Source of the DNA: a phage | Length of the DNA stretch: 64,000 bases | Sequence record: PX104379.1 | Direction: 5' to 3' (one strand) | Shown: positions 1 to 64,000 of the stretch, in pieces | Numbering within the stretch: the first letter of the stretch is position 1 | Layout of the letters: the number at the start of each line of letters is the position of its first letter | The notes under the pieces: model-generated | Told to the model about the DNA's origin: nothing | What the model saw: the letters and a program-made list of their open reading frames with translations, nothing else | Databases searched by the model: none | Made by a program: the position numbers and the translations under genes

Positions 1-32
1 AATATATTAAAGCATATTAAAGAGGATTAAAA

Positions 33-2012
33 ATGACTTTATTATCTCCGGGCATTGAGCTCAAAGAAACTACGGTTCAAAGCACCGTGGTTAATAACTC
101 TACTGGTACAGCAGCTTTGGCCGGTAAATTCCAGTGGGGTCCTGCTTTTCAGATTAAACAGGTTACAAATGAAGTAGATTTAGTTAATACTTTTGGTCAA
201 CCAACCGCTGAAACTGCTGACTATTTTATGTCTGCGATGAATTTCTTGCAGTACGGAAATGACTTACGAGTAGTTCGTGCTGTTGATAGAGATACCGCTA
301 AAAACTCATCTCCGATTGCTGGTAATATTGAATACACAATTTCTACCCCAGGTAGTAACTATGCAGTTGGAGATAAAATCACGGTCAAATATGTTTCAGA
401 TGATATTGAAACTGAAGGTAAAATTACTGAAGTAGACGCAGATGGAAAAATTAAGAAAATTAATATTCCTACTGCAAAAATTATCGCTAAAGCTAAAGAA
501 GTCGGTGAATACCCAACATTAGGTTCTAACTGGACTGCAGAAATTTCTTCGTCTTCCTCTGGTTTAGCCGCAGTAATAACTCTTGGAAAAATTATTACTG
601 ATTCTGGTATTTTATTAGCTGAAATTGAAAATGCTGAAGCTGCTATGACAGCGGTTGACTTTCAAGCAAATCTCGAAAAATACGGAATTCCAGGAGTAGT
701 AGCTCTTTATCCAGGCGAATTAGGCGATAAAATTGAAATTGAAATCGTATCTAAAGCTGACTATGCAAAAGGAGCTTCTGCATTACTCCCAATTTATCCA
801 GGTGGTGGTACTCGTGCATCTACTGCTAAAGCAGTGTTTGGATATGGACCACAAACTGATTCACAGTACGCTATTATAGTTCGTCGTAATGATGCTATTG
901 TTCAAAGTGTTGTTCTTTCAACTAAGCGCGGTGAAAAAGATATTTACGATAGTAACATCTATATCGATGACTTTTTCGCAAAAGGTGGTTCAGAATATAT
1001 TTTTGCAACTGCACAAAACTGGCCAGAAGGCTTCTCTGGAATTTTAACTCTGTCTGGTGGATTATCATCAAATGCTGAAGTAACAGCAGGAGATTTGATG
1101 GAAGCTTGGGACTTCTTTGCTGACCGTGAATCTGTTGACGTTCAACTGTTTATTGCGGGTTCTTGTGCTGGTGAATCTTTAGAAACAGCATCTACTGTCC
1201 AAAAACACGTCGTTTCAATTGGTGATGCTCGCCAGGATTGCTTAGTATTGTGCTCACCACCACGTGAAACTGTAGTTGGAATTCCTGTAACTCGTGCAGT
1301 AGATAATTTAGTTAACTGGAGAACTGCGGCAGGTTCATACACTGATAATAACTTTAATATCAGTTCAACCTATGCAGCAATTGATGGTAACTACAAATAT
1401 CAGTATGACAAATATAATGATGTGAATCGTTGGGTTCCATTAGCAGCTGATATTGCTGGTTTATGCGCGAGAACCGATAACGTTTCTCAGACTTGGATGT
1501 CTCCAGCTGGTTATAATCGTGGCCAGATTCTTAACGTTATTAAACTTGCTATTGAAACTCGCCAGGCTCAGCGCGACCGTTTATACCAAGAAGCTATCAA
1601 CCCGGTAACTGGTACAGGTGGCGATGGTTACGTATTGTATGGTGATAAAACAGCTACTTCTGTTCCTTCTCCGTTTGATCGTATTAACGTTCGTCGTCTG
1701 TTTAATATGTTGAAAACGAATATCGGACGTAGTTCAAAATATCGTTTGTTCGAATTAAACAACGCGTTTACTCGTTCATCATTCCGCACAGAAACTGCCC
1801 AGTACTTACAGGGAATTAAAGCTCTCGGTGGAATTTATGAATATCGTGTAGTTTGCGATACAACAAATAACACTCCGTCAGTAATTGATAGAAATGAGTT
1901 TGTTGCAACATTCTACATCCAACCGGCTAGAAGCATTAACTACATTACCTTAAACTTCGTAGCAACTGCTACCGGTGCAGATTTCGATGAGTTAACTGGT
2001 CTTGCAGGTTAA
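33..2012 (+). CDS. 18: Tail sheath protein gp18
   Basis: 659-aa ORF; N-terminus MTLLSPGIELKETTVQ and length match T4 gp18 as recalled; followed by tail tube gene. Confidence 0.95.
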   Translation: MTLLSPGIELKETTVQSTVVNNSTGTAALAGKFQWGPAFQIKQVTNEVDLVNTFGQPTAETADYFMSAMNFLQYGNDLRVVRAVDRDTAKNSSPIAGNIEYTISTPGSNYAVGDKITVKYVSDDIETEGKITEVDADGKIKKINIPTAKIIAKAKEVGEYPTLGSNWTAEISSSSSGLAAVITLGKIITDSGILLAEIENAEAAMTAVDFQANLEKYGIPGVVALYPGELGDKIEIEIVSKADYAKGASALLPIYPGGGTRASTAKAVFGYGPQTDSQYAIIVRRNDAIVQSVVLSTKRGEKDIYDSNIYIDDFFAKGGSEYIFATAQNWPEGFSGILTLSGGLSSNAEVTAGDLMEAWDFFADRESVDVQLFIAGSCAGESLETASTVQKHVVSIGDARQDCLVLCSPPRETVVGIPVTRAVDNLVNWRTAAGSYTDNNFNISSTYAAIDGNYKYQYDKYNDVNRWVPLAADIAGLCARTDNVSQTWMSPAGYNRGQILNVIKLAIETRQAQRDRLYQEAINPVTGTGGDGYVLYGDKTATSVPSPFDRINVRRLFNMLKTNIGRSSKYRLFELNNAFTRSSFRTETAQYLQGIKALGGIYEYRVVCDTTNNTPSVIDRNEFVATFYIQPARSINYITLNFVATATGADFDELTGLAG

Positions 2013-2028
2013 TACGGTGCATTCTAAA

Positions 2029-2046
2029 GGCCTGTTTCGGCAGGCC
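2029..2046 (+). terminator. Hairpin after gene 18
   Basis: GGCCTG-TTTCGG-CAGGCC stem-loop; no clear U tract. Confidence 0.4.
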
Positions 2047-2047
2047 A

Positions 2048-2055
2048 TATAAATA
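2048..2055 (+). promoter_or_regulatory. T4-type late promoter TATAAATA
   Basis: Exact TATAAATA in 18-19 intergenic region. Confidence 0.5.
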
Positions 2056-2106
2056 CACTATATCCTTAATTCTTTAATTCTATATGCCCTAGGTTAAACA
2101 TAGGGA

Positions 2107-2114
2107 TATAAATA
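2107..2114 (+). promoter_or_regulatory. T4-type late promoter TATAAATA upstream of gene 19
   Basis: Exact TATAAATA 15 bp before gene 19 ATG. Confidence 0.55.
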
Positions 2115-2128
2115 CTACAGAGGCTAAT

Positions 2129-2620
2129 ATGTTTGTAGATGATGTAACACGAGCGTTTGAATCTGGTGATTTTGCTCGACCTAACTTATTCCAAGTAGAA
2201 ATTTCTTATCTTGGACAAAATTTTACGTTCCAATGTAAAGCCACTGCTTTACCAGCTGGTATTGTAGAAAAAATTCCAGTCGGATTTATGAACCGTAAAA
2301 TTAACGTAGCAGGCGATCGTACATTCGATGACTGGACTGTTACAGTAATGAACGATGAAGCTCATGATGCTCGCCAGAAGTTTGTTGATTGGCAAAGCAT
2401 TGCTGCAGGACAAGGAAACGAAATTACTGGTGGAAAACCTGCAGAGTATAAAAAGAGCGCTATCGTTCGTCAATATGCTCGTGACGCTAAAACAGTAACA
2501 AAAGAAATTGAAATTAAAGGTCTGTGGCCTACTAACGTGGGTGAACTTCAATTAGATTGGGATTCAAACAATGAAATCCAAACCTTTGAAGTAACTCTTG
2601 CTCTCGATTATTGGGAATAA
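2129..2620 (+). CDS. 19: Tail tube protein gp19
   Basis: 163-aa ORF immediately after gene 18, matches T4 gp19 length and sequence as recalled; late promoter upstream. Confidence 0.93.
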   Translation: MFVDDVTRAFESGDFARPNLFQVEISYLGQNFTFQCKATALPAGIVEKIPVGFMNRKINVAGDRTFDDWTVTVMNDEAHDARQKFVDWQSIAAGQGNEITGGKPAEYKKSAIVRQYARDAKTVTKEIEIKGLWPTNVGELQLDWDSNNEIQTFEVTLALDYWE

Positions 2621-2652
2621 AATGAATGGGGAGAAATCCCCATCCTGCTTAA

Positions 2653-4277
<1,625 letters not shown>

Positions 4278-4278
<1 letters not shown>

Positions 4279-4517
4279 TGGAAGGTTTAATTGAAGCTAT
4301 TAAATCAAACGACCTCGTAGCCGCTCGTAAATTATTTGCTGAAGCCATGGCTGCAAGAACGACTGATTTAATTAAAGAAGAAAAAATCGCTATCGCTCGT
4401 AATTTCTTAATCGAAGGTGAAGAACCTGATGACGAGGATGATGACGAAGACGAAGATAGTGATGATAAAGACGACAAAAAAGACAAAGACTCTGACGAAG
4501 ACGAGGATGATGAATAA
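4278..4517 (+). CDS. 67: Prohead core protein gp67 with acidic D/E-rich C-terminus
   Basis: 79-aa ORF overlapping gene 20 stop; poly-acidic tail typical of T4 gp67. Confidence 0.8.
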
Positions 4518-4942
4518 TGCTTCTGATCCCTGAAACTCATGAATTAGTTCTCGAGAATGTCGAAGCACTTATTCCTGAAGCACAGGGTCGCTTTGACGAA
4601 TTGTCTTCTGCTTTAAATAAAGACGATATAAATACAATTGTCGAGAATATGCTTGATGATGAAACTGATTTAGCGGTTGCATTAGCTTCTATTAATGAAA
4701 ATATGCCGTTAAATGAATTTATCGTTAAACATGTTTCTGCCCGTGGTGAAATTACTCGCACTAAAGATCGCAAAACCCGCGAACGTAATGCATTTCAAAC
4801 TACCGGGTTGTCTAAAGCAAAACGTAGACAAATTGCTCGTAAAGCTACCAAAACGAAGATTGCCAATCCAGCAGGTCAATCTCGTGCTCAGCGTAAGCGT
4901 AAAAAAGCTCTTAAACGCCGTAAAGCATTAGGATTAAGCTAA
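4517..4942 (+). CDS. 68: Prohead core protein gp68
   Basis: 141-aa ORF between 67 and 21, basic C-terminus; positional and size match. Confidence 0.8.
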
Positions 4943-5580
4943 TGAATGAACCCCAATTACTAATTGAAACTTGGGGTCAACCTGGCGAAATTATTGATGG
5001 CGTGCCAATGCTTGAATCCCATGATGGGAAAGACTTAGGTTTAAAACCTGGTTTATACATCGAAGGAATATTCATGCAAGCGGAAGTCGTCAATAGAAAT
5101 AAACGTCTTTATCCAAAACGTATATTAGAAAAAGCGGTAAAAGACTATATTAATGAGCAAGTTTTAACTAAACAAGCTCTCGGAGAATTAAATCATCCTC
5201 CACGCGCTAATGTTGACCCGATGCAAGCCGCTATCATTATAGAAGATATGTGGTGGAAAGGAAATGACGTATACGGACGAGCTCGTGTTATTGAAGGTGA
5301 CCATGGTCCTGGAGATAAATTAGCAGCTAATATTCGTGCCGGATGGATTCCAGGAGTTTCTTCTCGTGGATTAGGTTCATTGACTGACACAAATAAAGGT
5401 TATCGTATCGTAAACGAAGGATTCAAATTAACTGTAGGTGTTGATGCAGTATGGGGTCCAAGTGCTCCAGATGCATGGGTAACTCCTAAGGAAATTACCG
5501 AATCACAGACGGCGGAAGCCGATACAAGTGCCGATGACGCCTATATGGCTCTCGCAGAGGCCATGAAAAAAGCGTTATAA
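4942..5580 (+). CDS. 21: Prohead core scaffold protease gp21
   Basis: 212-aa ORF, position and size match T4 gp21. Confidence 0.92.
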   Translation: MNEPQLLIETWGQPGEIIDGVPMLESHDGKDLGLKPGLYIEGIFMQAEVVNRNKRLYPKRILEKAVKDYINEQVLTKQALGELNHPPRANVDPMQAAIIIEDMWWKGNDVYGRARVIEGDHGPGDKLAANIRAGWIPGVSSRGLGSLTDTNKGYRIVNEGFKLTVGVDAVWGPSAPDAWVTPKEITESQTAEADTSADDAYMALAEAMKKAL

Positions 5581-5583
5581 ATA
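5576..5583 (+). promoter_or_regulatory. T4-type late promoter TATAAATA upstream of gene 22
   Basis: Exact TATAAATA overlapping gene 21 stop. Confidence 0.6.
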
Positions 5584-5610
5584 TTATTATCTAAACAACA
5601 GGACTACAAA

Positions 5611-6420
5611 ATGCTTAAAGAACAACTGATTGCCGAAGCGCAGAAAATTGATGCTTCCGTTGCTCTTGATAGTATTTTCGAATCAGTTAATATTTCTCCG
5701 GAAGCAAAAGAAACTTTCGGCACTGTATTCGAAGCTACCGTCAAGCAGCACGCCGTTAAATTAGCTGAATCTCATATCGCTAAAATTGCTGAAAAAGCAG
5801 AAGAAGAAGTAGAAAAAAATAAAGAAGAAGCAGAAGAAAAAGCTGAGAAGAAAATCGCTGAGCAAGCTTCTAAATTCCTTGACCATCTTGCAAAAGAATG
5901 GCTCACTGAAAATAAATTAGCAGTAGATAAAGGCATCAAAGCCGAACTGTTTGAATCCATGCTTGGTGGATTGAAAGAGCTCTTCGTTGAACACAACGTT
6001 GTTGTTCCAGAAGAATCAGTTGATGTTGTAGCTGAAATGGAAGAAGAACTGCAAGAACATAAAGAAGAATCAGCTCGTCTGTTCGAAGAACTCAATAAGC
6101 GTGACGCATATATCAATTATGTGCAGCGTGAAGTGGCATTGAGCGAAAGTACTAAAGATCTGACTGAGTCTCAAAAAGAAAAAGTCTCTGCTCTGGTCGA
6201 AGGTATGGATTATTCAGATGCATTCTCAAGTAAATTGAGTGCAATCGTAGAAATGGTGAAGAAATCTAATAAAGATGAAAGCACTATTACTGAGAGTATA
6301 AATACTCCTGATACTGAAGCAGCCGGACTGAATTTCGTCACTGAAGCTGTAGAAGATAAATCTGCACAAGGTGCAGAAGATATTGTAAGTGTATATGCGA
6401 AAGTCGCATCTCGTTTCTAA
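5611..6420 (+). CDS. 22: Prohead core scaffold protein gp22
   Basis: 269-aa E/K-rich coiled-coil protein between 21 and 23. Confidence 0.9.
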   Translation: MLKEQLIAEAQKIDASVALDSIFESVNISPEAKETFGTVFEATVKQHAVKLAESHIAKIAEKAEEEVEKNKEEAEEKAEKKIAEQASKFLDHLAKEWLTENKLAVDKGIKAELFESMLGGLKELFVEHNVVVPEESVDVVAEMEEELQEHKEESARLFEELNKRDAYINYVQREVALSESTKDLTESQKEKVSALVEGMDYSDAFSSKLSAIVEMVKKSNKDESTITESINTPDTEAAGLNFVTEAVEDKSAQGAEDIVSVYAKVASRF

Positions 6421-6438
6421 TTTTAAAGGTTAACACAA

Positions 6439-8004
6439 ATGACTATCAAAACTAAAGCTGAACTTTTGAACAAATGGAAGCCATTACTGGAAGGTGAAGG
6501 TTTACCGGAAATTGCTAATAGCAAACAAGCGATTATCGCTAAAATCTTTGAAAACCAGGAAAAAGATTTCCAGACAGCTCCGGAATATAAAGACGAAAAA
6601 ATTGCTCAGGCATTCGGTTCTTTCTTAACAGAAGCTGAAATTGGTGGTGACCATGGTTACAATGCTACCAACATCGCTGCAGGTCAGACTTCTGGCGCAG
6701 TAACCCAGATTGGCCCGGCTGTTATGGGTATGGTACGTCGTGCTATTCCTAACCTGATTGCTTTCGATATTTGCGGTGTTCAGCCGATGAACAGCCCGAC
6801 TGGTCAGGTATTCGCACTTCGTGCGGTATATGGTAAAGACCCAATCGCTTCCGGCGCTAAAGAAGCATTCCACCCAATGTATGGTCCAGATGCAATGTTC
6901 TCTGGTCAGGGTGCTGCTAAGAAATTCCCGGCTCTGGCTGCTGACACACAAACTACAGTAGGTGATATCTATACTCACTTCTTCCAGGAAACTGGTACTG
7001 TATATCTGCAAGCTTCTGCTCAAGTAACACTTGATTCAGGTGCAACTGATGCAGCTAAATTAGATGCTGAAATTAAGAAACAAATGGAAGCAGGTGCACT
7101 GGTAGAAATCGCTGAAGGCATGGCTACTTCTATCGCCGAACTTCAGGAAGGTTTTAACGGTTCTACCGATAACCCATGGAATGAAATGGGCTTCCGTATC
7201 GATAAACAAGTTATCGAAGCTAAATCTCGCCAGCTGAAAGCTGCTTACTCTATTGAATTAGCACAAGACCTCCGCGCTGTTCATGGTATGGATGCTGATG
7301 CTGAACTGTCTGGTATTCTGGCTACCGAAATTATGCTGGAAATCAACCGTGAAGTTGTTGATTGGATTAACTACTCTGCTCAGGTTGGTAAATCTGGTAT
7401 GACCCTGACTCCGGGTTCTAAAGCTGGTGTATTTGACTTCCAGGACCCAATCGATATTCGTGGTGCTCGCTGGGCGGGTGAATCCTTTAAAGCTCTGTTG
7501 TTCCAGATTGACAAAGAAGCAGTTGAAATTGCTCGTCAGACCGGTCGTGGTGAAGGTAACTTCATTATCGCTTCCCGTAACGTAGTTAACGTTCTGGCTT
7601 CAGTTGATACCGGCATTTCTTATGCTGCACAAGGTCTGGCTACCGGCTTTAACACTGATACTACCAAGTCAGTATTTGCTGGTGTTCTGGGTGGTAAATA
7701 CCGTGTATATATCGACCAGTATGCTAAACAGGATTATTTCACTGTAGGTTATAAAGGTCCGAACGAAATGGATGCTGGTATTTACTACGCTCCATATGTA
7801 GCTCTGACTCCACTGCGTGGTTCTGATCCGAAGAACTTCCAACCGGTAATGGGGTTCAAAACTCGTTACGGTATCGGTATCAACCCATTTGCAGAATCCG
7901 CTGCTCAGGCTCCGGCTTCTCGCATTCAGAGTGGTATGCCTTCTATCCTGAACAGCCTTGGTAAGAACGCTTACTTTAGACGTGTATATGTTAAAGGTAT
8001 CTAA
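6439..8004 (+). CDS. 23: Major capsid protein gp23
   Basis: 521-aa ORF, N-terminus MTIKTKAELLNKWKPLLEGEG as in T4 gp23. Confidence 0.97.
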   Translation: MTIKTKAELLNKWKPLLEGEGLPEIANSKQAIIAKIFENQEKDFQTAPEYKDEKIAQAFGSFLTEAEIGGDHGYNATNIAAGQTSGAVTQIGPAVMGMVRRAIPNLIAFDICGVQPMNSPTGQVFALRAVYGKDPIASGAKEAFHPMYGPDAMFSGQGAAKKFPALAADTQTTVGDIYTHFFQETGTVYLQASAQVTLDSGATDAAKLDAEIKKQMEAGALVEIAEGMATSIAELQEGFNGSTDNPWNEMGFRIDKQVIEAKSRQLKAAYSIELAQDLRAVHGMDADAELSGILATEIMLEINREVVDWINYSAQVGKSGMTLTPGSKAGVFDFQDPIDIRGARWAGESFKALLFQIDKEAVEIARQTGRGEGNFIIASRNVVNVLASVDTGISYAAQGLATGFNTDTTKSVFAGVLGGKYRVYIDQYAKQDYFTVGYKGPNEMDAGIYYAPYVALTPLRGSDPKNFQPVMGFKTRYGIGINPFAESAAQAPASRIQSGMPSILNSLGKNAYFRRVYVKGI

Positions 8005-8019
8005 TCTTTGACGATTTAA

Positions 8020-8040
8020 GGGACCTTCGGGTCCCTTTAG
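8020..8040 (+). terminator. Intrinsic terminator after gene 23
   Basis: GGGACC-TTCG-GGTCCC stem with UUCG tetraloop followed by TTT. Confidence 0.7.
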
Positions 8041-8052
8041 TTGTTTTTATGG

Positions 8053-8060
8053 TATAAATA
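8053..8060 (+). promoter_or_regulatory. T4-type late promoter TATAAATA upstream of gene 24
   Basis: Exact TATAAATA about 30 bp before ATG. Confidence 0.6.
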
Positions 8061-8087
8061 AATCATATAAACCAAAAGGAAAGCGCA

Positions 8088-9371
8088 ATGGCTAAAATCA
8101 ACGAACTTCTGCGCGAATCAACCACAACGAATAGCAACTCAATCGGTCGCCCAAATCTCGTTGCTTTGACTCGCGCTACCACTAAATTAATATATTCTGA
8201 CATTGTAGCAACGCAAAGAACTAATCAACCTGTTGCTGCTTTTTATGGTATCAAATACCTTAACCCAGACAACGAATTTACATTTAAAACTGGTGCTACT
8301 TATGCTGGCGAAGCTGGATATGTAGACCGAGAACAAATCACAGAATTAACAGAAGAGTCTAAATTAACTCTCAATAAAGGCGATTTATTCAAATATAATA
8401 ATATCGTTTATAAAGTATTAGAAGATACACCATTTGCTGATATTGAAGAAAGCGATTTAGAATTGGCTCTTCAGATTGCAATTGTTCTTTTAAAGGTTCG
8501 TCTATTTTCTGACGCAGCGTCAACAAGCAAATTTGAAAGCTCTGATAGTGAAATTGCGGATGCTAGATTCCAGATTAATAAATGGCAAACCGCAGTTAAA
8601 TCTCGCAAACTTAAAACTGGTATCACAGTTGAATTAGCACAAGATTTAGAAGCAAATGGATTCGATGCTCCTAATTTCTTGGAAGATTTGCTTGCAACTG
8701 AAATGGCAGATGAAATCAATAAAGATATTCTGCAGTCTTTGATTACAGTATCAAAACGTTATAAAGTTACAGGAATTACTGATACTGGATTCATTGATTT
8801 GAGTTATGCATCTGCACCTGAAGCTGGTCGTTCATTATACCGAATGGTATGTGAAATGGTTTCGCATATCCAAAAAGAATCAACTTATACAGCAACGTTC
8901 TGTGTTGCTTCTGCTCGTGCCGCTGCGATTCTTGCTGCATCTGGTTGGTTAAAACATAAACCAGAAGATGACAAGTATCTTTCACAAAATGCCTACGGGT
9001 TCTTAGCTAATGGTTTACCGCTTTATTGCGATACTAACAGCCCATTAGATTATGTAATCGTTGGCGTAGTAGAAAATATCGGTGAAAAAGAAATTGTTGG
9101 ATCAATTTTCTATGCTCCGTATACAGAAGGTCTTGACTTAGATGACCCTGAACATGTAGGTGCATTTAAAGTTGTAGTTGATCCAGAAAGTTTGCAGCCA
9201 TCTATCGGTTTATTAGTTAGATATGCTTTATCTGCAAATCCTTACACTGTAGCAAAAGATGAAAAAGAAGCAAGAATAATTGATGGTGGAGACATGGATA
9301 AAATGGCGGGTCGTTCAGATTTGTCTGTTTTATTAGGTGTTAAGCTACCAAAAATTATTGTTGATGAATAA
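8088..9371 (+). CDS. 24: Capsid vertex protein gp24
   Basis: 427-aa ORF after gene 23, gp23 paralogue by position and size. Confidence 0.93.
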   Translation: MAKINELLRESTTTNSNSIGRPNLVALTRATTKLIYSDIVATQRTNQPVAAFYGIKYLNPDNEFTFKTGATYAGEAGYVDREQITELTEESKLTLNKGDLFKYNNIVYKVLEDTPFADIEESDLELALQIAIVLLKVRLFSDAASTSKFESSDSEIADARFQINKWQTAVKSRKLKTGITVELAQDLEANGFDAPNFLEDLLATEMADEINKDILQSLITVSKRYKVTGITDTGFIDLSYASAPEAGRSLYRMVCEMVSHIQKESTYTATFCVASARAAAILAASGWLKHKPEDDKYLSQNAYGFLANGLPLYCDTNSPLDYVIVGVVENIGEKEIVGSIFYAPYTEGLDLDDPEHVGAFKVVVDPESLQPSIGLLVRYALSANPYTVAKDEKEARIIDGGDMDKMAGRSDLSVLLGVKLPKIIVDE

Positions 9372-9377
9372 AACAAA

Positions 9378-9400
9378 GGGACCTTTCGGTCCCTTTTTAT
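9378..9400. terminator. Bidirectional terminator between gene 24 and rnlB
   Basis: GGGACC-TTTC-GGTCCC followed by TTTTTAT; T-rich on both strands. Confidence 0.7.
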
Positions 9401-10405
9401 TTAACTTACCAATTCAATCCAAGCCGGACGAAGTACATCTTGTACCATTTTAACTAATTCCTTTTTAATCAAAGAAGGATTATCGGCTTGAGTTAAAGTA
9501 ATACCTTCACGAGAAGTTTCTTCCAAAATATCTTGAACAGTTAGTCCCATCACCTTTCCAAAATCTTTTGGACCAATTTCGCCAATTTTAGAAATAACGT
9601 TATTTACTCGGTTTAGTGTAACGTAACAAGCTAAAATCCCCACCAATTTGTTATCAGCTTCTGACAGTTCAACTTTAGCTTTAATAGGCTTATCAGACTT
9701 TTTCTTTTCACTAAATTTAGAATTCTTGCATTTGATGGCTACACGATTGCGATTAGGCAGCCAAGAAGGATAACAAGGTTTCAATACATATCCTTCAGCG
9801 GTAAATACTTCGCCTTTGGCTTCAGCTTTCCAAACACATTTGTTAGCGTCAATTAAACCTGCATTATCTACGGTAAAATTATAAGACGGAACAACAGAAT
9901 CCAAATCATTTGGAAGTTTAATAAGATCTTCAAATTTACCACGACCCAAAAGTGGAGCGATTTTAAACCCAAATGAATTACAAAACGATTCCATCATGTA
10001 ATCATCAACATAAGTTACATCACCACTTTCGGTAGTGACAATAATGTCAAATACATAAAAATCTTTATCGCCATAATCAACATTCTTCTGAATGCCAGGT
10101 CCAGCGAATTCGCCAAAAACTTGATAAGTCACAACAGCTGAAGTTTCCATAATTTCTTGGACAGCTTTAATAGAATCTTCGTAATTCTTTAAAATAATTT
10201 CATAACCGAAGAAATCTTCAGCAGGAAGAATCGGTCCAGTACGTTTAGCGCAAGTTACTTTATCACGCTCAATAATCAATGAGAAATTTGTGCCGTGAAT
10301 CTTTTCACGAGCTACCCATTCGCCGCTAGTCAATCCCAAGCTATAAAGTTTTTCAATAAATTTAAAGTTGTAATGATTTTCAAGACTGCTATACTTTTTA
10401 AACAT
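9401..10405 (-). CDS. rnlB: RNA ligase 2 (Rnl2)
   Basis: 334 aa; nucleotidyltransferase lysine motif KIHGTN near N-terminus; matches T4 Rnl2 as recalled. Confidence 0.9.
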
Positions 10406-10414
10406 AATTAATCC

Positions 10415-10693
10415 TCAAAATGTAATTTCTAACCAATCACCATCACGCTGATCACTATTGACTTTAAAATTAAATCCTTCTTTTCTCAGCCAATCACCAA
10501 TTTCCTCAGTAATCAATTTATCGCGAGCAGTACAATAATAACTAAAATATGTTTTACCTTGTTCAGCTGCTTTATTAGCAAGTTCTGAAAAATCTTTAAT
10601 AAAACACTCTAGCTTAAACTGTTTACTTTTTAATGCTTTTTCACGTAATTGATTAGCAAAAGATTCATTTTCATAAAGATCATACTGTTCCAT
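10415..10693 (-). CDS. Hypothetical protein (position of T4 24.2)
   Basis: 92-aa ORF, start overlaps next gene; no recognisable motif. Confidence 0.55.
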   Translation of the reverse strand: MEQYDLYENESFANQLREKALKSKQFKLECFIKDFSELANKAAEQGKTYFSYYCTARDKLITEEIGDWLRKEGFNFKVNSDQRDGDWLEITF

Positions 10694-10895
10694 TTTTCAC
10701 CTTTTTATTGATATGTCTTTTTCTATAGACAACTTTTTCTCGAGTTTCAAATTTATTCTTAGCAGTCATAGCTCGAGCCCATAATACAGCCACTTCTTTC
10801 GCCTGTAAGTTTAATTCACGAGCAATTTCAATAAATGACTTTCCAGACTCATGAAGAGTAAACACCACAACCTCAGTTCTCATAATCAATCTCAT
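10680..10895 (-). CDS. Hypothetical small protein with helix-turn-helix-like segment (position of T4 24.3)
   Basis: 71-aa ORF; GKSFIEIARELNLQAKEVAVLWARA resembles an HTH. Confidence 0.5.
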   Translation of the reverse strand: MRLIMRTEVVVFTLHESGKSFIEIARELNLQAKEVAVLWARAMTAKNKFETREKVVYRKRHINKKVKNGTV

Positions 10896-10957
10896 GTTAT
10901 CGAGTTGGTGCCATTATATACATCATTTTCTGATTGTGTTTTGTATGCTTTCAAAAT

Positions 10958-10978
10958 GAAGAAAGGGGCCGAAGCCCC
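10958..10978 (-). terminator. Terminator after hoc
   Basis: Minus strand GGGGC-TTCG-GCCCC followed by TTTCTTCATTTT. Confidence 0.65.
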
Positions 10979-10984
10979 TTACGA

Positions 10985-12403
10985 TTATGGATAGGTATAG
11001 ATGATACCAGTTTCTAAAGCAGTTTTATGAATGATGTATCCATTACGTGATTCTTGAACATCAACTTCTGGATAGTCTTTCATCATCTTCTGGAGAGTGT
11101 AACGATGCAAGTAGTACTTACTATCTGGATCGTCAGTTTTCCAATCTTTACCTTCTTCGGTCATTTTTTGGATTTCATCCATAACCCACCAACCACACCA
11201 GATGTAAGCTGAAGTACGATGTGGAAGAGGATGAACATAAGGTAATTCACCTTCTGGCTCTGGAGCAACTTTATCAGTTACCTGAACTTGACCTTCCGCC
11301 GTAATAGTTTTGCTATCATAATCAGCAGCAGTAACAGTTGCAGTAACTTCAATAGTTTGACTTCCAATAGATGAGGTATCAACGGTATATACATTAGTTG
11401 ACCCTTCTACAGGAGAAGAGTCTTTCTTCCATGAATAAGTAATTTGCGCTTCTTCTGGAGCATCAGTGACATTAGCAGTAAATGTAGCCGAAGCATCTTG
11501 CTGAACATTAATAGAAGGAGGAGTCAATGTAACCTGTGGATTCATTGTCTTCTTATTAACCGTTAATGATACTTCATTAGAAGTAACTTCCTTTGCATCA
11601 TAATCTGCCGCGGTTACTTGGGCTACGCATTTAATTCTTTTTACTCCACTTGTAGTTGGAGTATAGTTAAATGTAGAGTTAGTTTCTCCACCAACTTGTG
11701 AATCATCTACATACCACTGATACGTAGCAGACGCTCCAACTGGTTGAGAAGCTAAGGCAGCAGTAAATTGAACTGGGGTTCCAATTACTCCAGCTGAAGG
11801 ACTATCGGGAGTTACTGCCAAAGTAGTTGTCTGTGTCTTTTTATTAACAGTCAATGACACTTCATTAGAAGTAACGCTTAGTGCATCATAATCTGTCGCG
11901 GTTACTTGAGCCACACACTTAATTCTTTTTACCCCGCTTTCGGCAGGAGTGTAATTGAACGTAGCGTTAGTTGCTTCGCCCACAGGAGAATCATCTACAT
12001 ACCATTGATAAGTAGCGTTTGCGCCCGATGGCTGCGAAGCTAAAGCGGCAGTAAATTCAATAGCTGTTCCGATTACTCCAGCGTCAGGGCTATTAGGAGT
12101 TACAGCTAAGGTAGTCGTTTGTGTCTTATTTTGAACTGTGATAGTTGTTGTCGCTTCAGCCGTTTCCGGGCCTCCTTCAGAAAGTGTATTTGTTGCAACT
12201 ACTTTAATAGTCTTTTGACCGGCAGGTCCTTTTAGTACATAACTAAAAGTTGCTTCAGCTCCATCTTGTGGAGCATCATCTACAGTCCAAGCATAGGTAA
12301 TAGTTCCGCCTCCAGTTTCACCACTGGGTGTAGCAGTAAACTGCTGAGTCTGATCTATAACTCCAGTAGGTGTTTTAGGAGTTATATCAACTGTAAAAGC
12401 CAT
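10985..12403 (-). CDS. hoc: Hoc, highly immunogenic outer capsid protein, four Ig-like domains plus capsid-binding C-terminus
   Basis: 472 aa; N-terminus and C-terminus (..YIWCGWWVMDEIQKMTEEGKDWK..) match T4 Hoc as recalled; internal tandem domain duplication. Confidence 0.9.
   Translation of the reverse strand: MAFTVDITPKTPTGVIDQTQQFTATPSGETGGGTITYAWTVDDAPQDGAEATFSYVLKGPAGQKTIKVVATNTLSEGGPETAEATTTITVQNKTQTTTLAVTPNSPDAGVIGTAIEFTAALASQPSGANATYQWYVDDSPVGEATNATFNYTPAESGVKRIKCVAQVTATDYDALSVTSNEVSLTVNKKTQTTTLAVTPDSPSAGVIGTPVQFTAALASQPVGASATYQWYVDDSQVGGETNSTFNYTPTTSGVKRIKCVAQVTAADYDAKEVTSNEVSLTVNKKTMNPQVTLTPPSINVQQDASATFTANVTDAPEEAQITYSWKKDSSPVEGSTNVYTVDTSSIGSQTIEVTATVTAADYDSKTITAEGQVQVTDKVAPEPEGELPYVHPLPHRTSAYIWCGWWVMDEIQKMTEEGKDWKTDDPDSKYYLHRYTLQKMMKDYPEVDVQESRNGYIIHKTALETGIIYTYP
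11549..12124 (-). repeat. Tandem duplication of a 288-bp Ig-domain coding unit inside hoc
   Basis: Two adjacent 96-aa units (TQTTTLAVTP...SLTVNKK) nearly identical at protein level; DNA units visibly similar. Confidence 0.8.
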
Positions 12404-12412
12404 AAGTTATCC

Positions 12413-13093
12413 TTATTTTAATGTTACGAAAGAAGAGTTGCGTGTTTCACGAATTAAAACTGATCCGTCACGGTTAATGTAATAAATTAAGCTAAATAAA
12501 GTTTGGTGTGCTGACGCATGTTCAAAACTAGTTGGGTGAGATTTCCAATCAGGAGTTTCAGCAATCCATTGATAAATCCACCAAGGAACAGTGCAGAATC
12601 CTGGATTTTTTCCAATCAGCTGAAGATTCGGACTAAAGTTTTCCGGAAGAGTAAATACAGACGGCTTTTCAGATTCAATAATCTCAGCTACAGCCTGTTC
12701 AAATTTTTCTTCAACAAAAGGAGTATCTTCAATCAAAACATCGGTATTTTCAGGAATTTTATCCGTTTCTACTACTTCAATTTTAATGTCAGATTTAACC
12801 GGAGAATCAATCAAAAGTGCTGCTTCTGGATTGACTTCTTCATCGTCATATTTTAATCCCTCTGCAGCATCAGCAGCATCAATTAAGTCTTTAATAGATA
12901 ACCCATCAGTCTCTGGCATAGGTTCACTAGCGAGCTTCTGGAGGGCTTCTTCAATATCAACAACGATATTATCAAAAGATTTATTCTTTTTGACCTTTAT
13001 ACCAAACTGTTCAGCATATTCAGCTAATTTAGCTTTAGCTTCTTTGTTATCATCAAGAGCCTTCAGCTCTGCAATATAATCTTTATCTATCAT
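12413..13093 (-). CDS. inh: Inh, inhibitor of prohead protease
   Basis: 226-aa ORF immediately upstream of hoc on same strand; positional match. Confidence 0.75.
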   Translation of the reverse strand: MIDKDYIAELKALDDNKEAKAKLAEYAEQFGIKVKKNKSFDNIVVDIEEALQKLASEPMPETDGLSIKDLIDAADAAEGLKYDDEEVNPEAALLIDSPVKSDIKIEVVETDKIPENTDVLIEDTPFVEEKFEQAVAEIIESEKPSVFTLPENFSPNLQLIGKNPGFCTVPWWIYQWIAETPDWKSHPTSFEHASAHQTLFSLIYYINRDGSVLIRETRNSSFVTLK

Positions 13094-13106
13094 AATATTT
13101 CCTCAG

Positions 13107-13114
13107 TATAAATA
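13107..13114 (+). promoter_or_regulatory. T4-type late promoter TATAAATA upstream of uvsW
   Basis: Exact TATAAATA about 30 bp before uvsW ATG. Confidence 0.55.
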
Positions 13115-13143
13115 TAGATATATTTATTACATGGTATTTAGAC

Positions 13144-14655
13144 ATGACTGACATTAAAGTACATTTTTATGATTTTAGTCACGTGAGAATTGACTGTGAA
13201 GAAAGTACATTTCATGAACTCCGTGATTTCTTTAGCTTTGAAGCTGATGGGTATCGTTTTAATCCGAAATACAAATATGGCCACTGGGATGGACGAATCC
13301 GTCTTTTAGATTATAATCGTCTTCTTCCATTCGGCTTAGTCGGGCAAATTAAAAAGTTCTGTGATAACTTTGGCTATAAAGCCTGGATTGACCCGCAAAT
13401 TAACGAAAAAGAAGAATTATCAAGAAAAGATTTTGATGAATGGCTTTCTAAATTAGAAATCTATTCAGGAAATAAAAGAATTGAACCACACTGGTATCAA
13501 AAAGATGCAGTGTTCGAAGGATTAGTTAATCGTCGTAGAATTCTTAATCTTCCAACATCCGCTGGTAAATCGTTAATTCAAGCTTTGCTTGCGCGATATT
13601 ATTTGGAAAATTATGAAGGTAAAATTCTTATCATTGTTCCAACAACTGCTCTGACAACTCAGATGGCTGATGACTTCGTCGACTATCGTCTATTCAGTCA
13701 TGCAATGATAAAGAAAATTGGTGGCGGAGCATCAAAAGATGATAAATATAAAAATGATGCACCAGTCGTTGTTGGTACATGGCAAACTGTAGTAAAACAA
13801 CCGAAAGAATGGTTCTCACAGTTTGGAATGATGATGAATGATGAATGCCATCTTGCTACAGGAAAAAGTATTTCATCTATCATATCAGGTTTAAATAACT
13901 GCATGTTCAAATTCGGTTTGTCTGGTTCATTACGTGATGGCAAAGCCAATATCATGCAGTATGTTGGAATGTTTGGTGAAATATTTAAGCCAGTAACGAC
14001 TTCTAAATTAATGGAAGATGGGCAAGTAACTGAGCTAAAAATTAATAGTATTTTTCTTCGCTATCCCGATGAGTTCACTACTAAATTAAAGGGAAAAACT
14101 TACCAAGAAGAAATAAAAATTATTACTGGGCTCAGTAAAAGAAATAAATGGATCGCTAAATTAGCTATTAAGCTTGCGCAAAAAGATGAAAACGCTTTTG
14201 TCATGTTTAAACATGTATCACATGGTAAAGCTATTTTCGATTTAATTAAAAATGAATACGATAAAGTTTATTACGTATCAGGGGAAGTTGATACCGAAAC
14301 CCGCAATGTAATGAAAACTTTAGCTGAAAACGGTAAAGGAATAATTATAGTAGCTAGTTATGGTGTATTTTCTACTGGTATTTCAGTTAAAAATCTGCAT
14401 CACGTTGTTTTAGCGCACGGTGTTAAATCAAAAATCATTGTATTACAAACAATCGGTCGTGTATTACGTAAGCATGGTTCTAAAACAATCGCAACAGTCT
14501 GGGACCTCATAGATGATTGTGGTGTTAAGCCAAAATCTGCTAATACGAAAAAGAAATATGTTCATTTGAACTATCTTTTAAAACACGGTATTGATCGTAT
14601 TCAGCGCTACGCAGATGAAAAATTTAATTACGTAATGAAAACAGTTAATTTATAA
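13144..14655 (+). CDS. uvsW: UvsW helicase (SF2, recombination/repair)
   Basis: 503 aa; Walker A-like PTSAGKS and DECH box (MMMNDECHLA) visible. Confidence 0.95.
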   Translation: MTDIKVHFYDFSHVRIDCEESTFHELRDFFSFEADGYRFNPKYKYGHWDGRIRLLDYNRLLPFGLVGQIKKFCDNFGYKAWIDPQINEKEELSRKDFDEWLSKLEIYSGNKRIEPHWYQKDAVFEGLVNRRRILNLPTSAGKSLIQALLARYYLENYEGKILIIVPTTALTTQMADDFVDYRLFSHAMIKKIGGGASKDDKYKNDAPVVVGTWQTVVKQPKEWFSQFGMMMNDECHLATGKSISSIISGLNNCMFKFGLSGSLRDGKANIMQYVGMFGEIFKPVTTSKLMEDGQVTELKINSIFLRYPDEFTTKLKGKTYQEEIKIITGLSKRNKWIAKLAIKLAQKDENAFVMFKHVSHGKAIFDLIKNEYDKVYYVSGEVDTETRNVMKTLAENGKGIIIVASYGVFSTGISVKNLHHVVLAHGVKSKIIVLQTIGRVLRKHGSKTIATVWDLIDDCGVKPKSANTKKKYVHLNYLLKHGIDRIQRYADEKFNYVMKTVNL

Positions 14656-14670
14656 GGGCTTCGGCCCTTT
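14656..14670 (+). terminator. Hairpin between uvsW and uvsW.1
   Basis: GGGC-TTCG-GCCC followed by TTT. Confidence 0.45.
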
Positions 14671-14680
14671 GGAGAAAAAG

Positions 14681-14911
14681 ATGTTACTAGAATTTAAACA
14701 ATTTCTTTATGAAGCTTCTATTGATGAATTTATGGGTAAAATTGCCTCTTGTCAAACATTAGAAGGTTTAGAAGAACTTGAAGCTTATTACAAGAAAAGA
14801 GTCAAAGAAACTGAATTAAAAGATACTGATGACATCTCAGTTAGAGATGCTTTGGCAGGAAAAAGAGCTGAATTAGAAGATTCAGACGATGAAGTAGAAG
14901 AAAGCTTTTAA
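14681..14911 (+). CDS. uvsW.1: UvsW.1 small helicase-associated protein
   Basis: ATG at 14681 after GGAG; track ORF starts at upstream TTG 14669; 76 aa as in T4. Confidence 0.7.
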   Translation: MLLEFKQFLYEASIDEFMGKIASCQTLEGLEELEAYYKKRVKETELKDTDDISVRDALAGKRAELEDSDDEVEESF

Positions 14912-14966
14912 ATTAAAAAAGGCCCAACCAAAAAGGAAGGGCCAAAACTATAGACTAAAGGTCACA

Positions 14967-15134
14967 CTATAGCAAAAGTTGTGTTTCATTTAATTGTTCT
15001 TCCGAACTTTCTGAAACTGGTAGTTCTTTAATGTAATTATAGCAAGGCCCAGGATGTACAGGACCTTTGTCTGTTTCAACAACCAATGCAGAATCGATTG
15101 GAGTTTTACAGACAACACAAATCTTATCTGACAT
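14967..15134 (-). CDS. Small Cys-containing protein, 55 aa (position of T4 uvsY.-2)
   Basis: Hand translation MSDKICVVCKTPIDSALVVETDKGPVHPGPCYNYIKELPVSESSEEQLNETQLLL; below track size cut-off. Confidence 0.45.
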   Translation of the reverse strand: MSDKICVVCKTPIDSALVVETDKGPVHPGPCYNYIKELPVSESSEEQLNETQLLL

Positions 15135-15162
15135 GATTGTCTCCTCTGAATTATATATCTAT

Positions 15163-15387
15163 TTATACAACTCTCATATGCATATCAATGCCCATATCTT
15201 TAGAATAAAAATATTCATCAAGATATCCGGCAAATTTTCCTTTAATATAAAGGACATCTTCACCACACGGGTGGTCGGCCAGGATACGAATATCCTGACG
15301 CTTAAGATTATGCTTTTTCATTAAGAATTGAATTTCCGTTTCAAATTCTTCTTCATAATTAAAAGCATCATCAATGCTATATCTCAT
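15163..15387 (-). CDS. Hypothetical protein (position of T4 uvsY.-1)
   Basis: 74-aa ORF abutting uvsY stop on same strand. Confidence 0.6.
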   Translation of the reverse strand: MRYSIDDAFNYEEEFETEIQFLMKKHNLKRQDIRILADHPCGEDVLYIKGKFAGYLDEYFYSKDMGIDMHMRVV

Positions 15388-15800
15388 TATTTTCCAGCCT
15401 CAAATGCCCGCATGTCTTGAATATGCTTAATAGCAAATCCGCGTGATTTAATAGCATCAAGAGCTCCGCTACAGAAATCCAATAAAATCCCCCAATACTG
15501 TAACGAGGTATCAACCTTTAAAACATCCTTATCAGCTGATAGAACTGTCTTCATTTCTGATTTCTCGTAACGATCCATACTAAATTCATCACCATCTCCT
15601 CGTCCCGAGTAGTAGTCTAATTTAGCTTTAAGAGCAACTTTTTTCTGTGCATCAATTCTAAGCATTTCCTTTTTAATACTTGAATGCTTATTAAGCCATT
15701 TACTATATAACATCACATTATTAGCTGCTTCATACTGTAATTTAGTCGAATCTATAAACACATCTTTCTTCAATTCTTCTTGAAGATCTTCTAATCTCAT
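15387..15800 (-). CDS. uvsY: UvsY recombination mediator
   Basis: 137 aa, matches T4 UvsY length and sequence as recalled. Confidence 0.9.
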   Translation of the reverse strand: MRLEDLQEELKKDVFIDSTKLQYEAANNVMLYSKWLNKHSSIKKEMLRIDAQKKVALKAKLDYYSGRGDGDEFSMDRYEKSEMKTVLSADKDVLKVDTSLQYWGILLDFCSGALDAIKSRGFAIKHIQDMRAFEAGK

Positions 15801-15866
15801 ATTGTTCTCTATTCAATTGTTATTGGATGGACTTAGATTCATTATACCACGTTTATACGTGAAGCA

Positions 15867-16265
15867 TTATACTCTATTACTGGAAGCCAGTTGTAGTTTT
15901 ATCTGCTCAATGTCATCAGGGTTATCAATGACCGAAAAGCGTATTTCTACTATCAGAGTATAATCATCATAAACTGGTATAACATTAACTGCTAATTTAT
16001 CAATACGTGGCTCATAGTTTCTTACTGCGCTTTCGATATTACGCTCAACCGTGTCAGCAGTAAGAGGAGTCATATTCTCAAAAAGTTGGTCAGATAAATC
16101 ACATCCAAATTCAGGGTCAAACGGTCTTGAACCTTTTCTTGTTGTAATAATTCCTAAAAGACTATTTTTAATTGACCTTAATCCAAGTGATCTTGAAACG
16201 TCTTTGTTCCAATCCATTTTCATCTCTGGGTCAATATCAGAATAAAGCTTATTAATATTTGCCAT
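15867..16265 (-). CDS. 25: Baseplate wedge protein gp25
   Basis: 132 aa, position before gp26/gp51 divergent promoter. Confidence 0.9.
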   Translation of the reverse strand: MANINKLYSDIDPEMKMDWNKDVSRSLGLRSIKNSLLGIITTRKGSRPFDPEFGCDLSDQLFENMTPLTADTVERNIESAVRNYEPRIDKLAVNVIPVYDDYTLIVEIRFSVIDNPDDIEQIKLQLASSNRV

Positions 16266-16891
16266 TACAATAGCTCAAAGAATTCTTTGAGTCCTCTTAT
16301 TACATGAGCGTGAGTTTTTCCACACTCTGGACACTTAATTGGAACAGCCAAATAAACGGTAGGCTTTAAAAGCATATCTTTTATAGCTACAATATCTGAC
16401 TCTGTGATGATAGAATATAAATCTTCCAGTTCTTTTTCATTTAAGTCTTCAACTGGAATGCTTTCCCCGTTAGCATGAATCGTTTCTATACATGATACTA
16501 TCATGTGGGCTATATTTTTATCATCAAAAATTTTAGGGTAATGGAATTTAATTTTAATGTCACCCAGTGTATACCAGAGGTCTTCTGGTGCATCTATTTG
16601 TGTATGTAATAGATTTATATGGGTTGGTATTTCAGTTCCACAGGTGCACTTCCAGGAATTTTCGTGATTAACTTCACCAAGAGAATGTGCCCATAAATGA
16701 ATCAACAATAGTTCTGATTCTTGGCGGTTTAAATCTTTTGCATTTGTGCAGTCTTTGATTAGCTTTTTAACAATTACTTCTACGGAACCATTATTTTTGG
16801 CAGTAATAAGTTCTAGATATTCTTTAAGCGTGAATGCGCGACAATTGATTATTTTAGAACCAACTCTCACATCAAATTTATATTCATACAT
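16265..16891 (-). CDS. 26: Baseplate hub assembly protein gp26
   Basis: 208 aa, Cys-rich C-terminus; positional match. Confidence 0.85.
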
Positions 16892-16912
16892 ATTTAGCTC
16901 CTTTATTTATCA

Positions 16913-16920
16913 TATTTATA
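16913..16920 (-). promoter_or_regulatory. T4-type late promoter for gene 26 (overlapping the gene 51 promoter)
   Basis: TATTTATA on plus strand = TATAAATA on minus strand. Confidence 0.5.
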
Positions 16921-16924
16921 AATA
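16917..16924 (+). promoter_or_regulatory. T4-type late promoter for gene 51
   Basis: Exact TATAAATA in divergent 26/51 intergenic region. Confidence 0.6.
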
Positions 16925-16941
16925 GAATAAAAGGAGCATCT

Positions 16942-17691
16942 ATGGCAAACATTATTCGTTGTAAATTACCAGATGGTGTTCATCGTTTTAAACCATTTAC
17001 GGTAGAAGATTATCGAGATTTTTTGTTAGTTCGAAACGATATAGAACATCGGTCACCACAAGAACAAAAAGAAGTAATTGCTGATTTAATTGCTGATTAT
17101 TTTGGAGACTATCCAAAGACTTGGCAACCATTTATATTTTTGCAGGTATTTGTAGGTTCAATAGGTAAAACTAAAGTACCAGTCACATTCATATGTCCAA
17201 AATGTAAAAAAGAAAAGACAGTTCCATTTGAAATATATCAAAAAGAATTAAAGGAACCTGTTTTTGATGTAGCTAATGTTAAAATTAAATTAAAGTTTCC
17301 TTCTGAGTTTTATGAAAATAAAGCAAAGATGATTACTGAAAATATTCATTCTGTTCAAGTAGATGAAATATGGTATGATTGGAAGGAAATTAGCGAGTCC
17401 AGTCAAATAGAACTTGTTGACGCCATCGAGATAGAAACATTAGAAAAAATTCTCGATGCAATGAATCCTATTAATTTAACATTGCACATGTCGTGTTGTG
17501 ATAAGTACATTAAAAAATACACTGATATAGTAGATGTGTTTAAGCTATTAGTTAACCCAGATGAGATATTTACTTTTTATCAAATTAATCACACACTCGT
17601 AAAAAGTAATTATAGCTTAAATTCAATAATGAAAATGATTCCTGCTGAGCGCGGATTCGTATTAAAACTGATTGAGAAGGATAAACAATAA
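16942..17691 (+). CDS. 51: Baseplate hub assembly catalyst gp51
   Basis: 249 aa, divergent from gene 26, late promoter upstream. Confidence 0.85.
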
Positions 17692-18866
17692 TGAGTATGT
17701 TGCAACGCCCCGGATATCCAAATCTCAGCGTTAAATTATTTGATAGCTACGACGCTTGGAGTAATAATAGATTTGTTGAATTAGCTGCTACTATTACTAC
17801 ATTAACTATGCGGGATTCTCTTTATGGCCGAAATGAAGGAATGCTGCAGTTTTATGATTCTAAAAACATCCATACAAAAATGGATGGAAATGAAATAATT
17901 CAGATTTCTGTAGCTAATGCAAACGATATTAATAATGTTAAAACACGAATTTATGGATGCAAGCATTTTTCCGTGTCAGTAGATTCAAAAGGCGATAACA
18001 TCATTGCTATTGAATTGGGAACTATTCATTCTATAGAAAATCTTAAATTTGGTAGACCATTTTTCCCTGATGCAGGTGAATCTATAAAAGAAATGCTTGG
18101 TGTCATTTATCAAGATCGCACATTATTAACTCCAGCAATAAATGCTATAAATGCTTATGTTCCTGATATTCCATGGACTAGCACATTTGAAAACTATTTG
18201 TCATATGTAAGAGAAGTTGCTCTAGCTGTAGGAAGCGACAAATTTGTATTTGTATGGCAAGACATCATGGGAGTTAACATGATGGACTATGATATGATGA
18301 TAAATCAAGAACCATATCCAATGATTGTCGGTGAGCCATCTTTAATAGGTCAATTTGTCCAAGAATTAAAATATCCATTAGCATATGATTTCGTTTGGTT
18401 GACTAAATCGAATCCTCACAAACGTGACCCAATGAAAAATGCTACTATCTATGCTCATTCATTTTTAGATTCTTCATTGCCAATGATTACTACGGGAAAG
18501 GGCGAAAACTCTATTGTAGTGTCAAGGTCAGGTGCTTATTCTGAAATGACTTATAGGAATGGATATGAAGAAGCTATTCGTCTTCAAACTATGGCACAAT
18601 ATGACGGCTATGCTAAATGTTCTACTGTCGGTAATTTTAACTTGACTCCTGGTGTTAAAATTATTTTTAATGATAGTAAAAACCAATTTAAAACAGAATT
18701 TTACGTTGATGAAGTTATCCATGAATTATCAAATAATAATTCAGTAACTCATCTATATATGTTCACTAATGCAACGAAACTGGAAACAATAGACCCAGTT
18801 AAGGTTAAAAATGAATTTAAATCTGATACTACCACTGAAGAAAGTAGTTCTTCCAATAAGCAATAA
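17691..18866 (+). CDS. 27: Baseplate hub protein gp27
   Basis: 391 aa, position and size match. Confidence 0.9.
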
Positions 18867-19344
18867 AGAAGTTTCTATTCCTAAAATGGGTCTTAAACAT
18901 TATAACATTTTAAAAGATGTTAAAGGTCCTGATGAAAATTTAAAACTTCTTATTGATTCTATTTGTCCGAATTTATCACCGGCAGAAGTTGATTTCGTTT
19001 CTATTCATTTATTGGAATTTAATGGAAAGATTAAATCTCGTAAAGAAATAGATGGCTATACTTATGACATTAATGATGTCTATGTATGCCAAAGATTAGA
19101 ATTTCAATACCAAGGAAATACATTTTATTTTAGACCTCCTGGAAAATTTGAACAATTTTTAACGGTGAGCGATATGTTATCTAAATGCTTGCTTAAGGTC
19201 AACGATGAAGTTAAAGAAATTAATTTTCTTGAGATGCCAGCATTCGTTTTAAAATGGGCAAATGATATTTTTACAACTTTAGCAATTCCTGGCCCTAATG
19301 GTCCAATAACTGGAATTGGCAATATTATTGGATTATTTGAATGA
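18811..19344 (+). CDS. 28: Baseplate hub distal protein gp28
   Basis: 177 aa, overlaps gp27 end in different frame as in T4. Confidence 0.8.
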
Positions 19345-21113
19345 AAAAGCCACAAGAAATGCAAACGATGCGTAGAAAAGTTATTTCAGATAATAAACCA
19401 ACACAGGAAGCGGCTAAATCCGCTTCCAACACTTTATCTGGACTTAATGATATATCTACGAAATTGGATGATGCTCAAGCTGCTTCTGAATTAATAGCTC
19501 AAACTGTCGAAGAAAAATCGAATGAAATAGTTGGAGCAATTGGTAACGTAGAAAGCGCAGTGAGTGATACTACTGCCGGTTCTGAGTTAATTGCCGAGAC
19601 TGTTGAAATTGGCAATAATATCAATAAAGAAATAGGCGAATCACTCGGAAGTAAATTAGATAAATTAACAAGTTTACTAGAGCAAAAAATTCAGACAGCT
19701 GGAATTCAACAGACTGGAACTAGTTTAGCCACAGTTGAAAGCGCTATTCCTGTTAAAGTCGTTGAGGATGATACTGCTGAATCTGTGGGTCCTTTATTAC
19801 CGGCCCCTGAAGCAGTTAATAATGATCCTGACGCTGATTTTTTCCCTACCCCTCTGCCAGTTGAACCCAAACAAGAATCGCCAGAAGAAAAACAGAAAAA
19901 AGAAGCATTTAACTTAAAATTATCTCAAGCTTTAGATAAATTAACGAAGACTGTTGATTTCGGATTTAAAAAATCCATTTCAATTACTGATAAAATATCA
20001 AGCATGTTATTTAAGTACACCATCAGTGCTGCTATTGAAGCTGCTAAAATGACTGCAATGATATTGGCTGTTGTTGTTGGAATAGACCTGTTGATGGTTC
20101 ATTTTAAATACTGGTCAGATAAATTTTCAAAAGCCTGGGATTTATTTAATACTGACTTTACTAAATTCTCTAGCGAAACCGGAACATGGGGTCCTTTATT
20201 ACAGAGCATCTTTGATTCTATTGATAAAATTAAACAACTTTGGGAAGCGGGAGATTGGGGTGGATTGACAGCAGCTATTGTTGAAGGACTCGGAAGTGTT
20301 CTTTTTAATTTAGGTGAACTTATTCAATTAGGTATGGCTAAATTATCTGCAGCAATTCTTCGAGTCATTCCTGGTATGAAGGATACTGCTGATGAAGTAG
20401 AAGGAAGAGCATTAGAAAATTTCCAAAATTCTACTGGAGCATCTCTCAATAAAGAAGACCAGGAAAAAGTTGCAAATTATCAAGATAAACGAATGAACGG
20501 AGACCTTGGTCCGATAGCAAAAGGATTAGATAAAATTGCTAATTGGAAAACTCGTGCATCTAATTGGATTCGTGGGGTTGATAATAAAGAAGCACTAACT
20601 ACCGACGAAGAACGTGCAGCAGAAGAAGAAAAATTAAAGCAACTTTCACCTGAAGAAAGAAAAAATGCTTTAATGAAGGCTAATGAAGCCCGTGCCGCAA
20701 TGATTCGCTTTGAAAAATATGCTGATTCAGCTGATATGAGTAAAGACTCAACGGTTAAATCTGTTGAATCTGCCTATGAAGACCTTAAAAAACGGATGGA
20801 TGACCCGGATTTAAATAATTCACCGGCAGTTAAAAAAGAACTTGCTGCTAGATTTTCTAAAATTGATGCTACTTATCAAGAGCTCAAGAAAAATCAGCCT
20901 AATGCCAAACCTGAAACTTCTGCTAAATCGCCAGAAGCAAAACAAGTCCAGGTAATAGAAAAGAACAAAGCACAGCAAGCTCCTGTTCAACAAGCATCTC
21001 CTTCAATCAACAATACTAATAATGTTATTAAGAAAAATACTGTCGTTCATAATATGACACCTGTCACAAGCACAACTGCTCCTGGTGTATTTGATGCGAC
21101 TGGGGTTAATTAA
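19341..21113 (+). CDS. 29: Tail tape measure / baseplate hub protein gp29
   Basis: 590 aa with central hydrophobic segment; position and size match. Confidence 0.9.
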   Translation: MKKPQEMQTMRRKVISDNKPTQEAAKSASNTLSGLNDISTKLDDAQAASELIAQTVEEKSNEIVGAIGNVESAVSDTTAGSELIAETVEIGNNINKEIGESLGSKLDKLTSLLEQKIQTAGIQQTGTSLATVESAIPVKVVEDDTAESVGPLLPAPEAVNNDPDADFFPTPLPVEPKQESPEEKQKKEAFNLKLSQALDKLTKTVDFGFKKSISITDKISSMLFKYTISAAIEAAKMTAMILAVVVGIDLLMVHFKYWSDKFSKAWDLFNTDFTKFSSETGTWGPLLQSIFDSIDKIKQLWEAGDWGGLTAAIVEGLGSVLFNLGELIQLGMAKLSAAILRVIPGMKDTADEVEGRALENFQNSTGASLNKEDQEKVANYQDKRMNGDLGPIAKGLDKIANWKTRASNWIRGVDNKEALTTDEERAAEEEKLKQLSPEERKNALMKANEARAAMIRFEKYADSADMSKDSTVKSVESAYEDLKKRMDDPDLNNSPAVKKELAARFSKIDATYQELKKNQPNAKPETSAKSPEAKQVQVIEKNKAQQAPVQQASPSINNTNNVIKKNTVVHNMTPVTSTTAPGVFDATGVN

Positions 21114-21121
21114 GGAATAAT

Positions 21122-22216
21122 ATGGCAATTGTTAAAGAAATAACTGCTGATTTAATTAAAAAGTCCGGTGAGAAAATTTCAGCCGGACAGAGTACTAAAT
21201 CAGAAGTAGGAACTAAAACATACACAGCCCAGTTTCCAACTGGGCGTGCTAGTGGTAATGACACTACAGGGGACTTCCAGGTAACAGATCTATATAAGAA
21301 TGGATTATTATTTACTGCATACAATATGTCATCTAGGGATTCTGGAAGTCTTAGATCGATGAGATCTAACTACTCTTCTTCATCTTCGAGTATTTTACGT
21401 ACAGCCAGAAACACTATCAGTAATACAGTATCAAAACTGTCAAATGGATTAATATCAGATAATAATTCAGGAACAATAAGTAAAGCCCCTGTTGCAAATA
21501 TTCTTTTACCAAGATCTAAATCCGATGTTGATACATCATCACATAGATTTAATGATGTTCAAGAAAGTCTTATCAGCAGAGGCGGAGGTACTGCTACTGG
21601 TGTGCTAAGTAATATTGCTTCAACTGCAGTATTTGGAGCACTGGAAAGTATAACACAAGGTATAATGGCTGATAATAATGAACAAATATACACTACGGCT
21701 CGAAGTATGTATGGTGGTGCTGAAAATAGAACTAAAGTGTTTACTTGGGATTTGACTCCACGTTCAACAGAAGATTTAATGGCTATTATTAATATCTATC
21801 AATATTTTAACTATTTTTCTTATGGTGAAACTGGTAAATCTCAATATGCTGCTGAAATAAAGGGGTATTTAGATGATTGGTATCGTTCTACGTTAATTGA
21901 ACCTTTATCTCCGGAAGACGCAGCTAAAAATAAAACACTATTTGAGAAAATGACATCGAGTTTAACTAACGTTCTAGTAGTTTCAAACCCGACAATTTGG
22001 ATGGTGAAAAACTTTGGTGCAACATCTAAGTTTGATGGAAAAACGGAAATATTTGGCCCATGCCAAATACAAAGCATCAGATTTGATAAAACACCTAATG
22101 GTAACTTTAACGGATTGGCTATTGCTCCAAACCTCCCTAGTACATTTACCCTTGAGATTACTATGAGAGAAATTATCACGTTAAACCGTGCTTCTTTATA
22201 TGCGGGGACTTTTTAA
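21122..22216 (+). CDS. 48: Baseplate-tail tube junction protein gp48
   Basis: 364 aa, position and size match. Confidence 0.9.
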   Translation: MAIVKEITADLIKKSGEKISAGQSTKSEVGTKTYTAQFPTGRASGNDTTGDFQVTDLYKNGLLFTAYNMSSRDSGSLRSMRSNYSSSSSSILRTARNTISNTVSKLSNGLISDNNSGTISKAPVANILLPRSKSDVDTSSHRFNDVQESLISRGGGTATGVLSNIASTAVFGALESITQGIMADNNEQIYTTARSMYGGAENRTKVFTWDLTPRSTEDLMAIINIYQYFNYFSYGETGKSQYAAEIKGYLDDWYRSTLIEPLSPEDAAKNKTLFEKMTSSLTNVLVVSNPTIWMVKNFGATSKFDGKTEIFGPCQIQSIRFDKTPNGNFNGLAIAPNLPSTFTLEITMREIITLNRASLYAGTF

Positions 22217-23181
22217 TGTATTCTTTAGAGGAATTTAATAATCAAGCAATAAACGCAGATTTCCAACGTAATAATATGTTTAGCTGCGTTTTTGCGACAA
22301 CTCCATCAACTAAAAGCTCTTCGTTGATAAGTTCAATTAGCAACTTTTCTTATAATAACTTGGGCCTAAATTCAGATTGGTTAGGATTGACTCAAGGTGA
22401 TATTAATCAGGGAATTACCACGCTAATTACTGCTGGCACACAAAAACTGATAAGAAAATCAGGGGTTAGTAAATATCTTATTGGTGTCATGAGTCAACGT
22501 ACAGTTCAAAGTTTATTAGGCTCATTTACAGTTGGTACATATTTAATTGACTTCTTTAACATGGCATATAACTCATCTGGATTGATGATATACTCTGTAA
22601 AAATGCCAGAGAATAGATTATCCTATGAAACTGACTGGAACTACAATTCTCCTAATATTCGCATAACCGGGAGAGAATTAGACCCTTTGGTTATTTCATT
22701 TAGAATGGATTCAGAAGCTTGTAACTATCGTGCAATGCAAGACTGGGTTAACTCCGTTCAAGACCCAGTAACTGGATTACGCGCTTTGCCGCAGGATGTC
22801 GAGGCAGATATTCAGGTTAATCTTCATTCTCGTAATGGATTGCCTCATACTGCGGTGATGTTCACTGGATGCATTCCAATATCAGTGAGCGCTCCTGAGT
22901 TATCATATGATGGAGATAACCAAATAACTACATTTGACGTTACTTTTGCGTATAGAGTGATGCAGGCTGGAGCAGTTGATAGGCAAGCTGCGCTTGAATG
23001 GCTTGAATCTGCTGCTATAAATGGTATTCAAAGCGTTCTCGGAAATAGTGGAGGTGTTACTGGACTATCTAATTCGCTTTCACGACTCAGTAGATTAGGG
23101 GGAACTGCAGGAAGCATTTCAAACATTAATACTATGACAGGAATTGTCAATTCGCAAAGTAAAATATTAGGAGCAATATAA
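22216..23181 (+). CDS. 54: Baseplate-tail tube initiator gp54
   Basis: 321 aa, followed by strong hairpin terminator. Confidence 0.9.
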   Translation: MYSLEEFNNQAINADFQRNNMFSCVFATTPSTKSSSLISSISNFSYNNLGLNSDWLGLTQGDINQGITTLITAGTQKLIRKSGVSKYLIGVMSQRTVQSLLGSFTVGTYLIDFFNMAYNSSGLMIYSVKMPENRLSYETDWNYNSPNIRITGRELDPLVISFRMDSEACNYRAMQDWVNSVQDPVTGLRALPQDVEADIQVNLHSRNGLPHTAVMFTGCIPISVSAPELSYDGDNQITTFDVTFAYRVMQAGAVDRQAALEWLESAAINGIQSVLGNSGGVTGLSNSLSRLSRLGGTAGSISNINTMTGIVNSQSKILGAI

Positions 23182-23185
23182 CAAT

Positions 23186-23212
23186 GGGGACCTTTCGGTC
23201 CCCATATTTTTA
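23186..23212 (+). terminator. Terminator after gene 54
   Basis: GGGGACC-TTTC-GGTCCCC followed by ATATTTTTATTT. Confidence 0.7.
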
Positions 23213-23500
23213 TTTACGGAATGAAATAAAAGCAGCAACTGAAGCAACTAAACTGTCTTCAATATAAACCTCAATTTTTACCGGAGCTTCTGACTCAAAT
23301 TTACCTGTTACTACACCTTGGAAAATACTTTCAGTCTGTTCTGGCTTTGAAAAATTTTCAGAAGGAAAAATTCCGAACTTTTTATCTGTTCCAAAAATTT
23401 TGATAAATTCATCGTAAACTGCTTCATTAAAAGCATTATCAGCAGGAATAACGCCTTCAACTACAAGTTCTTGACCTAAAAAGCGTAAAGAAGATTTCAT
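23210..23500 (-). CDS. Hypothetical protein (position of T4 alt.-3)
   Basis: 96-aa ORF with early promoter and GAGGAA ribosome-binding site upstream. Confidence 0.55.
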   Translation of the reverse strand: MKSSLRFLGQELVVEGVIPADNAFNEAVYDEFIKIFGTDKKFGIFPSENFSKPEQTESIFQGVVTGKFESEAPVKIEVYIEDSLVASVAAFISFRK

Positions 23501-23531
23501 TTTGTGTTCCTCATGTTATGTCAGTAAGACT

Positions 23532-23561
23532 ACTATAACACAACACGAGGGACTTGTAAAC
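23532..23561 (-). promoter_or_regulatory. Early (sigma-70 type) promoter for alt.-3-position gene
   Basis: Minus strand GTTTACA, 17-nt spacer, TGnTATAGT extended -10, then GAGGAA and ATG. Confidence 0.55.
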
Positions 23562-25618
23562 TACATTTTGAACTTTTTAGACATTCCGTTGATGTTAACC
23601 AAAGAAGCCAAGATTTGAGAAACTTCGTTTTCCTCTTCTTTTGATTCTTCTACAAGGAATTGATTAAATCCAGTCATTGGACGAACTTCACCAGTTTCCA
23701 TCAAATGATCGCCATCATATACTGATTCTTCTAATTGCTCAGAAGGAGGAACGATTGTACCTTCGATTAGATACTTGTTATAAGCAGTTTCTTTCATAAA
23801 GTACGTACTTACTTTATTAATCTTCAGTAAAATTCCACGTGGTAGAATAACTTCAGCTTCTGATGGAAATCCTGATAAATGACCTGGAACGATAACTTTG
23901 ATTCGCTCAGCTCCTTTAATTACCATACCCACGCTAGTTTCAGCATCTTCATTAGCATATGTAGAATGACTACCCATATGCATCAAATCTTCTGCATCAA
24001 CAGAACCTTCTCCTTCACCAGAAAATACTGCGCCGGAATCATCTAGAGCCATATAGTTTTTACCATGCTCTCCGAAGATATTTGGTTTAAGTGATGTTGA
24101 TACGAAGTTCTTGAAATAGAACATTTTGTTTTCAATGTTATGACGCAAAGTTTTAAAGGTAACTTCTTGTCCACGATAAAGTGTAGTTCCTGGAGGAAGA
24201 ACTGAACCTTTAGCGAATGCAGAATCCAACGTCTCGATGTGCTTAATGGCACGTTCCATATATTCTTCACGGGTAGAATCTGGTTTACCCAAAAGGAACG
24301 AGTTCATTTCAACATATGAATCTGCGCAATAATCTTCAATTACATCAGATTCAGCTTGAGTTAATCCTTTTGGAGTTACTTCGGTGCTTGCGTATTCATA
24401 TGCCTGGGCAGCAGATTCATTAATCAATTTATAAATGCCATTCATTACAAATTGAATAATAGCTGTCTTTTCATCTGGCGTAGCTTTAGAACCTTTAACC
24501 AAATCATTGATAATTTTCTTAATAACATCAAAGCTATTAGAAATATTAATATCAGCAAGATCGCTTAAAATTTTATCAGTTTTATAATCAAAGAATTCTT
24601 TATTCTTTAAATATTCTTGAGAACCTTGATATGTTATATCGCTCTGCAACTTGATAGATGGATCACGTAAACGTGCATGGGCTAATGCAATATGATTTCG
24701 GAAGTTTTCTAGTTCGTAATCGCTAGATTTAAAACGAGAAGCACTTCTCATACCACCAATAGCTCCTTTGCTGAAGTTTGAACCAATCTGAATAACGCCA
24801 GAGTTCATTGGTCCTTCTGCTTTATACACCGGAACTTTAGATTCAAACTCTTGATATTTCTTAGCAGCGAAGCTATCACCCTGAAGTGAAGCATCGACAG
24901 TAGAATATTGAGCTTGTGCTGCTAATCGACGACTAATTTTAGTTTTCTGAATAACAGCTTGATCAGTGCGCTTATCATTTTCTAAAGCAATAGAAGCAGC
25001 AACAGCGACAGCTTTAGGAACAGCATTACCTGTTTTAACGTCTACATAAACATCACCAACCTTTGATTCAACTTTTGTGAATAACTCAGTTGAAATAGGA
25101 GGTACACCTGGAATGTCTTCTAAATTGGCATTTTTACGGTAAACCATAATATATGCATATTTCTTATCAAAGTCCCAGATTTCCTTTAAAAGAACATATC
25201 GACCTGCTCCTTTAGTACGTACTAAACGGTCAGCAATAACTTGCATTTGACGAGCAGCGCCATTTGTTTTACTCTTTAGTACGCGAAATAAGCATGCATC
25301 AATTTTATACTGTTTCATTGTTTGAAGAGCAGTATCAAAAACAGCATTAATGACGCCAATTGGATTTCCACCCAAGTTTTTAAGCTTAACTAACGATAAT
25401 TTCTCGTTGACACCTATCATTACGATATGCATCATTTTATCGCCTGGCTTAACGTTTTTATTCGTATCACCGCCAGAGGTGTATGTACAAAATCTAAATC
25501 CAGGAAGCACGCTTTCTTCACCGGCTTGAATAGCAAAAATTTGTGGTATTTTATGCTTAGGATTTAAGTTAACAACCGGCGCCGAAGCGCCGTCAAATAA
25601 TTCTGTAATAAGTTCCAT
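23561..25618 (-). CDS. Alt-family ADP-ribosyltransferase paralogue
   Basis: 685 aa; N-terminus MELITELFD shared with Alt; R-S-ExE type motifs YRGQ, NFVSTSL, EAEVILPRG. Confidence 0.85.
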   Translation of the reverse strand: MELITELFDGASAPVVNLNPKHKIPQIFAIQAGEESVLPGFRFCTYTSGGDTNKNVKPGDKMMHIVMIGVNEKLSLVKLKNLGGNPIGVINAVFDTALQTMKQYKIDACLFRVLKSKTNGAARQMQVIADRLVRTKGAGRYVLLKEIWDFDKKYAYIMVYRKNANLEDIPGVPPISTELFTKVESKVGDVYVDVKTGNAVPKAVAVAASIALENDKRTDQAVIQKTKISRRLAAQAQYSTVDASLQGDSFAAKKYQEFESKVPVYKAEGPMNSGVIQIGSNFSKGAIGGMRSASRFKSSDYELENFRNHIALAHARLRDPSIKLQSDITYQGSQEYLKNKEFFDYKTDKILSDLADINISNSFDVIKKIINDLVKGSKATPDEKTAIIQFVMNGIYKLINESAAQAYEYASTEVTPKGLTQAESDVIEDYCADSYVEMNSFLLGKPDSTREEYMERAIKHIETLDSAFAKGSVLPPGTTLYRGQEVTFKTLRHNIENKMFYFKNFVSTSLKPNIFGEHGKNYMALDDSGAVFSGEGEGSVDAEDLMHMGSHSTYANEDAETSVGMVIKGAERIKVIVPGHLSGFPSEAEVILPRGILLKINKVSTYFMKETAYNKYLIEGTIVPPSEQLEESVYDGDHLMETGEVRPMTGFNQFLVEESKEEENEVSQILASLVNINGMSKKFKM

Positions 25619-25621
25619 GAT

Positions 25622-27715
25622 TTATCCTTGAACGAACTTGTAAGGCATGTTTGTAATATCTATGCAAGACGCAATAATTCCAAGAGATGATTCTACTTTC
25701 TGTTTAACGTTTGATGAAACAAATGATGCAAAGTCAACTCTGTCTTCTATTTCAATATCACCTGTCATTGCAACCAATTCACCAGTTTCCATTAAATGGT
25801 CTCCGTCATAGATTACCGATTCGGTGAGTTCTTCGGTGGTCATAACTTCAGCTTGAATGAGTTTTGTATTATTAGACGTGGTTCCGTCATTATTAGAAGC
25901 ATCAGTTATTTTATTAACTTTGACCATCAATCCGCGCGGTAGAATAACTTCAGCTTCTGTTGCTATTCCGAGACTTCCTGGATATACAACATTAACTTTA
26001 TGAGCTCCATCAATTACCCATCCTATTTGAACTTTAACGTATTCAGGATTTTCTTTATACGCTCTTATTTCGTTTGGATTAATAGTTATTCCTTCTTCAT
26101 TTTTATCAACTGTCAATTCATTACGAGTTTCTGGTTCTAAAAGACCAATACCAGCATGTGTAATTCCAAAACGTCCAAAAATGATAGGAGTTAAAGAAGT
26201 AGATACAAAATTTCTGAAATAGAACACTTTATTTTTAACTAGTGCTTCGTATATAGGAGCAGTCATACTTTGAGCACGATAAACTGTGATGCCTTCCGGT
26301 ATGCGGTCACCATTTTCAAAAGCTGAATCTAAGTTATTTATAGCAGATTCAATTTCTTTTTCACTCATTACATCATATCGTTCTGGATTGTAACGACCTA
26401 AAAGAAGATTATTAATGTCAGTATATCCTGAACCACAATATTCTCTAATACCGCGCTTTTGTGATGGAGTATATTTAGAACCATCGCGGGCAATAGTAAT
26501 ATCAATCATTGGACCAGCACCAATTCCAGAAAAACTGTAAATCATTCGTTTGAGGAATTTAGTTTTTGCTGCGTTCCAGGAATTTTTAGTTATTTCTTCC
26601 CAGACTTCATCTGGTTGTCCTTTACGATTTTTATTATGATTAGCAAGCCATTTATCTTTATAATCTTCAAAGAATTGATTTACAGCTGCTGCGTATTTCT
26701 CTAAACATTTTATTGAAGTAGTTGGTTCATTTTTAATTGCATTAAAAATTACTTCTTTAATTTTTTCTGAAACTTCACCGACTTGACTCATTGGAAAGAA
26801 TTTATAATCATAGTGAAGTTCATCTGCCGTTCCTTCAGCAATAATTTTTGCTGCCTTTGTTTTAGAAGCTAATGAATTAATTCCAATTTTCATTTCTTCT
26901 GCTTCGGGAATTAAAGGTGCAGTAGCTGGTTTATTAAAATTAGCTGCTGTAGATTCATACTTTTGGAATAATTCACTTTCAAATCTAGAAGATTCCAATG
27001 ACTGACTCTGTGCAATTGCTCTACGGGAAATTTTAACTTTAACGATTACAGCTTGGTCAGAACGTTTATCGTTTTCTTGCGCAATAGATGCTGCAATTGC
27101 CTCATTTTTAGTTACTTGAGCTCCGGTATCTTTATTAATATAAACATCGCCGACCTTCGATTCAACTTTAGTAAAGAGCTCGGTACTAATTTCAGGAACT
27201 CCTGGAATGTCTTCTAGTGATACATTTTTGCGATGTATAAGAATATATGCATACTTTTTATCGTAATCCCAGAGTTCCTTAAGAAGGACGTATCTGCCAC
27301 CTGAACGACTACGGATAAGTCTATCAGCAATAACTTGAATTTGTCGAGCTTGGCCAGCAGTTTTAGACTTAAGAATACGAAGCATACAAGCATCAATTTT
27401 ATATTGACGCATTGTTTGCATTGCAACAGTAAAAACTGAATTGATATAATTAATTGGGCTTGGACCAAGACCTTTTAATTTAGCAATTGAACCTTTAGCA
27501 GTTAATGTAAAAGGAACAATATGCATCATTTTGTCGCCCATTTTTAAATCGCGATTAGTATCACCTCCAGATGTATAGGTACATAAACGAAAGCCTGGTT
27601 GTTCAATTGCATCATCAACATGAACTGAAAAAATTTGTGGTATTTTCTTCTTTGGATTTAAGTTTGTAATCGGAAGAGTAGTATCTTCGTCAAATAATTC
27701 TGTAATGAGTTCCAT
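25622..27715 (-). CDS. alt: Alt ADP-ribosyltransferase (head-packaged, injected)
   Basis: N-terminus MELITELFDEDTTLPITNL matches T4 Alt as recalled; motifs YRAQ, NFVSTSL, EAEVILPRG; late promoter upstream; exact start codon +/-1 nt uncertain. Confidence 0.9.
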   Translation of the reverse strand: MELITELFDEDTTLPITNLNPKKKIPQIFSVHVDDAIEQPGFRLCTYTSGGDTNRDLKMGDKMMHIVPFTLTAKGSIAKLKGLGPSPINYINSVFTVAMQTMRQYKIDACMLRILKSKTAGQARQIQVIADRLIRSRSGGRYVLLKELWDYDKKYAYILIHRKNVSLEDIPGVPEISTELFTKVESKVGDVYINKDTGAQVTKNEAIAASIAQENDKRSDQAVIVKVKISRRAIAQSQSLESSRFESELFQKYESTAANFNKPATAPLIPEAEEMKIGINSLASKTKAAKIIAEGTADELHYDYKFFPMSQVGEVSEKIKEVIFNAIKNEPTTSIKCLEKYAAAVNQFFEDYKDKWLANHNKNRKGQPDEVWEEITKNSWNAAKTKFLKRMIYSFSGIGAGPMIDITIARDGSKYTPSQKRGIREYCGSGYTDINNLLLGRYNPERYDVMSEKEIESAINNLDSAFENGDRIPEGITVYRAQSMTAPIYEALVKNKVFYFRNFVSTSLTPIIFGRFGITHAGIGLLEPETRNELTVDKNEEGITINPNEIRAYKENPEYVKVQIGWVIDGAHKVNVVYPGSLGIATEAEVILPRGLMVKVNKITDASNNDGTTSNNTKLIQAEVMTTEELTESVIYDGDHLMETGELVAMTGDIEIEDRVDFASFVSSNVKQKVESSLGIIASCIDITNMPYKFVQG

Positions 27716-27737
27716 CATATCCTCTCTAGTGTTTATT

Positions 27738-27745
27738 CTATTTAT
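27738..27745 (-). promoter_or_regulatory. T4-type late promoter upstream of alt
   Basis: TATAAATA on minus strand about 25 bp before alt ATG, followed by GAGAGGA. Confidence 0.6.
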
Positions 27746-27750
27746 AAAAT

Positions 27751-27768
27751 TAAAGGCCCGAAGGCCTT
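27751..27768 (-). terminator. Hairpin between ligase-side ORF and alt late promoter
   Basis: AAAGGCC-CGAA-GGCCTTT palindromic hairpin. Confidence 0.45.
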
Positions 27769-27956
27769 TAATAATCTATTGGTAAGAGAGTACGATATAT
27801 TTCAAACTTTGGACCTTTTTCATAGGCATCAAATGTTTCTGTGAATTTATTATAAGCATATGCATCTATAAATTCAATCATGATTTGTGATACAGAAGTA
27901 GAAACATCTCCACCTTCTTTTTGAGCCACGACAATTGTTTCTAAGTAAGCTTTCAT
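27768..27956 (-). CDS. Hypothetical protein, 62 aa
   Basis: ORF overlapping ligase start, between ligase and alt; no motif. Confidence 0.4.
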   Translation of the reverse strand: MKAYLETIVVAQKEGGDVSTSVSQIMIEFIDAYAYNKFTETFDAYEKGPKFEIYRTLLPIDY

Positions 27957-29416
27957 AAACCAGTTACCTCATGAAAATCGCCAAATACATCTTCGAACGT
28001 ATTAGCTTTAGTTTTATCTTCACGCAAACGAATCGCAATCGGAAGAAATAATTTAACGTAATCAGTGCGGCCATCAGATTTTAACCAACCGTTGCATTCG
28101 CACTCTAGAATTTTTCCAATATAATAATTTTGGTTTTCCATAATGCGAGTACGGTCAAGTTCATGCGATTTTACACCGGCTTTATCTTTTAAGCCTGAAC
28201 CAGCATTTACTTTAATTTTTCCACACTCTGACTCAAGAATAAATCCACCTGCTTTAGTAGGGTCTTTACGGTGAGGATAAATTCCTACAATTTTTAAATC
28301 AACATCAATTACTTCTTTAAATTTATAGAGATTTTTTGAACGAGCATTTTCCCATAATCCATCGATATTTTTGAGAATAATACCTTCAAGACCTTGGTCA
28401 ATATACTTTTTGTAAATTACCTTAGCTTCATCTAGGTTATTTACTACTTGGTTTTCAATTAAAATTACTTTATCATAGCCTGATGTCATTTGTTCTAGTT
28501 TAGAAAAACGTACATCATATTTTAAACGAAATGCTGGAAGACCATATATTTCTACTAATGGAACATAGTCCCAGACCTGAAACTTCATGCATTGTGCTTC
28601 TTTTTCAGAAATGGTTCCCTTTAAAGATTTATTGGCGATGCCATTAGATGCAGTACGTGATTCAGCTACTTCGGCGAATTCTTTAGCTTTACTAATTTCA
28701 GGATAAGCATCAAAAAGAAAATCTAGGCCTTCTGGTTCCTTTTCAACTTGCTCATGGTATACCAATTCGCCATCAATTAACACACCTTCTGGATGAATCT
28801 GGCGGGCTTCAGCAGTCATTTTGATTAACTCTTCCTTAAGAAGATCTAATCCTAGATATTCATTGCCAGCTCGTGATAAAAGACGAACATCATCTAATTC
28901 ATCACCTCTGACTTCGGCAAAGCACCGAGCTCCATCAGCTTTTAATTGGGCAAAGGCTGGAAATTTGATATTCTTATTAATGCCTTTTTCATCATAAGAA
29001 CTTGCCAGCATTTGAGGTTGTTCAGGAATTAAACCTGGCCAAACTTTATTTGCAATAGATACTGATGCACCGCATTCAAGGTCTCGCATCATCACCCGAC
29101 GCAAAACTTCAACATCATCTTTTTTACCATCGGTGATGTATCCAGTTAATTCCTCAATCGCCGCATTTCCAGTCAATTTCCGAGTAGCTAACGTGAATTC
29201 AATGAAGTCAAGCATATCGGTAAGAGTCAACATTCCAAAACTCTGGGTAGCAATACCAGGTTTAGGCCATTTCTTGATATAATACTGTAACCCACGAGAA
29301 TAAGTCAGACGATATACTCGTTTAAGCAATTCATTATCTTTATTCTTTTCAAGAATTGCTTGCTTCTGCTTAGTTGAACCAATAGATGCTATTTCGTTCA
29401 GAATTTTAAGAATCAT
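27953..29416 (-). CDS. 30: ATP-dependent DNA ligase gp30
   Basis: 487 aa; adenylation motif QLKADGARC; N-terminus MILKILNEIASIGSTKQKQAILEKNK matches T4 ligase. Confidence 0.95.
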   Translation of the reverse strand: MILKILNEIASIGSTKQKQAILEKNKDNELLKRVYRLTYSRGLQYYIKKWPKPGIATQSFGMLTLTDMLDFIEFTLATRKLTGNAAIEELTGYITDGKKDDVEVLRRVMMRDLECGASVSIANKVWPGLIPEQPQMLASSYDEKGINKNIKFPAFAQLKADGARCFAEVRGDELDDVRLLSRAGNEYLGLDLLKEELIKMTAEARQIHPEGVLIDGELVYHEQVEKEPEGLDFLFDAYPEISKAKEFAEVAESRTASNGIANKSLKGTISEKEAQCMKFQVWDYVPLVEIYGLPAFRLKYDVRFSKLEQMTSGYDKVILIENQVVNNLDEAKVIYKKYIDQGLEGIILKNIDGLWENARSKNLYKFKEVIDVDLKIVGIYPHRKDPTKAGGFILESECGKIKVNAGSGLKDKAGVKSHELDRTRIMENQNYYIGKILECECNGWLKSDGRTDYVKLFLPIAIRLREDKTKANTFEDVFGDFHEVTGL

Positions 29417-29682
29417 TGTTCATCCTTTAGAGTTTGGTTTACAGCTTTATTATAAATCAATTCATCATTAAGCTCAGTCAAAGACCTGTGGTACGTTGTT
29501 CTAACTTTATTTCCTTGCATCCAGTGCTTGACGTAAATGAAACCTTGCTCTACACATTTTTTAAAAATTCGTTCGTCTTTTTGAGCTCGGAATTCTGGAT
29601 TGCATCTAAAAAATTGATTTACGTGACCGTAATCACGTGTAGTATTACCTTCATTTTCATAAATAGTGTGAACAACAAACAT
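29413..29682 (-). CDS. Hypothetical protein (position of T4 30.1)
   Basis: 89-aa ORF overlapping flanking genes. Confidence 0.5.
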   Translation of the reverse strand: MFVVHTIYENEGNTTRDYGHVNQFFRCNPEFRAQKDERIFKKCVEQGFIYVKHWMQGNKVRTTYHRSLTELNDELIYNKAVNQTLKDEQ

Positions 29683-30536
29683 TAGAATGCTCCTTGGAAA
29701 ATATTATCACCACTACCACTAGTAAGTCTATTAAAATACCCTGCATCGCCAGGCTTAATATAACTCCATGTATGGAATGGATGCATCTGGTGTGAGTGCG
29801 TATAATATGGATGATATGGATTATAAGGATTAAATCCAGGAGTTCTCCAGGTAGTGTTCCAACGAAAAGAATCGTTTTTAATCATCTTCTCGATTACATC
29901 TTTTATAGCTTTTTCACTATCAAAACTTTCTTTATTTTCATTTGGTGGAAAAAGCTTATTCTCTACATCATTCCATGTATAAACTCGCTGGGCGGTTTTT
30001 GGAATACTGTCACGCTCCCCTCGAGCCATCCAATAAACAGGAACATTTAATATTTCACTTGCATGATCGCAGTGGTGAGCGAGATCGTCAATATAACAAA
30101 TTACGTTATATTTCTCTTTTGCCTTTTTGAACAACTCTTCTTTTGAAGAATCATGACCACACATCAATACTTCTGAGAAGGCACCAGGAAAAAGAGCATT
30201 CAAATTAAATTGACGATTCAACAAAGCATCAATAGAATCACCCAATGCTGTAACAGCTACAAAATTATAATCTTCTTTTAATTTGTTAATTACACACAGG
30301 GCATCTTTATATGGAGACAAATAGCGAATAAAATCTGAACGATTATACTTTTCGATTAATTTAACACCGAGTTCTTCATCGCAATTAAAGAGCTTACCAG
30401 GAGAAATAAATTTTTCGTCCTGAATCATTTTTAAAATATGTTCTAATGGAAGATTATATTTTTGGGCAAAATAAGGAAGACCTGATTGCCAGCTTAAACA
30501 TACACCATCAATATCAGTCAAAATAGTAGGCTTCAT
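29682..30536 (-). CDS. HAD-superfamily hydrolase-like protein with aromatic/His-rich C-terminal tail (position of T4 30.2)
   Basis: N-terminal DIDGV motif and downstream YIDDL; C-terminal NPYNPYHPYYTHSHQMHPFHTW segment. Confidence 0.6.
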   Translation of the reverse strand: MKPTILTDIDGVCLSWQSGLPYFAQKYNLPLEHILKMIQDEKFISPGKLFNCDEELGVKLIEKYNRSDFIRYLSPYKDALCVINKLKEDYNFVAVTALGDSIDALLNRQFNLNALFPGAFSEVLMCGHDSSKEELFKKAKEKYNVICYIDDLAHHCDHASEILNVPVYWMARGERDSIPKTAQRVYTWNDVENKLFPPNENKESFDSEKAIKDVIEKMIKNDSFRWNTTWRTPGFNPYNPYHPYYTHSHQMHPFHTWSYIKPGDAGYFNRLTSGSGDNIFQGAF

Positions 30537-30997
30537 AGAGAGTCTCTTAGTAGGTTTAACACATCAATAAATTCAGCTTCGGTTAGTATTGTATCATCTT
30601 TTGTTAGACCACTAGCCATGCTGTGCTTCAAAACTTTTCCTTTTGAGGCTTGTAAGGCATCACGAAACCCCTTGTTTTGAATCGCTGCTTCAAAATATGC
30701 ATTTGTATACAACTCTTTCCACGCTGGAGAGTATCTTGAAAATGGAACTCCCAGCCAGAAGAGGGTCCCACGGTCCTGAGCTCTTGCATAAGACCTTCCA
30801 GCTTGTTGGGCGGCAACCCCGGATAACCCAAATATACGTCTTTGCTGCTCAACATTTTTCACCTTGCATCCTTGGAGGAATCCTTCGAGACCTCCAAATT
30901 GAATACCATCCATGACGAAAGGCCATTGGGCGAAATTACTTAATGCGCATGATGGCCATCTAAAATTGCTTCTAATCTCTAACTCAGACATTTTCAA
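30533..30997 (-). CDS. NADAR/YbiA-like (DUF1768) protein (position of T4 30.3)
   Basis: LSNFAQWPF..DG..F...EGFLQGCK resembles the YbiA/NADAR signature SNF..P...DG....EhyfQ..K. Confidence 0.6.
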   Translation of the reverse strand: MKMSELEIRSNFRWPSCALSNFAQWPFVMDGIQFGGLEGFLQGCKVKNVEQQRRIFGLSGVAAQQAGRSYARAQDRGTLFWLGVPFSRYSPAWKELYTNAYFEAAIQNKGFRDALQASKGKVLKHSMASGLTKDDTILTEAEFIDVLNLLRDSL

Positions 30998-31190
30998 TAC
31001 TTATAATTTCAACATCAGCCCAATGACCATAGCAAGGAAGACGAAATTCAACTGGCCAGTTAGGGTCCTTTTCTAATATAATAGACTTAACTTGTGGTTC
31101 TTCATGTTCATCAGTATATGGATTTTTATCTGTTACTTTATATGTGACCTTAATGTACTGAATTCCAAAAATCTTATTAATTATATTCAT
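30984..31190 (-). CDS. Hypothetical protein, 68 aa
   Basis: ORF in operon context, overlapping neighbours. Confidence 0.5.
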   Translation of the reverse strand: MNIINKIFGIQYIKVTYKVTDKNPYTDEHEEPQVKSIILEKDPNWPVEFRLPCYGHWADVEIISIENV

Positions 31191-31384
31191 ACTAATTCCT
31201 TTAATCCGTAAATAGGAGATAATTCATCACCCATACGAAGGTCTTCATTTCCATCTACCCAGGAAACAATATAAGCCTCTTTTATTTGAATACCACTCCA
31301 TTTAAATGGAGGTAGAACCTTAGAAATTAATCCAGGTATACCAACTCCCTTTAATTCAACAGTTTGACCTAAAAAGAATTTCAT
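31187..31384 (-). CDS. Hypothetical protein, 65 aa
   Basis: ORF in operon context. Confidence 0.5.
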   Translation of the reverse strand: MKFFLGQTVELKGVGIPGLISKVLPPFKWSGIQIKEAYIVSWVDGNEDLRMGDELSPIYGLKELV

Positions 31385-31671
31385 TAGAACCTCATCTGAA
31401 AACCGTGCGATTTAACATTACCGCCGCCAATATCAGAAATGTTAATTTCACTCGCAATTGAAGGGTCAATGTCAATTTCGCGATTGAGTTTAGTGATAGC
31501 TAAAGTATCACGCCCATTTACTGTACGGAATTCTAAAGGACAAACCACATCAACGTAATTTTTAATCGATTCACTGGTAGGTTGCAAATGAGCAGGAAGG
31601 TCTTTAGGCGCCTTTGAGAAAACCACTTCACAAAAATTTTTGCGGGTGTCAAAATAAGTAGTCATAAACAT
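31384..31671 (-). CDS. Hypothetical protein, 95 aa
   Basis: ORF in operon context. Confidence 0.5.
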   Translation of the reverse strand: MFMTTYFDTRKNFCEVVFSKAPKDLPAHLQPTSESIKNYVDVVCPLEFRTVNGRDTLAITKLNREIDIDPSIASEINISDIGGGNVKSHGFQMRF

Positions 31672-31712
31672 AATATTTTCCTCAGTAAGGGGCCGAAGCC
31701 CCTCATTTATTT

Positions 31713-32078
31713 TTAAATATCAAATTCGTTAAGAACTACATCAAAGATTGCTTCGAGATGTTCAGGTTTAGCTCTGTTACTCAGAATATGACGAATCCAA
31801 GTTTTAACCAAAAGCTTGCGATTAGCACCATTCCAGCAAGGATGAGTCCCTAAATCGCGTTGACGAAAATCATCATCCAGAGCGATTTTAAAGTTGGAAC
31901 CTTCCATTGTGATTGAAACCGTGATGCCATTTTCAAATCGCATATAAACGTAATTAGGAGTCATATACTGTTCAATTTCGCATACTGATCCATTTTGATG
32001 TTTCCAAAGGCAAATAGTATCAATAGAACCTGCAATACCATTAGAAACATATTTACGTTCAAAGTTGATGTAGTTCAT
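31713..32078 (-). CDS. Hypothetical protein, 121 aa
   Basis: ORF followed by GC hairpin. Confidence 0.55.
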   Translation of the reverse strand: MNYINFERKYVSNGIAGSIDTICLWKHQNGSVCEIEQYMTPNYVYMRFENGITVSITMEGSNFKIALDDDFRQRDLGTHPCWNGANRKLLVKTWIRHILSNRAKPEHLEAIFDVVLNEFDI

Positions 32079-32146
32079 TTTTATTCTCCGAGATGTTTAA
32101 TTGCGGTACAGGTATATAATATCATATCCTGTACCAAAGTAAACAA

Positions 32147-32479
32147 TTATTTTACTACTTTCCAGTGCTGCATGTCAAGTTTACCGACTTTTTTCATCTT
32201 CTCAATTAAACGTTCGGCACGTTGGCGAGCTGTAACATAATACCATTCACCTAATTCATTTTGTTCAATTTTTCCAACGATTACTGTATTCAATTCATAA
32301 ATCCAACCAGTAAAGAAATTATGAACTTGAATTGTAAAGGTGAAATCTGTTCCCATACCTTCTGTTGTTTCTACTTCAATAATATCACCTTCAACTGCCA
32401 TTAAAAACCACATAGTTTCATCATATTTACCATTGAAGCATTTAGTTTTAACTGCAGCGTTCAGATTAATCGTTTTCAT
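32147..32479 (-). CDS. Hypothetical protein, 110 aa
   Basis: ORF with AAGGAG ribosome-binding site and GTTTACA-type promoter upstream. Confidence 0.55.
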   Translation of the reverse strand: MKTINLNAAVKTKCFNGKYDETMWFLMAVEGDIIEVETTEGMGTDFTFTIQVHNFFTGWIYELNTVIVGKIEQNELGEWYYVTARQRAERLIEKMKKVGKLDMQHWKVVK

Positions 32480-32506
32480 TTTATTCTCCTTTGTTTGTGT
32501 AAGATA

Positions 32507-32536
32507 ATACTATCACAAAGGAACCATACTGTAAAC
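32507..32536 (-). promoter_or_regulatory. Candidate early promoter upstream of 110-aa ORF
   Basis: Minus strand GTTTACA, 17-nt spacer, TAGTAT. Confidence 0.35.
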
Positions 32537-32554
32537 AACTTTGTGCAATCTTTG

Positions 32555-32584
32555 GAAAATAAAAAAGGACTCCCGAAGGAGTCC
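32555..32584 (-). terminator. Intrinsic terminator after the 72-aa basic ORF
   Basis: Minus strand GGACTCC-TTCG-GGAGTCC followed by TTTTTTATTTTCC. Confidence 0.7.
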
Positions 32585-32589
32585 TCAAC

Positions 32590-32808
32590 TTATGCTTTCT
32601 GCTTACCAAAACGAGAAGCATCATCTCGAAGAACCGCACGTGCTCGGCGCATGATCTTCTCAACAGTTTGATTGATACGAGAGTTCGACCCACGCTTGTA
32701 GCCAGCGCGTTTAGAATCACCAACTTTCTTTTCAACTGCTTTCTTTGCTTTAACTTGTTTTGCCATTATAAATTCTCTTTTAAATGAAAATGCAGGACTT
32801 ATTGGCAT
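32590..32808 (-). CDS. Small highly basic protein, 72 aa
   Basis: K/R-rich ORF followed by strong hairpin terminator; an overlapping alternative-frame ORF is less likely. Confidence 0.5.
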   Translation of the reverse strand: MPISPAFSFKREFIMAKQVKAKKAVEKKVGDSKRAGYKRGSNSRINQTVEKIMRRARAVLRDDASRFGKQKA

Positions 32809-33011
32809 TGCCTGCGCAAGCCCTCAAGGGGAACATAGGTTTTTGGATATTTAACGACCAGGATAACCATAAACCCGTCATCATTCACATTCAAGAGGTA
32901 CACCATAAAACTGCCGGGGTCTTAAAACTATAATGATTCGCAAATCATTAATCAGACAGTTCGATGGCTCCTCGATTTTAGCTCACACTAAGGCAGTGAA
33001 TCTCCAATAAA

Positions 33012-33260
33012 TTACTTCAGTGTTACCACAAAGTGACGAACTGCTTTTCGTGCAGCAGAAGCCAAAGGCTTAGCATATTTAAGTTCATCTTTTTCCTGAA
33101 GCTCAGCAGCTAATGCAGTTTGAGCAGGATTCAGATGTTTGAAATAACGCAGGATTTCAAGAGCTTCGGCTTCAACATCAATAGATGCGCCATAGTTTTC
33201 GTGACCATTATTCCATGCGTTTCGTTGCAGTTCAAGAGCGTGTTGTAATTGTTTAATCAT
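33012..33260 (-). CDS. rIII: RIII lysis inhibition accessory protein
   Basis: 82 aa; position upstream of gene 31 and sequence as recalled. Confidence 0.8.
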   Translation of the reverse strand: MIKQLQHALELQRNAWNNGHENYGASIDVEAEALEILRYFKHLNPAQTALAAELQEKDELKYAKPLASAARKAVRHFVVTLK

Positions 33261-33407
33261 TTAAAAATTCTCGTTAGAGATTAAAACTCGGTAGTCACGT
33301 TCTTCTGAATTTCATCTTCTTTCGACAGATCTCTCAGTTGTAGACTACCACATAGAATTGTTCGGTTAACTTATTATTCCGACACCCAATTCATATTATT
33401 ATTTATA

Positions 33408-33743
33408 TCACTTATAAAGACACGGAATAGCTTTATAATGACAGGTAACGAATTTTTGTTTAATTTCTTTTGGCTGCTTAAGACCCAGAGCTACAAAAGG
33501 ATGCGGAACGTTTCGAATTTGACCAACTGGAAGAGAAGTCAAATCACCAACTTCACAAAAACCTTCAGGAACATCAGGACCGACAGAGTGAATTACACAC
33601 AGTTCAGGAACTTCACCTTGGACACGTTTACCGATAATAAGTCCTGATTCTGTAACTTCTTCATCACCGGCTTGTGCAGGTTCAGAAACTAAAATAACAT
33701 ATTCACCGACAGCACGAATTGGTAGCTGTTGTACTTCAGACAT
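33408..33743 (-). CDS. 31: Co-chaperonin gp31 (GroES analogue)
   Basis: 111 aa, [30 protein letters not shown] matches T4 gp31. Confidence 0.92.
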
Positions 33744-33799
33744 CGTTTTTCCTTTTTGTTAACAGATGAATTAATAATAACAAATAATTCTTAAAGCAT

Positions 33800-34108
33800 T
33801 TATTTACCAATAAATTGGAGTAAATGCTCAACTTTCATACCATTAACGGAAATCAATTTGTCAATAGAAAAACCTCGCCATGCGCCAAGTTCAACATCAA
33901 ATACTGGAATCATGTCAGTAGATTCTTTCCGAGTAGATTCAGTCAATTTACCAGTTTGCATGGTTGGCATAAAGTCTGCATCACGAGTACCTTTCATAGT
34001 ACGAATAGTACCATCAGACTTTTCAAAAACTACGTTTGAAACACCCATGGACAATTTAGTTTTCAAAATTTCGCGAATTGCTACTTTCTGCTCAGTTGTC
34101 AGTTTCAT
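33800..34108 (-). CDS. Hypothetical protein (position of T4 31.1)
   Basis: 102-aa ORF. Confidence 0.55.
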   Translation of the reverse strand: MKLTTEQKVAIREILKTKLSMGVSNVVFEKSDGTIRTMKGTRDADFMPTMQTGKLTESTRKESTDMIPVFDVELGAWRGFSIDKLISVNGMKVEHLLQFIGK

Positions 34109-34345
34109 TTATTTACCTATCACAGTTTTAATATGAGTTGTTCCACGTTCTTTAAGGGTGGAAAGTAATTTTTGGCATTTTTCTAAATCAGATTTCCAAC
34201 TATATGGTCTATCAATACTAGTCCAATCAGTTTTATAATACTGTTTCCATTTAGAGAAAAAATATTTCTTATACTCTACAGCAAATGAGATGTTCTCGTT
34301 AGAATAAGAACTAATTGCTGTGAGCTTTACCAAACGAAATTTCAT
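34109..34345 (-). CDS. Hypothetical protein (position of T4 31.2)
   Basis: 78-aa ORF. Confidence 0.5.
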   Translation of the reverse strand: MKFRLVKLTAISSYSNENISFAVEYKKYFFSKWKQYYKTDWTSIDRPYSWKSDLEKCQKLLSTLKERGTTHIKTVIGK

Positions 34346-34926
34346 TATTCACCACAGAATTCGTTGATATTTTCCCAGTTTAACTTATTCAAGTTTTTCT
34401 TAGGAACATTAAACACTTCAATACCTGCATTTCGCAGAATATCATCCCAGCCAGGTTTATTTTTATCGTATGTTTCGCAATAAACCAGCTTTTTAATACC
34501 AGATTGAGCTATCGCTTTTGCACAATCTGGACAAGGAGAAAGTGTTACATACATAGTAGCACCTTCAATAGAAGAACCATTTCGTGCAGCAAACAAAATT
34601 GCATTTAGTTCAGCATGAATTTCATTTTTAGACGACCATTCAGAGTGAGCGCTACGGTGTTCTTTCGCCAAGACAAAGCGATCAGTTGAACCAAATGATA
34701 CGCATTCAGGCTTATGGCCTTGGATGATAGTATGTTTAGGTTTATTCAGCAACCAACCTTGCTCAGCGGCATAATCACAACAGTTCACACCTCCTGCGGG
34801 TGAACCATTATACCCAGTAGAAATAATACGTCCATTCTTTTCAATTACTGCTCCTACCTTCCAGGAGCAACATTTTGATTCTTGTGATACTAAATATGCA
34901 ATTTGAAGTACTGTACTCGCTTTCAT
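34345..34926 (-). CDS. cd: dCMP deaminase
   Basis: 193 aa; cytidine/dCMP deaminase zinc motifs HAELNAI and SPCPDCAKAI. Confidence 0.92.
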   Translation of the reverse strand: MKASTVLQIAYLVSQESKCCSWKVGAVIEKNGRIISTGYNGSPAGGVNCCDYAAEQGWLLNKPKHTIIQGHKPECVSFGSTDRFVLAKEHRSAHSEWSSKNEIHAELNAILFAARNGSSIEGATMYVTLSPCPDCAKAIAQSGIKKLVYCETYDKNKPGWDDILRNAGIEVFNVPKKNLNKLNWENINEFCGE

Positions 34927-35261
34927 TTCATAATCACCAGATAAGCAGATTTAGCAGTTTCAACACGATAAATTTCATGACGAAGTTTAGTTATACTTTT
35001 AATAACAGAACTAATTATATTCTGTCCGTCTTTAAAGCGGTTTTTCTTATCAATAAAAATTGCGCCAACCATCTTTTTGTGAAGCTCAACTGGATACTTC
35101 GTCACAATAATAGCATCATATACAGAAGGATGAATACTATTTACTAGAGTGTCATTCATTAAAGTTATTCTAATGAACTGTGCTGTTTCAGAGTCAAGCG
35201 CTCTATGATCGCCAGTATCATTTTCAAGACAATTATCAATTATATCAGTTAAATTCATCAT
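34923..35261 (-). CDS. Hypothetical protein (cd.1 position)
   Basis: 112-aa ORF. Confidence 0.5.
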   Translation of the reverse strand: MMNLTDIIDNCLENDTGDHRALDSETAQFIRITLMNDTLVNSIHPSVYDAIIVTKYPVELHKKMVGAIFIDKKNRFKDGQNIISSVIKSITKLRHEIYRVETAKSAYLVIMK

Positions 35262-35593
35262 AGTACGCCATACACCCTTTGTGCTTCAACTAATCCATCA
35301 AAATCCAGTTTAAGATGCGATATTTGATCGCCATCGCCTGGATTCACAATTACTAATACTGAACGAGGAGTTTCGGTAATAACACGAACCGATGTTTCAG
35401 GAAATCGTTCAGAAACCTTATTTACCAATTCCTGAGCAAATAGTTTAACTTTTTCTTGGAATTCTTTAACAGTAATTGGTTTTTCACTTAGCAGCATTTT
35501 GTTTTCCTCATTTGTTTGGTAGAGCCATAATATCACAACTCTACCGTAAAGTAAACTATTAAATCGCTTTGAATTCCGCAGTTTGAGATTCAA
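35258..35593 (-). CDS. Hypothetical protein (cd.2 position)
   Basis: 111-aa ORF. Confidence 0.5.
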   Translation of the reverse strand: MNLKLRNSKRFNSLLYGRVVILWLYQTNEENKMLLSEKPITVKEFQEKVKLFAQELVNKVSERFPETSVRVITETPRSVLVIVNPGDGDQISHLKLDFDGLVEAQRVYGVL

Positions 35594-35834
35594 AGCGAAT
35601 GTCGCCTTTGATAACTAACTCAGCATCAAGACCGAATACGACAATGATATGCGCGGAACCTGGATACAGCGTAATGGCAACAGAATCCACCTGGTCTGGA
35701 AGCAAAGTGTTTAATACATGAGTCACTTGAGCATGGATTCGAAGTTCGGCTGCGTTATCAAGCTTTTCAAACATATTATTAGCGATAATTTGGCTAAACA
35801 CTACTTCTACGATTTTAGAGTAAGTCGGAAACAT
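35559..35834 (-). CDS. Hypothetical protein (cd.3 position)
   Basis: 91-aa ORF. Confidence 0.45.
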   Translation of the reverse strand: MFPTYSKIVEVVFSQIIANNMFEKLDNAAELRIHAQVTHVLNTLLPDQVDSVAITLYPGSAHIIVVFGLDAELVIKGDIRFESQTAEFKAI

Positions 35835-35836
35835 AT

Positions 35837-36037
35837 TTACCTCGCATAATTTTCTTCAAGCCAATCAATAACATCCAACACATTATCAAAAGTTGAACCA
35901 TCTACTCTGTCTTCTGTTTCATAATCAAGAACATCTAAGCCTACTCTTCCATCAACAATAGGCCATAAACAAAATAGATATTTCTTTTCTTTTTCAATTT
36001 TATCACAAAGACGATAAATCTTTTCTATGTTATTCAT
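35837..36037 (-). CDS. Hypothetical protein (cd.4 position)
   Basis: 66-aa ORF. Confidence 0.45.
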   Translation of the reverse strand: MNNIEKIYRLCDKIEKEKKYLFCLWPIVDGRVGLDVLDYETEDRVDGSTFDNVLDVIDWLEENYAR

Positions 36038-36226
36038 AAGTTTTCCATGGTAAAGGCAGTTTAGTTTTCTTTACTGTTAGTTCAACATCAGGATTCTTTT
36101 CTCTTAATTTAAGGCATTCCTCCCAAGCTCTGATTTCACTAGTGAATACACAAAATTGCCCATTACTAGTACCGACTAAACCACTATTTACAATAATAAT
36201 AGCCCAAGTTTCATGGTGCAAAGCCA

Positions 36227-36227
<1 letters not shown>
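36030..36227 (-). CDS. Hypothetical protein (cd.5 position)
   Basis: 65-aa ORF. Confidence 0.45.
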
Positions 36228-37430
<1,203 letters not shown>

Positions 37431-37434
<4 letters not shown>

Positions 37435-37661
37435 TTATTTTTCTCAACCAATGATTGAATATAATCATGCAGGTCTTTAGATGCTTTGCCCCACTTATTT
37501 TGATATTCATTTTTGAGATTAGCACGTGATTGAGCTAATAAAACATCATTAGTTGGAGGTAAAGATTCTAATCGTTGAATCTGTCGTCCATAAATCATTG
37601 CAGCCATCTCGGATTCATAAATCAGTCCTTTGAGATGTTCAAATTGATGCCATGAAATCAT
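37431..37661 (-). CDS. Hypothetical protein, 76 aa
   Basis: ORF between pseT and spanin genes. Confidence 0.45.
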
Positions 37662-37957
37662 TTACATTTATCCTCTTTTAACTCTTGACGATAATAACAT
37701 ATCATAGTTTTCTGGTCATGTACATATCGTTTTACATCATTAAGCCAAATACGAAATTCCTGAGAATCTTCAAATGGCATACCGACCCAAGCTTTACCAT
37801 CGATAACTTTAACTTGCCAAGATAGTTTAGCTTCGTCATATGACTTTATTTGTACAGGCCAATTAGGATGAACTGTTTCTTTCTTTACTTCTAGAGGCTT
37901 TGTCGAACAACCAACTAGAAGACCAATAGATAATATTACTGCTGATAGTTTAATCAT
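37658..37957 (-). CDS. pseT.2: Outer-membrane spanin subunit (lipoprotein)
   Basis: Signal peptide with lipobox LLVGC; small periplasmic protein; directly downstream of i-spanin-like gene. Confidence 0.65.
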   Translation of the reverse strand: MIKLSAVILSIGLLVGCSTKPLEVKKETVHPNWPVQIKSYDEAKLSWQVKVIDGKAWVGMPFEDSQEFRIWLNDVKRYVHDQKTMICYYRQELKEDKCK

Positions 37958-38307
37958 TTAGAAAGGTCCTGGATGTCTTCTGCGAACTTGTTGAAGGAGT
38001 TGTTGATTTGTTTTTCAACCAATCCTGGCTTATGAGCCACCACATCCGCCTTCTTTGCGTCTTTGCGCAGTTTTTCATTTTCACGCTCAATAGCAGCAAT
38101 CGCCTCACGATTTTTAGTATTCATCGCATCAATATAATTATACTGAATTCGCAAATTATTTAATGCTAAGGCGTTTTCATTGGCCGTTTTTGTAATTTCT
38201 ACAACAGACGTTTCTAATCTTTCAATTTTATTTTTTAAAATTAAAGAAGTTCCGCCCAATGCAATTACAATTAATAACAAGCCTGCTGTCGTATTACTTA
38301 ATTGCAT
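37954..38307 (-). CDS. pseT.3: Inner-membrane spanin subunit
   Basis: N-terminal transmembrane helix GLLLIVIALGGTSLIL followed by coiled-coil-like periplasmic domain. Confidence 0.65.
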   Translation of the reverse strand: MQLSNTTAGLLLIVIALGGTSLILKNKIERLETSVVEITKTANENALALNNLRIQYNYIDAMNTKNREAIAAIERENEKLRKDAKKADVVAHKPGLVEKQINNSFNKFAEDIQDLSK

Positions 38308-38804
38308 AAAGTTTTAATAACCTCTATAATATCGTCTTGAGAAAGACCGTTAATTAAAATATGATGTTCCGCCGGAGATTTAGAAATTTTAAAGCATGCC
38401 GCAACATCTTCTGCCATATCCGATGCGCTACGATTTGGATTACTAATTCCAAGACGATGTTTTCCCGTTAAAGGATTAACGATAATATAGCATTTACAGC
38501 TATTGATATGAACATTAGGTTGAGTCTGATTAATGAACACTTCACAATCATACTTAGCGAGTTGATTTTCTAAAAAGACTTTCATCTCTTCAACCGCATC
38601 AGGAAGCATATCACGGGCTTGCTCAAGACGACGATTTCGATATTCTTTAATGGTCGTTTTCCGCTTGACTTGCTTAGCTAAATCTTTCTTAAGATCGGTG
38701 ATATATCCAACTCGACGATTTCCTTTGAATACAGAAATCCCATCTGTAGTATCACCGTATGCTTCAACGACCATTTCAGTAGTAATAAGCTGCAAATCCA
38801 TCAT
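38298..38804 (-). CDS. alc: Alc, host transcription elongation inhibitor
   Basis: 168-aa ORF between rnlA and spanins with early promoter upstream; size and position match T4 alc. Confidence 0.8.
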   Translation of the reverse strand: MMDLQLITTEMVVEAYGDTTDGISVFKGNRRVGYITDLKKDLAKQVKRKTTIKEYRNRRLEQARDMLPDAVEEMKVFLENQLAKYDCEVFINQTQPNVHINSCKCYIIVNPLTGKHRLGISNPNRSASDMAEDVAACFKISKSPAEHHILINGLSQDDIIEVIKTLCN

Positions 38805-38832
38805 AAAGTCCTCATGTTATGTCAGTAAGATT

Positions 38833-38862
38833 ACTATAACACAACACGAGGGACTTGTAAAC
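38833..38862 (-). promoter_or_regulatory. Early (sigma-70 type) promoter for alc
   Basis: Near-identical copy of the 23532-23561 promoter: GTTTACA, 17-nt spacer, TATAGT, then GAGGA and ATG. Confidence 0.55.
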
Positions 38863-38865
38863 AGC

Positions 38866-40453
<1,588 letters not shown>

Positions 40454-40454
40454 A

Positions 40455-40478
40455 ATAAAATGGGCCTTGCGGCCCACT
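40455..40478 (-). terminator. Hairpin after nrdB, immediately before denA start
   Basis: Minus strand GGGCC-GCAA-GGCCC followed by ATTTTATT. Confidence 0.5.
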
Positions 40479-40480
40479 CC

Positions 40481-41659
40481 TTAAAAGTATTTTTTAAAAC
40501 TCATCATAACTTTATCATCAACATCATTATCAATCTGTGCAACAAGATAAGATGACAGTTCTACTTCTTGTGGCGCGGATTGAACATTATCAGAATTAAG
40601 ATATTCACGAATCCAAGGATATGGGTGTTTAACCGGAGCATCGGTAATTGGGCATGGAAGACCACACTGTTTCATACGAGATACAGTTAAGTAATCAATA
40701 AAGCTCCACATGCTATTTGTATTTAATCCAGGAACATCACCATCTTTAAATAAATGAACTGCCCAATCTTTTTCTTGGCGGTTAACTTCCATGAAAATAT
40801 CAACTGCTTCTTGTTCACACTCTTGAGCAATTTTAACCCATTCATCGCCATCAGTGCCAAGTTGAAGTTGACGAATAATATATTGGGTGCCTTTAAGGTG
40901 AAGCTGCTCATCACGTGCAATGAACTTCATAATCTTGGCATTACCTTCCATGATTTCCATGTTCTTATGGAAGTTAAAGGTACATGCAAAAGATACATAA
41001 AAACGAATAGCTTCCAATGCGTTGATTACATGCAAACAGAGGTAAAGAGATTTCATTAGCTCACGCTTCCAATATGTCTCATGCTCAATAGCATCTTCAA
41101 TAACGTCTTCGTCTGCATTAATTTCTTTTTGGTATTCGATATCAGCTTTAGCGTTTTCCCAATAACGAGTTTTAATCAGAACATCATCATAATAACGTCC
41201 AATGGATTCAGCACGTTTCATAATAGCTTCATCTAATACAATTTCATCAAATACCTTCGATGGATCAGTATAAAGATTTCGCATGATATGTGTATATGAA
41301 CGACTGTGAATAGTTTCACTAAAAGTCCATGTAGCAACCCATGTATCAAGACTTGGGTCTGAAATTAACGACATAAGTACAGCAGACGGTGCACGACCCT
41401 GAATGCTATCTAGAAGTGATTGATACTTCAGGTTATTAGTAAAAATATCTTGCTGATATTGAGGAAGCTTGTTAAATTGCGCAGCATCCATCATTAAGTT
41501 TACTTCTTCAGGACGCCAGAAAAATGACAACTGCTTTTCGGTTAAATCTTCAAAAACTTTATGACGTTGAATATCATAACGCGCAATACCAAGACCTGAA
41601 CCAAAAAACATAGGTTCTTTTAAAACATCAACTGGATTTGTATTAAAAACTGTGCTCAT
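40481..41659 (-). CDS. nrdB: Ribonucleotide reductase small subunit, uninterrupted
   Basis: 392-aa continuous ORF, MSTVFNTNPVDVL N-terminus; no intron. Confidence 0.95.
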   Translation of the reverse strand: MSTVFNTNPVDVLKEPMFFGSGLGIARYDIQRHKVFEDLTEKQLSFFWRPEEVNLMMDAAQFNKLPQYQQDIFTNNLKYQSLLDSIQGRAPSAVLMSLISDPSLDTWVATWTFSETIHSRSYTHIMRNLYTDPSKVFDEIVLDEAIMKRAESIGRYYDDVLIKTRYWENAKADIEYQKEINADEDVIEDAIEHETYWKRELMKSLYLCLHVINALEAIRFYVSFACTFNFHKNMEIMEGNAKIMKFIARDEQLHLKGTQYIIRQLQLGTDGDEWVKIAQECEQEAVDIFMEVNRQEKDWAVHLFKDGDVPGLNTNSMWSFIDYLTVSRMKQCGLPCPITDAPVKHPYPWIREYLNSDNVQSAPQEVELSSYLVAQIDNDVDDKVMMSFKKYF

Positions 41660-41710
41660 AAATTTTCCGCTTAGTTAATAGTTGGTGACTCGTCCGTGAG
41701 TCAAATTATA

Positions 41711-43975
41711 TCATAATTTACAGGATGAACAATCTTCAGCTTTTGGAGTTTCTATTTCATAATCATCAGTACCAGAACCATCACGGGTATTATGATAATA
41801 GAAATTTTTTCCGCCAAAATACCAAAAATACAAAAGGTCATCAATCATTATTGACATTGGAACCTTGCCTTTAGGGAAGATTTGGGGGTCATAGTATGTA
41901 TTCGCCGAAGCTGATTGACAAACCCATTTCAGCATAATAGCTACCTGCGTAAGATAAGGTTTATTACCTTTCTTAGCTAATTTCCATGTATAGTCGTAAA
42001 GGTCTATGTTATGCTCAATATTGGGCACGACCTGATTAAAGGAGCCCTCTTTTGATTCTTTAACAGAGACTGGTCCACGTGGAGGCTCGATACCGTTTGT
42101 ACTGTTAGAAACTTGGGAAGATGACTCACATGGCATAAGTGCTGATAATGTACTATTACGGATGCCAAAGAGCTTAAGGTCTTCCCGCAGCGCCGACCAG
42201 TCACAAACGTATTTTGGAGCTGCGATTTGGTCAATCTTTTTATTGTACCAGTCGATAGGTAATTCGCCTCGAGACCAACGAGTGTCTGAATAATATTCGC
42301 AAGGTCCTTTTTCTTTGGCGAGCTTAATGGATGCTTTAATGAGTCCATACTGTAATCTCTCAAATAGTTCATGTGTTAAATCGTTAGCATCTTCATAAGA
42401 AGCAAAGTTACTTGCCAGCCAAGCTGCATAGTTAGTAACACCTACACCAAGGTTTCGACGCTTTTTAGCTTTTTCTGCTTCAGGAACTGGATATCCTTGG
42501 TAATCCAAAAGATTATCAAGAGCACGAACTTGAACTTCTGCCAATTCATTAATTTTATCTTGGTCTTGCCAATCGAAGTTATCCAGCACAAATGCAGATA
42601 ACGTGCACAATCCAATTTCAGCATCGGGGCTATTCACATCATTTGTTGGAATAGCAATTTCACAGCACAAGTTACTCTGACGAATAGGTGCCTTTTCACG
42701 AATAAATGGAGTATAGTTATTCGTATTATCAATGAACTGTACATAAATCCTTGCTGTTCCTGAACGTTCAGTCATGAGCAATTCAAATAGTTCACGGGCT
42801 TTAATACGCTTTTTACGAATATTAGGGTCTTTTTCTGCTGCTTCGTATAATTCACGGAAACGGTCTTGGTCTTTAAAATAAGAATAATAAAGCTCGCCAC
42901 CCATTTCATGCGGACTGAACAAAGTAATGTAGTCGTTCTTTCCAAAACGTTCCATCATCAAATCATTCAGTTGGACGCCATAATCCATATGACGGATACG
43001 GTTTTCTTCTACACCTTTGTTATTTTTCAAAACGAGAAGATTTTCAACTTCCAAATGCCAAATAGGATAATAAGCAGTAGCAGCGCCGCCACGAATTCCA
43101 CCCTGTGAACATGATTTAACTGCAGTCTGAAAATGTTTCCAAAAAGGAATAACACCGGTATGGCGTACTTCACCCATGCCAATCTTAGAACCTTCGGCAC
43201 GAATCATACCAACGTTAATACCAATTCCAGCACGTTTGGAGATATATTCAACAATTGAAGCGGAAGCCTTGTTGATAGACTTTAATGAATCACCTGCCTC
43301 AATAACAACGCATGAACTAAACTGTCTAGTCGGAGTACGACAACCAGCCATAATAGGAGTTGGCAGTGAAATCTGTCGAGTAGATACTGCTTCATAAAAA
43401 CGGATAACATGTTTTAATCTATCAACAGGTTCATCTTGATGCAGTGCCATTCCAATAGCCATAAATGCAAACTGTGGAGTTTCATAAATTTGACCAGTGG
43501 TTTTATCTTTAACTAGATATTTTTCTTTTAATTGCATCGCCCCGGAATAAGTAAATTCCATATCCCGCTCGTGCTTAATTTTTGATTCTAAAAATGTAAT
43601 TTCTTCTGCTGAATATTTTGACAATAATTCAGGGTCATATTTACCTGCATTTACACAATAAGAAATATGGTCAATAAATGAACGCGGTTCATACTGCCCA
43701 TAAACATGCTTACGAAGAGCAAACATTAAACAACGTGCAGCTACATATTGGTAATCAGGCTCTTCAACCGAAATAGAATTCGCAGCGGCCTTAATGACAA
43801 TAGTCTGAATATCATCAGTTGTCATTCCATCACGGAGATAAGATTTAATATTTTCATATAATTCATAAGGATCTACTGATGTTCCCTCAGCTGCCCAAGA
43901 TAAAACTTTAATAATTTTTTGTGGGTCAAAGCTCTGAGAAACACCACTACTTTTGATAACATTAATTAATTGCAT
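41711..43975 (-). CDS. nrdA: Ribonucleotide reductase large subunit
   Basis: 754 aa, class Ia RNR large-subunit features (C-terminal CxxC tail). Confidence 0.95.
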   Translation of the reverse strand: MQLINVIKSSGVSQSFDPQKIIKVLSWAAEGTSVDPYELYENIKSYLRDGMTTDDIQTIVIKAAANSISVEEPDYQYVAARCLMFALRKHVYGQYEPRSFIDHISYCVNAGKYDPELLSKYSAEEITFLESKIKHERDMEFTYSGAMQLKEKYLVKDKTTGQIYETPQFAFMAIGMALHQDEPVDRLKHVIRFYEAVSTRQISLPTPIMAGCRTPTRQFSSCVVIEAGDSLKSINKASASIVEYISKRAGIGINVGMIRAEGSKIGMGEVRHTGVIPFWKHFQTAVKSCSQGGIRGGAATAYYPIWHLEVENLLVLKNNKGVEENRIRHMDYGVQLNDLMMERFGKNDYITLFSPHEMGGELYYSYFKDQDRFRELYEAAEKDPNIRKKRIKARELFELLMTERSGTARIYVQFIDNTNNYTPFIREKAPIRQSNLCCEIAIPTNDVNSPDAEIGLCTLSAFVLDNFDWQDQDKINELAEVQVRALDNLLDYQGYPVPEAEKAKKRRNLGVGVTNYAAWLASNFASYEDANDLTHELFERLQYGLIKASIKLAKEKGPCEYYSDTRWSRGELPIDWYNKKIDQIAAPKYVCDWSALREDLKLFGIRNSTLSALMPCESSSQVSNSTNGIEPPRGPVSVKESKEGSFNQVVPNIEHNIDLYDYTWKLAKKGNKPYLTQVAIMLKWVCQSASANTYYDPQIFPKGKVPMSIMIDDLLYFWYFGGKNFYYHNTRDGSGTDDYEIETPKAEDCSSCKL

Positions 43976-44292
43976 AAGTCCTCAACTTGAAAATCGTCTT
44001 TAAACAATCGGTTAACTATATGAGCTATTATATCACCATGACACGGCTTTGGTTTACATGTGCATCCTAGCCTCATTCCACGTAAAGGCTCTAAATGTGC
44101 TTTAGTTATTTCTCCGGATTTAATTCGACGTATAAAATCTTTTTTGAATAATTCAATGGCAGCCTCCCGGCTGCCAGCATCTTTACCGATGTAATTTCCC
44201 CAAAATGTACCACGGTGAATATTAACATCAAAGTCGGATTTATATTTATTCACTACCCGACATAGACGGCCCGGTTGGTAATAATTCTTCAT
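43966..44292 (-). CDS. Hypothetical protein (nrdA.1 position), Cys cluster near C-terminus
   Basis: 108-aa ORF with CTCKPKPCH. Confidence 0.55.
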
Positions 44293-44521
44293 ATTGTTTT
44301 TCCGTTAATACAGTAATATCATAGTAACAATCGGAAGAAGTTTTAACTGTGGAAATTTTATTATCAAAATACTCACGATTCATTTTATGAGTATAATATT
44401 TTTTACCATAAATGATAATAGGCTGTTCTGGTCCTGGAACTTCTAACTCACTTGGATTAGGAAGTGTAAAAAGAACGACACCAGAAGTATCCTTAAATCG
44501 TAAAATCATATATCCTCTCAA
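44246..44521 (-). CDS. Hypothetical protein (nrdA.2 position)
   Basis: 91-aa ORF. Confidence 0.5.
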
Positions 44522-44532
44522 TTAAATTAAAA

Positions 44533-45393
44533 TTATACCGCCATCTTTCCTTTAATTGACGGATGAGATACATAGTTGTTAAGAACAAAATTATGCGGCT
44601 TTGCGAATTGACTCAACCAAAATACCTGCGATTCTGTGTCCCATTCATCAAATTCATCTGGAAATTTTAATTGTAATTCGCATAAATCCATAGGTTCACG
44701 ACGCAAAATTTCTTTACATTGTTCTACGTGATTCATATAGATATGAGTATTACCACCAGAAAATATCAAATCTCCCGGAATAAGATTACACATCTTAGCT
44801 ACAATATGAACTAACGTAGCATATGATGCAATATTAAATGGAAGACCGAGGAAAACATCTACCGAACGTTGATACCACTGCAAATCTAAATAGCCATTAC
44901 GCACATTAAACTGATAGAACATATGACAAGGCGGTAATGCCATATATTTAAGTTCAGCTGGATTCCACGCAGAAACAATTTGACGCCTATCATTTGGCAT
45001 TTTTTTAATACGATCAACAACTTCTATAATTTGGTCTACACCGCCAAAATCGCGCCACTGTTTTCCATAAATTGGACCAAGTTCACCACTATGGTATCCT
45101 AAATCTTTTGCCTGATTTTCGTAATTTTCATCCCAAACTGTTTTGCCTTGGATTAACGAATCGTGTTGAATTAATCGTAAATCATTGACATTTGTGCTTC
45201 CCGATAAAAACCATATTAGCTCAGCAATGCATGCATTCCAGGCGAGCTTCTTAGTTGTTACTGCAGGAAAACCTTTGGTTAAATCCCATCGTAATTTAGT
45301 ACCGAACAAAGCAATTGTTCCTGTGCCCGTTCGGTCATCGGTTTCATAGCCATTTTCAAAAATGTCTTTAATTAAATCTTGGTATTGTTTCAT
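44533..45393 (-). CDS. td: Thymidylate synthase, uninterrupted
   Basis: 286-aa continuous ORF MKQYQDLIKDIFENGYE; active-site region PPCH present; no intron. Confidence 0.95.
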   Translation of the reverse strand: MKQYQDLIKDIFENGYETDDRTGTGTIALFGTKLRWDLTKGFPAVTTKKLAWNACIAELIWFLSGSTNVNDLRLIQHDSLIQGKTVWDENYENQAKDLGYHSGELGPIYGKQWRDFGGVDQIIEVVDRIKKMPNDRRQIVSAWNPAELKYMALPPCHMFYQFNVRNGYLDLQWYQRSVDVFLGLPFNIASYATLVHIVAKMCNLIPGDLIFSGGNTHIYMNHVEQCKEILRREPMDLCELQLKFPDEFDEWDTESQVFWLSQFAKPHNFVLNNYVSHPSIKGKMAV

Positions 45394-45438
45394 TTAGTAC
45401 CTTATATAAATTATAATACATTTTATGAAGCTAAATAA

Positions 45439-45798
45439 TCAATACGGTTTAGCATCAAATTTTCTCTCAATTTCAGGTGTGAAATATAATTCTTTACCGC
45501 GTTTGGAAAAGCGACCAATAATATGATAATTATTCTCATCAAACGTGATATTACCAATATCCATAGCTTTCAACCAAATATCGATATTTCTATCCAGCTT
45601 TATGTCAAAATTCCAATACGGAGAACTATTACCGAAAATACTACAAGCGGATTCGGTGAAACAGCTACTATAAATCTTGTCTTTAGGAACTACTAATTGA
45701 TAGACACCTTTAATAAACTGAGGACCTTGCCATTTTGGCTGTTTCGCGTCTTTTTCTAATAGAATAGGGTAATAATTAAAATTCATATTTTCCGCCAT
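45439..45798 (-). CDS. Hypothetical protein, 119 aa, inserted between frd and td
   Basis: ORF starts 8 bp after frd stop and ends 45 bp before td start; no recognisable motif. Confidence 0.6.
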   Translation of the reverse strand: MAENMNFNYYPILLEKDAKQPKWQGPQFIKGVYQLVVPKDKIYSSCFTESACSIFGNSSPYWNFDIKLDRNIDIWLKAMDIGNITFDENNYHIIGRFSKRGKELYFTPEIERKFDAKPY

Positions 45799-45806
45799 GC
45801 GTTATT

Positions 45807-46629
<823 letters not shown>

Positions 46630-46645
<16 letters not shown>

Positions 46646-46989
46646 TGAAAGGGGCCATAAGCAAATCCGCTATCTTTAATCATTTTAACTAAAGTTACCA
46701 TTCCTCTGTTAACTGCTTGTGCGATTTCATTAAAAACTTCATCACTATCACCATAAAGATCGCTAAAAAGTTCTAACACGTTCTTCTGAACTTTTAATTT
46801 ACAACCAACAAATTCGCCTACAGTAAATTCGTTTCCGCCAACTCCAGCGTAAAACGTAATTACACCAGTTAATGGTCTTTCACTAGAACATAGGTCGTGT
46901 GATAAATTAATATAAGCCGTCCCGGGCGCAGTTTTAAGTTGGCAACGAATACTTACTCGAGCAATTCCAGCTACACGAATGTCAGACAT
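46630..46989 (-). CDS. Hypothetical protein (frd.2 position)
   Basis: 119-aa ORF. Confidence 0.5.
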
Positions 46990-46999
46990 ATTATTTTCC

Positions 47000-47242
47000 T
47001 CAAACAGACTTTTTCACAATTTTCCAATCAGCTTTAAACTGATCAACATCAGAATGATAAATCCAAAATCCTGCGCTTTCACCATCTTCATAAAGCGGAC
47101 ATCCATCGCATTCATCTTCCCATCCCATATCACGCAAAAGATGTTCAGCTTTTTCAACAAGTTCAGAATCTTTACCGATGATATTAAAATACCATTTACC
47201 TCTAACTTCCGAATCTTTGATGCTTTGACGTTGTAATCTCAT
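47000..47242 (-). CDS. Hypothetical protein (frd.3 position)
   Basis: 80-aa ORF with GAGGAG ribosome-binding site and GTTTACA promoter upstream. Confidence 0.55.
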   Translation of the reverse strand: MRLQRQSIKDSEVRGKWYFNIIGKDSELVEKAEHLLRDMGWEDECDGCPLYEDGESAGFWIYHSDVDQFKADWKIVKKSV

Positions 47243-47268
47243 TTTATTCTCCTCAAGTTGATAAGGCT

Positions 47269-47298
47269 ATAGTATCATTACCATAGCCCGTTGTAAAC
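47269..47298 (-). promoter_or_regulatory. Candidate early promoter upstream of frd.3-position gene
   Basis: Minus strand GTTTACA, 17-nt spacer, TACTAT. Confidence 0.4.
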
Positions 47299-47300
47299 AA

Positions 47301-47594
47301 TTATTTTTGAATTTTATCGAGCCACTTACCAAGCTTAATCATTTCTTTAGTAGCCTTTTCCATACTTCTGAACTTGACCAATAGAGGATAGGTATCGACA
47401 CCCATAACTAAACTGGTTACAAGACTGTGTTCACCCACAAGCCATAACGAATACGTTTGAATATCGAGCCCGTAATTTCTGTCTTTGTGGACCCGTACAC
47501 CCATCACTTCAAATTTCTCACTAGCTTTTTCTACCGCATCCAGGAAATCATCTTTAGTCATATTAGGCCTTAAAAGTTTTTCGCAAAAGTTCAA
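47301..47594 (-). CDS. Hypothetical protein, 97 aa
   Basis: ORF between frd.3-position gene and gene 32; start ambiguous. Confidence 0.45.
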   Translation of the reverse strand: MNFCEKLLRPNMTKDDFLDAVEKASEKFEVMGVRVHKDRNYGLDIQTYSLWLVGEHSLVTSLVMGVDTYPLLVKFRSMEKATKEMIKLGKWLDKIQK

Positions 47595-47928
47595 TGATTT
47601 CGTCTACATTGTTTTCATCTACAATGCAGTGAATTTTTGTTACGCCAGAAACCTTGTCTTTGACTTCATCTTCTTCAGAAGTCGGTTCTTTATACTCGCG
47701 AAAACAATGAAATTCGTCTTCACAAACGTTAAAGTAAAAATGCTTTCCATTTGCGCATTCAATGTGTTTTATTACTCTAAATCCATCAACAAAGAAAGCT
47801 TCTTTAACTTCAAACCATCCGCCGTTTTCTTGAATAATTTTAACTATTGATGAATTAGAACGTGGGCGATAATTAATAAATGTATCAATAAGTCTTGGAA
47901 CAAGCTCATACTTTTTGCCGATATACAT
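47563..47928 (-). CDS. Hypothetical protein, 121 aa
   Basis: ORF with GAGGAAA ribosome-binding site after hairpin. Confidence 0.5.
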   Translation of the reverse strand: MYIGKKYELVPRLIDTFINYRPRSNSSIVKIIQENGGWFEVKEAFFVDGFRVIKHIECANGKHFYFNVCEDEFHCFREYKEPTSEEDEVKDKVSGVTKIHCIVDENNVDEIIELLRKTFKA

Positions 47929-47972
47929 TACGGTTTCCTCATTTTGATAGGGGCTTGATAGCCCCTTGATAA

Positions 47973-48263
47973 TTATTGTTCAATCAGTCCCATGTAAAAT
48001 TCTGCGTCTTCGGCATCCATGCCATCACAATATTCATTAGCCATAAAGCGGGTGAGGTCTTCAAGAGGACCTTCAACAACAATTTGAATACTCCAAAATT
48101 TAGAATCTTGCACACTTGTGATACTAAGTTCAGGATAACGATTACGAATAATTTCTTCAATATATTCAAAATCAACAACATCAATATCAACTTTAGCCAT
48201 ATTATTTTCCTCTTTAATTATTAGCAGTATTGCCGATAGTTGTATAGTACCATGGAAGGACAA
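47973..48263 (-). CDS. Hypothetical protein, 96 aa (or 75 aa from internal Met)
   Basis: ORF directly downstream of gene 32 terminator. Confidence 0.45.
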
Positions 48264-48294
48264 GGATGTAAACCATTTTGTGAAAAAATTTTTG

Positions 48295-48322
48295 AAATAA
48301 AAAAGGGACCCTAGAGGTCCCC
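48295..48322 (-). terminator. Intrinsic terminator after gene 32
   Basis: Minus strand GGGACC-TCTAG-GGTCCC followed by TTTTTTATTTC. Confidence 0.7.
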
Positions 48323-48344
48323 AATTAATTAGTAATATAATCTA

Positions 48345-49253
48345 TTAAAGGTCATTCAAAAGGTCATCCAGGTCCGTGTCATCAGCACTAGATGAACTGC
48401 CAGAGCTTGAGCTCATAAAATCATCTTCAGTTTTTGTATTGAAGTCATCAACATTGAATGCATCCAAATCATCAGCAACTTTATCAGCTTTCTTAGCAGC
48501 AGTTGCAGCAGCACCGCCCATCACAGCAGTTCCCATAACTTGACCGAATTTAGTGCTCAGTTCTTCAAACGATTTGAATTTATCTTTAGAAGTCATTTCA
48601 GAAAGGTCAACCATTTGTTCGAACAGTTCTTTCTGGAAAGATTCATCGTCAATGTTTGGAATCGCAGATTGATTCAGGAATTTAGATTCGTCGTAGTTAC
48701 TAAAACCAGAAACTTGTTTAACTTTCAGTACAAAGTTAGCACCTTCCCACGGACAAGTTACATCAACCGGAGTTTCACCCATTTCAACATCAACTGCAAT
48801 CATTGCGTTGATTTTATCCCAGATTTTCTTACCGAAACGGTATTTAAATACTTTACCTTCATTTTCTGGAGCAGCTGGGTCTTTTACTACAAGAATGTTA
48901 GCCCAGTAAGAAGTTTTACGTTTAACAAGACCGTACTCTTTATTGTCAGTGTTGTACAAATCATTTTTACTGATGTACTGACATACTGGGCAAGAATCGT
49001 AATCACCGTGGGTAGATGAACAGTTTTCAATATACCATTTACCATTTTTCTTGAAACCGTGATTTACAAGAATTGCGAATGGTGCTTGTTCATCATTTTT
49101 AGACGGAAGAAAACGAATTACTGCTTGACCGTTACCCGCATTGTCGAGTTTCAGTTTCCACTCGCCTTTATCTTCAGAAGAAAAACCACCTTTATTTCCA
49201 GCCAGTTTAGCCATTTGTGCAGCGAGTTCAGCAGTAGATTTACGTTTAAACAT
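48345..49253 (-). CDS. 32: Single-stranded DNA-binding protein gp32
   Basis: 302 aa; [18 protein letters not shown]-terminus and acidic C-terminus as in T4 gp32; translational operator upstream. Confidence 0.95.
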
Positions 49254-49320
49254 TTTTATTTCCTTTTTAATTTAATTAACAGTTGGTGCTATGACGATGT
49301 ATGACCTCATAGCTGGTCAG
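49254..49320 (-). promoter_or_regulatory. Gene 32 translational operator (autoregulation by gp32)
   Basis: mRNA leader has hairpin GCUAUGA...UCAUAGC followed by unstructured UUAAUUAAAUUAAAAAGGAAAUAAAA before AUG, as in T4 gene 32 leader. Confidence 0.55.
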
Positions 49321-49352
49321 TGAGATAATTATAATCTATTTATAATAAGCAA

Positions 49353-50006
49353 TTAATACTTGCAAGATTTCACAGTTTCAATAAAAACTTTTTTAGCTTC
49401 CTGTGAATCAATATTTAAAATTTTTCTATAAGCCTTTAACTTTATAGAATAATTATTCCAGACTAAATTATCAGTCTGTTCATCATGTTTATCAATTATA
49501 TTTAAAAATGAATCAAGCAAGATAAACGTTTCAAACGAAATTATGTTCGACTGAAGCAGTTTAAAAATATAACTTGATTGAACTTTTGGATTATATTCAA
49601 AGATTTCTTTAAAAGCAGAAACTTCAACTTTTTTACTAAAATAATAAATGTTGCGAATATCTTCTTCAAACTTAAATTTAATTTGCTTTAAGCGTCCGAT
49701 ATATTCACGATAAAACACAAGTGCATCAGCGTCAGAGATGTCACCAATCCAAGCATCTTGGTTAGCAACAAGATTGCTTATAAAGATTAAAGCAAGTTCC
49801 TTTAATTTATATTTTTCTGATAACTTCTGGAAAAAATACTTATCCCTTCGCTTTTGATAAGCGGCATCAGACACCCGCATGCACCAATTATACTTAATTA
49901 CATCATACTTTCCATTCATATGCTGTTTTATCATTAAGTATAATTTATAAACTGATTTACCATCAATGTATCTTTCACCACCAGCAGGCATGCGGAGTTT
50001 AATCAT
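49353..50006 (-). CDS. 59: Helicase loader gp59
   Basis: 217 aa, sequence matches T4 gp59 as recalled. Confidence 0.92.
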   Translation of the reverse strand: MIKLRMPAGGERYIDGKSVYKLYLMIKQHMNGKYDVIKYNWCMRVSDAAYQKRRDKYFFQKLSEKYKLKELALIFISNLVANQDAWIGDISDADALVFYREYIGRLKQIKFKFEEDIRNIYYFSKKVEVSAFKEIFEYNPKVQSSYIFKLLQSNIISFETFILLDSFLNIIDKHDEQTDNLVWNNYSIKLKAYRKILNIDSQEAKKVFIETVKSCKY

Positions 50007-50341
50007 AGCAGAAAATCTAATGTATTAGTTTTTTCACAACGAACAACAGAAGGACGTAAAAGATTTTCGTCAATAGCTTCTGACTGAATTTTTTCAATTA
50101 TACCCGAAGGAATAAATTTAGCAAATTGAGTTTCAGGAATAGAGTTTTCTTCCAAGAATGCTGTCGTAGCTTCAAGATAACTCATTCCAAATTCTTCTAC
50201 CATTTTTTCAATAATAAATCCATTTTCTTGGCGGTCAAGAAGCTTTGCTATTTCATCCTTTTCTTTCTTGATTGAAAGTTCTTTTTCTGAAAGCCCGGCC
50301 TCATCGACCGGGCGAATATCATTTAGAGAAAACTGTGTCAT
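50003..50341 (-). CDS. 33: Late transcription accessory protein gp33
   Basis: 112 aa from MTQFSLNDIRPVDE. Confidence 0.85.
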   Translation of the reverse strand: MTQFSLNDIRPVDEAGLSEKELSIKKEKDEIAKLLDRQENGFIIEKMVEEFGMSYLEATTAFLEENSIPETQFAKFIPSGIIEKIQSEAIDENLLRPSVVRCEKTNTLDFLL

Positions 50342-50588
50342 AAAGTTCAACTACCTCTTCAGTTTCAGCTTCAAACACATCACGGTTATCTTTATGATAC
50401 AAAGCTAATAGACGATTAAACATCTTACCATCAACACCAAGTTCATCTTTGGCACGAATTCGAATATCTTTAATCAGTTCATTATAACCGGAAATTTTCA
50501 GTTTATGATCAGATGCTTCTTTAATAAATTTAGCCAAGTCTTCGCCGTGGATAGCTTCATCAAATTCAACCATTTCTTTTTTAGCCAT
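50319..50588 (-). CDS. dsbA: Double-stranded DNA-binding protein DsbA
   Basis: 89 aa, position between rnh and 33. Confidence 0.85.
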   Translation of the reverse strand: MAKKEMVEFDEAIHGEDLAKFIKEASDHKLKISGYNELIKDIRIRAKDELGVDGKMFNRLLALYHKDNRDVFEAETEEVVELYDTVFSK

Positions 50589-50596
50589 TATTCACC

Positions 50597-51514
50597 TCAA
50601 AATTCATTAATGCTATTAGTTAATTTAGAAAGACCCGCTTTTACAAAATATGAATAAATTTTGCCACGCGGTGGTAATTTATATGAATTATAGTAATTCA
50701 CAATGTTTGAAGCAATATTATCAGGAATATAATCAAAATCAATTAGAACTAAATTTTCTTTATAACGATTATATTCAGATTCTGTAAGAAGCACCTTAGC
50801 TTGCTCACGGTCATTAGCAATAGCTTCAACGATTGAAGTTTTCATTGAAGGAGTTCGTTCACCTTCAACTCTGGTAAACCAAAAGTCAGATCGTACTTTA
50901 ACTGAAGCAACGTTGTCCTTTTTGTCGCCTTTAAGGATTTTAGTCATACAGTCAATTTCAGCAGAACCGCTTTTAATTTTAACCCATTTCTTGTGCATCG
51001 GTGACCATTGCTTAACATTTGGGTATTTGTGAAGCTGTGTAAAGTCACCATCCGACGAAATGATTAAAATCTTATGTCCTTCTAAAGAGAACTTTTTAAC
51101 AAGAACAGCAATGTGGTCATCTGCTTCATACTTATCAATATCCATAACAATGTATGGCATATAAGCTTTCAATTCATCTATAACTTTATGACTGGATTCA
51201 AAATAACCTTCCCAGTCCCAAGTCGATTCTTCTCGTGCTTTTCCACGGTTTTTCTTATAATAATAAGCAAAATCACGGCGCCAGTATCCAGATTTCGCGT
51301 TATCAATACACAGTACAATTTTAGTGTATCCAAGCGTTTTTGCTTTTTTGACATTAAACTTAATTGAGTTCAATATCAAATGACGAACCATTGATAAATT
51401 AATTTTTTCTTTATCTGGGAAGTTTACTAAAGCAGTTGAAAGCGCAATTTGACTAAAGTCAATAAAGCAAATTCCTTCTTTGTAATCTTCATCCAGCATC
51501 ATTTCTAAATCCAT
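50597..51514 (-). CDS. rnh: RNase H (5'-3' exonuclease, FEN-1 family)
   Basis: 305 aa from MDLEMMLDEDYKEGIC. Confidence 0.92.
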   Translation of the reverse strand: MDLEMMLDEDYKEGICFIDFSQIALSTALVNFPDKEKINLSMVRHLILNSIKFNVKKAKTLGYTKIVLCIDNAKSGYWRRDFAYYYKKNRGKAREESTWDWEGYFESSHKVIDELKAYMPYIVMDIDKYEADDHIAVLVKKFSLEGHKILIISSDGDFTQLHKYPNVKQWSPMHKKWVKIKSGSAEIDCMTKILKGDKKDNVASVKVRSDFWFTRVEGERTPSMKTSIVEAIANDREQAKVLLTESEYNRYKENLVLIDFDYIPDNIASNIVNYYNSYKLPPRGKIYSYFVKAGLSKLTNSINEF

Positions 51515-51576
51515 ATGAACCTCGTTCAATTAGTGAGATTTCTATTATATACCATCCAAATCTTAAAGTAAACAAG

Positions 51577-51584
51577 TATAAATA
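51577..51584 (+). promoter_or_regulatory. T4-type late promoter upstream of gene 34
   Basis: Exact TATAAATA about 35 bp before ATG. Confidence 0.6.
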
Positions 51585-51618
51585 CTTATTATTGAAAACA
51601 CAATAGGAGCCCGGGAGA

Positions 51619-54600
51619 ATGGCCGAGATTAAAAGAAAGTTCAGAGCAGAAGACGGTCTGGACGCAGGTGGTGATAAAATAATCAACGTAGCTTTAGCTG
51701 ATCGTACCGTAGGAACTGACGGTGTTAACGTTGATTACTTAATTCAAGAAAACACAGTTCAACAATACGATCCAACTCGTGGATATTTAAAAGATTTTGT
51801 AATCATTTATGATAACCGCTTTTGGGCTGCTATAAATGATATTCCAAAACCGGCAGGAGCTTTTAATAGCGGACGCTGGAGAGCATTACGTACCGATGCT
51901 AACTGGATTACGGTTTCATCTGGTTCATATCAATTAAAATCTGGTGAAGCTATTTCAGTTAACACCGCAGCTGGTAATGATATTACATTTACTTTACCAT
52001 CTACCCCAATTGATGGTGATACTATCGTTCTCCAAGATATTGGAGGAAAACCTGGAGTTAACCAAGTTTTAATTGTAGCTCCGGTGCAAAGTATTGTAAA
52101 CTTCAGAGGTCAACAAGTACGTTCAGTACTAATGACTCATCCAAAGTCACAGCTAGTTTTAATTTTTAGTAATCGTCTGTGGCAAATGTATGTTGCTGAT
52201 TATAGCAGAGAAGCTGTAGTTGTAACACCAGCGAATACTTATCAAGCACAATCAAACGATTTTATCGTACGTAGATTTACTTCTGCTGCACCAATTAATG
52301 TTAAACTTCCAAGATTTGCTAATCATGGCGATATTATTAATTTCGTTGATTTAGATAAACTGAATCCACTTTATCATACAATTGTTACTACATACGATGA
52401 AACGACTTCAGTGCAAGAAGTTGGAACTCATTCCATTGAAGGCCGTACATCGATTGACGGTTTCTTGATGTTTGATGATAATGAGAAATTGTGGAGATTG
52501 TTTGACGGGGATAGTAAAGCACGTTTACGCATTATAACGACTAATTCTAATATTCGTCCAAACGAAGAAGTTATGGTATTTGGTGCGAATAACGGAACAA
52601 CCCAAACAATTGAGCTTCAGCTTCCTACTAATATCTCCGTTGGTGATACTGTTAAAATTTCCATGAATTACATGAGAAAAGGACAAACAGTTAAAATCAA
52701 AGCTGCCGGTGAAGATAAAATTGCTTCTTCAGTTCAATTGCTGCAATTCCCAAAACGTTCAGAATATCCACCTGAAACTAAATGGGTAACTGTTCAAGAA
52801 TTAGTTTTTAACGGTGAAACTAATTATGTTCCAGTTTTACAGCTTGCTTATATAGAAGATTCTGATGGAAAATACTGGGTTGTACAGCAAAACGTTCCAA
52901 CTGTAGAAAGAGTAGATTCTTTAAATGATTCTACTAGAGCAAGATTAGGCGTAATTGCTTTAGCTACACAGGCTCAAGCTAACGTCGATTTAGAAAATTC
53001 TCCACAAAAAGAATTAGCAATTACTCCAGAAACATTAGCTAACCGTACTGCTACTGAAACTCGCAGAGGTATTGCAAGAATAGCAACTACTGCTCAAGTG
53101 AATCAGAACACTACATTCTCTTTTGCTGATGATATTATCATCACTCCTAAAAAGCTGAATGAAAGAACTGCTACAGAAACTCGCAGAGGTGTTGCTGAAA
53201 TTGCTACGCAGCAAGAAACTAATGCAGGAACCGATGATACTACAATCATTACTCCTAAAAAGCTTCAAGCTCGTCAAGGTTCTGAATCATTATCTGGTAT
53301 TGTAACTTTTGTATCTACTGCAGGTGCTACTCCAGCTTCTAGCCGTGAATTAAATGGTACGAATGTTTATAATAAAAACACTAATAACTTAGTTGTTTCA
53401 CCCAAAGCTTTGGATCAGTATAAAGCTACTCCAACGCAACAAGGTGCAGTAATTTTAGCAGTTGAAAGTGAAGTAATTGCTGGACAGAGTCAAGAAGGAT
53501 GGGCAAATGCTGTTGTAACGCCAGAAACGTTACACAAAAAGACATCAACTGATGGAAGAATTGGTTTAATTGAAATTGCTACGCAAAGTGAAGTTAATAC
53601 AGGAACTGATTATACTCGTGCAGTCACTCCTAAAACTTTAAATGACCGTAGAGCAACTGAAAGTTTAAGTGGTATAGCTGAAATTGCTACGCAAGTTGAA
53701 TTCGACGCAGGCGTCGACGATACTCGTATCTCTACACCATTAAAAATTAAAACCAGATTTAATAGTACTGATCGTACTTCTGTTGTTGCTCTATCTGGAT
53801 TAGTTGAATCAGGAACTCTCTGGGACCATTATACCCTTAATATTCTTGAAGCAAATGAGACACAACGTGGTACACTTCGTGTAGCTACACAAGTTGAAGC
53901 TGCTGCAGGAACATTAGATAATGTTTTAATAACTCCTAAAAAGCTTTTAGGTACTAAATCTACCGAAGCACAAGAAGGTGTTATTAAAGTTGCAACTCAG
54001 TCTGAAACTGTGGCTGGAACGTCAGCGAACACCGCTGTATCTCCAAAAAATTTAAAATGGATTGTGCAGAGTGAACCTACCTGGGCAGCTACTACTGCGA
54101 TAAGAGGTTTTGTTAAAACTTCATCCGGTTCAATTACATTCGTTGGTAATGATACAGTCGGTTCTACCCAAGATTTAGAACTGTATGAGAAAAATAGCTA
54201 TGCAGTATCACCATATGAATTAAACCGTGTATTAGCAAATTATTTACCGTTAAAAGCAAAAGCTGCTGATACAAATTTATTGGATGGTCTAGATTCATCT
54301 CAGTTCATTCGTAGGGATATTGCACAGACGGTTAATGGTTCACTAACCTTAACCCAACAAACGAATCTGAGTGCCCCTCTTGTATCATCTAGTACTGCTA
54401 CGTTTGGTGGATCAGTTTCGGCAAATAGTACATTAACTATTTCTAATACTGGAACGGCAACTCGTCTGATTTTTGAGAAAGGACCTCAAACTGGAACTAA
54501 CCCAGCACAGACGATGACTATCAGAGTTTGGGGAAATCAGTTTAGTGGCGGATCAGATACAACGCGTTCTACTGTATTTGAAGTTGGTGATGAAACATCT

Positions 54601-55488
54601 AATCACTTTTATTCTCAACGTAATAAAGCTGGTAATATAACGTTTAGTATCAATGGTACTGTAATGCCAATAAACATTAATGCTTCGGGTTCTTTAAATG
54701 CGAATGGCGTTGCAACATTTGGTAGTTCAGTTACTGCTAATGGCGAATTCATCAGCAAGTCTGCAAATGCTTTTAGAGCAATTAGTGGTGATTACGGATT
54801 CTTTATTCGCAATGATGCTGCTAATACCTATTTTATGCTCACTGCATCCGGTGATCAGACTGGCGGATTTAATGGATTACGTCCTTTGTCTATTAATAAT
54901 GCATCTGGCCAAGTAACGATTGGTGAAAGCTTAATCATTGCCAAAGGTGCTACTATAAATTCAGGTGGTTTGACTGTTAACTCGAGAATTCGTTCTCAAG
55001 GTACTAAAACATCTGACTTATATACACGTGCGCCAACATCTGATACTGTAGGATTCTGGTCAATTGATATTAATGATTCAGCTACTTATAACCAGTTCCC
55101 GGGTTATTTTAAAATGGTTGAAAAAACTAATGAAGTGACTGGACTTCCGTACTTAGAACGTGGCGAAGAAGTTAAATCTCCTGGTACACTGACACAGTTT
55201 GGTAACACACTTGATTCGCTTTACCAAGATTGGATTACTTATCCAACGACACCAGAAGCGCGTACCACTCGCTGGACACGTACATGGCAGAAAACCAAAA
55301 ACTCTTGGTCAAGTTTTGTTCAGGTATTTGACGGAGGTAACCCTCCTCAACCATCTGATATCGGTGCTTTACCATCTGATAATGCTACAATGGGGAATCT
55401 TACTATTCGTGATTTCTTACGAATTGGTAATGTTCGCATTATTCCTGACCCAGTGAATAAAACTGTTAAATTTGAATGGGTTGAATAA
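51619..55488 (+). CDS. 34: Long tail fibre proximal subunit gp34
   Basis: 1289 aa; internal approx 40-aa repeats; late promoter upstream. Confidence 0.95.
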   Translation: MAEIKRKFRAEDGLDAGGDKIINVALADRTVGTDGVNVDYLIQENTVQQYDPTRGYLKDFVIIYDNRFWAAINDIPKPAGAFNSGRWRALRTDANWITVSSGSYQLKSGEAISVNTAAGNDITFTLPSTPIDGDTIVLQDIGGKPGVNQVLIVAPVQSIVNFRGQQVRSVLMTHPKSQLVLIFSNRLWQMYVADYSREAVVVTPANTYQAQSNDFIVRRFTSAAPINVKLPRFANHGDIINFVDLDKLNPLYHTIVTTYDETTSVQEVGTHSIEGRTSIDGFLMFDDNEKLWRLFDGDSKARLRIITTNSNIRPNEEVMVFGANNGTTQTIELQLPTNISVGDTVKISMNYMRKGQTVKIKAAGEDKIASSVQLLQFPKRSEYPPETKWVTVQELVFNGETNYVPVLQLAYIEDSDGKYWVVQQNVPTVERVDSLNDSTRARLGVIALATQAQANVDLENSPQKELAITPETLANRTATETRRGIARIATTAQVNQNTTFSFADDIIITPKKLNERTATETRRGVAEIATQQETNAGTDDTTIITPKKLQARQGSESLSGIVTFVSTAGATPASSRELNGTNVYNKNTNNLVVSPKALDQYKATPTQQGAVILAVESEVIAGQSQEGWANAVVTPETLHKKTSTDGRIGLIEIATQSEVNTGTDYTRAVTPKTLNDRRATESLSGIAEIATQVEFDAGVDDTRISTPLKIKTRFNSTDRTSVVALSGLVESGTLWDHYTLNILEANETQRGTLRVATQVEAAAGTLDNVLITPKKLLGTKSTEAQEGVIKVATQSETVAGTSANTAVSPKNLKWIVQSEPTWAATTAIRGFVKTSSGSITFVGNDTVGSTQDLELYEKNSYAVSPYELNRVLANYLPLKAKAADTNLLDGLDSSQFIRRDIAQTVNGSLTLTQQTNLSAPLVSSSTATFGGSVSANSTLTISNTGTATRLIFEKGPQTGTNPAQTMTIRVWGNQFSGGSDTTRSTVFEVGDETSNHFYSQRNKAGNITFSINGTVMPININASGSLNANGVATFGSSVTANGEFISKSANAFRAISGDYGFFIRNDAANTYFMLTASGDQTGGFNGLRPLSINNASGQVTIGESLIIAKGATINSGGLTVNSRIRSQGTKTSDLYTRAPTSDTVGFWSIDINDSATYNQFPGYFKMVEKTNEVTGLPYLERGEEVKSPGTLTQFGNTLDSLYQDWITYPTTPEARTTRWTRTWQKTKNSWSSFVQVFDGGNPPQPSDIGALPSDNATMGNLTIRDFLRIGNVRIIPDPVNKTVKFEWVE

Positions 55489-55496
55489 GAGGTATT

Positions 55497-56612
55497 ATGG
55501 AAAAATTTATGGCAGAGTTTGGACAAGGATATGTCCAAACGCCATTTTTATCGGAAAGCAATTCAGTAAGATATAAAATAAGCATAGCGGGTTCTTGCCC
55601 GTTTTCTACAGCAGGACCATACGTTAAATTTCAGGATAATCCTGTAGGAAGTCAAACATTTAGCGCAGGCCTTCATTTAAGAGTTTTTGACCCTTCCACC
55701 GGAGCATTAGTTGATAGTAAATCATATGCTTTTTCGACTTCAAATGATACTACATCAGCTGCTTTTGTTAGTTTCATGAATTCTTTGACGAATAATCGAA
55801 TTGTTGCTATATTAACTAGTGGAAAGGTTAATTTTCCTCCTGAAGTAGTATCTTGGTTAAGAACCGCCGGAACGTCTGCTTTTCCATCTGATTCTATATT
55901 GTCAAGATTCGACGTATCATATGCTGCTTTTTACACTTCTTCTAAACGAGCTATTGCATTAGAACATGTTAAACTAAGTAATAGAAAAAGCACAGATGAT
56001 TATCAAACTATTTTAGATGTAGTATTTGACAGTTTAGAAGATGTCGGAGCTACCGGGTTTCCAAGAAGAACGTATGAAAGTGTTGAGCAATTCATGTCAG
56101 CGGTTGGTGGAACCAATAACGAAATTGTGCGTCTACCAACTTCAGCTACTATAAGTAAATTATCTGATTATAATTTAATTCCTGGTGACGTTCTTTATCT
56201 TAAAGCCCAGTTATATGCTGATGCCGATTTACTTTCTCTTGGAACAACAAATATATCTATCCGTTTTTATAATGCATCTAACGGATATATTTCCTCGACA
56301 CAAGCTGAGTTTACTGGACAAGCTGGGTCTTGGGAATTAAAGGAAGATTATGTAGTTGTTCCAGAAAATGCAGTTGGATTTACGATATATGCGCAGAGAA
56401 CTGCTCAAGCGGGGCAAGGCGGTATGCGAAATTTAAGCTTTTCTGAAGTATCAAGAAATGGCGGAATTTCAAAACCTGCTGAATTTGGCGTCAATGGTAT
56501 TCGTGTTAATTATATCTGTGAATCTGCTTCACCTCCGGATATAATGGTACTTCCTACACAAGCATCGTCTAAAACTGGTAAAGTGTTTGGGCAAGAATTT
56601 AGAGAAGTATAA
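55497..56612 (+). CDS. 35: Long tail fibre hinge protein gp35
   Basis: 371 aa, position and size match. Confidence 0.9.
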   Translation: MEKFMAEFGQGYVQTPFLSESNSVRYKISIAGSCPFSTAGPYVKFQDNPVGSQTFSAGLHLRVFDPSTGALVDSKSYAFSTSNDTTSAAFVSFMNSLTNNRIVAILTSGKVNFPPEVVSWLRTAGTSAFPSDSILSRFDVSYAAFYTSSKRAIALEHVKLSNRKSTDDYQTILDVVFDSLEDVGATGFPRRTYESVEQFMSAVGGTNNEIVRLPTSATISKLSDYNLIPGDVLYLKAQLYADADLLSLGTTNISIRFYNASNGYISSTQAEFTGQAGSWELKEDYVVVPENAVGFTIYAQRTAQAGQGGMRNLSFSEVSRNGGISKPAEFGVNGIRVNYICESASPPDIMVLPTQASSKTGKVFGQEFREV

Positions 56613-56617
56613 ATTGA

Positions 56618-56645
56618 GGGAGCCTTCGGGTTCCCTTTTTCTTTA
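56618..56645 (+). terminator. Terminator after gene 35
   Basis: GGGAGCC-TTCG-GGTTCCC followed by TTTTTCTTTAT. Confidence 0.65.
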
Positions 56646-56651
56646 TAAATA
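56644..56651 (+). promoter_or_regulatory. T4-type late promoter upstream of gene 36
   Basis: Exact TATAAATA about 25 bp before ATG. Confidence 0.6.
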
Positions 56652-56674
56652 CTATTAAAATAAAGGGGCATACA

Positions 56675-57340
56675 ATGGCTGATTTAAAAGTAGGTTCAAC
56701 AACCGGAGGCTCTGTCATTTGGCATCAAGGAAATTTTCCATTGAATCCAGCTGGTGACGATGTACTCTATAAATCATTTAAAATATATTCAGAATATAAT
56801 AAACCGCAGGCAGCTGATAACGATTTCGTTTCTAAAGCTAATGGTGGTACTTATGCATCAAAGGTAACATTTAACGGCGGCGTCCAAGTCCCGTATGCTG
56901 TAAACAACACAAACCCATGCGGTATTTATCCAGGTAACGGTGATAATGCTACTTTTGCTGTAGCAAATATTGATATTGTTTCGTGGAATGGTATTGGTTT
57001 TAAATCATCGCAAGGTTCAGCAGCTCGAACTGTTGTAATTAATGCACGTAATGGTGATATTAACACAAAAGGTGTTGTGTCTGCGGCAGGTCAAGTAAGA
57101 AGTGATGCAGCTGCTCCTATAGCAGCGAATGACCTTACTAGAAAGGACTATGTTGATGAAGCAATAAATACTGTTACAGCAAATGCGAACTCTAGAGTGT
57201 TGCGTTCTGGCGACACTATGATAGGTAATTTAACCGCGCCAAACTTTTTCTCACAGAATCCTGCGTCTCAACCTTCACATGTTCCACGATTTGATCAAAT
57301 CGTAATTAAGGATTCTGTTCAAGATTTCGGCTATTATTAA
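56675..57340 (+). CDS. 36: Long tail fibre proximal connector gp36
   Basis: 221 aa, position and size match. Confidence 0.9.
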
Positions 57341-57348
57341 GAGGACTT

Positions 57349-60300
57349 ATGGCTACTTTAAAACAAATACAATTTAAAAGAAGCAAAACTGCAGGTCAAC
57401 GTCCTGCTGCTTCAGTATTAGCCGAAGGTGAATTGGCTATAAACTTAAAAGACCGTACTCTTTTTACTAAAGATGACTCGGGAAATATTATTGATTTAAG
57501 CATTTCTGCCGGTGGTAACATTAGTGGAAATATCACTCAAACTGGTGATTATTTACAAAACGGCACGTATAATCTTAATGGAAATCAGTTTGTTTACGCA
57601 GGAAAGTATATTGAATTCTTGCCAAAAACTGCTGGAAATGGTGCTTGGGCAAATCAGCACACAAATAAAGCTCCAATTTTCACCGATCTGAGTTCAACTA
57701 CTTCTATTTCAGAATATCATCCACTCATTAAGCAACGCTATAAAGATGGAACTTTTTCAGCGGGTACATTGGTTGCTGAAGGCAGTTTTAAGTTCCATTA
57801 TATTGATGAAACTGGGACTTCAAAATACTGGACGTTTCGCCGTGACGGTGGATTTACTGTTGACAATGGAGGTTTAGCAGTATCAGGAGGTAGTATAACT
57901 ACAACTGGAAATATTGCAGCTATTGGAAATATTACTTCACCTCAAATTAATACTAAAAATATTATTTTAGATACAAAAGCATTTGGACAATACGATTCGC
58001 AATCATTAGTTCAATATGTTTATCCTGGAACAGGTGAAGAAAATGGTATAAACTATCTTCGTAAAGTTCGAGCTAAATCAGGCGGAACTATTTACCATGA
58101 AATCGCTTCAGCTCAAACTGGTAAGAATGATGAAATTTCTTGGTGGACCGGAAATACACTTACTATTAAATTAATGGGTCTTCGTAATGATGGCGCAATG
58201 GTATTACGTCGTTCACTTGCTATTGGCACAATTACCACTGACGAAAATACTAACAACTATGGTTCTCCTACTCCAATGGGAGAAAGATATATTGCTTTGG
58301 GCGATGCTGCCACTGGTTTAAAATACATTAAGCAGGGCGTTTATGATTTAGTAGGTAATTGGAATTCTGTTGCGTCTATTACTCCTGATAGTTTCCGTAG
58401 TACTCGTAAAGCGATATTTGGACGTTCAGAAGACCAAGGTGGAACATGGATTATGCCTGGAACTAACGCTGCGCTTTTATCAGTTCAAACTCAAGCTGAT
58501 GGAAACTCCGCTGGTGATGGTCAAACACACATTGGATATAATTCTGGTGGTAAAATGAACCACTATTTTCGTGGTACAGGTCAGATGAATATCAATACCC
58601 AACAGGGTATGGAAATTAATCCAGGAGTGTTAAAATTAACCACTGGGGCAAATAATGTAATGTTATACGCGGACGGCGGTATTACATCTGTTAAGCAGCT
58701 TTCAATATACAATGGGGTGTATTTAGCAGCTAATAACTCGACCGCTGGATTAACATTCGCTCCAACTACTACAATTGATGGCACTAAGCAAATTTTGTGG
58801 GAAGGCGGTACTCGTGCTGGTCAGAATAAAAGCTATGTAACTGTTAAAGCATGGGGTAATTCATTTAACGCATCTGGCGATCGTAATCGTGAAACGGTTT
58901 TTGAAGTAGCTGATGGACAAGGATATTATTTTTATTCACAGCGTGTGGCTCCAAGTGGCTCTGAAACTACTGGGCCTGTTGTAACCCAGTTCAATGGACA
59001 AGTTAATGCTAGAGGAAGTATTATTACTGACGGAAGTTTTAAAGTTAATGGATTAAGCACTTTAGTCGGTAATGTTACTATGTCTAATGGTTTGTTTGTC
59101 CAAGGTGGTTCTTCTATTACTGGACAGGTAAAAATTGGTGGAACGGCTGATGCATTAAGAATTTGGAATGCTGAATACGGTGCTATTTTCCGCCGTTCAG
59201 AAGCGTCATTACATATTATCCCTACTCCTAAAGATGCCGGTGAAAGCGGTGGAATAAGTAATCTCCGCCCACTTAGTATTAGCCTTAATAATGGTATGGT
59301 GCAAATGCGTCATTCCGTTACATTAGGTGATGATGGTGCAGGCGGTAATATGGTGACGGTTGATAATGATTCTAAAGTTATGGTAATGACGACTAATAGC
59401 CGTATTAGTCCTAACTTCCGTATGCAAATTGGACAGTCGTCTTATATTGATGTGGAATGTACTGATGCTGTGAGACCTGCTGGAGCCGGTTCTTTTGCTT
59501 CACAGAATAACGAAAACGTTCGCGCTCCGTTCTATATGAATATTGATAGAACAGATACAAGCACTTATGTTCCTATTGTGAAACAAAGATACGTTCAAAA
59601 TAATAGTTGCTATTCTATTGGTACTTTAATTAATGGTGGTAACTTTAGAGTTCATTATCATGAAGGCGGTGACGGCGTTTCTACTGGTGCTATTATAAAG
59701 GATCTTGGATGGGAATTTAATAAAAACGGTGATTTTTATTCTCCTGGTAAATTAGGCGCTGGAAATATTAGAATAGGTACTGATGGTAATATTACTGGCG
59801 GAACTGGTAACTTTGCTAACTTGAACACAACTATCGAATCATTAAAAACCGATATTGTTTCAAGTTATCCTATTGGAGCTCCTATTCCATGGCCTACAGA
59901 TACTCCTCCTAATGGTTACGCTATTATGGAAGGACAGACTTTTGATAAGTCTGCATACCCAAAATTGGCTATAGCTTACCCATCTGGAGTAATTCCTGAT
60001 ATGCGCGGGCAAACTATCAAAGGTAAACCAAGCGGTCGTGCTGTGTTAAGTGCAGAAGCTGATGGTGTTAAGGCTCATAACCATAGTGCTTCAGCATCTA
60101 ATACTGATTTAGGTACTAAAACTACATCAAGCTTTGATTATGGCACTAAGACGACAAGTAGCTTTGACTATGGCACTAAGACTAGCAATACCACAGGTAA
60201 CCACTCTCATACTGTAAGCGGTACTACGAGTTCTGCTGGTGCACACCAACATGCGCGCTCAGGTCCTCAGATACAAGCCGGCATACCCAATAACATATTC

Positions 60301-60621
60301 TATGACGGATATAATAGTGTAGGTGCAAACGCCAACGCTAAATTCACTGGAACCGTGAACGGTGCTACTGCAGGGTCGAATATAGCCAAAACTTCTTCAG
60401 ACGGTGCTCATACTCATACTTGGTCCGGTACTACAAGCACTACAGGTAACCATGCTCACACAGTAGGTATTGGTGCTCATACCCATACTGTAGGTATCGG
60501 TGCTCATACCCACACGGTAGCAATTGGCTCGCATGGTCATACTATCACTGTAAATAGTACAGGTAATACAGAAAACACGGTTAAAAACATTGCTTTTAAC
60601 TATATCGTTCGTTTAGCATAA
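57349..60621 (+). CDS. 37: Long tail fibre distal subunit gp37 (receptor-recognising), mosaic variant
   Basis: 1090 aa; T4-like N-terminus [23 protein letters not shown] and C-terminus ..[45 protein letters not shown] with HxH boxes. Confidence 0.92.
60112..60201 (+). repeat. 30-bp tandem repeat (about 2.3 copies) inside gene 37
   Basis: ggtactaaaactacatcaagctttgattat / ggcactaagacgacaagtagctttgactat / partial third; encodes [10 protein letters not shown] twice. Confidence 0.75.
60455..60540 (+). repeat. 27-bp His-box tandem repeats inside gene 37
   Basis: Three imperfect units encoding HTVGIGAHT / HTVGIGAHT / HTVAIGSHG. Confidence 0.7.
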
Positions 60622-60628
60622 GGAGAGA

Positions 60629-60646
60629 GGGGCTTCGGCCCCTTCT
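60629..60646 (+). terminator. Hairpin between gene 37 and gene 38
   Basis: GGGGC-TTCG-GCCCC followed by TTCTAAAT; weak U tract. Confidence 0.5.
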
Positions 60647-60650
60647 AAAT

Positions 60651-61202
60651 ATGAAAATATATCATTATTATTTTGACACTAAAGAATTTTACAAAGAAGA
60701 AAATTACAAACCGGTTAAAGGCCTCGGTCTTCCTGCTCATTCAACAATTAAAAAACCTTTAGAACCTAAAGAAGGATATGCAGTTGTATTTGATGAACGT
60801 ACTCAGGATTGGATTTATGAAGAAGACCATCGCGGAAAACGAGCATGGACTTTTAATAAAGAAGAAATTTTCATAAGTGACATTGGAAGCCCGGTTGGTA
60901 TAACTTTTGATGAGCCCGGCGAATTTGATATATGGACTGATGACGGCTGGAAAGAAGACGAAACATATAAGCGAGTTTTAATTCGTAATAGAAAAATTGA
61001 AGAATTATATAAAGAGTTCCAAGTTTTAAATAATATGATTGAAGCTTCTGTCGCCAATAAAAAGGAAAAATTTTATTATAAAAACCTTAAGCGGTTCTTT
61101 GCTCTTTTAGAAAAGCATGAGCATTTAGGTGGTGAATTCCCTTCATGGCCTGAAAAAGAACGGAAACCTTGGTATAAGCGTTTATTCAAGCATTACGTAT
61201 AA
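60651..61202 (+). CDS. 38: Tail fibre assembly chaperone gp38 (T4 type)
   Basis: 183 aa, MKIYHYYFDTKEFYKEENYKPVKGLG matches T4 gp38. Confidence 0.9.
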   Translation: MKIYHYYFDTKEFYKEENYKPVKGLGLPAHSTIKKPLEPKEGYAVVFDERTQDWIYEEDHRGKRAWTFNKEEIFISDIGSPVGITFDEPGEFDIWTDDGWKEDETYKRVLIRNRKIEELYKEFQVLNNMIEASVANKKEKFYYKNLKRFFALLEKHEHLGGEFPSWPEKERKPWYKRLFKHYV

Positions 61203-61205
61203 ATA
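61198..61205 (+). promoter_or_regulatory. T4-type late promoter upstream of holin t
   Basis: Exact TATAAATA overlapping gene 38 stop. Confidence 0.6.
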
Positions 61206-61222
61206 TCTTAAAAGGAGGGTCT

Positions 61223-61879
61223 ATGGCAGCACCTAGAATATCACTTTCGCCCTCTGATATTCTATTTGGTGTTCTAGATCGCTTGTTCAAAGATAACGCT
61301 ACTGGGAAAGTTCTTGCTTCCCGGGTAGCTGTCGTAATTCTTTTATTTATGATGGCGATTGTTTGGTATAGGGGAGATAGTTTCTTTGAGTACTATAAGC
61401 AATCAAAGTATGAAACATACAGTGAAATTATTGAAAAGGAAAGAAATGCACGCTTTGAATCTGTCGCCCTGGAACAACTCCAGATAGTTCACATATCATC
61501 TGAGGCAGACTTTAGTGCGGTGTATTCTTTCCGCCCTAAAAACTTAAACTATTTTGTTGATATTATAGCATACGAAGGAAGATTACCTTCAACAATAACT
61601 GAAAAATCACTTGGAGGATATCCTGTTGATAAAACTATGGATGAATATACAGTTCATTTAAATGGACGTCATTATTATTCTGACTCAAAATTTGCTTTTT
61701 TACCAACTAAAAAGCCTACTCCCGAAATAAACTACATGTACAGTTGTCCATATTTTAATTTGGATAATATCTATGCTGGAACGATAACCATGTACTGGTA
61801 TAGAAATGATCATATAAGTAATGACCGCCTTGAATCAATATGCGCTCAGGCGGCCAGAATATTAGGAAGGGCTAAATAA
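61223..61879 (+). CDS. t: Holin T
   Basis: 218 aa, MAAPRISLSPSDILFGVLDRLFKDN and single transmembrane segment VAVVILLFMMAIVWY. Confidence 0.93.
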   Translation: MAAPRISLSPSDILFGVLDRLFKDNATGKVLASRVAVVILLFMMAIVWYRGDSFFEYYKQSKYETYSEIIEKERNARFESVALEQLQIVHISSEADFSAVYSFRPKNLNYFVDIIAYEGRLPSTITEKSLGGYPVDKTMDEYTVHLNGRHYYSDSKFAFLPTKKPTPEINYMYSCPYFNLDNIYAGTITMYWYRNDHISNDRLESICAQAARILGRAK

Positions 61880-62152
61880 TTATTTGTTCGTATACATCTC
61901 TAGATATCGATATACACCCTCAAAACCCTCGTTGAATTCGTCGATGAGGGTTTTCTTATCTTCTTGAGTTAATTCAGAAACAATTTTACGGAATGAATTC
62001 TGATTTAATTTTCTACCTTCATGCGTTACTCCAATCTCATTCAGAAATGCAATAAAATTAGCACGATTTTCAACAATATCTTCTCTGGAAAATTTAATCA
62101 AAATAGACGCAACAGTAATAATTTCACGAACTGTATCAATGTTTTTATTCAT
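61880..62152 (-). CDS. asiA: Anti-sigma-70 factor AsiA
   Basis: 90 aa, MNKNIDTVREIITVASILIKFSREDIVENRANFIAFLNEIG matches T4 AsiA. Confidence 0.93.
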   Translation of the reverse strand: MNKNIDTVREIITVASILIKFSREDIVENRANFIAFLNEIGVTHEGRKLNQNSFRKIVSELTQEDKKTLIDEFNEGFEGVYRYLEMYTNK

Positions 62153-62164
62153 TAACTATACCAC

Positions 62165-62317
62165 TCAATTAGTTGACTTTGTTATAATATCATCAGACGC
62201 TTGATTTGTAAACTGGTCTGTGTTATTTTCTTCAAAAATTTTTTCTACGAATTCCTTGAACGACTTACGTTCCTGAGCTACATTATGCTCGATTACTTTT
62301 TCAAGATTATGACTCAT
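62165..62317 (-). CDS. Small ORF, 50 aa
   Basis: Hand translation MSHNLEKVIEHNVAQERKSFKEFVEKIFEENNTDQFTNQASDDIITKSTN; fills gap between asiA and arn. Confidence 0.35.
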   Translation of the reverse strand: MSHNLEKVIEHNVAQERKSFKEFVEKIFEENNTDQFTNQASDDIITKSTN

Positions 62318-62592
62318 TCGAAATAATCTTCAATTTCATAATCATGGACGTAAATCATTATAGTTTTTAATACATCATCAATACTTTTTCCTGGAGCTGG
62401 AATTACGTAAAAATACCCTGCTTTTGAGAGGTCTTTATAAGTTCCAATCAAGAAATCATTATTCTCAAGATGTAGTTCTTCAACTAATTCATTAACAATT
62501 GAGTGGTATAAATTTGGTAGAAACTTATATAGCTTTTCTAGAATATCAATTTTGATTGTGTATTGAACCACGGATTGAGAATCAATAATCAT
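62314..62592 (-). CDS. arn: Anti-restriction nuclease (McrBC inhibitor) Arn-like
   Basis: 92-aa ORF at the position of T4 arn downstream of asiA; size match. Confidence 0.7.
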   Translation of the reverse strand: MIIDSQSVVQYTIKIDILEKLYKFLPNLYHSIVNELVEELHLENNDFLIGTYKDLSKAGYFYVIPAPGKSIDDVLKTIMIYVHDYEIEDYFE

Positions 62593-62675
62593 AGACCTTC
62601 CCCTTATGTTTCTGTTTGCGATTAGATTCTTTAAACGCTTTCTTCTTATCCTTATGAACAGAAGCTTTATTAAAA

Positions 62676-62894
62676 TTATGTTTTGCGACTAAATTGTTCA
62701 TAGTGCTGAATTACCTCTCTCAAACATTTGCATGTGAATGAAAACTTTTTAGCTACACCACATTCAAATATATGTTCTCTTAAATCGTGTGTATCCGTAT
62801 ATCCCATTTCAACAATAAAATGCCGTATTAGATTTTTATCTTTATCATTGAGAGAATTAAAATAATCGGATTTTGAATTAATTTCCCTGGCCAA
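62676..62894 (-). CDS. Hypothetical protein (arn.1 position)
   Basis: 72-aa ORF. Confidence 0.45.
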   Translation of the reverse strand: MAREINSKSDYFNSLNDKDKNLIRHFIVEMGYTDTHDLREHIFECGVAKKFSFTCKCLREVIQHYEQFSRKT

Positions 62895-63174
62895 ATTGAA
62901 TCACCTTCAGTTGACGTTTTAATTCTTTTATCATCTCTTCGTTCATCGCAATATAAAGATCGCGTAAAGCAGGTTTTAACATTCCATTTACTGGAGAACT
63001 AAATGGACATACATAATCTTTTCCTACAAGCTTTTTGGTGAATTCCATATCACAGAACTTAAATCCCGGCTCATTGGTATAAATTCCCCAATTAGTTGAC
63101 ATCATTTTATTGGCATATTCTAGTGCCTGGATTTGATTCATAATTCCATCAATTTGAAACTTTTTAATATTCAT
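62878..63174 (-). CDS. Hypothetical protein (arn.2 position)
   Basis: 98-aa ORF. Confidence 0.5.
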   Translation of the reverse strand: MNIKKFQIDGIMNQIQALEYANKMMSTNWGIYTNEPGFKFCDMEFTKKLVGKDYVCPFSSPVNGMLKPALRDLYIAMNEEMIKELKRQLKVIQFGQGN

Positions 63175-63635
63175 TAGTAAAGGTCCTCAGAGTAAAGTTC
63201 TTTTTCACTACCACCACGTTCAATACGTACTTGTCCAGCGTAAGTTGCAATAATCATTGCTTCTTCGCGAGTCCAATAATTACTATATTGGTCAATAAAC
63301 CCTTGGTCATCATCACAAACTTGTTGAGTAACTAATTGAGGTTTAACTACATCTAAAACTTCTGCCATATCTTTAGAATAATGACGAGCACCTGGAATAA
63401 TAAGAGTTCGTCCATCTTTTAATTTAAAACGGTTGGCTGCACAGACAATTCGTCGTTGATACTTTTGGTTTTCATCCCAATATGCAGTCTGCCAACAGAT
63501 TTCAGGAACTTCTTTCAGAATATCTTCTTCTGCGCATTTATAACCATGCGCTTTAAATTTTTCAACAAGACTTTCTGGAGTTTCACGAGATAAAGGAACA
63601 TTCAGCATTTTTAAACGATTAATAAATGGGTTCAT
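63174..63635 (-). CDS. Hypothetical protein (arn.3 position)
   Basis: 153-aa ORF. Confidence 0.5.
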
Positions 63636-63961
63636 TTAAACCATCCTTTAATACGTTGCCACAAAGTTTTCTGCTGAGCTTTGTTAACACCAATTGAACG
63701 AATAACTGGTTGAGATTCCTGGAATTCTTTATAATCAGCAAGGTAAATTTCGTAAGCTGCATCCGTAAATGAACTTATCGCTGCCATAAAATTATTGCGA
63801 ATACCTACTGGAGCATCTTTACTTTCACGAATAATCATGTATTTACCAGTCTTAATCTTTACGATAGTTCCAAGATAAGCTCCATGATACCAGATGTCCC
63901 AACCCTCTTGAGTAGGTTCTGCACAGCGACGAAGTTCATTAACAATTTCTAACTTGTTCAT
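63632..63961 (-). CDS. Hypothetical protein (arn.4 position)
   Basis: 109-aa ORF. Confidence 0.5.
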
Positions 63962-64000
63962 TATTTATTCCTCACAGTTCAGATGCTACAGCGATTACTG

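Follow-up and report, generated by a model that had tools for sequence, protein, structure and literature searches.

The phage DNA analyzed here almost certainly comes from a T4-like phage that carries the common RB30-type long form of hoc, in which an old, in-frame tandem copy of domain 2 forms part of a standing copy-number polymorphism. The hoc open reading frame (10985-12403, minus strand) lies in a window of 64,000 nucleotides, which is the whole stretch of DNA analyzed (record PX104379.1), and is intact, encoding 472 aa (Table 1). The closest hoc records, including those of vB_EcoM-CHD94UKE2 and WilhelmHis, were 98% identical over the full length of the gene.

Identity and setting of hoc

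T4 Hoc (PDB 5vf3_Z, 376 aa) matched the window protein with an E-value of 1e-226, and across its first 25 kb the window shared ~98% identity with Tequatrovirus genomes, those of teqsoen and AdolfPortmann among them. The neighbors of hoc are inh on one side and the small ORFs preceding rnlB on the other, an arrangement also seen in T4 and AdolfPortmann. The source of the window is thus a T4-like (Tequatrovirus) phage, and the protein is the orthologue of T4 Hoc. The lengths given in the original prediction, 472 aa for this Hoc and 376 aa for that of T4, agreed with the ORF, the PDB entry, and the T4 record. The two proteins aligned in two stretches, specifically aa 1-109 of the window protein with T4 Hoc 1-109 and aa 189-472 with T4 Hoc 93-376; thus, the length excess over T4 is exactly one 96-aa unit.

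Table 1. Coordinates of hoc, its predicted domains, and its neighbors in the window.
Feature	Position	Strand	Basis
hoc CDS, 472 codons and stop	10985..12403	minus	ORF list; T4 Hoc match
Ig-like domain 1, aa 1-93	12125..12403	minus	95% nt identity to T4 domain 1; pLDDT ~90
Unit A, first domain-2 copy, aa 94-189, without counterpart in T4	11837..12124	minus	Repeat finders, codon register, unit tree
Unit B, second domain-2 copy, aa 190-285, orthologue of T4 Hoc domain 2	11549..11836	minus	Identity to T4, unit tree
Ig-like domain, counterpart of T4 domain 3, aa 286-381	11261..11548	minus	Aligns with T4 Hoc aa 190-285; 87% nt identity; Pfam
Putative C-terminal capsid-binding domain, aa 382-472	10988..11260	minus	Nearly identical to T4 Hoc aa 286-376; dN 0.005
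inh (prohead protease inhibitor), upstream neighbor of hoc	12413..13093	minus	ORF; same place in T4 and AdolfPortmann
Downstream neighbors of hoc: two small ORFs (positions of T4 gene 24.2 and its neighbor) and rnlB	9401..10895	minus	ORFs; gene order of T4 and AdolfPortmann

Two further observations concern the surroundings and the database records of the gene. In the window, the end of inh (13093) and the start of uvsW (13144) are only ~50 nt apart (13094-13143), and the same gap in T4 and in the otherwise 98% identical AdolfPortmann holds a gene for a homing endonuclease of the GIY-YIG type (segE in T4). The missing gene explains why the window aligned to Tequatrovirus genomes in two pieces, and its occurrence between inh and uvsW is an ordinary presence/absence polymorphism. 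The names under which Hoc is filed vary widely and include ‘PKD domain-containing protein [Escherichia coli],’ ‘endonuclease [Shigella sonnei],’ ‘baseplate wedge subunit,’ and ‘capsid whiskers protein’ (protein clusters P0009, P0016, P0028, and others; record MN648445.1); these look like phage sequences filed with bacterial assemblies, together with mis-annotations. In MZ501066.1 (FriedrichMiescher) and PQ511148.1 (NHEP10), hoc is annotated as ‘Hoc part 1 / part 2’ and aligned in four pieces, and the gene appears to be interrupted or frameshifted in both.

Anatomy of the tandem repeat

Two repeat finders, independent of each other, agreed on tandem units within hoc. One reported two head-to-tail units of 288 nt at 11546-11833 and 11834-12121 with 77% identity, and Tandem Repeats Finder reported a period of 288 with 2.0 copies, 78% matches, a score of 714, and no indels. 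Set in codon register, the units fall exactly where they had been predicted, at aa 94-189 (unit A) and aa 190-285 (unit B) and together spanning 11549-12124. The units are identical at 223 of 288 nucleotides (77%) and 80 of 96 amino acids (83%), and 43 of the 65 nucleotide differences fall at third codon positions. The longest exact run common to both is 17 nt. Repetition of this extent goes well past anything that chance would produce.

Short direct-repeat families (D2-D4) were also found across all four Ig-like domains (11315-12395), with a spacing of 282-288 nt and 61-81% identity over 21-41 nt. Domains 1 and 3 thus appear to be paralogues of the domain-2 unit of far greater age.

Fold and domain assignment

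Among Pfam models, PKD scored 39.8 bits against a gathering cut-off of 23.5, with its best stretch at aa 195-253; PKD_4, PKD_3, and Ig_2 scored slightly above their cut-offs, and Ig_3 and I-set, both matching aa 289-373, scored below theirs. An AlphaFold2 model built with 28 homologues contained beta-sandwich domains at aa 1-91, 94-187, 190-283, and 286-376 (pLDDT ~90), followed by a C-terminal domain of low confidence (pLDDT 35-59). A Foldseek search of the PDB with this model returned four-Ig strings as its top matches, specifically Dscam1 Ig1-4, Sidekick-2 Ig1-4, and ICAM-5 D1-D4, and also matched RB49 Hoc (3shs). The original prediction thus correctly explained the extra length by an additional Ig-like domain encoded by an in-frame tandem repeat, as borne out by the 288-nt units, by a T4 alignment that is one unit short, and by the model.

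The last 90 residues showed almost no substitutions relative to T4 Hoc, with a dN of 0.005 for the C-terminal segment, whose T4 homologue is the capsid-binding domain at residues ~281-376. The role of this domain in Hoc is capsid binding (Fokine et al. 2023, PMC10385173), and identity to T4 alone suggests the same role for aa 382-472 of the window protein. Near identity to the T4 binding domain likewise suggests that one Hoc would sit at the center of each gp23 hexamer and that the protein would be dispensable for growth.

Divergence and orthology of the units

By the Nei-Gojobori method, units A and B differed by a dS of 1.10 and a dN of 0.12 (dN/dS 0.11); their synonymous sites therefore differ about as much as is possible. 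For the window and T4, dS was 0.09-0.34 across domain 1, domain 3, and the C-terminal domain. The low dN/dS between the units indicates that both are under purifying selection.

Ten phages supplied units for a neighbor-joining tree of DNA p-distances: that of the window, RB30, CHD94UKE2, wV7, UGKSEcP2, T4, Ozark, phiC600P9, MLP2, and fPS-2. Within this set of ten phages only, first units were 80-98% identical among themselves and second units 90-95%, with 74-79% identity between the two classes, and in the tree the first units formed one clade and the second units another. The single unit of T4 shared 93.1% of its nucleotides with unit B and 80.6% with unit A, and that of Ozark was 94.8% identical to unit B. 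Since the T4 unit is closer to B, unit B is the orthologue of T4 domain 2, and unit A is the one absent from T4. First units of different phages were separated from each other by a dS of 0.45-0.75.

Two parts of the original prediction do not agree with these data. It had described the units as nearly identical, and they share only 77% of nucleotides and 83% of amino acids at a dS of 1.10; it had also read their similarity as a sign of recent duplication, which is contradicted by the same dS, by the clades that follow unit position, and by the hundreds of genomes that share the architecture. A dS of 1.10 together with separate first- and second-unit clades indicates that the duplication is not recent, and the A/B split is older than the divergence of the phages compared.

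Distribution of unit number in Tequatrovirus

The hoc query matched 685 phage records, and in an evenly spaced sample of these the gene was either 1419-1425 nt or 1131-1137 nt long. Unit A matched at 892 places across 617 phage records. In 23 of 60 evenly sampled records, at least two such places were present, from which we estimate that ~40% of the ~600 Tequatrovirus records carry two or more units. Hoc proteins of 376-377 aa made up 82 of the best 120 protein clusters, those of 468-472 aa made up 30, and those of 568-570 aa made up eight. The two-unit structure is common to hundreds of independently sequenced Tequatrovirus genomes, and a three-unit form was found in ~20 phage records, including UGKSEcP1/2, EC101, YUEEL01, and ESh16. 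In the three-unit proteins (568-570 aa), the first unit falls with window unit A and the second with unit B, and they differ from the window in having a third, more divergent unit.

This third unit, as seen in UGKSEcP2 (301-2013), is the most divergent of the three and is 84% identical to window unit B. Protein clustering also placed such third-unit (‘C-type’) sequence in the second position of some two-unit proteins. The same protein-level clustering of units suggested that most single-copy genes are A-type; the DNA sequences bore this out only in part, and the clustering was not used for proportions.

Comparison with previously recorded Hoc proteins

The repeat has a prior record. AY101183, a 2002 entry of 1,570 bases for RB30 hoc alone (protein AAM52483.1), contains a repeat_region at 367-944 with a note that an intragenic repeat gives rise to an additional immunoglobulin-like domain, and carries five domain features, all labeled ‘immunoglobulin-like domain,’ including the C-terminal one. 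The novelty implied by the original prediction is thus lost, as RB30 hoc was already annotated with the repeat. RB30 Hoc resembles that of the window in gene length (1419 nt), in the position of two 288-nt units, and in its five-domain layout, with 93.6% identity over the whole gene; the differences are allelic only, the window first unit being 86% and the second 92% identical to their RB30 counterparts. Other Tequatrovirus Hoc proteins of 472 aa, among them those of RB27, teqskov, WilhelmHis, and CHD94UKE2, are likewise similar to that of the window. In T4 Hoc (376 aa; PDB 5vf3, 8t1x, and 8t9r), the gene occupies the same genomic position but has one domain-2 unit, B-type with a short A-like patch, instead of two.

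In a wider set of 650 homologues, Hoc consists of a conserved capsid-binding domain and a variable Ig-like string of 1-10 Ig domains (Fokine et al. 2023, PMC10385173). This general plan is shared by the Hoc proteins of RB49 (3shs), the Serratia phage Muldoon, and PhiPNJ-9 (Fokine et al. 2023; Fu et al. 2024); however, their sequences are distant from that of the window and their domains differ in number and origin, with 10 Ig domains in Muldoon and no domain 3 in PhiPNJ-9. Our literature search for a paper on the RB30 hoc repeat found none, and the prior record is composed of the GenBank annotation and the general statement of Fokine et al. (2023). The window hoc is the common long ‘RB30-type’ allele, which is old, widespread, and already annotated rather than new.

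Recombination and the direction of change

At the 65 sites that distinguish units A and B, the units of other phages are made up of runs of A-like and B-like states. The T4 unit is B-like, except for an A-like patch at unit nt 228-248, near the 3′ end (ATDYDALSV), and the first unit of CHD94UKE2 carries the B-like state in this patch. The single unit of MLP2 is A-type overall (89% identity to window unit A against 79% to unit B) and is A-like in its 5′ part and B-like at its 3′ end. Single-copy genes thus occur with A-type (MLP2), B-type (T4 and Ozark), and chimeric (fPS-2 and phiC600P9) units, which points to repeated changes in copy number by recombination.

In the window, the patch lies at 11877-11897 in unit A (ATDYDALSV, as in T4) and at 11589-11609 in unit B (AADYDAKEV), and the two versions are swapped between first and second units among phages; some relatives with a Hoc of 472 aa differ from the window in having this segment exchanged. 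These swaps resemble the outcome of gene conversion, or of recombination in patches, between units. The pattern as a whole would fit repeated unequal or homologous recombination that both alters copy number and exchanges patches.

The more distant phage RB69 aligned only over the C-terminal 19% of hoc, and because such distant phages align at the C-terminal fifth only, they provide no usable outgroup for the units. Long alleles may have formed by gain or T4-type alleles by loss, and the short form of T4 may accordingly be either ancestral or a deletion product.

Origin of the two-unit gene

A tandem duplication specific to the window phage or its close relatives would account for two DNA units that align free of gaps, but the dS of 1.10 and the 77% nucleotide identity between them speak against it. 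Both units moreover have their own orthologues in RB30, wV7, CHD94UKE2, UGKSEcP2, and hundreds of other records. A recent duplication was rejected on the basis of the dS and this positional orthology, and we give it virtually no credence. A spurious expansion of the repeat during assembly, the true gene having one unit, is equally hard to credit; it draws only on the familiar risk of mis-assembly at tandem repeats, and it conflicts with the intact reading frame and with the same structure in hundreds of independent assemblies and in the 2002 record AY101183. Since no exact run common to A and B exceeds 17 nt, reads of ordinary length place unambiguously. An artefact was rejected on this ground and on the agreement of many independent assemblies, and the concern over repeat collapse or expansion raised alongside the original prediction was unfounded.

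More consideration is due to the suggestion that the two-unit gene formed by unequal recombination between A-type and B-type single-copy alleles that had already diverged and met at co-infection, in which case the 77% identity would reflect divergence of alleles older than the duplication event. Both single-copy types exist today (MLP2 at 89% identity to A; T4 and Ozark at 93-95% to B), and the patchwise mosaics indicate frequent exchange between units and between phages. However, A-type and B-type single-copy genes could just as well have arisen from a two-unit gene by deletion, and the A-like 5′ part and B-like 3′ end of MLP2 are what would be expected of an unequal crossover that deletes a unit. 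We regard this origin as a tentative and somewhat unlikely one. Even so, the two-unit arrangement would be old, as first units have diverged from each other to a dS of 0.45-0.75.

The reading we prefer is that of an old tandem copy maintained as a polymorphism, and it leads to the following model. Hoc would be a monomeric fiber anchored through aa 382-472 at the center of the hexamer of the major capsid protein (gp23), as described for T4 Hoc, with four Ig-like beta-sandwich domains projecting outward in a row, compared with three in T4. The fourth Ig domain results from the in-frame tandem doubling of the domain-2 unit of 288 nt. Its copies split long ago relative to present-day Tequatrovirus diversity and are both kept by purifying selection, with copy numbers of one, two, or three forming a standing polymorphism in Tequatrovirus. 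Homologous or unequal recombination, between units as well as between co-infecting phages, would change and reshuffle the copy number.

Functional implications

Binding of mucin glycans by Ig-like domains (the BAM model) has been reported for the Hoc proteins of T4, PhiPNJ-6, and PhiPNJ-9 (PMC10385173, PMC11853027), and MUC2 binding through domain 2 is retained in a Hoc without domain 3 (Fu et al. 2024, PMC11853027). By analogy with the T4 Hoc literature, the flexible Ig string of the window protein would adhere weakly and reversibly to mucin glycans or bacterial surfaces. The fiber is predicted to be ~45 Å longer, which is about a quarter of the 180 Å given for the four-domain fiber of T4, and the extra domain would supply one more potential binding module. 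An altered adhesion of the longer fiber, as had been proposed from the sequence, is plausible as a candidate effect. Our literature search found no functional comparison of three-Ig and four-Ig Tequatrovirus Hoc proteins, and no paper in which isogenic phages that differ in their number of Ig domains (three, four, or five) are compared.

As a discovery, the window hoc is of low value, being one more copy of an allele that is present in hundreds of T4-like phages and was annotated more than 20 years ago. For users of Hoc in display or in mucosal phage therapy, its relevance is that the protein exists in three-, four-, and five-Ig forms. Because the number of Ig domains varies, N-terminal fusions would stand at differing distances from the capsid, and T4 Hoc as a reference is not representative of the genus, given the share of records with more than one unit.

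A more speculative reading, and one we consider improbable, is that unit number (one, two, or three) reflects selection rather than neutral drift, as a polymorphism that tunes fiber length and valency for adhesion across mucosal and bacterial-surface settings, with frequent unequal recombination as the switch and with both units diversifying independently as binding modules. The abundance of all three forms, the purifying selection on both units, and the repeated changes in copy number are compatible with it. The copy number of Hoc domain 2 may in any case offer a natural series in which fiber length can be related to mucus adherence.

Follow-up and report, generated by a model that had tools for sequence, protein, structure and literature searches.

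Two nearly identical stretches of non-coding DNA lie 15 kb apart in a T4-like phage genome, and the question is what they do there and why they have stayed alike. The window, by which we mean the whole 64,000-nt stretch of sequence record PX104379.1 that was analysed, belongs to a Tequatrovirus (T4-like) genome with about 98% identity to RB27, RB32 and many others. A sequence-only reading had described a 53-bp segment present in two copies with diverged flanks and had taken it for an early promoter with its leader. The pair is real and one base longer than described. The repeat comprises 54 nt on the minus strand, 53 of them identical, and the only mismatch, G/A at position 32 of the cassette, falls within the loop of a predicted hairpin. 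On both sides of each copy the flanking sequences differ immediately. When the window was searched for further copies, allowing up to three mismatches, only these two were found, and none of 100 dinucleotide shuffles gave any match.

The similarity is also well above the level common to early promoters. Four other GTTTAC...TAnnnT sites on the minus strand (62213, 51573, 35556 and 32144) agree with each other or with the cassette at 17-29 of 54 positions, compared with 53 of 54 for the pair. At three of these sites (35556, 32144 and 51573; minus strand, the coordinate being that of the -35 G) the -10 box is enclosed by inverted repeats, GGTAGAG/CTCTACC, GGTACAGG/CCTGTACC and AGATTT/AAATCT, respectively, whose stems stop before the Shine-Dalgarno (SD) sequence; judged by their sequence, they look like ordinary promoters of the PeSL type, to which we return below. 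The cassette pair is the sole high-identity non-coding repeat of the window. The window also has coding repeats, namely a 288-nt tandem duplication with 77% identity (11546-12121), three 27-nt repeats encoding H-x-H-T-V-G-I-G-A (60451-60531) and several families of repeats, 30-68 nt long and contained in about 1 kb (53020-53945), and these are probably parts of structural or tail-fibre genes.

A blastn search of the 54-mer against 50,697 phage records gave 999 places in 500 records, all T4-like, with essentially two copies in each genome and no third copy in any. T4 itself (NC_000866) has both, mutually identical at 53 of 54 positions. Because about 500 T4-like genomes carry essentially two copies each, the pair is a fixed feature of the genus and no recent event in this genome. 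The same observation bears on the suggestion that the direct repeats could mediate deletion of the intervening DNA. The 15 kb between them hold alt, 30, 31, rIII, cd, pseT and alc, and since T4 cannot do without genes 30 (DNA ligase) and 31, a phage with this deletion should not survive; a viable deletion was thus ruled out, and the retention of essentially two copies by about 500 genomes is consistent with this. Mini-circles or duplications, as seen for PeSLs, could possibly arise from the two repeats.

On the minus strand, each copy takes up the space from the stop codon of the upstream gene to the next start codon, and the downstream open reading frames are alt.-3 for copy 1 and alc for copy 2, as had been named before. 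Both copies have TTTACA, a 17-nt spacer and TATAGT, with TG at -15/-14, and scored 10/12 in a consensus scan; the promoter is followed by GAGGA and, 5-8 nt further on, by ATG. The predicted +1 is the A at cassette position 37 (23525 in copy 1, 38826 in copy 2), placed there because of the usual spacing of T4 early promoters. The T4 Pe promoters (Hinton 2010, PMC2988021) have the same GTTTAC -35, 17-nt spacer, TGn -10 and predicted +1 A and likewise lie 5' of early genes, but the typical Pe consensus stops short of the leader, whereas the cassette pair is nearly identical across 54 nt. As to an A/T-rich UP-like element, A-rich runs are present upstream of the -35 (AAAAAGTTCAAAATG; AAAAAATTTAT), but they are in coding sequence, differ between the copies and fall outside the repeat. 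In related GenBank records both sites are annotated as predicted early promoters. According to published T4 time-course omics, alc and alt.-3 have early RNA and early protein, rnlA has early RNA and late protein, the RNA of alt.-1 and alt.-2 is middle, and the Alt protein rises late. Both cassettes are therefore located at a switch of temporal class, as is expected of a working early promoter. The sequence, the annotations of related records and the T4 early RNA and protein classes all agree with the proposal of an early promoter with a leader and ribosome-binding site.

The coordinates of the features are collected in Table 1.

Table 1. Features of the two cassettes and of their surroundings (positions in the window)
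Feature	Position	Strand	Remark
Cassette copy 1 (54 nt)	23508..23561	-	between alt-paralogue stop and alt.-3 start
-35 GTTTACA, copy 1	23555..23561	-	alt-paralogue TAG (23561-23563) overlaps first G
5' arm, copy 1, CCUCGUGUUGUGUU, anti-SD	23537..23550	-	promoter spacer, upstream of predicted +1
Extended -10 TGnTATAGT, copy 1	23532..23540	-	inside predicted hairpin
Inner 4-bp stem and 4-nt loop, copy 1	23523..23534	-	AGUA-GUCU-UACU
3' arm, copy 1, GACAUAACAUGAGG	23509..23522	-	ends in SD GAGG (23509-23512)
Cassette copy 2 (54 nt)	38809..38862	-	between rnlA stop and alc start; putative ancestral copy
-35 GTTTACA, copy 2	38856..38862	-	rnlA stop TAA at 38866-38868
5' arm, copy 2	38838..38851	-	
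Extended -10 TGnTATAGT, copy 2	38833..38841	-	inside predicted hairpin
Inner stem and loop, copy 2	38824..38835	-	loop AUCU, with the sole inter-copy difference
3' arm, copy 2	38810..38823	-	ends in SD GAGG (38810-38813)
GGACUU, predicted stem extension, alc context only	38806..38811	-	pairs with AAGUCC (38851-38856)
alt.-3 (96 aa), served by copy 1	23210..23500	-	100% identical to T4T Alt.-3
alc (167/168 aa), served by copy 2	38298..38804	-	adjacent ATGs at 38804 and 38801
alt paralogue (685 aa), upstream of copy 1	23561..25618	-	likely read-through source
rnlA (gene 63), upstream of copy 2	38866..39990	-	likely read-through source
Late-promoter motif TATAAATA	27739..27746	-	upstream of first alt gene (25622-27718); motif also annotated in SA20RB
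Bidirectional intrinsic terminator	23184..23205	.	closes alt.-3 unit against gene 54; terminator scan

Transcription could also reach the cassettes from upstream. The cassette has an early internal promoter of the sigma-70 type and contains no late-promoter motif, and no late promoter was found directly upstream of rnlA. At alc, mapped middle promoters lie upstream. Ahead of the rnlA ATG (39990), at about 40018-40046 on the minus strand, a MotA-box-like TGCTTC, 15 nt, TACTAT arrangement could be a middle promoter for rnlA; it is absent from the mapped middle promoters listed by Hinton (2010, PMC2988021). The terminator scan predicted no terminator-like site between the upstream genes and the cassettes, which makes read-through into them plausible. 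The same scan did find the terminator of the alt.-3 unit, GGGGACC-TTTC-GGTCCCC, just past the alt.-3 stop codon, and a nearly identical hairpin core recurs at about 9378 (9378-9393; repeat family D15). PeSL cassettes are found preferentially in hyperplastic regions beside variable open reading frames. The alt locus is plastic, with two full-length tandem paralogues here (23561-25618, 685 aa; 25622-27718, 698 aa) and repeat families at a spacing of about 2.1 kb, whereas in T4 the second copy survives only as the remnants alt.-1 and alt.-2; the rnlA-alc junction, on the other hand, is conserved across genera. Antisense open reading frames over the cassettes (23502-23618 and 38650-38961, plus strand) were treated as mechanical ones, with nothing supporting them.

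The main structural feature of the cassette, which the sequence-only reading had missed, is a predicted hairpin between the promoter spacer and the SD. In the read-through RNA of each copy an 18-bp hairpin was predicted in which CCUC of the spacer pairs with GAGG: the 5' arm (positions 12-25) pairs with the 3' arm (40-53), and the arms are separated by a 2-nt bulge, an inner stem of 4 bp and a loop of 4 nt, the parts of the hairpin in which the -10 box and the predicted +1 are located. The predicted fold engages all of the SD GAGG in pairs and, at alc, part of the AUGAUGG region as well. The minimum free energy was -23.3 kcal/mol for alt.-3 and -30.7 kcal/mol for alc, with z of about -4.4, and none of 200 shuffles folded as well. 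A transcript starting at the internal promoter would lack the 5' arm by geometry, since the arm is in the spacer and -10 and the predicted +1 is at position 37. The leader made from the cassette's own promoter is essentially unstructured by prediction; that of alt.-3 shows some predicted pairing between the SD and the coding region, which takes only about 2 kcal/mol to open. The computed cost of opening the SD was 11.3 and 7.0 kcal/mol in the read-through RNA, compared with 2.0 and 1.7 kcal/mol in the own-start RNA. The hairpin core reached -22.0 kcal/mol in the sense strand and -12.5 kcal/mol in the antisense strand, a difference caused by three G-U pairs, and this points to a role in mRNA rather than in DNA. 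Rfam has no family for either region at E up to 1.

The conservation of this structure was examined upstream of alc, in nine GenBank phages and in 45 IMG/VR loci located by means of an Alc protein alignment. Many T4-type genera have kept the rnlA-alc junction, whose intergenic gap is about 60 nt. Tequatro-, Karam-, Jiaoda-, Dhaka- and Slopek-like phages, Winklervirus and two further lineages have a common layout, namely GTTTACA, 1-4 nt, a CCUC/CUCC arm, an enclosed -10 box and a 3' arm ending in GAGG/GGAG, while the inner stems differ between lineages (e.g. AUUUGGUUG/CAACCAAAU, AUCAG/CUGAU and UCUCGUUUUUG/CAAAAACGAGA). A plain MAFFT alignment of 13 alc upstream regions yielded no consensus structure with RNAalifold, the stems being of unequal length and out of register. 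For covariation we used an alignment anchored on the anti-SD/SD stem ends, a procedure that favours structure, so the values must be read against controls, which were far lower: 93% of the cells pair, compared with 40-61% when the partners were slid by 1-3 columns, and the covariation score was 0.709, compared with 0.231 ± 0.041 in shuffles, none of 500 reaching 0.709. Changes on both sides were seen in 8 of 11 pairs of this anchored alignment. The natural variants of Tequatrovirus run from C15-G50 through U.G to U-A, from G16.U49 to A-U and from U25.G40 to U-A, and all that were sampled retain -17 to -23 kcal/mol.

There are exceptions. Mosigvirus-like and a few other phages have only a short spacer hairpin at alc, in Acinetobacter phages the hairpin falls short of the SD, and in Aeromonas phages the SD pairs with the sequence just 3' of the -10 box. 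Gaprivervirus (L040, L041 and L066 of our sample) has no GTTTAC early promoter upstream of alc; it has a canonical terminator, AAAAAGGGGTGTACAAGCCCCTTCTTTCT, followed by a separate hairpin that pairs with the SD (GGUUCCAUCA...UGAUGAGGACC). Masking of the alc SD, as predicted by folding, is thus a recurring theme implemented in several ways, and by sequence comparison the combination of hairpin and promoter appears to be old and ancestral at alc across T4-type phages.

Many T4 early promoters have some inverted repeat around the -10 box, and one could argue that the hairpin came along incidentally when an ordinary promoter was recently duplicated, and that it has no role at the RNA level. We consider this very improbable. 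It does not fit the strong covariation over at least seven lineages and the compensatory changes within the genus, nor the z of about -4.4 and the sense-strand specificity brought about by G-U pairs, and a pair that is fixed in about 500 genomes is not recent.

The identity of the two copies extends to positions that neither the promoter nor the pairing needs, such as AAGU (7-10) and the loop. This would be understandable if both genes answered the same trans-acting factor reading the spacer or the hairpin, so that the sequence and not the structure was selected, and it is known that T4 early promoters with identical cores do not all respond alike to Alt-modified polymerase (Hinton 2010, PMC2988021). 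The loop and several stem positions are, however, polymorphic within the genus, the stem sequence varies freely across genera while the pairing is kept, and alc and alt.-3 use different cassette types in other genera. A common factor is thus an improbable explanation.

A more serious competitor is that the main role of the hairpin is to terminate or attenuate transcription, or to stabilise the 3' end of the upstream mRNA, and that its pairing with the SD is incidental. The stem-loops of PeSL cassettes have been published as terminators or attenuators, classed by their position relative to the promoter, and they cut the expression of a downstream reporter to the same extent as a strong terminator (Arbiol 2010, PMC2839356). 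In addition, the alt.-3 hairpin is annotated as a WebGeSTer terminator in one GenBank record, and the temporal class differs between the upstream and downstream genes at both sites. Against this, no T/U run follows the hairpin at either copy and the terminator scan called neither, leaving an intrinsic terminator unsupported by the scan. A terminator needs neither an SD at the end of its 3' arm nor an anti-SD beside the -35, and both are always present across lineages. Gaprivervirus, moreover, keeps a separate SD-pairing hairpin in spite of a canonical terminator upstream of alc. As the main function, termination or stabilisation therefore seems somewhat unlikely to us; it is compatible with masking of the SD, and some attenuation or 3'-end stabilisation of the upstream mRNA, as proposed for PeSL stem-loops, is possible.

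Taken together, we think it likely that a T4-type early promoter is set here within a hairpin that masks the ribosome-binding site on read-through RNA, and that the core of this cassette was copied from alc to alt.-3. The promoter, the structure, the covariation and the origin are supported by computation and comparison; the start site, the existence of read-through RNA and the block to translation are inferred. In this scheme, host polymerase would start at about position 37 right after infection and produce RNA that carries only the 3' arm, so that the ribosome-binding site would be open and alc or alt.-3 would be translated immediately. RNA arriving from upstream would carry the whole hairpin and its SD would be closed; at alc the start codon would be partly paired as well. 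At alc this RNA would be prereplicative, middle or delayed-early, and run through nrdB-denA-rnlA, and at alt.-3 it would be late and run from the late-promoter motif at 27746 through the two alt genes. The downstream gene would then neither be translated from read-through RNA nor be translationally coupled to the upstream gene. Given the known reach of a ribosome on mRNA, a terminating ribosome probably would not open the hairpin, because the 5' arm begins 11-14 nt past the upstream stop codon. The cassette would thus limit expression to the time when the early promoter fires and serve as a built-in translational insulator.

Such a cassette combines two known kinds of element, the PeSL cassettes and the site-masking hairpins of T4. 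PeSL cassettes (PMC2839356, PMC4122927) have the same order of stop codon, sigma-70-like early promoter, stem-loop over the -10, SD and ATG, and the T4/PST promoter consensus TTTACW-N17-TAYWAT is matched by the cassette. The PST stem-loops sit just upstream of the promoter, whereas the cassette hairpin encloses the -10. Copies of PeSL are substrates of recombination that reshuffle modules, and the putative events here are the replacement of the alt.-3 core and a 30-nt exchange in a Dhakavirus, both treated below. In the PeSL papers open reading frames were swapped between neighbouring cassettes; here a regulatory core was apparently swapped between conserved genes 15 kb apart. Neither Arbiol (2010, PMC2839356) nor Comeau (2014, PMC4122927) describes a pairing between spacer and SD, and neither names alc or alt.-3.

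Similarly, hairpins that sequester the ribosome-binding site have been described for T4 e, soc, 49 and I-TevI, and for mobE of Aeh1 (Uzan and Miller 2010, PMC3014915). In the e/soc/49/I-TevI type a long RNA helix buries the SD and/or the AUG, as the cassette helix is predicted to do, and a promoter that lies in the 5' arm or beside it produces a shorter RNA, which lacks this arm and is translated; by geometry, RNA from the cassette's own promoter would also lack the arm. The difference is one of timing. In the known type the internal promoter is late, and the long early or middle RNA is silenced, giving translation only late; in the cassette an early promoter takes this place, with the 5' arm in its spacer, so the predicted logic is reversed and translation would be only early. 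By analogy, the cassette would work like the e/soc/49/I-TevI class with reversed timing, without being a strict member of it. Neither alc nor alt.-3 is on the list of this review of translational control (PMC3014915), and the older literature could contain a prior mention.

How the alt.-3 copy arose was examined by comparison with outgroups. In Gapriver-, Dhaka-, Karam-, Marfa-/Slopek-like and Mosigvirus-like phages, alt.-3 has an early promoter of a different type, GTTTACAA followed by a short hairpin within the spacer (e.g. GCAC-AAGGAA-GTGC), which does not pair with the SD and reaches only -7 to -11 kcal/mol. Among the genera compared, only Tequatrovirus has an alc-type core at alt.-3. When T4-type and outgroup alt.-3 were aligned, homology was seen 3' of the SD (GAGGAACACAAAATGAAATC compared with GAGGAAAACAAAATGAAATC), and between GTTTACAAG and CATGAGGA the T4-type alt.-3 region is identical to the alc cassette. 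An alc-identical core joined to an outgroup-homologous leader indicates that the alt.-3 core was replaced by that of alc, apparently in the Tequatrovirus ancestor and by recombination or gene conversion. The junctions fall in GTTTACAAG on the left and CATGAGGA on the right, short motifs common to both cassette types. The idea of a cassette duplication or gene conversion, raised from the two copies alone, thus gains support from the outgroups, with the core from the -35 to the SD as the replaced part. The predicted fold also suggests that the cassette evolved at alc, since AAGUCC (positions 7-12) finds its partner GGACUU only in the alc context and has none at alt.-3.

A second exchange seems to have occurred independently. 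In the Dhakavirus IMGVR_UViG_2706795356 (L052 and L081) the alc leader ends in 30 nt, ACCTTACACAAACATGAGGAGAACATTATG, that match the alt.-3 leader of this phage at 30 of 30 positions; other Dhakaviruses match at 14 of 30. We take this as a partial exchange between the alc and alt.-3 loci of one Dhakavirus. The directions would be opposite, the whole core having passed from alc to alt.-3 in Tequatrovirus and the leader from alt.-3 to alc in this Dhakavirus.

Whether the two Tequatrovirus copies are still being kept alike by frequent gene conversion (concerted evolution) was assessed in 33 copies, a small sample deliberately skewed towards divergent genomes, with 10 comparable genome pairs; the close relatives came from five IMG/VR genomes and from nine stretches of one metagenome scan. 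No difference between the two sites is fixed among the 33 copies, and five variants (C15T, G16A, T27C, G32A and T33A) occur at both sites, by a rough estimate a larger overlap than is expected if mutations arose independently and at random at all positions. In one genome (L012) both copies have the otherwise alc-typical T27C together with G16A, and the putative exchange in the Dhakavirus involves these two loci. Yet the copies within a genome differ at 0-5 positions, with a mean of 2.8, practically as much as alc and alt.-3 copies from different genomes (2.98), and several genomes, T6 included, differ at 4-5 of 54 positions. Some variants are typical of one site, T27C being mostly found at alc and C11T, C12A and G29A being seen only at alt.-3, and the shared variants could be recurrent mutations at a few tolerated positions. 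Continuing frequent conversion is thus unlikely. From these sequences we favour one old replacement followed by purifying selection on the promoter and the stem, with at most occasional later exchange.

A broader proposal can be made, which we put forward only tentatively. The alc-type cassette may be a portable module for immediate-early-only expression, insulated from upstream transcription and moving by recombination at the -35 and the SD; at least two exchanges between alc and alt.-3 in opposite directions would hint at a preferred partnership or a functional link between the two genes. It has been shown that T4 evades the CmdTAC defence when mutations lengthen Alt.-3 at its C terminus, and that deletion of alt.-3 is possible (Nature 2024, PMC11618068).

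If masking by the hairpin is true, alc and alt.-3 would be the fifth and sixth T4 genes on the short list of those whose ribosome-binding site is masked in long transcripts, and the first cases with reversed timing, in which an early promoter is inside the hairpin. The 54-nt cassette would then also offer a compact part to insulate gene expression from upstream transcription in engineered phages. It would predict which transcripts yield Alc, the inhibitor of host transcription, and Alt.-3, whose extension allows escape from CmdTAC, and it would give a concrete reason for the stem-loops found around the -10 box in many T4-type early promoters. It would also mean that cassettes of the PeSL type exchange regulatory cores between conserved genes, beyond the shuffling of accessory open reading frames.

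Follow-up and report, generated by a model that had tools for sequence, protein, structure and literature searches.

Alt proteins of T-even phages

[quoted passage not shown] ModA and ModB, which are expressed early, lack the Alt N-domain and its propeptides. They share with Alt the R-S-E ADP-ribosyltransferase (ART) clade and the phage group (PMC5512222). The processing of T4 Alt has been mapped to ITE-6 and LTE-619, yielding a protein of 68.2 kDa (PMC5694885). A duplication of alt was remarked on by Nolan et al. in 2006 (PMC1524935), and the pair in Dhakavirus JS10 has been annotated as alta and altb since 2008. A literature search for a characterised second Alt returned only the remark by Nolan et al., and no paper on its packaging or targets.

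A tandem alt pair as the usual T-even state

The stretch of DNA analysed here (the window) comprises 64,000 nucleotides of phage record PX104379.1 and carries two adjacent alt genes on the minus strand, ORF-A and ORF-B, flanked by alt.1 upstream and alt.-3 downstream (Table 1). The ModA and ModB genes lie outside this region. An earlier model-generated reading of the letters alone, referred to below as the sequence-only reading, had considered an intact second paralogue noteworthy; it proved to be the majority state in Tequatrovirus, carried as a tandem pair by about 380-400 phage records against about 91 with a T4-type deletion, and already annotated, RefSeq naming both copies 'Alt-like RNA polymerase ADP-ribosyltransferase'. 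The tandem Alt pair is thus already known and is the usual T-even state, to which T4 is an exception through loss of the second copy.

About 400 Tequatrovirus records have a second gene that matches ORF-A at 97-99.7% identity. The pair occurs in T2, RB3, RB18, ime09 and phiD1, and these pairs, together with alta/altb of JS10, resemble the present one in tandem order, gene sizes and neighbours. The window shows no difference of substance from the T2, RB3 and JS10 type and is a further member of the set; its best whole-locus match is RB18 (98.1%), with no identical record in the collection searched. The genome feature itself therefore adds nothing new, the pair being an annotated feature of public T-even genomes by the hundred, yet it corrects the default view derived from T4, since two Alt-type enzymes are the common T-even state.

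Table 1. Positions of the genes, domains, motifs and signals of the alt pair, numbered along the whole window
Feature	Position	Strand	Detail
ORF-A	23561..25618	-	second full-length Alt paralogue, 685 aa; lineage 'altb'; named alt.-2 in RB3 and ime09
ORF-B	25622..27715	-	T4 alt orthologue, 697 aa from second ATG; lineage 'alta'
ORF-A N-domain	24914-25618	-
ORF-A helical centre	24374-24913	-
ORF-A ART domain	23759-24373	-
ORF-A C-propeptide	23564-23725	-
ORF-A predicted gp21 site ITE-6	25601-25609	-
ORF-A predicted gp21 site LEE-631	23726-23734	-
ORF-B predicted gp21 site ITE-6	27698-27706	-
ORF-B predicted gp21 site LTE-632	25820-25828	-
ORF-A catalytic R482	24167-24178	-	YRGQ
ORF-A catalytic S507-T-S509	24092-24100	-
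ORF-A catalytic E587-A-E589	23852-23860	-
ORF-B catalytic R480	26270-26281	-	YRAQ
ORF-B catalytic S505-T-S507	26195-26203	-
ORF-B catalytic E587-A-E589	25949-25957	-
T4-type late promoter TATAAATA	27739..27746	-	exact match; ~20 nt upstream of ORF-B start
Terminator-like stem-loop AAAGGCC-TTCG-GGCCTTT	27752..27769	-	directly after alt.1 stop codon
Shine-Dalgarno AAGGA for ORF-A	25625..25629	-	adjoins ORF-B stop TAA (25622-25624)
Left copy of imperfect 8-nt direct repeat at T4-type deletion, CTTTTTAG	23573..23580	+	blastn against T4, junction alignment
Right copy of deletion-endpoint repeat, CTCTTTAG	25263..25270	+	blastn against T4, junction alignment

Domain plan and catalytic residues

Both genes are intact, full-length Alt-type ADP-ribosyltransferases built on one shared plan, consisting of the MELITE propeptide, an alpha/beta N-domain of ~230 residues, an all-helical centre of ~180 residues, a C3/VIP2/Vis-like R-S-ExE catalytic domain and a C-terminal propeptide of 54-65 residues. 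The full-length Alt-type assignment made by the sequence-only reading is borne out by the catalytic residues, by end-to-end coverage of the phrog_802 'Alt-like' family (ORF-A 5e-257, ORF-B 1.5e-273) and by Pfam PF03496 (ADPrib_exo_Tox; gathering cut-off 23.4 bits), which scores ORF-B at 129.6 bits (E = 1.2e-37) and ORF-A lower, at 71.9 bits (E = 5.8e-20). Of the two adjacent minus-strand frames that it had drawn, the coordinates and the 685 residues of ORF-A stand, but the start of ORF-B was placed one codon too early: translation from the first ATG (27718) gives 698 aa, whereas the second ATG agrees with the spacing of the Shine-Dalgarno site, with the way T4 is annotated and with the majority of related records, and the protein is therefore taken to begin there with MELITE.

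The pairwise alignment that the same reading had called for gave 41% identity over the full length (E = 5e-164), 68% over the N-terminal 235 residues and 35% between the ART domains, a likeness far beyond chance. The helical centres of the two proteins could not be aligned and show no detectable homology (hhalign probability <1%), in agreement with the diverged central regions it had described. The R-S-ExE motifs it had listed are all found, NFVSTSL and EAEVILPRG being present in both proteins and the catalytic Arg, S-T-S and E-x-E being intact; loss of the catalytic Glu or Arg from ORF-A was looked for by alignment, and both residues are in place. R482, S507, S509, E587 and E589 (ORF-A numbering) are invariant across a family alignment of 15 sequences, and the catalytic Arg is preceded by an aromatic residue in each protein (Y481-R482 in ORF-A, Y479-R480 in ORF-B). 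The split beta-sandwich and N-terminal helical lobe of the ART fold are present, and AlphaFold2 (AF2) models of ORF-A (pLDDT 76.9, pTM 0.70) and ORF-B (pLDDT 73.6, pTM 0.55) display one and the same layout. Both predicted proteins are most likely arginine-specific mono-ADP-ribosyltransferases, an activity that forms part of the explanation proposed below.

Searching PDB chains with the full-length ORF-A sequence gave no match at E ≤ 0.01, and the C3-type and binary toxins of the PDB were reached only with a family profile, which aligns the YRG Arg and ExE to C3cer (4xsg) and CPILE-a (5gtt), placing the catalytic Arg and E-x-E of the Alt family on the Arg and Q/E-x-E of these toxins. The C3-like, Vis and binary-toxin (VIP2, iota Ia, CDTa, CPILE-a) R-S-E enzymes share only 14-26% identity with the Alt proteins, which differ from them in ~415 extra N-terminal residues, comprising the alpha/beta N-domain and helical centre, and in two phage-protease propeptides. 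The N-domain or centre alone retrieved from Pfam only sub-threshold CesA (E = 0.021) and Noc2, and from the PDB only chance-level matches (Mdm2 at E > 0.5); NCBIfam holds no model for either ORF. Homologues carry the precomputed Pfam label PF26846.

Predicted processing by gp21

Both cleavage sites mapped in T4 Alt are conserved in ORF-A and ORF-B, and cleavage at these positions is predicted here. The MELITELFD segment noted in the sequence-only reading is shared by both proteins; its MELITE|L portion is identical among ORF-A, ORF-B and T4 Alt and matches the T4 gp21 site ITE-6 (PMC5694885). A second, C-terminal site, absent from that reading, is predicted in both ORFs. Applied to T4 Alt, the site rule returns exactly E619 and 68.2 kDa, and here it gives E631 for ORF-A and E632 for ORF-B. 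The predicted mature proteins would span residues 7-631 (69.1 kDa) and 7-632 (70.2 kDa), respectively. Since L/I-x-E motifs are short and frequent, with 7-11 per protein, the call rests on positional conservation and not on the motif itself: the P1 residues E6 and E631 are invariant across 15 family members, P3 of the C-terminal site is always L, I or M, and an invariant YDGD..ETGE follows. In the AF2 models, pLDDT falls below 50 from ~630, the predicted C-terminal site, in ORF-A and from ~651 in ORF-B.

Transcription of the pair

The arrangement of signals suggests that a single T4 late promoter drives transcription of ORF-B and ORF-A together. TATAAATA upstream of ORF-B is the only late promoter positioned to serve both genes; it is identical in T4, T2, RB3, ime09, Ac3, WL-3, phiD1 and VEc20, and JS10 has CATAAATA at the matching position. 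The stem-loop behind alt.1, kept in every compared locus including JS10 and labelled a terminator in the annotation of phage Ac3, is terminator-like and may mark off the late alt unit from the early/middle unit upstream of it. No terminator-like site lies at the junction between ORF-B and ORF-A. The ORF-A ATG follows the ORF-B stop after only 3 nt, a spacing suggestive of a bicistronic layout with possible translational coupling, and the Shine-Dalgarno site of ORF-A is annotated as a ribosome-binding site in Ac3. A further copy of TATAAATA inside ORF-B (26335-26342) might have given ORF-A a late promoter of its own, but this reading was rejected: the copy codes for A-I-N-N, and RB3, VEc20 and T4 have lost it by synonymous or near-synonymous substitutions.

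Loss of the second copy in T4

The sequence-only reading had described T4 as possessing one intact alt beside the smaller alt.-1 and alt.-2, as the T4 annotation confirms. These two stubs (NP_049810 and NP_049809) cover codons 1 to ~115 of the ORF-A orthologue, and their families, phrog_23015 and phrog_15247, match ORF-A (2e-40 and 3e-38) more strongly than ORF-B (1e-21 and 2e-19). The orthologue, intact in the window, is disrupted in T4 by two lesions, a frameshift that follows codon ~54 and a deletion of 1.69 kb, the frameshift having been seen in T4 as the only deletion-type genome examined at sequence level. By blastn against T4 and junction alignment, the deletion corresponds to window positions ~23581-25270, or ORF-A codons ~117-680. 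T4 and about 90 relatives have lost ORF-A through this deletion between the 8-nt repeats. In the T4 record the stubs are explained by duplication of the initial portion of alt. Comparison with the window identifies them instead as the remnant of a full-length paralogue, not a partial duplication. The loss in T4 and its relatives also shows that ORF-A is dispensable on laboratory hosts.

ORF-A resembles T4 gpAlt in its whole architecture, including the MELITE propeptide, the LxE C-terminal site and R-S-ExE, with 41% identity overall (BLASTP 6e-163 over residues 1-683), and its centre has no detectable homology to centres of the ORF-B class, which includes T4 Alt. ORF-B is the positional orthologue of T4 alt, lying between alt.1 and the alt.-x genes behind the same late promoter. 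It is like T4 Alt in the N-domain (100% identity) and C-propeptide (97%) and unlike it in the centre (only 33%) and ART domain (65%), so that this phage, like T2, has a different alt allele from T4.

Age of the pair and selection

In centre and ART domains ORF-A groups with JS10 altb and ORF-B with JS10 alta, the ART domain of ORF-B being 94% identical to that of alta. Because each gene thus has its counterpart in JS10, the duplication is older than the split between Tequatrovirus and Dhakavirus. The N-domains group by genome rather than by paralogue lineage, a pattern indicating that they evolve in concert and are homogenised within each genome.

Both genes are under strong purifying selection. 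Across 21 pairs drawn from seven genomes, dN/dS was 0.014-0.089 for ORF-A (dS up to 0.27) and 0.013-0.096 for ORF-B, every domain lying at or below 0.11. Within ORF-A the N-domain is at 0.015, and the centre is the least constrained part (0.07-0.11), although within one allele class it remains under purifying rather than diversifying selection. The 685 codons of ORF-A are uninterrupted in 7/7 genomes compared, and neither interruption, truncation nor relaxed selection, the marks of a pseudogene, was found.

Proposed roles of the two Alt proteins

The favoured explanation, given a probability of roughly 0.7, is a two-gene late operon encoding two packaged, trimmed and injected Alt-type enzymes with different host targets. 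Both proteins would be expressed late under the single TATAAATA promoter and built into the core of the prohead, where the gp21 protease would trim both ends to leave products of about 69 and 70 kDa. After injection with the DNA, each would be expected to ADP-ribosylate its own set of host proteins, because the centres are unrelated and the catalytic modules only 35% identical. Should the second enzyme indeed be injected as an effector and have targets of its own, it would matter for host takeover and for which hosts therapeutic T4-like phages can infect.

Alternatively, ORF-A could be packaged and act mainly in counter-defence, with immunity or toxin proteins of the host as its substrates instead of RNA polymerase, and with a variable centre that tracks the diversity of defences. 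The lower constraint on the centre than on the other domains, its occurrence in related phages as several classes that are mutually unalignable or highly diverged, and the dispensability of the gene on laboratory strains would accord with such a role, as would the precedent of Ip1-3, other injected T-even proteins that are subtype-specific anti-restriction factors (PMC12373910). The purifying selection within an allele class speaks against it, and this role is considered rather unlikely.

An active but unpackaged ORF-A, working late in the producing cell with a timing nearer to ModA/ModB than to Alt, is less probable still. Its downstream place in the operon, without a late promoter of its own, would suit this possibility, but ORF-A retains the exact MELITE, the conserved N-domain and the C-terminal LxE with YDGD..ETGE, which are processed or packaging-associated in T4 Alt, and its N-domain stays Alt-like within each genome, gene-conversion chimeras included, as fits a shared interaction with the head core of that phage. 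That ORF-A is a redundant duplicate of alt that serves no separate function and is decaying towards the alt.-1/alt.-2 state is very improbable, and the selection analysis largely refutes it. In favour of decay, T4 and about 91 records are viable without the gene, and its Pfam ART score is the weaker. Against it, about 400 records keep an unbroken ORF-A frame with ≥95% amino-acid identity, the constraint on the gene equals that on alt in every domain, its catalytic and cleavage-site residues are invariant, and its lineage, with JS10 altb as orthologue, predates the genus split.

A possible two-slot effector locus

Beyond the favoured explanation of two injected enzymes, alt may tentatively be viewed, at somewhat less than even odds, as a polymorphic two-slot locus for injected effectors, in which a genome-specific head-incorporation N-domain, held alike in both copies through gene conversion, is joined to interchangeable cassettes of centre and ART domain, the second slot delivering an ART whose set of host targets differs from that of Alt and may include a component of host defence. 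The cassettes would fall into T4-type, T2/JS10-alta-type, altb-type, P0016/P0019-type and P0013-15-type classes, which would be old and mutually unalignable or strongly diverged. The effector in the second slot would then have been overlooked in T4 work because T4 deleted ORF-A/altb. The centre and catalytic module of T4 Alt also differ from the allele in T2 and most relatives, and the biochemistry of T4 Alt may therefore not transfer to them.

Gene models and expression signals

The window is a segment of a Tequatrovirus (T-even) genome whose alt locus is closest to that of RB18 (98.1%); another 24-kb stretch shares 96.7% identity with phage GiZh. The gene order around the pair is as in T4, namely 29-48-54, alt.-3, two large ORFs, alt.1 and 30. 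The two minus-strand ORFs of 685 and 698 aa proposed in the sequence-only reading, here ORF-A (the second Alt paralogue) and ORF-B (the orthologue of T4 alt), were both found, as was every motif named for them. ORF-B opens with two adjacent in-frame ATGs (5' context GAGAGG-AT-ATG-ATG). The second of these (MELITE...) lies at the better distance from the Shine-Dalgarno sequence, is the start annotated in T4 and in most related records, and is presupposed by the published ITE-6 numbering. The mechanical call from the first ATG (MMELITE) is one codon too long relative to T4 Alt and most related annotations.

Features of the alt locus in the window
Feature	Coordinates	Strand	Details
Bidirectional terminator-like stem	23184-23205	both	9-bp perfect stem ATGGGGACC-GAAA-GGTCCCCAT between convergent genes 54 and alt.-3; closes the unit
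alt.-3 orthologue	23210-23500	minus	96 aa; Pfam DUF5498; downstream of ORF-A
alt.-3 early-type promoter	23560-23532	minus	GTTTAC-N17-TATAGT; downstream of ORF-A
ORF-A	23561-25618	minus	685 aa
Deletion-endpoint repeat	23573-23580		CTTTTTAG
Deletion-endpoint repeat	25263-25270		CTCTTTAG
ORF-B, from first ATG	25622-27718	minus	698 aa
ORF-B, from second ATG	25622-27715	minus	697 aa
Adjacent ATGs of ORF-B	27713-27718	minus	ATGATG
T4 late promoter	27739-27746		perfect TATAAATA; ~20 nt upstream of ORF-B, just past the conserved stem-loop following alt.1
alt.1 orthologue	27768-27956	minus	62 aa
alt.1/DNA ligase gene overlap	27953-27956		ATGA-type, at the end of the ligase gene

Only 3 nt separate the ORF-B stop from the ORF-A start, the ORF-A Shine-Dalgarno sequence AAGGA adjoins that stop, and no terminator-like site lies between the two genes. 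Together with the late promoter, the natural reading is that ORF-B and ORF-A would be co-transcribed as a late bicistron. A second TATAAATA, within ORF-B, lacks conservation and is explained by the residues it encodes (A-I-N-N). The annotation of phage Ac3 lists the stem that closes the unit as a terminator.

Catalytic residues and divergence of the two copies

Both proteins score far over threshold for Pfam PF03496 (ADPrib_exo_Tox) and span end to end the PHROG family 'Alt-like RNA polymerase ADP-ribosyltransferase'. Across all 15 members of an aligned family set, no substitution is seen at the catalytic Arg (R482 in ORF-A), at S507/S509 or at E587/E589. The profile built from this alignment matches the PDB toxins C3cer, CPILE-a/BECa, Certhrax, Vis and CDTa; the YRG arginine and E-x-E of the Alt family align with the catalytic Arg and Q/E-x-E of these toxins. 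Neither gene, therefore, is without a catalytic residue, and no loss of Glu or Arg was found in either. The AlphaFold models (pLDDT 76.9 and pTM 0.70 for ORF-A; 73.6 and 0.55 for ORF-B) have a common layout, with an alpha/beta N-domain (~1-200), a long all-helical stretch (~200-470) and a beta-rich ADP-ribosyltransferase (ART) core (~480-625), followed by a low-confidence tail. Sequence and predicted structure thus support the reading of both as Alt-type ARTs in enzymatic and architectural terms.

Identity and selection by region (N-domain 1-235 and centre 236-415 in ORF-A numbering)
Region	ORF-A vs ORF-B identity	ORF-B vs T4 Alt identity	dN/dS ORF-A	dN/dS ORF-B
N-domain	68%	100%	0.015	0.006
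Centre	18%	33%	0.074	0.108
ART domain	35%	65%	0.039	0.016
C-propeptide	47%	97%	0.039	0.079

The central regions were described as diverged from the sequence alone, and this held: profile-profile comparison detects no homology between the two classes (probability <1%, E = 0.083), although a helical structure is predicted for each centre.

ORF-A is a live gene. Among the seven genomes compared (the window, WL-3, Ac3, ime09, RB3, ESh28 and ESh31), all seven carry it as 685 unbroken codons, and its pairwise dN/dS (0.014-0.089, with dS up to 0.27) is indistinguishable from that of alt (0.013-0.096).

Distribution, origin and the T4 exception

The intact second paralogue had been thought noteworthy, but it proved to be the ordinary, already annotated T-even state, with T4 as the deleted exception. 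The two-gene locus is present at a coverage of at least 80% in 380 phage records and full-length ORF-A, at an amino-acid identity of at least 95%, in 397, against only ~91 records with the T4-type arrangement. In RefSeq the two genes share the name 'Alt-like RNA polymerase ADP-ribosyltransferase'. The second is labelled alt.-2 in RB3 and ime09, 'hypothetical protein; alt.-1' in T2 and g200 in phiD1/fD1; the fD1 counterpart of ORF-B is g201. Nolan et al. 2006 already gave alt.-1/alt.-2, as well as a full-length alt duplicate (44RR), as alt paralogues; in the literature searched, no paper with a biochemical or virion test of the second Alt was found.

T4 does have alt.-1/alt.-2 ORFs beside alt, as stated in the sequence-only reading. 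Its counterpart of ORF-A bears a frameshift after codon ~54 and a 1.69-kb deletion between the 8-nt imperfect direct repeats, and the alt.-1/alt.-2 ORFs (7066-7451 of T4 locus L001) are what these lesions leave. The T4 record describes them as a 'duplication of the first part of gene alt'; given the two lesions, they are better read as the remnant of a full-length paralogue. VEc20 has stub ORFs of similar size, yet carries a T2-type alt allele, which argues that the lesion spread or recombined across alt alleles.

Dhakavirus JS10 has a matching tandem pair, annotated alta/altb. In domain-wise trees, the partner of ORF-B is JS10 alta (ART 94%, centre 67%) and that of ORF-A is JS10 altb (ART 56%, centre 44%), so the duplication is older than the Tequatrovirus/Dhakavirus split. 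The N-domains, in contrast, cluster per genome (68% within the window and 65% within JS10, against 42-46% across genera) and thus undergo concerted evolution. Three database homologues (P0003, P0005 and P0007) are ORF-A-type proteins with ORF-B-type first ~50, ~175 or ~225 residues; their differing breakpoints point to repeated gene conversion between the N-domains of the tandem paralogues, of which these chimeras are direct signs.

ORF-B is itself mosaic relative to T4 alt (L001:7455-9503). Across 1.27 kb, its centre and ART module share ~80% of nucleotides with JS10 alta, compared with ~67% in the flanks. The low identity to T4 Alt in the centre and ART domain implies that the T4 allele differs from that of T2 and the majority, and the T4 Alt of biochemical studies is thus another allele than that of T2 and most relatives.

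Predicted processing by gp21

According to published virion mass spectrometry, T4 Alt loses both ends to the protease gp21, which cuts after ITE-6 and LTE-619 to yield a 68.2-kDa mature protein (PMC5694885). A C-site rule, [L/I/M]-x-E then S..YDGD, returns exactly E619 and 68.2 kDa on T4 Alt and places the equivalent predicted sites at E632 (LTE) in ORF-B and E631 (LEE) in ORF-A, with predicted mature masses of 70.2 and 69.1 kDa. E6, the C-site Glu and YDGD..ETGE of the C-propeptide are invariant family-wide. Since L/I-x-E occurs 7-11 times per protein, the assignment relies on positional conservation with the experimentally mapped sites rather than on the motif alone. The low-confidence tail begins at the predicted C-site in the ORF-A model and at ~residue 651 in the ORF-B model.

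Neighbouring genes

The alt.-3 orthologue has its own early-type promoter, and one public annotation labels its neighbourhood 'putative toxin'. C-terminal extension mutants of T4 Alt.-3 evade CmdTAC defence via stabilisation of the CmdA antitoxin (bioRxiv 10.1101/2024.02.24.581662). The alt.1 orthologue matches Pfam PF24647, 'Phage blade protein', at 7.5e-29.

Follow-up and report, generated by a model that had tools for sequence, protein, structure and literature searches.

The T4 gene 30.2 ortholog as a putative HAD phosphatase related to deoxyribonucleotidases, with a predicted disordered C-terminal tail

About 100 genes of phage T4 have no assigned function, and gene 30.2 is among the near-core ones. 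The window analyzed here, i.e., the whole 64-kb stretch of DNA, is a Tequatrovirus (T4-like) genome, and one of its ORFs is the ortholog of T4 gene 30.2 (Table 1). Tequatrovirus genomes match this ORF with 98% DNA identity, and the annotated T4 30.2 (NP_049815, UniProt P32275) is syntenic with it, lying between 30.3 and 30.1 and upstream of the ligase gene. The protein matches PHROG 420 (E 7e-91), and 30.2 is found in 1440 phage records across Straboviridae. A literature search on gp30.2 returned no biochemical or genetic data and no use of the name 'gp30.2', nor any paper joining 30.2, phage T4 and haloacid dehalogenase.

The genes 30.3 (NADAR/AdfN), 30.2, 30.1 (DUF3045) and 30 (DNA ligase) follow each other in this order and are translationally coupled: the stop of 30.3 and the start of 30.2 overlap by 4 nt, while the stop of 30.2 and the start of 30.1 share 1 nt (TAATG). 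The function of 30.3 as AdfN is taken from the literature (PMC11825919). The first-pass annotation placed the gene between DNA ligase and the NADAR-like gene, which is correct for the NADAR flank but not for the other, where 30.1 intervenes and the ligase lies one gene beyond. In T4-infected cells, the 30.2 RNA is classed as early and the protein as middle (PMC9697503 supplement). A promoter and terminator scan of positions 27500-33500 gave counts equal to the shuffle expectation and is therefore uninformative.

Table 1. The gene 30.2 ortholog, its neighbours and its features in the 64-kb window
Feature	Position	Strand	Basis
Gene 30.2 ortholog	29682..30536	-	ATG start, 284 aa + stop codon (ORF list)
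30.3 (NADAR/AdfN), upstream neighbour	30533..30997	-	Pfam PF08010, E 4e-70
30.1 (DUF3045), downstream neighbour	29413..29682	-	Pfam PF11243, E 1e-63
DNA ligase gp30	27953..29416	-	ORF; most constant neighbour of 30.2 homologs
HAD catalytic core + helical C1 cap, aa 1-195	29952..30536	-	AF2 pLDDT >90; Foldseek HAD matches; pN/pS 0.03
HAD motif I, D8-I-D10-G-V (nucleophile Asp + general acid/base Asp, by motif)	30501..30515	-	Sequence; D8, D10, G11 invariant
HAD motif II region, FVAVTAL with T96	30243..30263	-	T96 in >=90% of 48 homologs; end of strand 91-96 in model
HAD motif III lysine, K132	30141..30143	-	Invariant in alignments A1, A2, A3, A4
HAD motif IV, Y-I-D150-D151-L (putative Mg2+ ligands)	30081..30095	-	Sequence; D150, D151 invariant in A2; end of strand 145-150
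Linker helix, aa 207-223	29868..29918	-	Predicted helix; block 211-220 mean pLDDT 90; aa 196-224 pN/pS 0.19
Disordered aromatic/His/Pro-rich tail, aa 225-284	29685..29864	-	pLDDT, composition, frame, pN/pS
9-bp tandem repeat, 3.1 copies, encoding NPY-NPY-HPY	29805..29832	-	Tandem Repeats Finder
PGDAGYFNRLT, aa 262-272, degenerate copy of cross-genus motif G-I-E-Y-L-x-x-Q-P-T	29721..29753	-	Homolog comparison
C-terminal GDNIFQGAF	29685..29711	-	Invariant in 12 full-length Tequatrovirus sequences compared

Two motifs, DIDGV and YIDDL, had suggested a nucleotidase or phosphatase fold in the first-pass annotation, a reading that would fall if no HAD-fold match existed. Both motifs can be read directly in the sequence, at residues 8-12 and 148-152, respectively. 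The window protein has no Pfam or NCBIfam match at the curated threshold and no HAD model at E ≤ 1, and single-sequence searches of PDB, Pfam and NCBIfam returned chance-level matches only, such as thiamin pyrophosphokinase and RanGAP. The AlphaFold2 (AF2) model of the protein shows a Rossmann-like alpha/beta core and has a pLDDT above 90 across residues 1-195, and Foldseek finds 117 PDB matches at E ≤ 1e-3, of which the 50 listed are all HAD-superfamily proteins or enzymes engineered on a HAD scaffold. A strand (4-7) precedes motif I, and helices 16-26, 32-40, 46-49, 54-65, 68-72 and 77-86 form a C1 cap between strand 1 and strand 91-96. Furthermore, T96, K132 and D150/D151 each lie at a predicted strand end or helix start, as expected of a HAD protein. 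In the alignment of 48 homologs (A2), D8, D10, K132, D150 and D151 never vary and T96 rarely does. Alignments of 36, 48 and 42 homologs keep D8, D10 and G11 without exception, and 57 distant members do so for the two aspartates. G11, W16, S18 and R172 are invariant alongside the motif residues in the close-homolog alignments, and the four HAD catalytic motifs show little or no variation across about 100 homologs. The presence of the second motif I aspartate (D10) marks the phosphatase type rather than the dehalogenase type. The HAD-fold match was thus obtained from the predicted structure, and because the fold model, the Foldseek matches and the conserved catalytic residues agree, a nucleotidase or phosphatase fold is the best-supported reading.

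The ortholog of T4 gp30.2 is probably a Mg2+-dependent HAD phosphomonoesterase from a divergent NT5C-like branch that carries a disordered interaction tail; its catalysis, substrate class and tail function are what we infer. Following the HAD paradigm, an aspartyl-phosphate would form by attack of D8 on the substrate phosphate, and D10 would protonate the leaving group and then activate water. The phosphate would be held by T96 and K132 and the Mg2+ by D150 and D151. The helical C1 cap (residues ~16-86) would close over a small substrate with the invariant W16 stacking on the nucleobase, so that a (deoxy)nucleoside monophosphate would be the likeliest substrate. Removing phosphate from dNMPs seems counter-productive when the phage recycles those of its host, and the enzyme may therefore have another physiological substrate. 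The enzyme would belong to the early/middle replication and nucleotide-metabolism programme, because 30.2 is co-transcribed and translationally coupled with the DNA ligase gene.

The link to the 5'(3')-deoxyribonucleotidases (NT5C) comes from both structure and sequence profiles. Among the Foldseek matches listed, the lowest rmsd values (4.3-4.8 Å) belong to the deoxyribonucleotidases 2jao, 2i7d, 4yih and 1q92, and these four together with 3bwv align with TM 0.63-0.70. The profile of alignment A1 matches 2jao (E 0.022), with DvDGvlvkWqSgL aligned to NMDGVLADFESGL. The invariant W16 is thereby aligned with the Phe of this segment in 2jao, the mouse cytosolic deoxyribonucleotidase. Mammalian NT5C-type enzymes have a base-stacking Phe eight positions past the nucleophile, and W16 would by its alignment take the same role. 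The cytosolic and mitochondrial enzymes NT5C and NT5M (PF06941; 2jao, 2i7d, 1q92), as well as their bacterial homolog 3bwv, likewise combine a HAD core and a helical C1 cap at a comparable size (~195-200 aa). In common with NT5C/NT5M are also the DxDGV motif I, the aromatic residue eight positions past the nucleophile, the S-G-L turn, the DD of motif IV and a K/R-x-x-W/N-L-x-x-x-F-P segment after motif II. On the other hand, identity is 15-20%, and the window protein stays below the PF06941 threshold.

This homology becomes stronger among more distant relatives. Close homologs give sub-threshold matches only, to PF00702 in 11 of 48 (best E 3.5e-4) and to PF06941 in eight of 48 (best E 1.2e-4). 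A library search of 1.84 billion proteins yielded 1347 family clusters, and PF06941 is matched by 24 of 57 distant members (best E 4.2e-10), which makes NT5C their most frequently matched curated family. The profile of these distant members (A4) matches 3bwv, a putative deoxyribonucleotidase, over its full length (E 3.4e-6), the only full-length sequence-profile match in PDB, and hhalign joins A2 and A4 as one family (probability 100%). Since the window protein does not match PF06941 whereas the distant members do, and A2 and A4 are joined, the NT5C homology is transitive rather than direct. In BFVD, Foldseek finds phage proteins named as nucleotidases, such as the 'nucleotidase' of phiW-14 and the '5' nucleotidase' proteins of Erwinia phage. 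These have the same fold and size and are named by annotation only; with E-values of 1e-6 to 1e-8 and 12-17% identity, they represent different subfamilies. Ten multi-domain or longer relatives were scanned with Pfam for fusion partners and showed no informative extra domain. The 185,579 species genomes scanned for cellular homologs contain a single match, located on a phage-sized 178-kb contig. Taken together with the preferred reading, the 30.2 family would probably be a phage-restricted, divergent branch of the NT5C-like group.

The substrate is the point at which this placement is most easily questioned. By Foldseek E-value, the deoxyribonucleotidases cannot be told apart from other C1-capped HAD proteins (YfnB, dehalogenases and epoxysuccinate hydrolases), which share the top values, so that the substrate class depends on weak sequence bridges and a single aligned aromatic residue. 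The protein could thus be a small-molecule HAD phosphatase acting on a sugar phosphate, a riboflavin/FMN intermediate or phosphoglycolate, with its NT5C likeness reflecting the shared C1-cap architecture. Annotations of relatives point the same way, as homolog P0049 is named 'FMN phosphatase YigB' in one source and one BFVD match is named phosphoglycolate phosphatase. We nevertheless regard a non-nucleotide substrate as unlikely in view of the predominance of NT5C among the family matches of the distant members, the full-length profile match to 3bwv and the neighbours of the distant homologs, which are nucleotide and replication genes. These homologs adjoin a MazG pyrophosphohydrolase gene, with dCMP deaminase and UvsX nearby (Pfam). 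Clamp-loader-like ORFs, read from their translations, are also found close by, and in phage Paride their annotation is clamp loader.

The adjacent 30.3 gene suggests a role in ADP-ribose metabolism. Here, gp30.2 would work with the products of the nearby ADP-ribose genes (Alt ADP-ribosyltransferase and NADAR/AdfN), either by dephosphorylating an ADP-ribose-derived product or as the T-even factor for full AdfN activity, with its tail recruiting or stabilizing AdfN. AdfN does require an additional factor encoded by T-even phages (PMC11825919). The 30.3 and 30.2 genes, with their 4-nt overlap, are adjacent in Tequatrovirus, in the next two closest locus groups and in Acinetobacter phages, and they occur in nearly the same phage genera (1440 versus 1511 records). 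However, both genes are simply near-core in Straboviridae, where gene order is conserved, and arguments from adjacency are therefore weakened. The link with the NADAR neighbour that the first-pass annotation implied does not extend across the family: NADAR lies within 5 kb upstream in just 35 of 78 loci, and none was found within 4 kb of the two distant homologs examined (loci L004 and L005), whereas tblastn places the ligase gene downstream in 72 of the 78. An association of the tail with NADAR was rejected on contingency counts, as NADAR is next to eight of 26 long-tailed homologs versus 21 of 36 short ones. In addition, the products of NADAR are free ADP-ribose and intact DNA (PMC11825919), so no phosphatase step is required. 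On this evidence, a role in ADP-ribose metabolism appears quite unlikely.

The tight and widely conserved linkage to ligase in 72 of 78 loci could instead mean that gp30.2 acts as a polynucleotide 3'-phosphatase in nick healing for the neighbouring ligase, similar to the phosphatase domain of PNKP. A weak match to the polynucleotide kinase family phrog_415 (E 0.005) and the presence of PNKP phosphatase proteins among the BFVD matches are in line with such a function. The predicted architecture argues against it, as a C1 cap covers the active site of gp30.2, which has no kinase domain, while PNKP-type phosphatases are capless, leaving the active site open to polynucleotide ends, and are usually fused to a kinase. 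The phage moreover already encodes PseT (36227-37135 in the window), an enzyme of the same superfamily that also has a DxDG motif I and is likewise an early/middle nucleic-acid enzyme, but with a capless phosphatase that acts on polynucleotide ends. An hhalign comparison with this PseT aligns just 24 columns surrounding motif I, at 10% probability. We consider nick healing very doubtful, and an NT5C-like phosphomonoesterase remains the preferred reading.

Beyond the catalytic core, the protein ends in an aromatic/His/Pro-rich stretch of 60 residues, as the first-pass annotation had recognized; the segment it quoted corresponds to residues 226-268. Trp, Tyr, Phe, His and Pro make up 25 of the 60 residues at positions 225-284, a fraction of 0.417 versus 0.179 in the core. 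None of the 14,767 60-residue windows from ORFs ≥100 aa long in the 64-kb stretch exceeds this value, and the 0.03% of windows that reach it are all the tail itself; the composition is therefore far beyond chance. In the AF2 model, the 10-residue blocks from residue 221 onward have a mean pLDDT of 37-55. A second AF2 model, of the homolog P0045 from a Klebsiella phage, was built on an alignment rich in members of the GIEYL class and gave a tail pLDDT of ~42-53 and no sign of intramolecular docking of the tail motif on its own enzyme. Disorder of the tail is thus predicted in two independent models. Most family members are ~200 aa long and lack the tail, which appears to be a lineage-specific disordered extension found mainly in T4-like phages of enterobacteria. 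To our knowledge, no member of the NT5C/NT5M family has a disordered aromatic/Pro-rich C-terminal tail.

Metal binding and protein interaction were both proposed for the tail in the first-pass annotation. The former is unlikely as a conserved role and was rejected because the histidines differ among members of the genus, and because the tails of other genera, Trp/Pro-rich rather than His-rich, contain no more histidine than the cores (0.024 versus 0.025). A function in protein interaction is plausible, and the tail would most likely tether the enzyme to a protein partner. In a more specific proposal, gp30.2 is the additional T-even protein for full activity of AdfN (gp30.3, anti-DarTG1) and 30.3-30.2-30.1-30 form one cassette, in which the tail, co-occurring with gp30.1/DUF3045, tethers the enzymes at phage DNA. 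We find this highly improbable.

The tail evolves much faster than the core. Its pN/pS of 0.31 versus 0.03 in the core indicates relaxed but purifying selection, and 18 of 68 tail alignment columns contain indels, while the 195-residue core is nearly unchanged across the Tequatrovirus sequences compared (pN 0.005). T4 gp30.2 has the same tail architecture. With 278 aa, it carries GGIEYLYNRPT and a shorter Tyr/His/Pro repeat, in contrast to the T2-like GDAGYFNRLT module of the 284-residue window protein. GGIEYLYNRPT is present in T4, T6 and Sf21 at the position aligned to PGDAGYFNRLT, and the GIEYLxxQPT motif is shared by 26 long-tailed homologs, although their tails align poorly elsewhere. The repeat segment differs in length among T2, T4, T6, G50, Nami and others, and the 9-bp repeat is likely the source of the in-frame length variation. 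The tail would thus change length by repeat slippage while bearing a short conserved motif and a genus-invariant C-terminus. Although in-frame length variants are many, 500 Tequatrovirus genomes keep the frame of the tail, and nearly all tail matches among those listed have lengths that are multiples of three. A sequencing frameshift, the caveat of the first-pass annotation, or a read-through, with just the ~200-residue core being made, would fit the many homologs that end after the core and isolate KMB42 with its truncated tail, but it has next to no probability given a frame open in 500 independent genomes with length variants that are nearly always in-frame indels, a tail pN/pS below 1, a T4 annotation that spans all 278 aa and a KMB42 truncation caused by a private 56-nt duplication.

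As a HAD phosphatase, the gene 30.2 product is a mostly ordinary and modest find of a well-known type. If the tail or the enzyme were the missing AdfN cofactor, this would close an open point of a 2025 paper, which the present evidence makes unlikely. The placement as a HAD/NT5C-like protein raises the question of why a nucleotidase is kept beside the ligase in a phage that salvages dNMPs. The tail offers a natural example of how a phage enzyme can carry a disordered, fast-evolving extension in which a short motif stays conserved, and its partner, once found, could show how T4-like phages organize their nucleotide or repair enzymes.

Gene 30.2 belongs to a minus-strand run in the order alt, alt.1, DNA ligase gene 30, 30.1, 30.2 and 30.3 (see table). 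The first-pass annotation had placed it between the ligase and NADAR genes, which is nearly right: 30.3 is the NADAR neighbour, and 30.1 intervenes on the ligase side. Adjacent genes share 4 nt at the 30.3/30.2 and 30.1/30 junctions and a single nucleotide (TAATG) where 30.2 stops and 30.1 starts; 30.3, 30.2, 30.1 and 30 are therefore translationally coupled. Tequatrovirus phage DNA is 98% identical to the 30.2 gene of the window, and at least 80% of the gene is covered in 499 phage records. The syntenic T4 gene is 30.2, labelled 'hypothetical protein', and a 75-aa reading frame within 30.3 matches the position of the annotated internal T4 gene 30.3'. Against the compared loci L016-L019, the ligase is 99-100% identical and the Alt ADP-ribosyltransferase either 97% or only 71-72% identical, from which it appears that Alt has been exchanged or is diverging much faster than its neighbours.

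Coordinates of features in and around the gene 30 region of the window
Feature	Position (nt)	Strand	Details
alt	25622-27718	-	
alt.1		-	between alt and DNA ligase gp30 in gene order
DNA ligase gp30	27953-29416	-	
30.1	29413-29682	-	DUF3045
30.2	29682-30536	-	ATG start, 284 aa; read from sequence
9-bp tandem repeat	29805-29832		3.1 copies, encodes NPY-NPY-HPY; Tandem Repeats Finder
Y-I-D-D-L	30081-30095	-	aa 148-152; read from sequence
D-I-D-G-V	30501-30515	-	aa 8-12; read from sequence
30.3	30533-30997	-	Pfam Phage_30_3, E 4e-70
75-aa ORF	30628-30855	-	inside 30.3, other frame
121-aa ORF	31713-32078		positional counterpart of T4 30.7
Sigma-70-like promoter	32178-32149	-	TTGACA, 18 nt, TAAAAT; 11/12
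9-pair hairpin, then T-run	32565-32586	-	
PseT	36227-37135		

In T4-infected cells, 30.2 falls into the early RNA class and the middle protein class, alongside 30 and 30.1 (PMC9697503 supplement), which shows that the ortholog is expressed as a protein. The sigma-70-like promoter is near consensus and sits near the point where the 121-aa ORF begins, with the hairpin and T-run just upstream of it. The promoter/terminator scan revealed no terminator-like site between this promoter and the ligase, and a single transcript from it through gene 30 fits the sites seen.

Searches of Pfam, NCBIfam and, with the single sequence, the PDB gave chance-level matches only, and no curated model recognises gp30.2; it does match PHROG 420 (E 7e-91), a family of 'unknown function'. 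The first-pass annotation had proposed a HAD-like hydrolase with a nucleotidase or phosphatase fold from the DIDGV and YIDDL motifs, both of which are present together with the aromatic-rich C-terminus, and had suggested structure prediction. An AlphaFold2 model built from 48 homologs gives a HAD fold, with pLDDT > 90 across aa 1-195; strands alternate with helices, and the first strand leads straight into a helical insertion (aa ~16-86). Foldseek returned 117 PDB matches at E <= 1e-3; each of the 50 listed is either a member of the HAD superfamily or an enzyme engineered from a HAD scaffold. The lowest rmsd among the matches listed (4.3-4.8 A) belongs to cytosolic and mitochondrial 5'(3')-deoxyribonucleotidases (2jao, 2i7d, 4yih, 1q92), which score, with 3bwv, TM 0.63-0.70. 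Matches in the viral library include phage proteins that carry the name 5' nucleotidase or PNK phosphatase. In three alignments of 36, 48 and 42 homologs, no variation is seen at D8, D10, G11, W16, S18, K132 or R172 and little or none at D150 and D151; T96 is at least 90% conserved. By alignment, these residues are exactly HAD motifs I-IV, including the second Asp, which distinguishes phosphatases from dehalogenases. The core pN/pS of 0.03 within Tequatrovirus (12 sequences) is at the level expected of an active enzyme. The earlier observation is thus real and its interpretation essentially right. Assigning the fold is no novelty, since in several GenBank records 30.2 orthologs are already labelled 'HAD-like protein', 'putative phosphatase' or '5' nucleotidase'.

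The best PDB sequence match of the close-homolog profile is mouse cytosolic deoxyribonucleotidase 2jao (E 0.022), in which DvDGvlvkWqSgL aligns with NMDGVLADFESGL and the invariant W16 falls on a Phe. Searching 1.84 billion representative proteins with a profile yielded 1347 clusters at E <= 1e-3, mostly of 190-215 aa. Among 57 distant members, 24 match Pfam NT5C (PF06941; best E 4.2e-10), a larger number than for any other family; their profile aligns over its full length with the putative deoxyribonucleotidase 3bwv (E 3.4e-6) and with the mitochondrial enzyme at E about 1e-3. The close and distant alignments are, from their hhalign comparison (probability 100%, 196 columns), one family; gp30.2 would thus be a divergent member of the NT5C-like clade by transitive homology, itself falling below the curated threshold. 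The phosphatase domain of the phage's own PseT differs, aligning with gp30.2 over 24 columns at motif I only (hhalign probability 10%), and the predicted C1 cap argues against a polynucleotide substrate.

Of 78 IMG/VR loci surveyed with 5-kb flanks, 72 carry DNA ligase downstream of the 30.2 homolog, in some cases overlapping it; 35 have the 30.3 NADAR gene <= 5 kb upstream, and 25 contain 30.1. The product of 30.3 is AdfN, a DNA ADP-ribosylglycohydrolase of the NADAR type that overcomes DarTG1; it is fully effective only in T-even infections, so the authors of that study infer a phage co-factor (PMC11825919). By position gp30.2 is an obvious candidate for this co-factor, but the proposal has a low probability, as neither synteny nor tail statistics support a specific link and NADAR chemistry needs no phosphatase. 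Genes 30.2 and 30.3 are each present in about 1450-1500 phage records, and their genus distributions are nearly identical; this is consistent with two near-core genes of Straboviridae and restricts the conclusions that adjacency allows.

Outside Straboviridae, distant 30.2 homologs are surrounded by genes of replication and nucleotide metabolism: MazG pyrophosphohydrolase and a 3'-5' exonuclease in locus L092 and dCMP deaminase and UvsX in L084 (Pfam), clamp-loader-like ORFs in L090 and L092 (resemblance read from translations), and an annotated clamp loader and PhoH in phage Paride. In L092, a metagenomic phage contig (region 4646-5567), the MazG-family gene (Pfam E 1.6e-8) runs into the start of the homolog, and the pair is followed by the Rv2179c-like exonuclease and the clamp-loader-like ORF; this could be a module that works in two steps, from dNTP to dNMP and on to the nucleoside. 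A search of 185,579 bacterial and archaeal species genomes gave one match, on a 178,077-bp contig as large as a T4-like phage genome (NZ_JBHSCL010000010.1, Flagellimonas marina assembly), so the close family is essentially confined to phages. This homolog, 48% identical over aa 1-208 and much like those of Cronobacter and Klebsiella phages, probably marks a phage genome or contaminant within the assembly.

The last 60 residues (225-284; RWNTTWRTPGFNPYNPYHPYYTHSHQMHPFHTWSYIKPGDAGYFNRLTSGSGDNIFQGAF) contain 25 W/Y/F/H/P (0.417, vs 0.179 in the core), the highest fraction in any of the 14,767 segments of 60 aa that ORFs >= 100 aa provide across the 64-kb window. A frameshift error, raised at first pass as an origin for this tail, is countered by the presence of the last 249 nt in 500 Tequatrovirus records, with listed match lengths that include 225, 228, 231, 234, 237, 240, 249, 255 and 258 nt, each a multiple of three. 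Length changes fall in a Tyr/His/Pro repeat zone, the site of the 9-bp tandem repeat (see table). Among the 12 Tequatrovirus sequences pN/pS rises to 0.19 in the linker helix and 0.31 in the tail, where selection is relaxed yet still purifying. The distal module has two alleles, GGIEYLYNRPT (T4, T6, Sf21) and GDAGYFNRLT/FT (window phage, T2, G50), and the GDNIFQGAF at the very end does not vary within the genus. In Escherichia phage vB-Eco-KMB42 (L100, 701-986), a 56-nt tandem duplication shifts the frame and cuts gp30.2 to 253 aa, with the original distal tail still readable in another frame; the cause is either an error of assembly or a natural mutation that removed the tail.

Across genera, about 40% of unique homologs (69/166) have no tail (<= 30 residues past the core). 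G-I-E-Y-L-x-x-Q-P-T near the C-terminus is common to 26 long-tailed proteins and the endings ...LRAYY, ...LLNxxxND and ...WWN also recur; beyond these, aligning the tails is difficult. Taken together, the tails have an excess of Trp (3.4% vs 1.2%) and Pro (10.2% vs 4.2%) and none of His, which makes a conserved His role in the metal binding suggested earlier unlikely. In the AlphaFold2 models of the window protein and of a Klebsiella-phage homolog (motif-enriched alignment), mean pLDDT beyond the linker helix is about 37-55 per 10-residue block, and in neither does the motif dock on the core; from these models, the tail is best described as a predicted intrinsically disordered extension with a short linear motif. 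Neither its anatomy nor its partial conservation seems to have been described in the literature searched. Among 62 non-redundant loci, long tails go with 30.1 (15/26 vs 4/36 short; Fisher p 1.7e-4, phylogeny ignored) but not with NADAR adjacency (8/26 vs 21/36). In the metagenomic protein P0014 (302 aa), a tail-less 30.2 core and a 30.1/DUF3045 domain (precomputed Pfam PF11243) form a single ORF; this fusion and the co-occurrence may point to a functional link between 30.2 and 30.1, or only to shared ancestry or a lost stop codon.

Judged from sequence and fold, gp30.2 is the ortholog of T4 gp30.2, an expressed and strongly conserved protein predicted to be a HAD phosphatase, from a branch that is NT5C-like and restricted to phages; its disordered tail is lineage-specific, and its substrate is most probably a nucleoside monophosphate.

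Follow-up and report, generated by a model that had tools for sequence, protein, structure and literature searches.

What is the function of the small minus-strand ORF that lies about 3 kb from two Alt-like ADP-ribosyltransferase genes in phage sequence PX104379.1? A sequence-only reading of the 64,000-nucleotide stretch analysed here (the window) had proposed a NADAR/YbiA-like protein that could either reverse ADP-ribosylation imposed by a host defence or edit what the transferases of the phage itself have modified. The gene is almost certainly adfN, the Tequatrovirus orthologue of T4 gene 30.3, which encodes an orphan antitoxin-like NADAR-fold enzyme that defeats DarTG1. Its identity and function were already described in 2024-2025 for a 99%-identical T4 protein and are, therefore, not new.

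Identity and start site of the gene

The ORF list gives a minus-strand ORF at 30533..30997, encoding 154 aa if begun at TTG. The ORF first proposed at this position is real, but its 154-aa TTG start is unlikely. Translation probably begins at the ATG at 30991, rather than at the TTG at 30997, to yield a product of 152 aa (MSELEIRS...). Three features favour this ATG: the upstream gene 30.4 ends in a stop codon that overlaps it (ATGTCTGA), the gene then has the 459 nt annotated in T4, and the catalytic residues become E36 and K43, as numbered in the literature.

The protein matches the Pfam family PF08010 (Phage_30_3, 'Bacteriophage protein GP30.3') from position 1 to 138 of the 138 profile positions (hmmscan, E=4.2e-70, 234 bits, the curated cutoff being 36 bits). 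The 152-aa product also matches phrog_652 (E=2e-51). Using tblastn, we retrieved it from 1511 phage records, 618 of them with at least 95% identity and one, phage vB-Eco-KMB22, encoding a protein identical to the 152-aa product. Given the PF08010 match and this presence across phage records, the ORF is not due to chance. The region surrounding it (29400..31400) showed up to 98% identity to Tequatrovirus genomes in megablast searches.

The closest characterized relative is AdfN-T4 (T4 gp30.3, NP_049816), a protein of equal length that is identical at 150 of the 152 positions (99%). The two differences, L59V and I125M, are both conservative and sit away from E36, K43 and H123, three residues that the two proteins share along with the C-terminal helix. 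The gene is located between 30.4 and 30.2, as in T4 (NC_000866). The elements recognized within it are listed below, in window coordinates.

30533..30991, minus strand, stop codon included: adfN (T4 gene 30.3), predicted to encode a 152-aa NADAR-fold DNA ADP-ribosylglycohydrolase
30863..30943, minus strand: N-terminal NADAR signature, residues 17-43 (LSNFAQWPFVMDGIQFGGLEGFLQGCK), read in the translation
30884..30886, minus strand: codon GAA, predicted catalytic Glu36, read from the sequence (published T4 mutant E36A)
30863..30865, minus strand: codon AAG, predicted catalytic Lys43, read from the sequence (published T4 mutant K43A)
30623..30628, minus strand: Lys122-His123, after the last beta-strand, from the family alignment, hhalign and MAFFT
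30536..30580, minus strand: C-terminal helix, residues 138-152 (138-151 in the model), intact
30628..30855, minus strand, in a frame other than that of adfN: 30.3', a nested 75-aa ORF matching PF11097 (DUF2883, E=3.2e-40)

The T4 annotation describes 30.3' as an internal translation in a different frame. It has no known role in AdfN function, and the published adfN deletions would remove it as well. Some database proteins (P0015 and P0016) combine matches to PF08010 and PF11097, which suggests natural frameshifts fusing the adfN and 30.3' frames.

adfN is labelled 'hypothetical protein' in most of the GenBank phage records (hundreds), and in some of them it is begun at an internal Met. One such case is Escherichia phage ECML-134 (L001 4634..5092), where the gene is annotated as 126 aa. 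We considered whether this form could be a damaged allele and rejected the idea, as the gene is intact and annotated from the internal Met. The same start call probably accounts for the 126-aa clusters in the database (P0004-P0006).

Gene neighbourhood

Around adfN, the genes follow the order known from T4, with two alt genes, alt.1, 30 (DNA ligase), 30.1 (DUF3045), 30.2, 30.3 and 30.4, followed by 30.5, 30.6, 30.7, 30.8, rIII, 31, 31.1, 31.2 and cd. The neighbours most relevant to its function are the following.

23561..25618, minus strand: first Alt-like ADP-ribosyltransferase gene
25622..27718, minus strand: second, nearer Alt-like ADP-ribosyltransferase gene, 2.8 kb from adfN
27953..29416, minus strand: DNA ligase (gene 30)
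29682..30536, minus strand: gene 30.2, HAD-fold hydrolase, downstream neighbour, its start overlapping the adfN stop
30984..31190, minus strand: gene 30.4 (T4 annotation; phrog_2042), upstream neighbour, its stop overlapping the adfN ATG

The distance to the nearer Alt-like gene agrees with the 3 kb first reported for this locus. Both tandem Alt-like genes are full length; the ligase-side copy is 71% identical to T4 Alt, while the farther one (23561..25618) is only 41% identical to both T4 Alt and the ligase-side copy. In T4, the second alt copy is reduced to the remnants alt.-1 and alt.-2. A 2022 paper (PMC9503650) had already pointed out that the NADAR genes carried by T4-like phages belong to the early genes and lie close to the ADP-ribosyltransferase (ART) genes.

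Overlapping or abutting start and stop codons link 30.6-30.5-30.4-30.3-30.2-30.1-30 in a chain on the minus strand, so that the earlier placement of the gene in one unit with DNA ligase and a HAD-like hydrolase holds. Searches between 27500 and 33500 returned 24 promoter-like sites (21.7 expected) and three terminator-like sites (3.3 expected), no better than in shuffled sequence in either case.

No Pfam or NCBIfam match was obtained for gp30.2, the product of the downstream neighbour. Its label as a HAD-like hydrolase is nevertheless borne out by all four HAD motifs, which are invariant in its family (D8xD10G11, T96, K132 and D150D151), and by its AlphaFold2 model, which matches HAD hydrolases and 5'(3')-deoxyribonucleotidases with Foldseek E-values of ~1e-8, the latter being the closest fold. 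In the model, residues 1-220 are well folded; pLDDT exceeds 90 across residues 1-190 and drops below 50 in residues 241-284. The last ~45 residues are rich in His, Tyr and Pro and are predicted to be disordered. The versions of 30.2 found in RB43 and Ac42 are ~200 aa long and lack the ~85 residues beyond 195-200.

NADAR fold and catalytic residues

The signature motif quoted in the sequence-only reading is indeed present in the translation, at residues 17-43, and its assignment to the NADAR/YbiA-like proteins was upheld, albeit not by the route proposed for checking it. The Pfam search against PF08719 gave no match at E≤10 (hmmscan of the protein), and the protein had no match in the NCBIfam scan. 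A single-sequence phmmer search against PDB did not retrieve any NADAR protein, the only match being that to 3rjz, which is attributable to chance (E=0.47). PF08719 (DUF1768, NADAR), the family of E. coli YbiA, is separate from PF08010 in Pfam. A few members of the gp30.3 family carry both Pfam matches, and some are named YbiA/DUF1768 by JGI, which likewise shows the relationship.

To compare families rather than single sequences, profiles were derived from two alignments, one of 49 gp30.3-family members and another of 39 relatives of ybiA from MG1655. The first profile matched E. coli YbiA (2b3w) in PDB over the N-terminal motif (E=0.004), and hhalign aligned the two profiles over 124 columns with 97.4% probability and E=1.3e-11. 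An AlphaFold2 model computed from the gp30.3-family alignment (mean pLDDT 92.6, pTM 0.88) has the alpha+beta fold of YbiA and matched 2b3w in Foldseek with E=8e-5. For the protein itself, the link to YbiA thus emerges only by profile-profile and structure comparison.

Positions invariant in the 49 gp30.3-family members include S18, N19, F20, E36, G37, F38, Q40 and H123, and K43 is kept in 48 of them. In the hhalign alignment, E36 is paired with E48 of YbiA and K43 with K55. Of the conserved catalytic residues expected from the earlier assignment, E36 and K43 are present, but the acidic third one is absent: neither the last strand nor the residues that follow it supply the acid, which is Glu in the YbiA family and Asp in the DarT1-associated NADARs. 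In the phage family, K, T, R or V occupies the column of the Glu125 that is invariant in the YbiA family. Both hhalign and a joint MAFFT L-INS-i alignment set K122 opposite E125 and the invariant H123 opposite YbiA His126 (conserved in 38 of the 39 YbiA relatives), with a one-residue gap directly before K122-H123 that is placed by sequence only. Phage NADARs have been described as having a His in place of the Glu of the YbiA family (PMC11125620, PMC11825919 and PMC11543638). Our alignments point to a slightly different wording, in which the phage clade would, on sequence evidence, do without the third catalytic acid and keep the neighbouring His.

Function described for T4 AdfN

T4 gp30.3 was renamed AdfN in 2025 by Johannesman et al. 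[quoted passage not shown] According to that work, T4 and T2 devoid of adfN form no plaques on DarTG1 hosts, and RB69 is rescued by ectopic AdfN-T4. The RB69 allele itself is inactive: through a frameshift at nt 411, its product lacks the final 15 residues and is less active. The substitutions E36A and K43A, as well as a C-terminal truncation, lower the rescue by AdfN-T4. The purified protein strips ADP-ribose from DNA in vitro; AdfN-T4 does not counter DarTG2, and its full activity needs T-even infection (all in PMC11825919). A 2024 study showed that the purified T4 protein cleaves guanine-linked, not thymidine-linked, ADP-ribose on DNA in vitro (PMC11125620). DarT1 toxicity in uninfected E. 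coli is not rescued by the T4 protein (PMC11125620 and PMC11825919). The phage gp30.3 proteins form a NADAR clade according to De Souza and Aravind, as cited in PMC11543638 and PMC11125620, and this clade has been reported to be nearest to the DarT1-associated NADARs (PMC11825919).

Reversal of guanine ADP-ribosylation imposed by a host DarT, one of the two roles first suggested for the gene, is thus the published function of a 99%-identical protein. By analogy with the T4 protein, we infer the same enzymatic role and anti-DarTG1 phenotype in the present phage. The RB69-type frameshift is absent from the adfN gene described here, and the C-terminal helix region is complete, since the ORF reaches residue 152 and residues 126-152 are identical to those of T4.

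Other NADAR proteins are known to counter DarT. The DarG1 antitoxins (Geobacter lovleyi 8BAT and the E. coli C7 NADAR; Schuller et al. 2023, PMC11543638) are paired with DarT1, whereas the present gene is an orphan. DarG1 has 219 aa as compared with 152 aa here, with 132 residues aligned, and the present protein lacks the N-terminal extension and has no acidic counterpart of DarG1 Asp171. T4 AdfN also differs from DarG1 in that it fails to relieve DarT1 toxicity when there is no T-even infection. AdfN-Bas32 and AdfN-Bas60, from T5-like and Vequintavirinae phages, are likewise phage-encoded orphan NADARs that counter DarTG1; according to their published description, they belong to other NADAR clades and are active in uninfected cells.

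Proposed mechanism

In the mechanism that we propose, adfN would be among the genes expressed early, as part of the leftward chain in which DNA ligase is also encoded. In a DarTG1-carrying host, the DarT1 toxin would ADP-ribosylate guanine bases of the phage DNA and block its replication. AdfN would then cut the N-glycosidic bond that joins ADP-ribose to guanine, so that the DNA is normal again and the phage can replicate. Two residues of the N-terminal signature, Glu36 and Lys43, would serve in catalysis; full activity would also require the C-terminal helix.

A scheme in which the enzyme is sufficient alone is incomplete because the T4 protein fails to rescue DarT1 toxicity in uninfected E. 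coli; a T-even factor or a feature of the substrate is involved in AdfN activity. Such a potentiator might be encoded in the same coupled chain, for instance by the gene of the HAD-fold phosphatase gp30.2, or the change from Glu to Lys or Thr beside the invariant His might tune the enzyme to glucosyl-hydroxymethylcytosine DNA. We regard this proposal as speculative and unlikely. If true, either version would explain an open point of the published work.

Linkage in distant phages

The arrangement alt-30-30.2-30.3 is kept in Acinetobacter phage Ac42, and its 30-30.2-30.3 part in RB43. In Ac42, genes 30.2 and 30.3 are adjacent, whereas RB43 has 30.2 ~1 kb downstream of 30.3. In KVP40, phiAS4, RSP15, a Desulfovibrio phage and a jumbo-phage-like metagenomic contig, 30.3 is located elsewhere. 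Since the linkage with 30.2, ligase and Alt is not kept in these five, adfN behaves as a stand-alone orphan gene. The idea that proximity to Alt is informative was dropped, as linkage to Alt is kept in Ac42 only and that to 30.2 and ligase in Ac42 and RB43; closeness to Alt reflects T-even synteny, not a conserved module.

No DarT1 toxin gene is found next to adfN in the window, its neighbours being 30.4 and the HAD-like 30.2. Likewise, no DarT gene was seen, by match or annotation, beside the homologues at eight other loci; for the Desulfovibrio phage locus (L016), which is unannotated, the screen used solely the proteins of the 64-kb window. The metagenomic relatives P0043 and P0105 have no DarT alongside, and their contexts resemble those of large phages.

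Both the jumbo-phage-like contig (L004 9115..9879) and Ac42 (L012 1..224) have a NUDIX hydrolase gene no more than a few kb from their gp30.3 homologue; in Ac42, it is annotated as an ADP-ribose pyrophosphatase. This hydrolase could process the ADP-ribose set free by the gp30.3 homologue.

Alternative substrates

Alt-type enzymes modify proteins, at arginine as established for T4. This bears on the second role first suggested for the gene, namely that the enzyme reverses or edits ADP-ribosylation by transferases of the phage itself (Alt, ModA or ModB). The two Alt paralogues 3 kb off and their probable early co-expression with adfN would fit such a role, but NADARs cleave base-linked ADP-ribose, and 30.3 occurs apart from Alt in the same five distant sources in which it lies elsewhere (KVP40, phiAS4, RSP15, the Desulfovibrio phage and the jumbo-phage-like contig). 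The substrate demonstrated for the T4 enzyme is ADP-ribose on guanine in DNA rather than on arginine in proteins. Moreover, the phenotype of adfN loss is specific to DarTG1. Self-editing is, therefore, unsupported, and we consider it extremely unlikely. An even fainter prospect, to which we attach almost no weight, is that of a housekeeping N-glycosidase of the YbiA type acting on riboflavin-pathway intermediates. The protein has its fold and N-terminal motif in common with E. coli YbiA, yet it is only ~20% identical to it and lacks both the invariant Glu125 and the glycine- and tryptophan-rich loop (HTENDAYWGDGG) that follows this residue in YbiA and is missing throughout the phage family. 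The physiological role of YbiA also differs, published work places the phage clade nearest to the NADARs associated with DarT1, and the DarTG1 phenotype has been demonstrated for T4.

A soluble substrate deserves somewhat more attention, though we still judge it very improbable that the main targets are ADP-ribose-derived molecules, such as immune signals or RNA-repair by-products, instead of DNA adducts. Ahead of the experiments, such a role had been put forward for phage NADARs as a whole (PMC9503650); the NUDIX genes near some family members (contig L004 and Ac42) are compatible with it, and inactivity in uninfected cells leaves space for other substrates. Nonetheless, the T4 protein de-ADP-ribosylates DNA in vitro and has a specific DarTG1 phenotype, while no soluble substrate has been demonstrated. 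Removal of ADP-ribose from guanine in phage DNA thus stays by far the best-supported activity for adfN.

Significance

The present window contributes only one further intact adfN allele, and the practical value of its identification lies in the annotation of GenBank phage records. [quoted passage not shown]

Follow-up and report, generated by a model that had tools for sequence, protein, structure and literature searches.

T4 is a reference phage, and the gap between its genes rIII and 30.9 has so far been treated as plain intergenic DNA. Is that all it is? We examined this question computationally in a 64-kb stretch of DNA from a Tequatrovirus (sequence record PX104379.1; the whole stretch is hereafter called 'the window'), in which the gene layout is that of T4 and the minus strand reads cd, 31.2, 31.1, 31, rIII, the gap, 30.9, and 30.8. 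Positions 32480-33300 are 100% identical to Escherichia phage FriedrichMiescher, and 956 phage records match. The upstream neighbour of the gap is rIII (82 aa; 33012..33260, with the stop codon at 33012-33014), and the order rIII, spacer, 30.9 is found in all 43 related loci with an extractable spacer. All features described below lie, like these genes, on the minus strand.

The initial annotation of the region had placed a 72-aa ORF at 32590-32808 downstream of the gap. Such an ORF exists mechanically, but the start that is conserved lies inside it, at the ATG of 32764-32766 (MAKQ...); this start, which is also the one annotated for T4 gp30.9, yields a 58-aa basic protein of PHROG 1427 (function unknown) encoded at 32590..32766. 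Across more than 40 related loci, the MAKQ/MSK start alone is conserved, whereas the 14-aa upstream extension, which AR1 is among the records to annotate, differs or is interrupted from lineage to lineage. Measured from the conserved start, the rIII-30.9 spacer comprises 245 nt (32767-33011); its length among relatives ranges from 120 to 416 nt.

Gene 30.9 is followed by an intrinsic terminator (32556..32586), consisting of a 9-bp stem with a UUCG loop (32565-32586; five of the nine pairs are G-C) and a U-run, i.e. a G+C-rich hairpin with a run of U at the end of the gene. Its predicted energy of -16 kcal/mol makes it the top candidate on the minus strand and the fourth of 28 in the window, in keeping with its earlier description as one of the strongest there. 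A G+C-rich hairpin and T-run follow 30.9 in every lineage examined, with differing stem sequences, and in most lineages, the window's included, an early-type promoter for the next gene comes after them; here, a promoter scan placed a T4-type early promoter for gene 30.8 (TTTACA, 17 nt, TAGTAT, with an upstream TG) at 32507..32535. Because a terminator and a new early promoter come after 30.9, this gene is the last of the rIII transcription unit and not the opener of a downstream operon, and the spacer is therefore not a junction to that operon, where the initial annotation had imagined a processing site. The RNAs of T4 30.9 and rIII belong to the early class (supplement of PMC9697503), and reading of the spacer by eye revealed no middle or late promoter. 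A stem-loop terminator followed immediately by an early promoter also resembles the PeSL cassettes of T4-like phages, which have been linked to modular shuffling (PMC2839356, PMC4122927); PeSL cassettes, however, are DNA-level promoter and stem-loop units flanking variable ORFs, whereas the elements in the spacer described below are promoter-less RNA structures.

The spacer contains no ORF of 60 aa or more, as had been noted. The accompanying statement that it is GC-richer than its surroundings applies in part: at 41.9% it stands at about the 90th percentile of the window (mean 36.2%, sd 4.3), but the flanking genes are at 40.6% and 44.1%. The GC-rich string quoted at the time (59% GC) corresponds to two hairpins, C1 and C2. 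As a single sequence, the spacer has an unremarkable folding energy (z = -0.34). The initial annotation had also guessed that the spacer holds an RNA structure and had named folding with covariation across T4-like phages as a check; this comparison strongly supported the guess and brought out two covarying pseudoknots, termed modules E and A, and several covarying hairpins.

These structures belong to a mosaic of recurring short modules, the order of which varies between phage genera. In the window the order is E, a GGAG hairpin, an AU-rich hairpin with a U-run, a conserved segment, A, C1, and C2, with A, C1, and E each present in a single copy; the orders found in other genera are A-E-B-C, C-B-A-G, B-A-C, C-A-D, and F-A-D. 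The conserved segment (32887..32923) ends at its 3' side at the point where relatives carry either nothing, a module G of about 50 nt, or a module B of about 135 nt.

Module E (32975..33005; GGAGAUUCACUGCCUUAGUGUGAGCUAAAAU) is a single ToxI-like pseudoknot unit, or 'pseudo-ToxI', located directly after the rIII stop codon. The unit reads GGAGATTCACTGCCTTAGTGTGAGCTAAAAT and occupies the same position as the clearer copies in the related loci L154-L157; its positional orthologs comprise these and the unit of L010. In Klebsiella-type relatives, the unit reads GGTGATTTGCTACCAAAGTGCAGCTAGAAAT. The L010 unit matches 66 small mobilizable enterobacterial plasmids in 3-10 places each and is 93.8% identical over 32 nt to plasmid ToxI arrays; the hosts of the plasmids matched by the Klebsiella-type unit are E. 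coli, Salmonella, Klebsiella, Yersinia, Pectobacterium, and Serratia. In one such plasmid, pNMEC-O75B, 5.6 tandem 36-nt repeats (consensus AGGTGATTTGCTACCTTTAAGTGCAGCTAGAAATTC) lie directly upstream of an annotated ToxN/AbiQ toxin gene. The window unit itself is about two thirds identical to ToxI in a direct alignment, which is too diverged for BLAST alone, and its link to ToxI runs through the positional orthologs in L154-L157.

The pseudoknot supports the same relationship. In an alignment of ToxI with two units from T5-like phages and eleven from T4-type phages, 91.8% of the cells in the pseudoknot stems can pair, compared with 81.0% in shuffles (none of 500 reached the observed value), and the covariation score is 0.427 as opposed to at most 0.105 for slid registers. 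Changes of both partners are found at three of the seven pairs. In the window copy, stem 2 is preserved through two such changes, and two of the three pairs of stem 1 are retained. Unit sequence, position, and compensatory pairing identify module E as a homolog of ToxI, the RNA with which type III toxin-antitoxin (ToxIN) systems of abortive infection neutralise their own endoribonuclease, ToxN. The presence of a ToxI homolog had not been foreseen by the initial annotation.

The phage units resemble bacterial ToxI in the sequence of the 36-nt unit (94% in the Klebsiella-phage copies) and in the two-stem interdigitated pseudoknot, which is maintained by compensatory changes. They differ in arrangement: bacterial ToxI consists of 3-10 tandem units placed directly upstream of toxN and processed by ToxN, whereas each T4-type genome has one unit, with no tandem repeat and no toxin gene. 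At the window copy no toxN is adjacent, and the neighbours are rIII and 30.9, as expected for a phage mimic. AAAU is the ToxN recognition motif at ToxI unit boundaries; direct reading shows GCUAAAAUCG 3' of the window unit and no AAAU 5' of it.

A close known parallel is the pseudo-ToxI of Pectobacterium phage PhiTE, likewise an intergenic non-coding phage copy of ToxI at low copy number in the wild type, with no adjacent toxN (Blower et al. 2012, PMC3475682). PhiTE carries 1.5 repeats in an intergenic locus, which are expressed and neutralise ToxN once expanded (PMC3475682, PMC3594212); the functional RNA spans two repeats, and 1.5 copies are insufficient (PMC3594212). PhiTE differs in being an rv5-like phage with near-exact repeats and an anti-ToxN activity after expansion that was demonstrated by experiment, whereas the window has one diverged unit, known from its sequence and placed among other modules at a fixed T4-type locus, and T4 is toxIN-sensitive. 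Since wild-type PhiTE itself has just 1.5 repeats, the single copy in the window disqualifies a canonical ToxI array and not a seed of the pseudo-ToxI type.

Module A (32830..32886), a 57-nt H-type pseudoknot, was found in all 43 rIII-30.9 spacers examined. Its P1 hairpin is formed by P1a (32874-32879) and P1b (32856-32862), and the loop of this hairpin, which provides the 5' strand of the pseudoknot (32865-32873), pairs with a 3' strand (32834-32841) downstream of a conserved linker with the consensus GUUAAAUAYCCAAA (in the window GUUAAAUAUCCAAA, 32842-32855). We assessed covariation in an unfitted MAFFT alignment of 30 distinct sequences, in which 80.5% of cells pair as opposed to 66.9% in shuffles (0/500), and the covariation score of 0.394 exceeds those of shuffles (0.172) and of slid registers (0.06-0.13). 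Every sequence forms two of the P1 pairs, each of which occurs as three pair types, and in the pseudoknot both partners have changed at four pairs. For the pseudoknot alone, with an anchor based on sequence only, the values are 77.3% and 69.7% (0/2000). Many of the pairs are G-U, which indicates an RNA of the gene-sense strand. The loop and linker sequences are strongly conserved. One base bulges out of the pseudoknot in the window copy, a feature common to a copy in a tRNA cluster of another phage (contig L043), where it is combined with a compensatory change from G:C to A:U.

A covariance model built from module A scores the window copy at 63.8 bits (E 5e-12), its only significant hit in the window, and recovers all T4-type loci and two other contexts. 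It had no hit among 80 pattern-selected bacterial loci, and a search of viral contigs for tandem module A arrays yielded nothing beyond chance matches and a 45-nt repeat that is unrelated. When whole spacers were compared by BLAST with plasmids and E. coli genomes, the ToxI-like part alone was matched, and modules A, B, and C had no bacterial counterpart. Matches to the module A pattern in Photorhabdus, considered as TenpI antitoxin repeats, were rejected, as they lie inside a coding region. Rfam 15 scans of the window region, of 20 related loci, and of one short spacer, with results on short stretches read up to E 10, yielded no family for any module. Modules A and B (the latter in relatives) are strongly supported but unclassified structured RNAs that have no Rfam family, and module A is a larger H-type pseudoknot with a topology similar to that of ToxI. 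Such Rfam hits as lie near the spacer are sub-threshold and overlap the terminator hairpin of 30.9 and the 3' end of that gene.

Both pseudoknots recur outside the T4-type locus. In L043, a 55-kb uncultured phage contig with a cluster of at least 12 tRNAs, the 58 nt that separate tRNA-Asp from tRNA-Pro are taken up exactly by module A, and a second copy lies about 220 nt after tRNA-Ile in a 38.7-kb contig. ToxI-like units are present in 200 phage records from several unrelated families; in Vibrio phage JSF10 the interval from tRNA-Lys to tRNA-Arg is filled by one unit, and in Klebsiella phage pzk-kv7 two come after tRNA-Ile. The window and the T4-type spacers contain no tRNA genes. As these arrangements show, the modules are autonomous: they shuffle, and a gap between tRNA genes can hold one on its own. 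The occurrence of single A or ToxI-like units in tRNA gaps of unrelated phages suggests that they are excised as small RNAs.

We favour, with a probability of roughly 40%, the interpretation that the spacer is an island of small RNAs that act as antitoxin mimics or decoys, the T4 copy being perhaps a weak or latent member. In this view the spacer is no ordinary leader but would be transcribed and non-coding, with small RNA modules that each fold on their own. Transcription early in infection would yield them as part of the rIII/30.9 RNA, which would end at the 30.9 terminator, and the modules would be cut out as small stable RNAs: by tRNA-processing enzymes in T5-like and other phages, and by host or phage RNases, or the toxin itself, in T4-type phages. 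Once released, these RNAs could engage host RNase toxins, mimicking antitoxins or serving as decoys. In T4-type phages the ToxI-like unit, single and diverged, is probably too weak to protect alone but could be a seed for expansion, as in PhiTE. C1, C2, and the stem that sequesters the Shine-Dalgarno sequence of 30.9 would additionally shape the translation or stability of the 30.9 mRNA.

Several observations weigh against this proposal. The window copy of module E is diverged, has lost one of the three stem-1 pairs, and shows AAAU at the 3' side but not at the 5' side. E. coli toxIN blocks wild-type T4, whose escape comes from amplification of tifA and not from the rIII-30.9 locus (PMC9391042, PMC10853763), and T4-family Serratia phages, a group that carries a variant of module E (compare locus L159), are likewise ToxIN-sensitive and escape by other routes (PMC5449768). 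The single unit was therefore not protective in those tests. The two repeats spanned by a functional ToxI RNA in PhiTE, the failure of the searches to find bacterial counterparts of modules A, B, and C, and the ordinary folding energy of the spacer also count against the proposal.

The main rival is a purely cis-acting role, in which the spacer is a structured leader or intercistronic region that controls processing, stability, and translation of the 30.9 mRNA, the likeness to ToxI being a relic with no anti-toxin role. We regard this as somewhat unlikely. Support for it comes from the elements nearest the start codon. Hairpin C1 (32817..32834; GUUCCCCUUGAGGGCUUG) is GC-rich and conserved in most lineages, in which it either precedes C2 or comes right after the stop codon of rIII. 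Hairpin C2 (32792..32815; GCAGG...CCUGC) has lineage-specific stems in which pairing is kept (GGGAGC/GCUCCC, GGGAAC/GUUCCC, GUGGAG/CUCCAC, AACUGG/CCAGUU, and GGCGA/UCGCC). The fold pairs the Shine-Dalgarno region of 30.9 with an upstream pyrimidine run (UUUUC...GAGAA; 32773..32790); equivalent stems are formed by UCC/GGA and CCUC/GAGG in other lineages and by CCUC/GAGG and UCUC/GAGA upstream of rIII. C1, C2, and this stem lie directly before the 30.9 start in most lineages, and the spacer between genes 31 and rIII is built in a like style, with a covarying hairpin and a Shine-Dalgarno-sequestering stem; its hairpin GGTAGTC...GACTACC (about 33285-33345) is homologous to a long form of C2 found in other genera, with compensatory stems. 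Module A is always accompanied by 30.9 in T4-type phages, and gp30.9 is very basic and was left unclassified in T4 proteomics (supplement of PMC9697503), which is compatible with tight translational control. By analogy with ribosomal proteins and T4 gp32, gp30.9 might perhaps bind its own leader: in the gene 32 mRNA operator as in ribosomal-protein leaders, an H-type pseudoknot is part of a phage or bacterial 5' leader and lies near the gene of a basic nucleic-acid-binding protein.

The position of the modules argues against such a leader. The distance of module A from the start codon varies between about 60 and 300 nt, its place in the order varies too, and it occurs elsewhere with no 30.9 gene, in which respects it differs from the gene 32 operator; A and ToxI-like units sit between tRNA genes with no 30.9 nearby; and in a distant phage (L161) a 30.9 homolog follows a plain early promoter with no spacer module at all. 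The compensatory changes that the ToxI-like pseudoknot keeps across genera argue against a relic. Taken together, module shuffling and tRNA-gap placement fit autonomous small-RNA modules better than a single cis-regulatory leader.

A related account, which we consider rather unlikely as a whole, carries the counter-defence role of the small-RNA island further: every pseudoknot RNA in the array would be a cassette acting as an antitoxin mimic or RNase-toxin decoy, with equivalents in the gaps of tRNA clusters. Module E would then be the one recognisable member, and the universally conserved module A and the ~135-nt module B of many relatives would be aimed at other, as yet unnamed, defence systems. 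Placement among tRNA genes would let host tRNA-processing enzymes free a single functional unit with no need of tandem repeats.

Alternatively, the modules might be stable small RNAs with no toxin-antitoxin role, comparable to RNAs C and D of T4, in which case module E would merely share its ancestry with ToxI; possible partners would be ribosomal protein S1, RNases, or the tRNA-processing or repair machinery. We judge this to be unlikely. The modules do lie between tRNA genes in other phages, the T4 tRNA cluster encodes two stable RNAs of unknown function, and all of these are small non-coding RNAs presumably processed from polycistronic transcripts of RNA genes. The strong conservation of the module A loop and linker suggests a conserved partner, and RIII has been reported to bind S1 (PMC9409239). 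Against this, comparison by eye made no similarity to rnaC or rnaD evident, the T4-type modules lie between protein-coding genes and not in the tRNA cluster, no partner of the modules is known, and the one module for which a relative can be identified leads to ToxIN.

A pistol-related self-cleaving ribozyme or a small pseudoknot riboswitch, formed by module A with or without C1, is a further reading, and a very improbable one. In the pistol ribozyme env25 a hairpin loop pairs downstream after the linker GUUAAAUA, and this linker starts in the same way as that of module A; small H-type pseudoknots with A-rich linkers are also typical of preQ1-I and SAM-II riboswitches. However, Rfam 15 gave no pistol, riboswitch, or other hit on the spacer modules even to E 10, and no P2 helix or partner and no G-U cleavage site of the pistol type were identified downstream of module A. 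In many phages A and C1 are apart or swapped, differing sequences follow module A, and the L043 copy between two tRNAs has no downstream ORF to regulate. Least credible of all is that the spacer encodes small unannotated proteins: ORFs of 34 and 35 aa are present (32780-32884 and 32799-32906), but Pfam gives no significant match for them and PHROG no family, their frames are disrupted by indels or stop codons in close relatives, and conservation of the spacer follows paired nucleotides, not codons.

If the small-RNA island is what we propose, a ToxI-like unit at a fixed T4-type locus and in T5-like tRNA clusters would extend RNA antitoxin mimicry beyond one Pectobacterium phage to several major phage families. 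Placement in tRNA gaps suggests a simple release mechanism for single units, namely the tRNA-processing enzymes, and modules A and B (B in relatives) are candidates for new anti-defence RNAs or regulators. ToxI-like units in T4-type and T5-like phages are mentioned neither in the PhiTE papers nor in the 2016 review of type III toxin-antitoxin systems, the Serratia T4-family study, or the TifA papers; a prior description is possible.

Two further elements between modules E and A were characterised. A putative small hairpin (32961..32975; UCGA-GGAGCCA-UCGA), conserved in sequence in window-type spacers, would display GGAG, the motif cut by T4 RegB; no covariation was found for it, and both its structure and any role are conjectural. 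The AU-rich hairpin (32924..32950) has an 8-bp stem (UAAUGAUU/AAUCAUUA) followed by a U-run and folds at -4.7 kcal/mol; in L158 both arms have changed, one pair in a compensatory manner, yet the stem is kept, and the hairpin is possibly a weak internal terminator or a 3'-end structure for rIII transcripts.

The product of 30.9, correctly described in the initial annotation as Lys/Arg-rich, has 19 K+R among its 58 residues and a pI of 11.4; it might, as was suggested there, bind nucleic acid or ribosomes. By its pattern of substitution the gene evolves as a genuine coding gene: variable sites number 36/32/53 by codon position, the third being the most variable, and 42% of the differing codons are synonymous. 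The protein is 98% identical to the T4 gp30.9 homolog, matches the PHROG 1427 profile over its full length (E 3.5e-31), and contains the motif SKRAGYKRGSN that is invariant in the gp30.9 family. This family is small and confined to phages, with 96 clusters at 90% identity and 23 at 50%, and a metagenome scan for further 30.9 loci added no new diversity. The protein has no Pfam domain, and its sole match in the PDB is a weak one to a helix of SlmA (E 0.14). An AlphaFold model of low confidence (pLDDT 67) depicts it as a disordered basic N-terminus and one long helix.

Related phages carry a further non-coding element between rIII and gene 30.9, here called module B, which is about 135 nt long and is found in 403 GenBank phages, T4-like phages of Klebsiella, Escherichia, Enterobacter, Serratia, and Yersinia (e.g. 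at about 1220–1370 of locus L157 and in the spacer at 1134–1500 of locus L010). Module B is absent from the window. It occurs essentially once per genome, lacks annotation in most records, and has no match in Rfam. Its conservation (about 94%) exceeds that of the flanking proteins, and on inspection by eye it is closed by a long-range helix and contains a hairpin with a GAAA cap, a number of stems with compensatory changes, and a loop–loop interaction of 6 bp that covaries.

Gene 30.9 itself is able to exist without the module island, since in a distant T4-like phage (L161, 1400–1500) a 30.9-like gene lies directly 3′ of gene 31, with both rIII and the RNA modules missing and only an early promoter (GTTTAC...TATTAT) upstream. 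Several GenBank records (AP011113 and others) contain spurious overlapping or antisense open reading frames across window positions 32481–32735 and nearby (e.g. ar1_214 and ar1_216), and in some the product name is given as ‘1,4-alpha-glucan branching enzyme’ for homologs of 30.9 or as ‘tail fibers protein’ for neighbouring genes. These calls and product names look like propagated misannotations.

The gene 31–rIII spacer (window 33261–33407, minus strand) has a modular build like that of the rIII–30.9 spacer. Directly 3′ of gene 31 is the late-promoter-like TATAAATA. The spacer also contains a long hairpin, GGTAGTC...GACTACC (about 33285–33345, minus strand), a homolog of the long-form C2 hairpin that other genera carry 5′ of 30.9; the inner stems show compensatory changes. 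Next comes a Shine–Dalgarno-sequestering hairpin (UCUC/GAGA in the window, CCUC/GAGG elsewhere).

In two T5-like phages, units resembling the antitoxin RNA ToxI lie directly between tRNA genes: one between tRNA-Lys and tRNA-Arg in Vibrio phage JSF10 (L363, 2502–2551), and others by tRNA-Ile and a truncated tRNA-Ile copy in Klebsiella phage pzk-kv7 (L362, 2495–2570). This placement suggests that tRNA-processing enzymes release single antitoxin-like units in such phages. The tRNA cluster of an uncultured phage (L043, 6000–8500), comprising at least 12 tRNAs and an HNH-like open reading frame, has several further gaps of 60–300 nt, in which additional small RNA modules may reside; an unscored tRNA-like sequence lies in one of them. 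Finally, an AT-rich viral contig (L366, 1560–1780) carries three to five copies of a 45-nt tandem repeat, AAAAACTCGGAAGCTCAAATCTTATCGCCCGCTCGTTAAATAAAT, which is unrelated to the module A pseudoknot except for a short motif. Its period and layout recall a type III antitoxin array.
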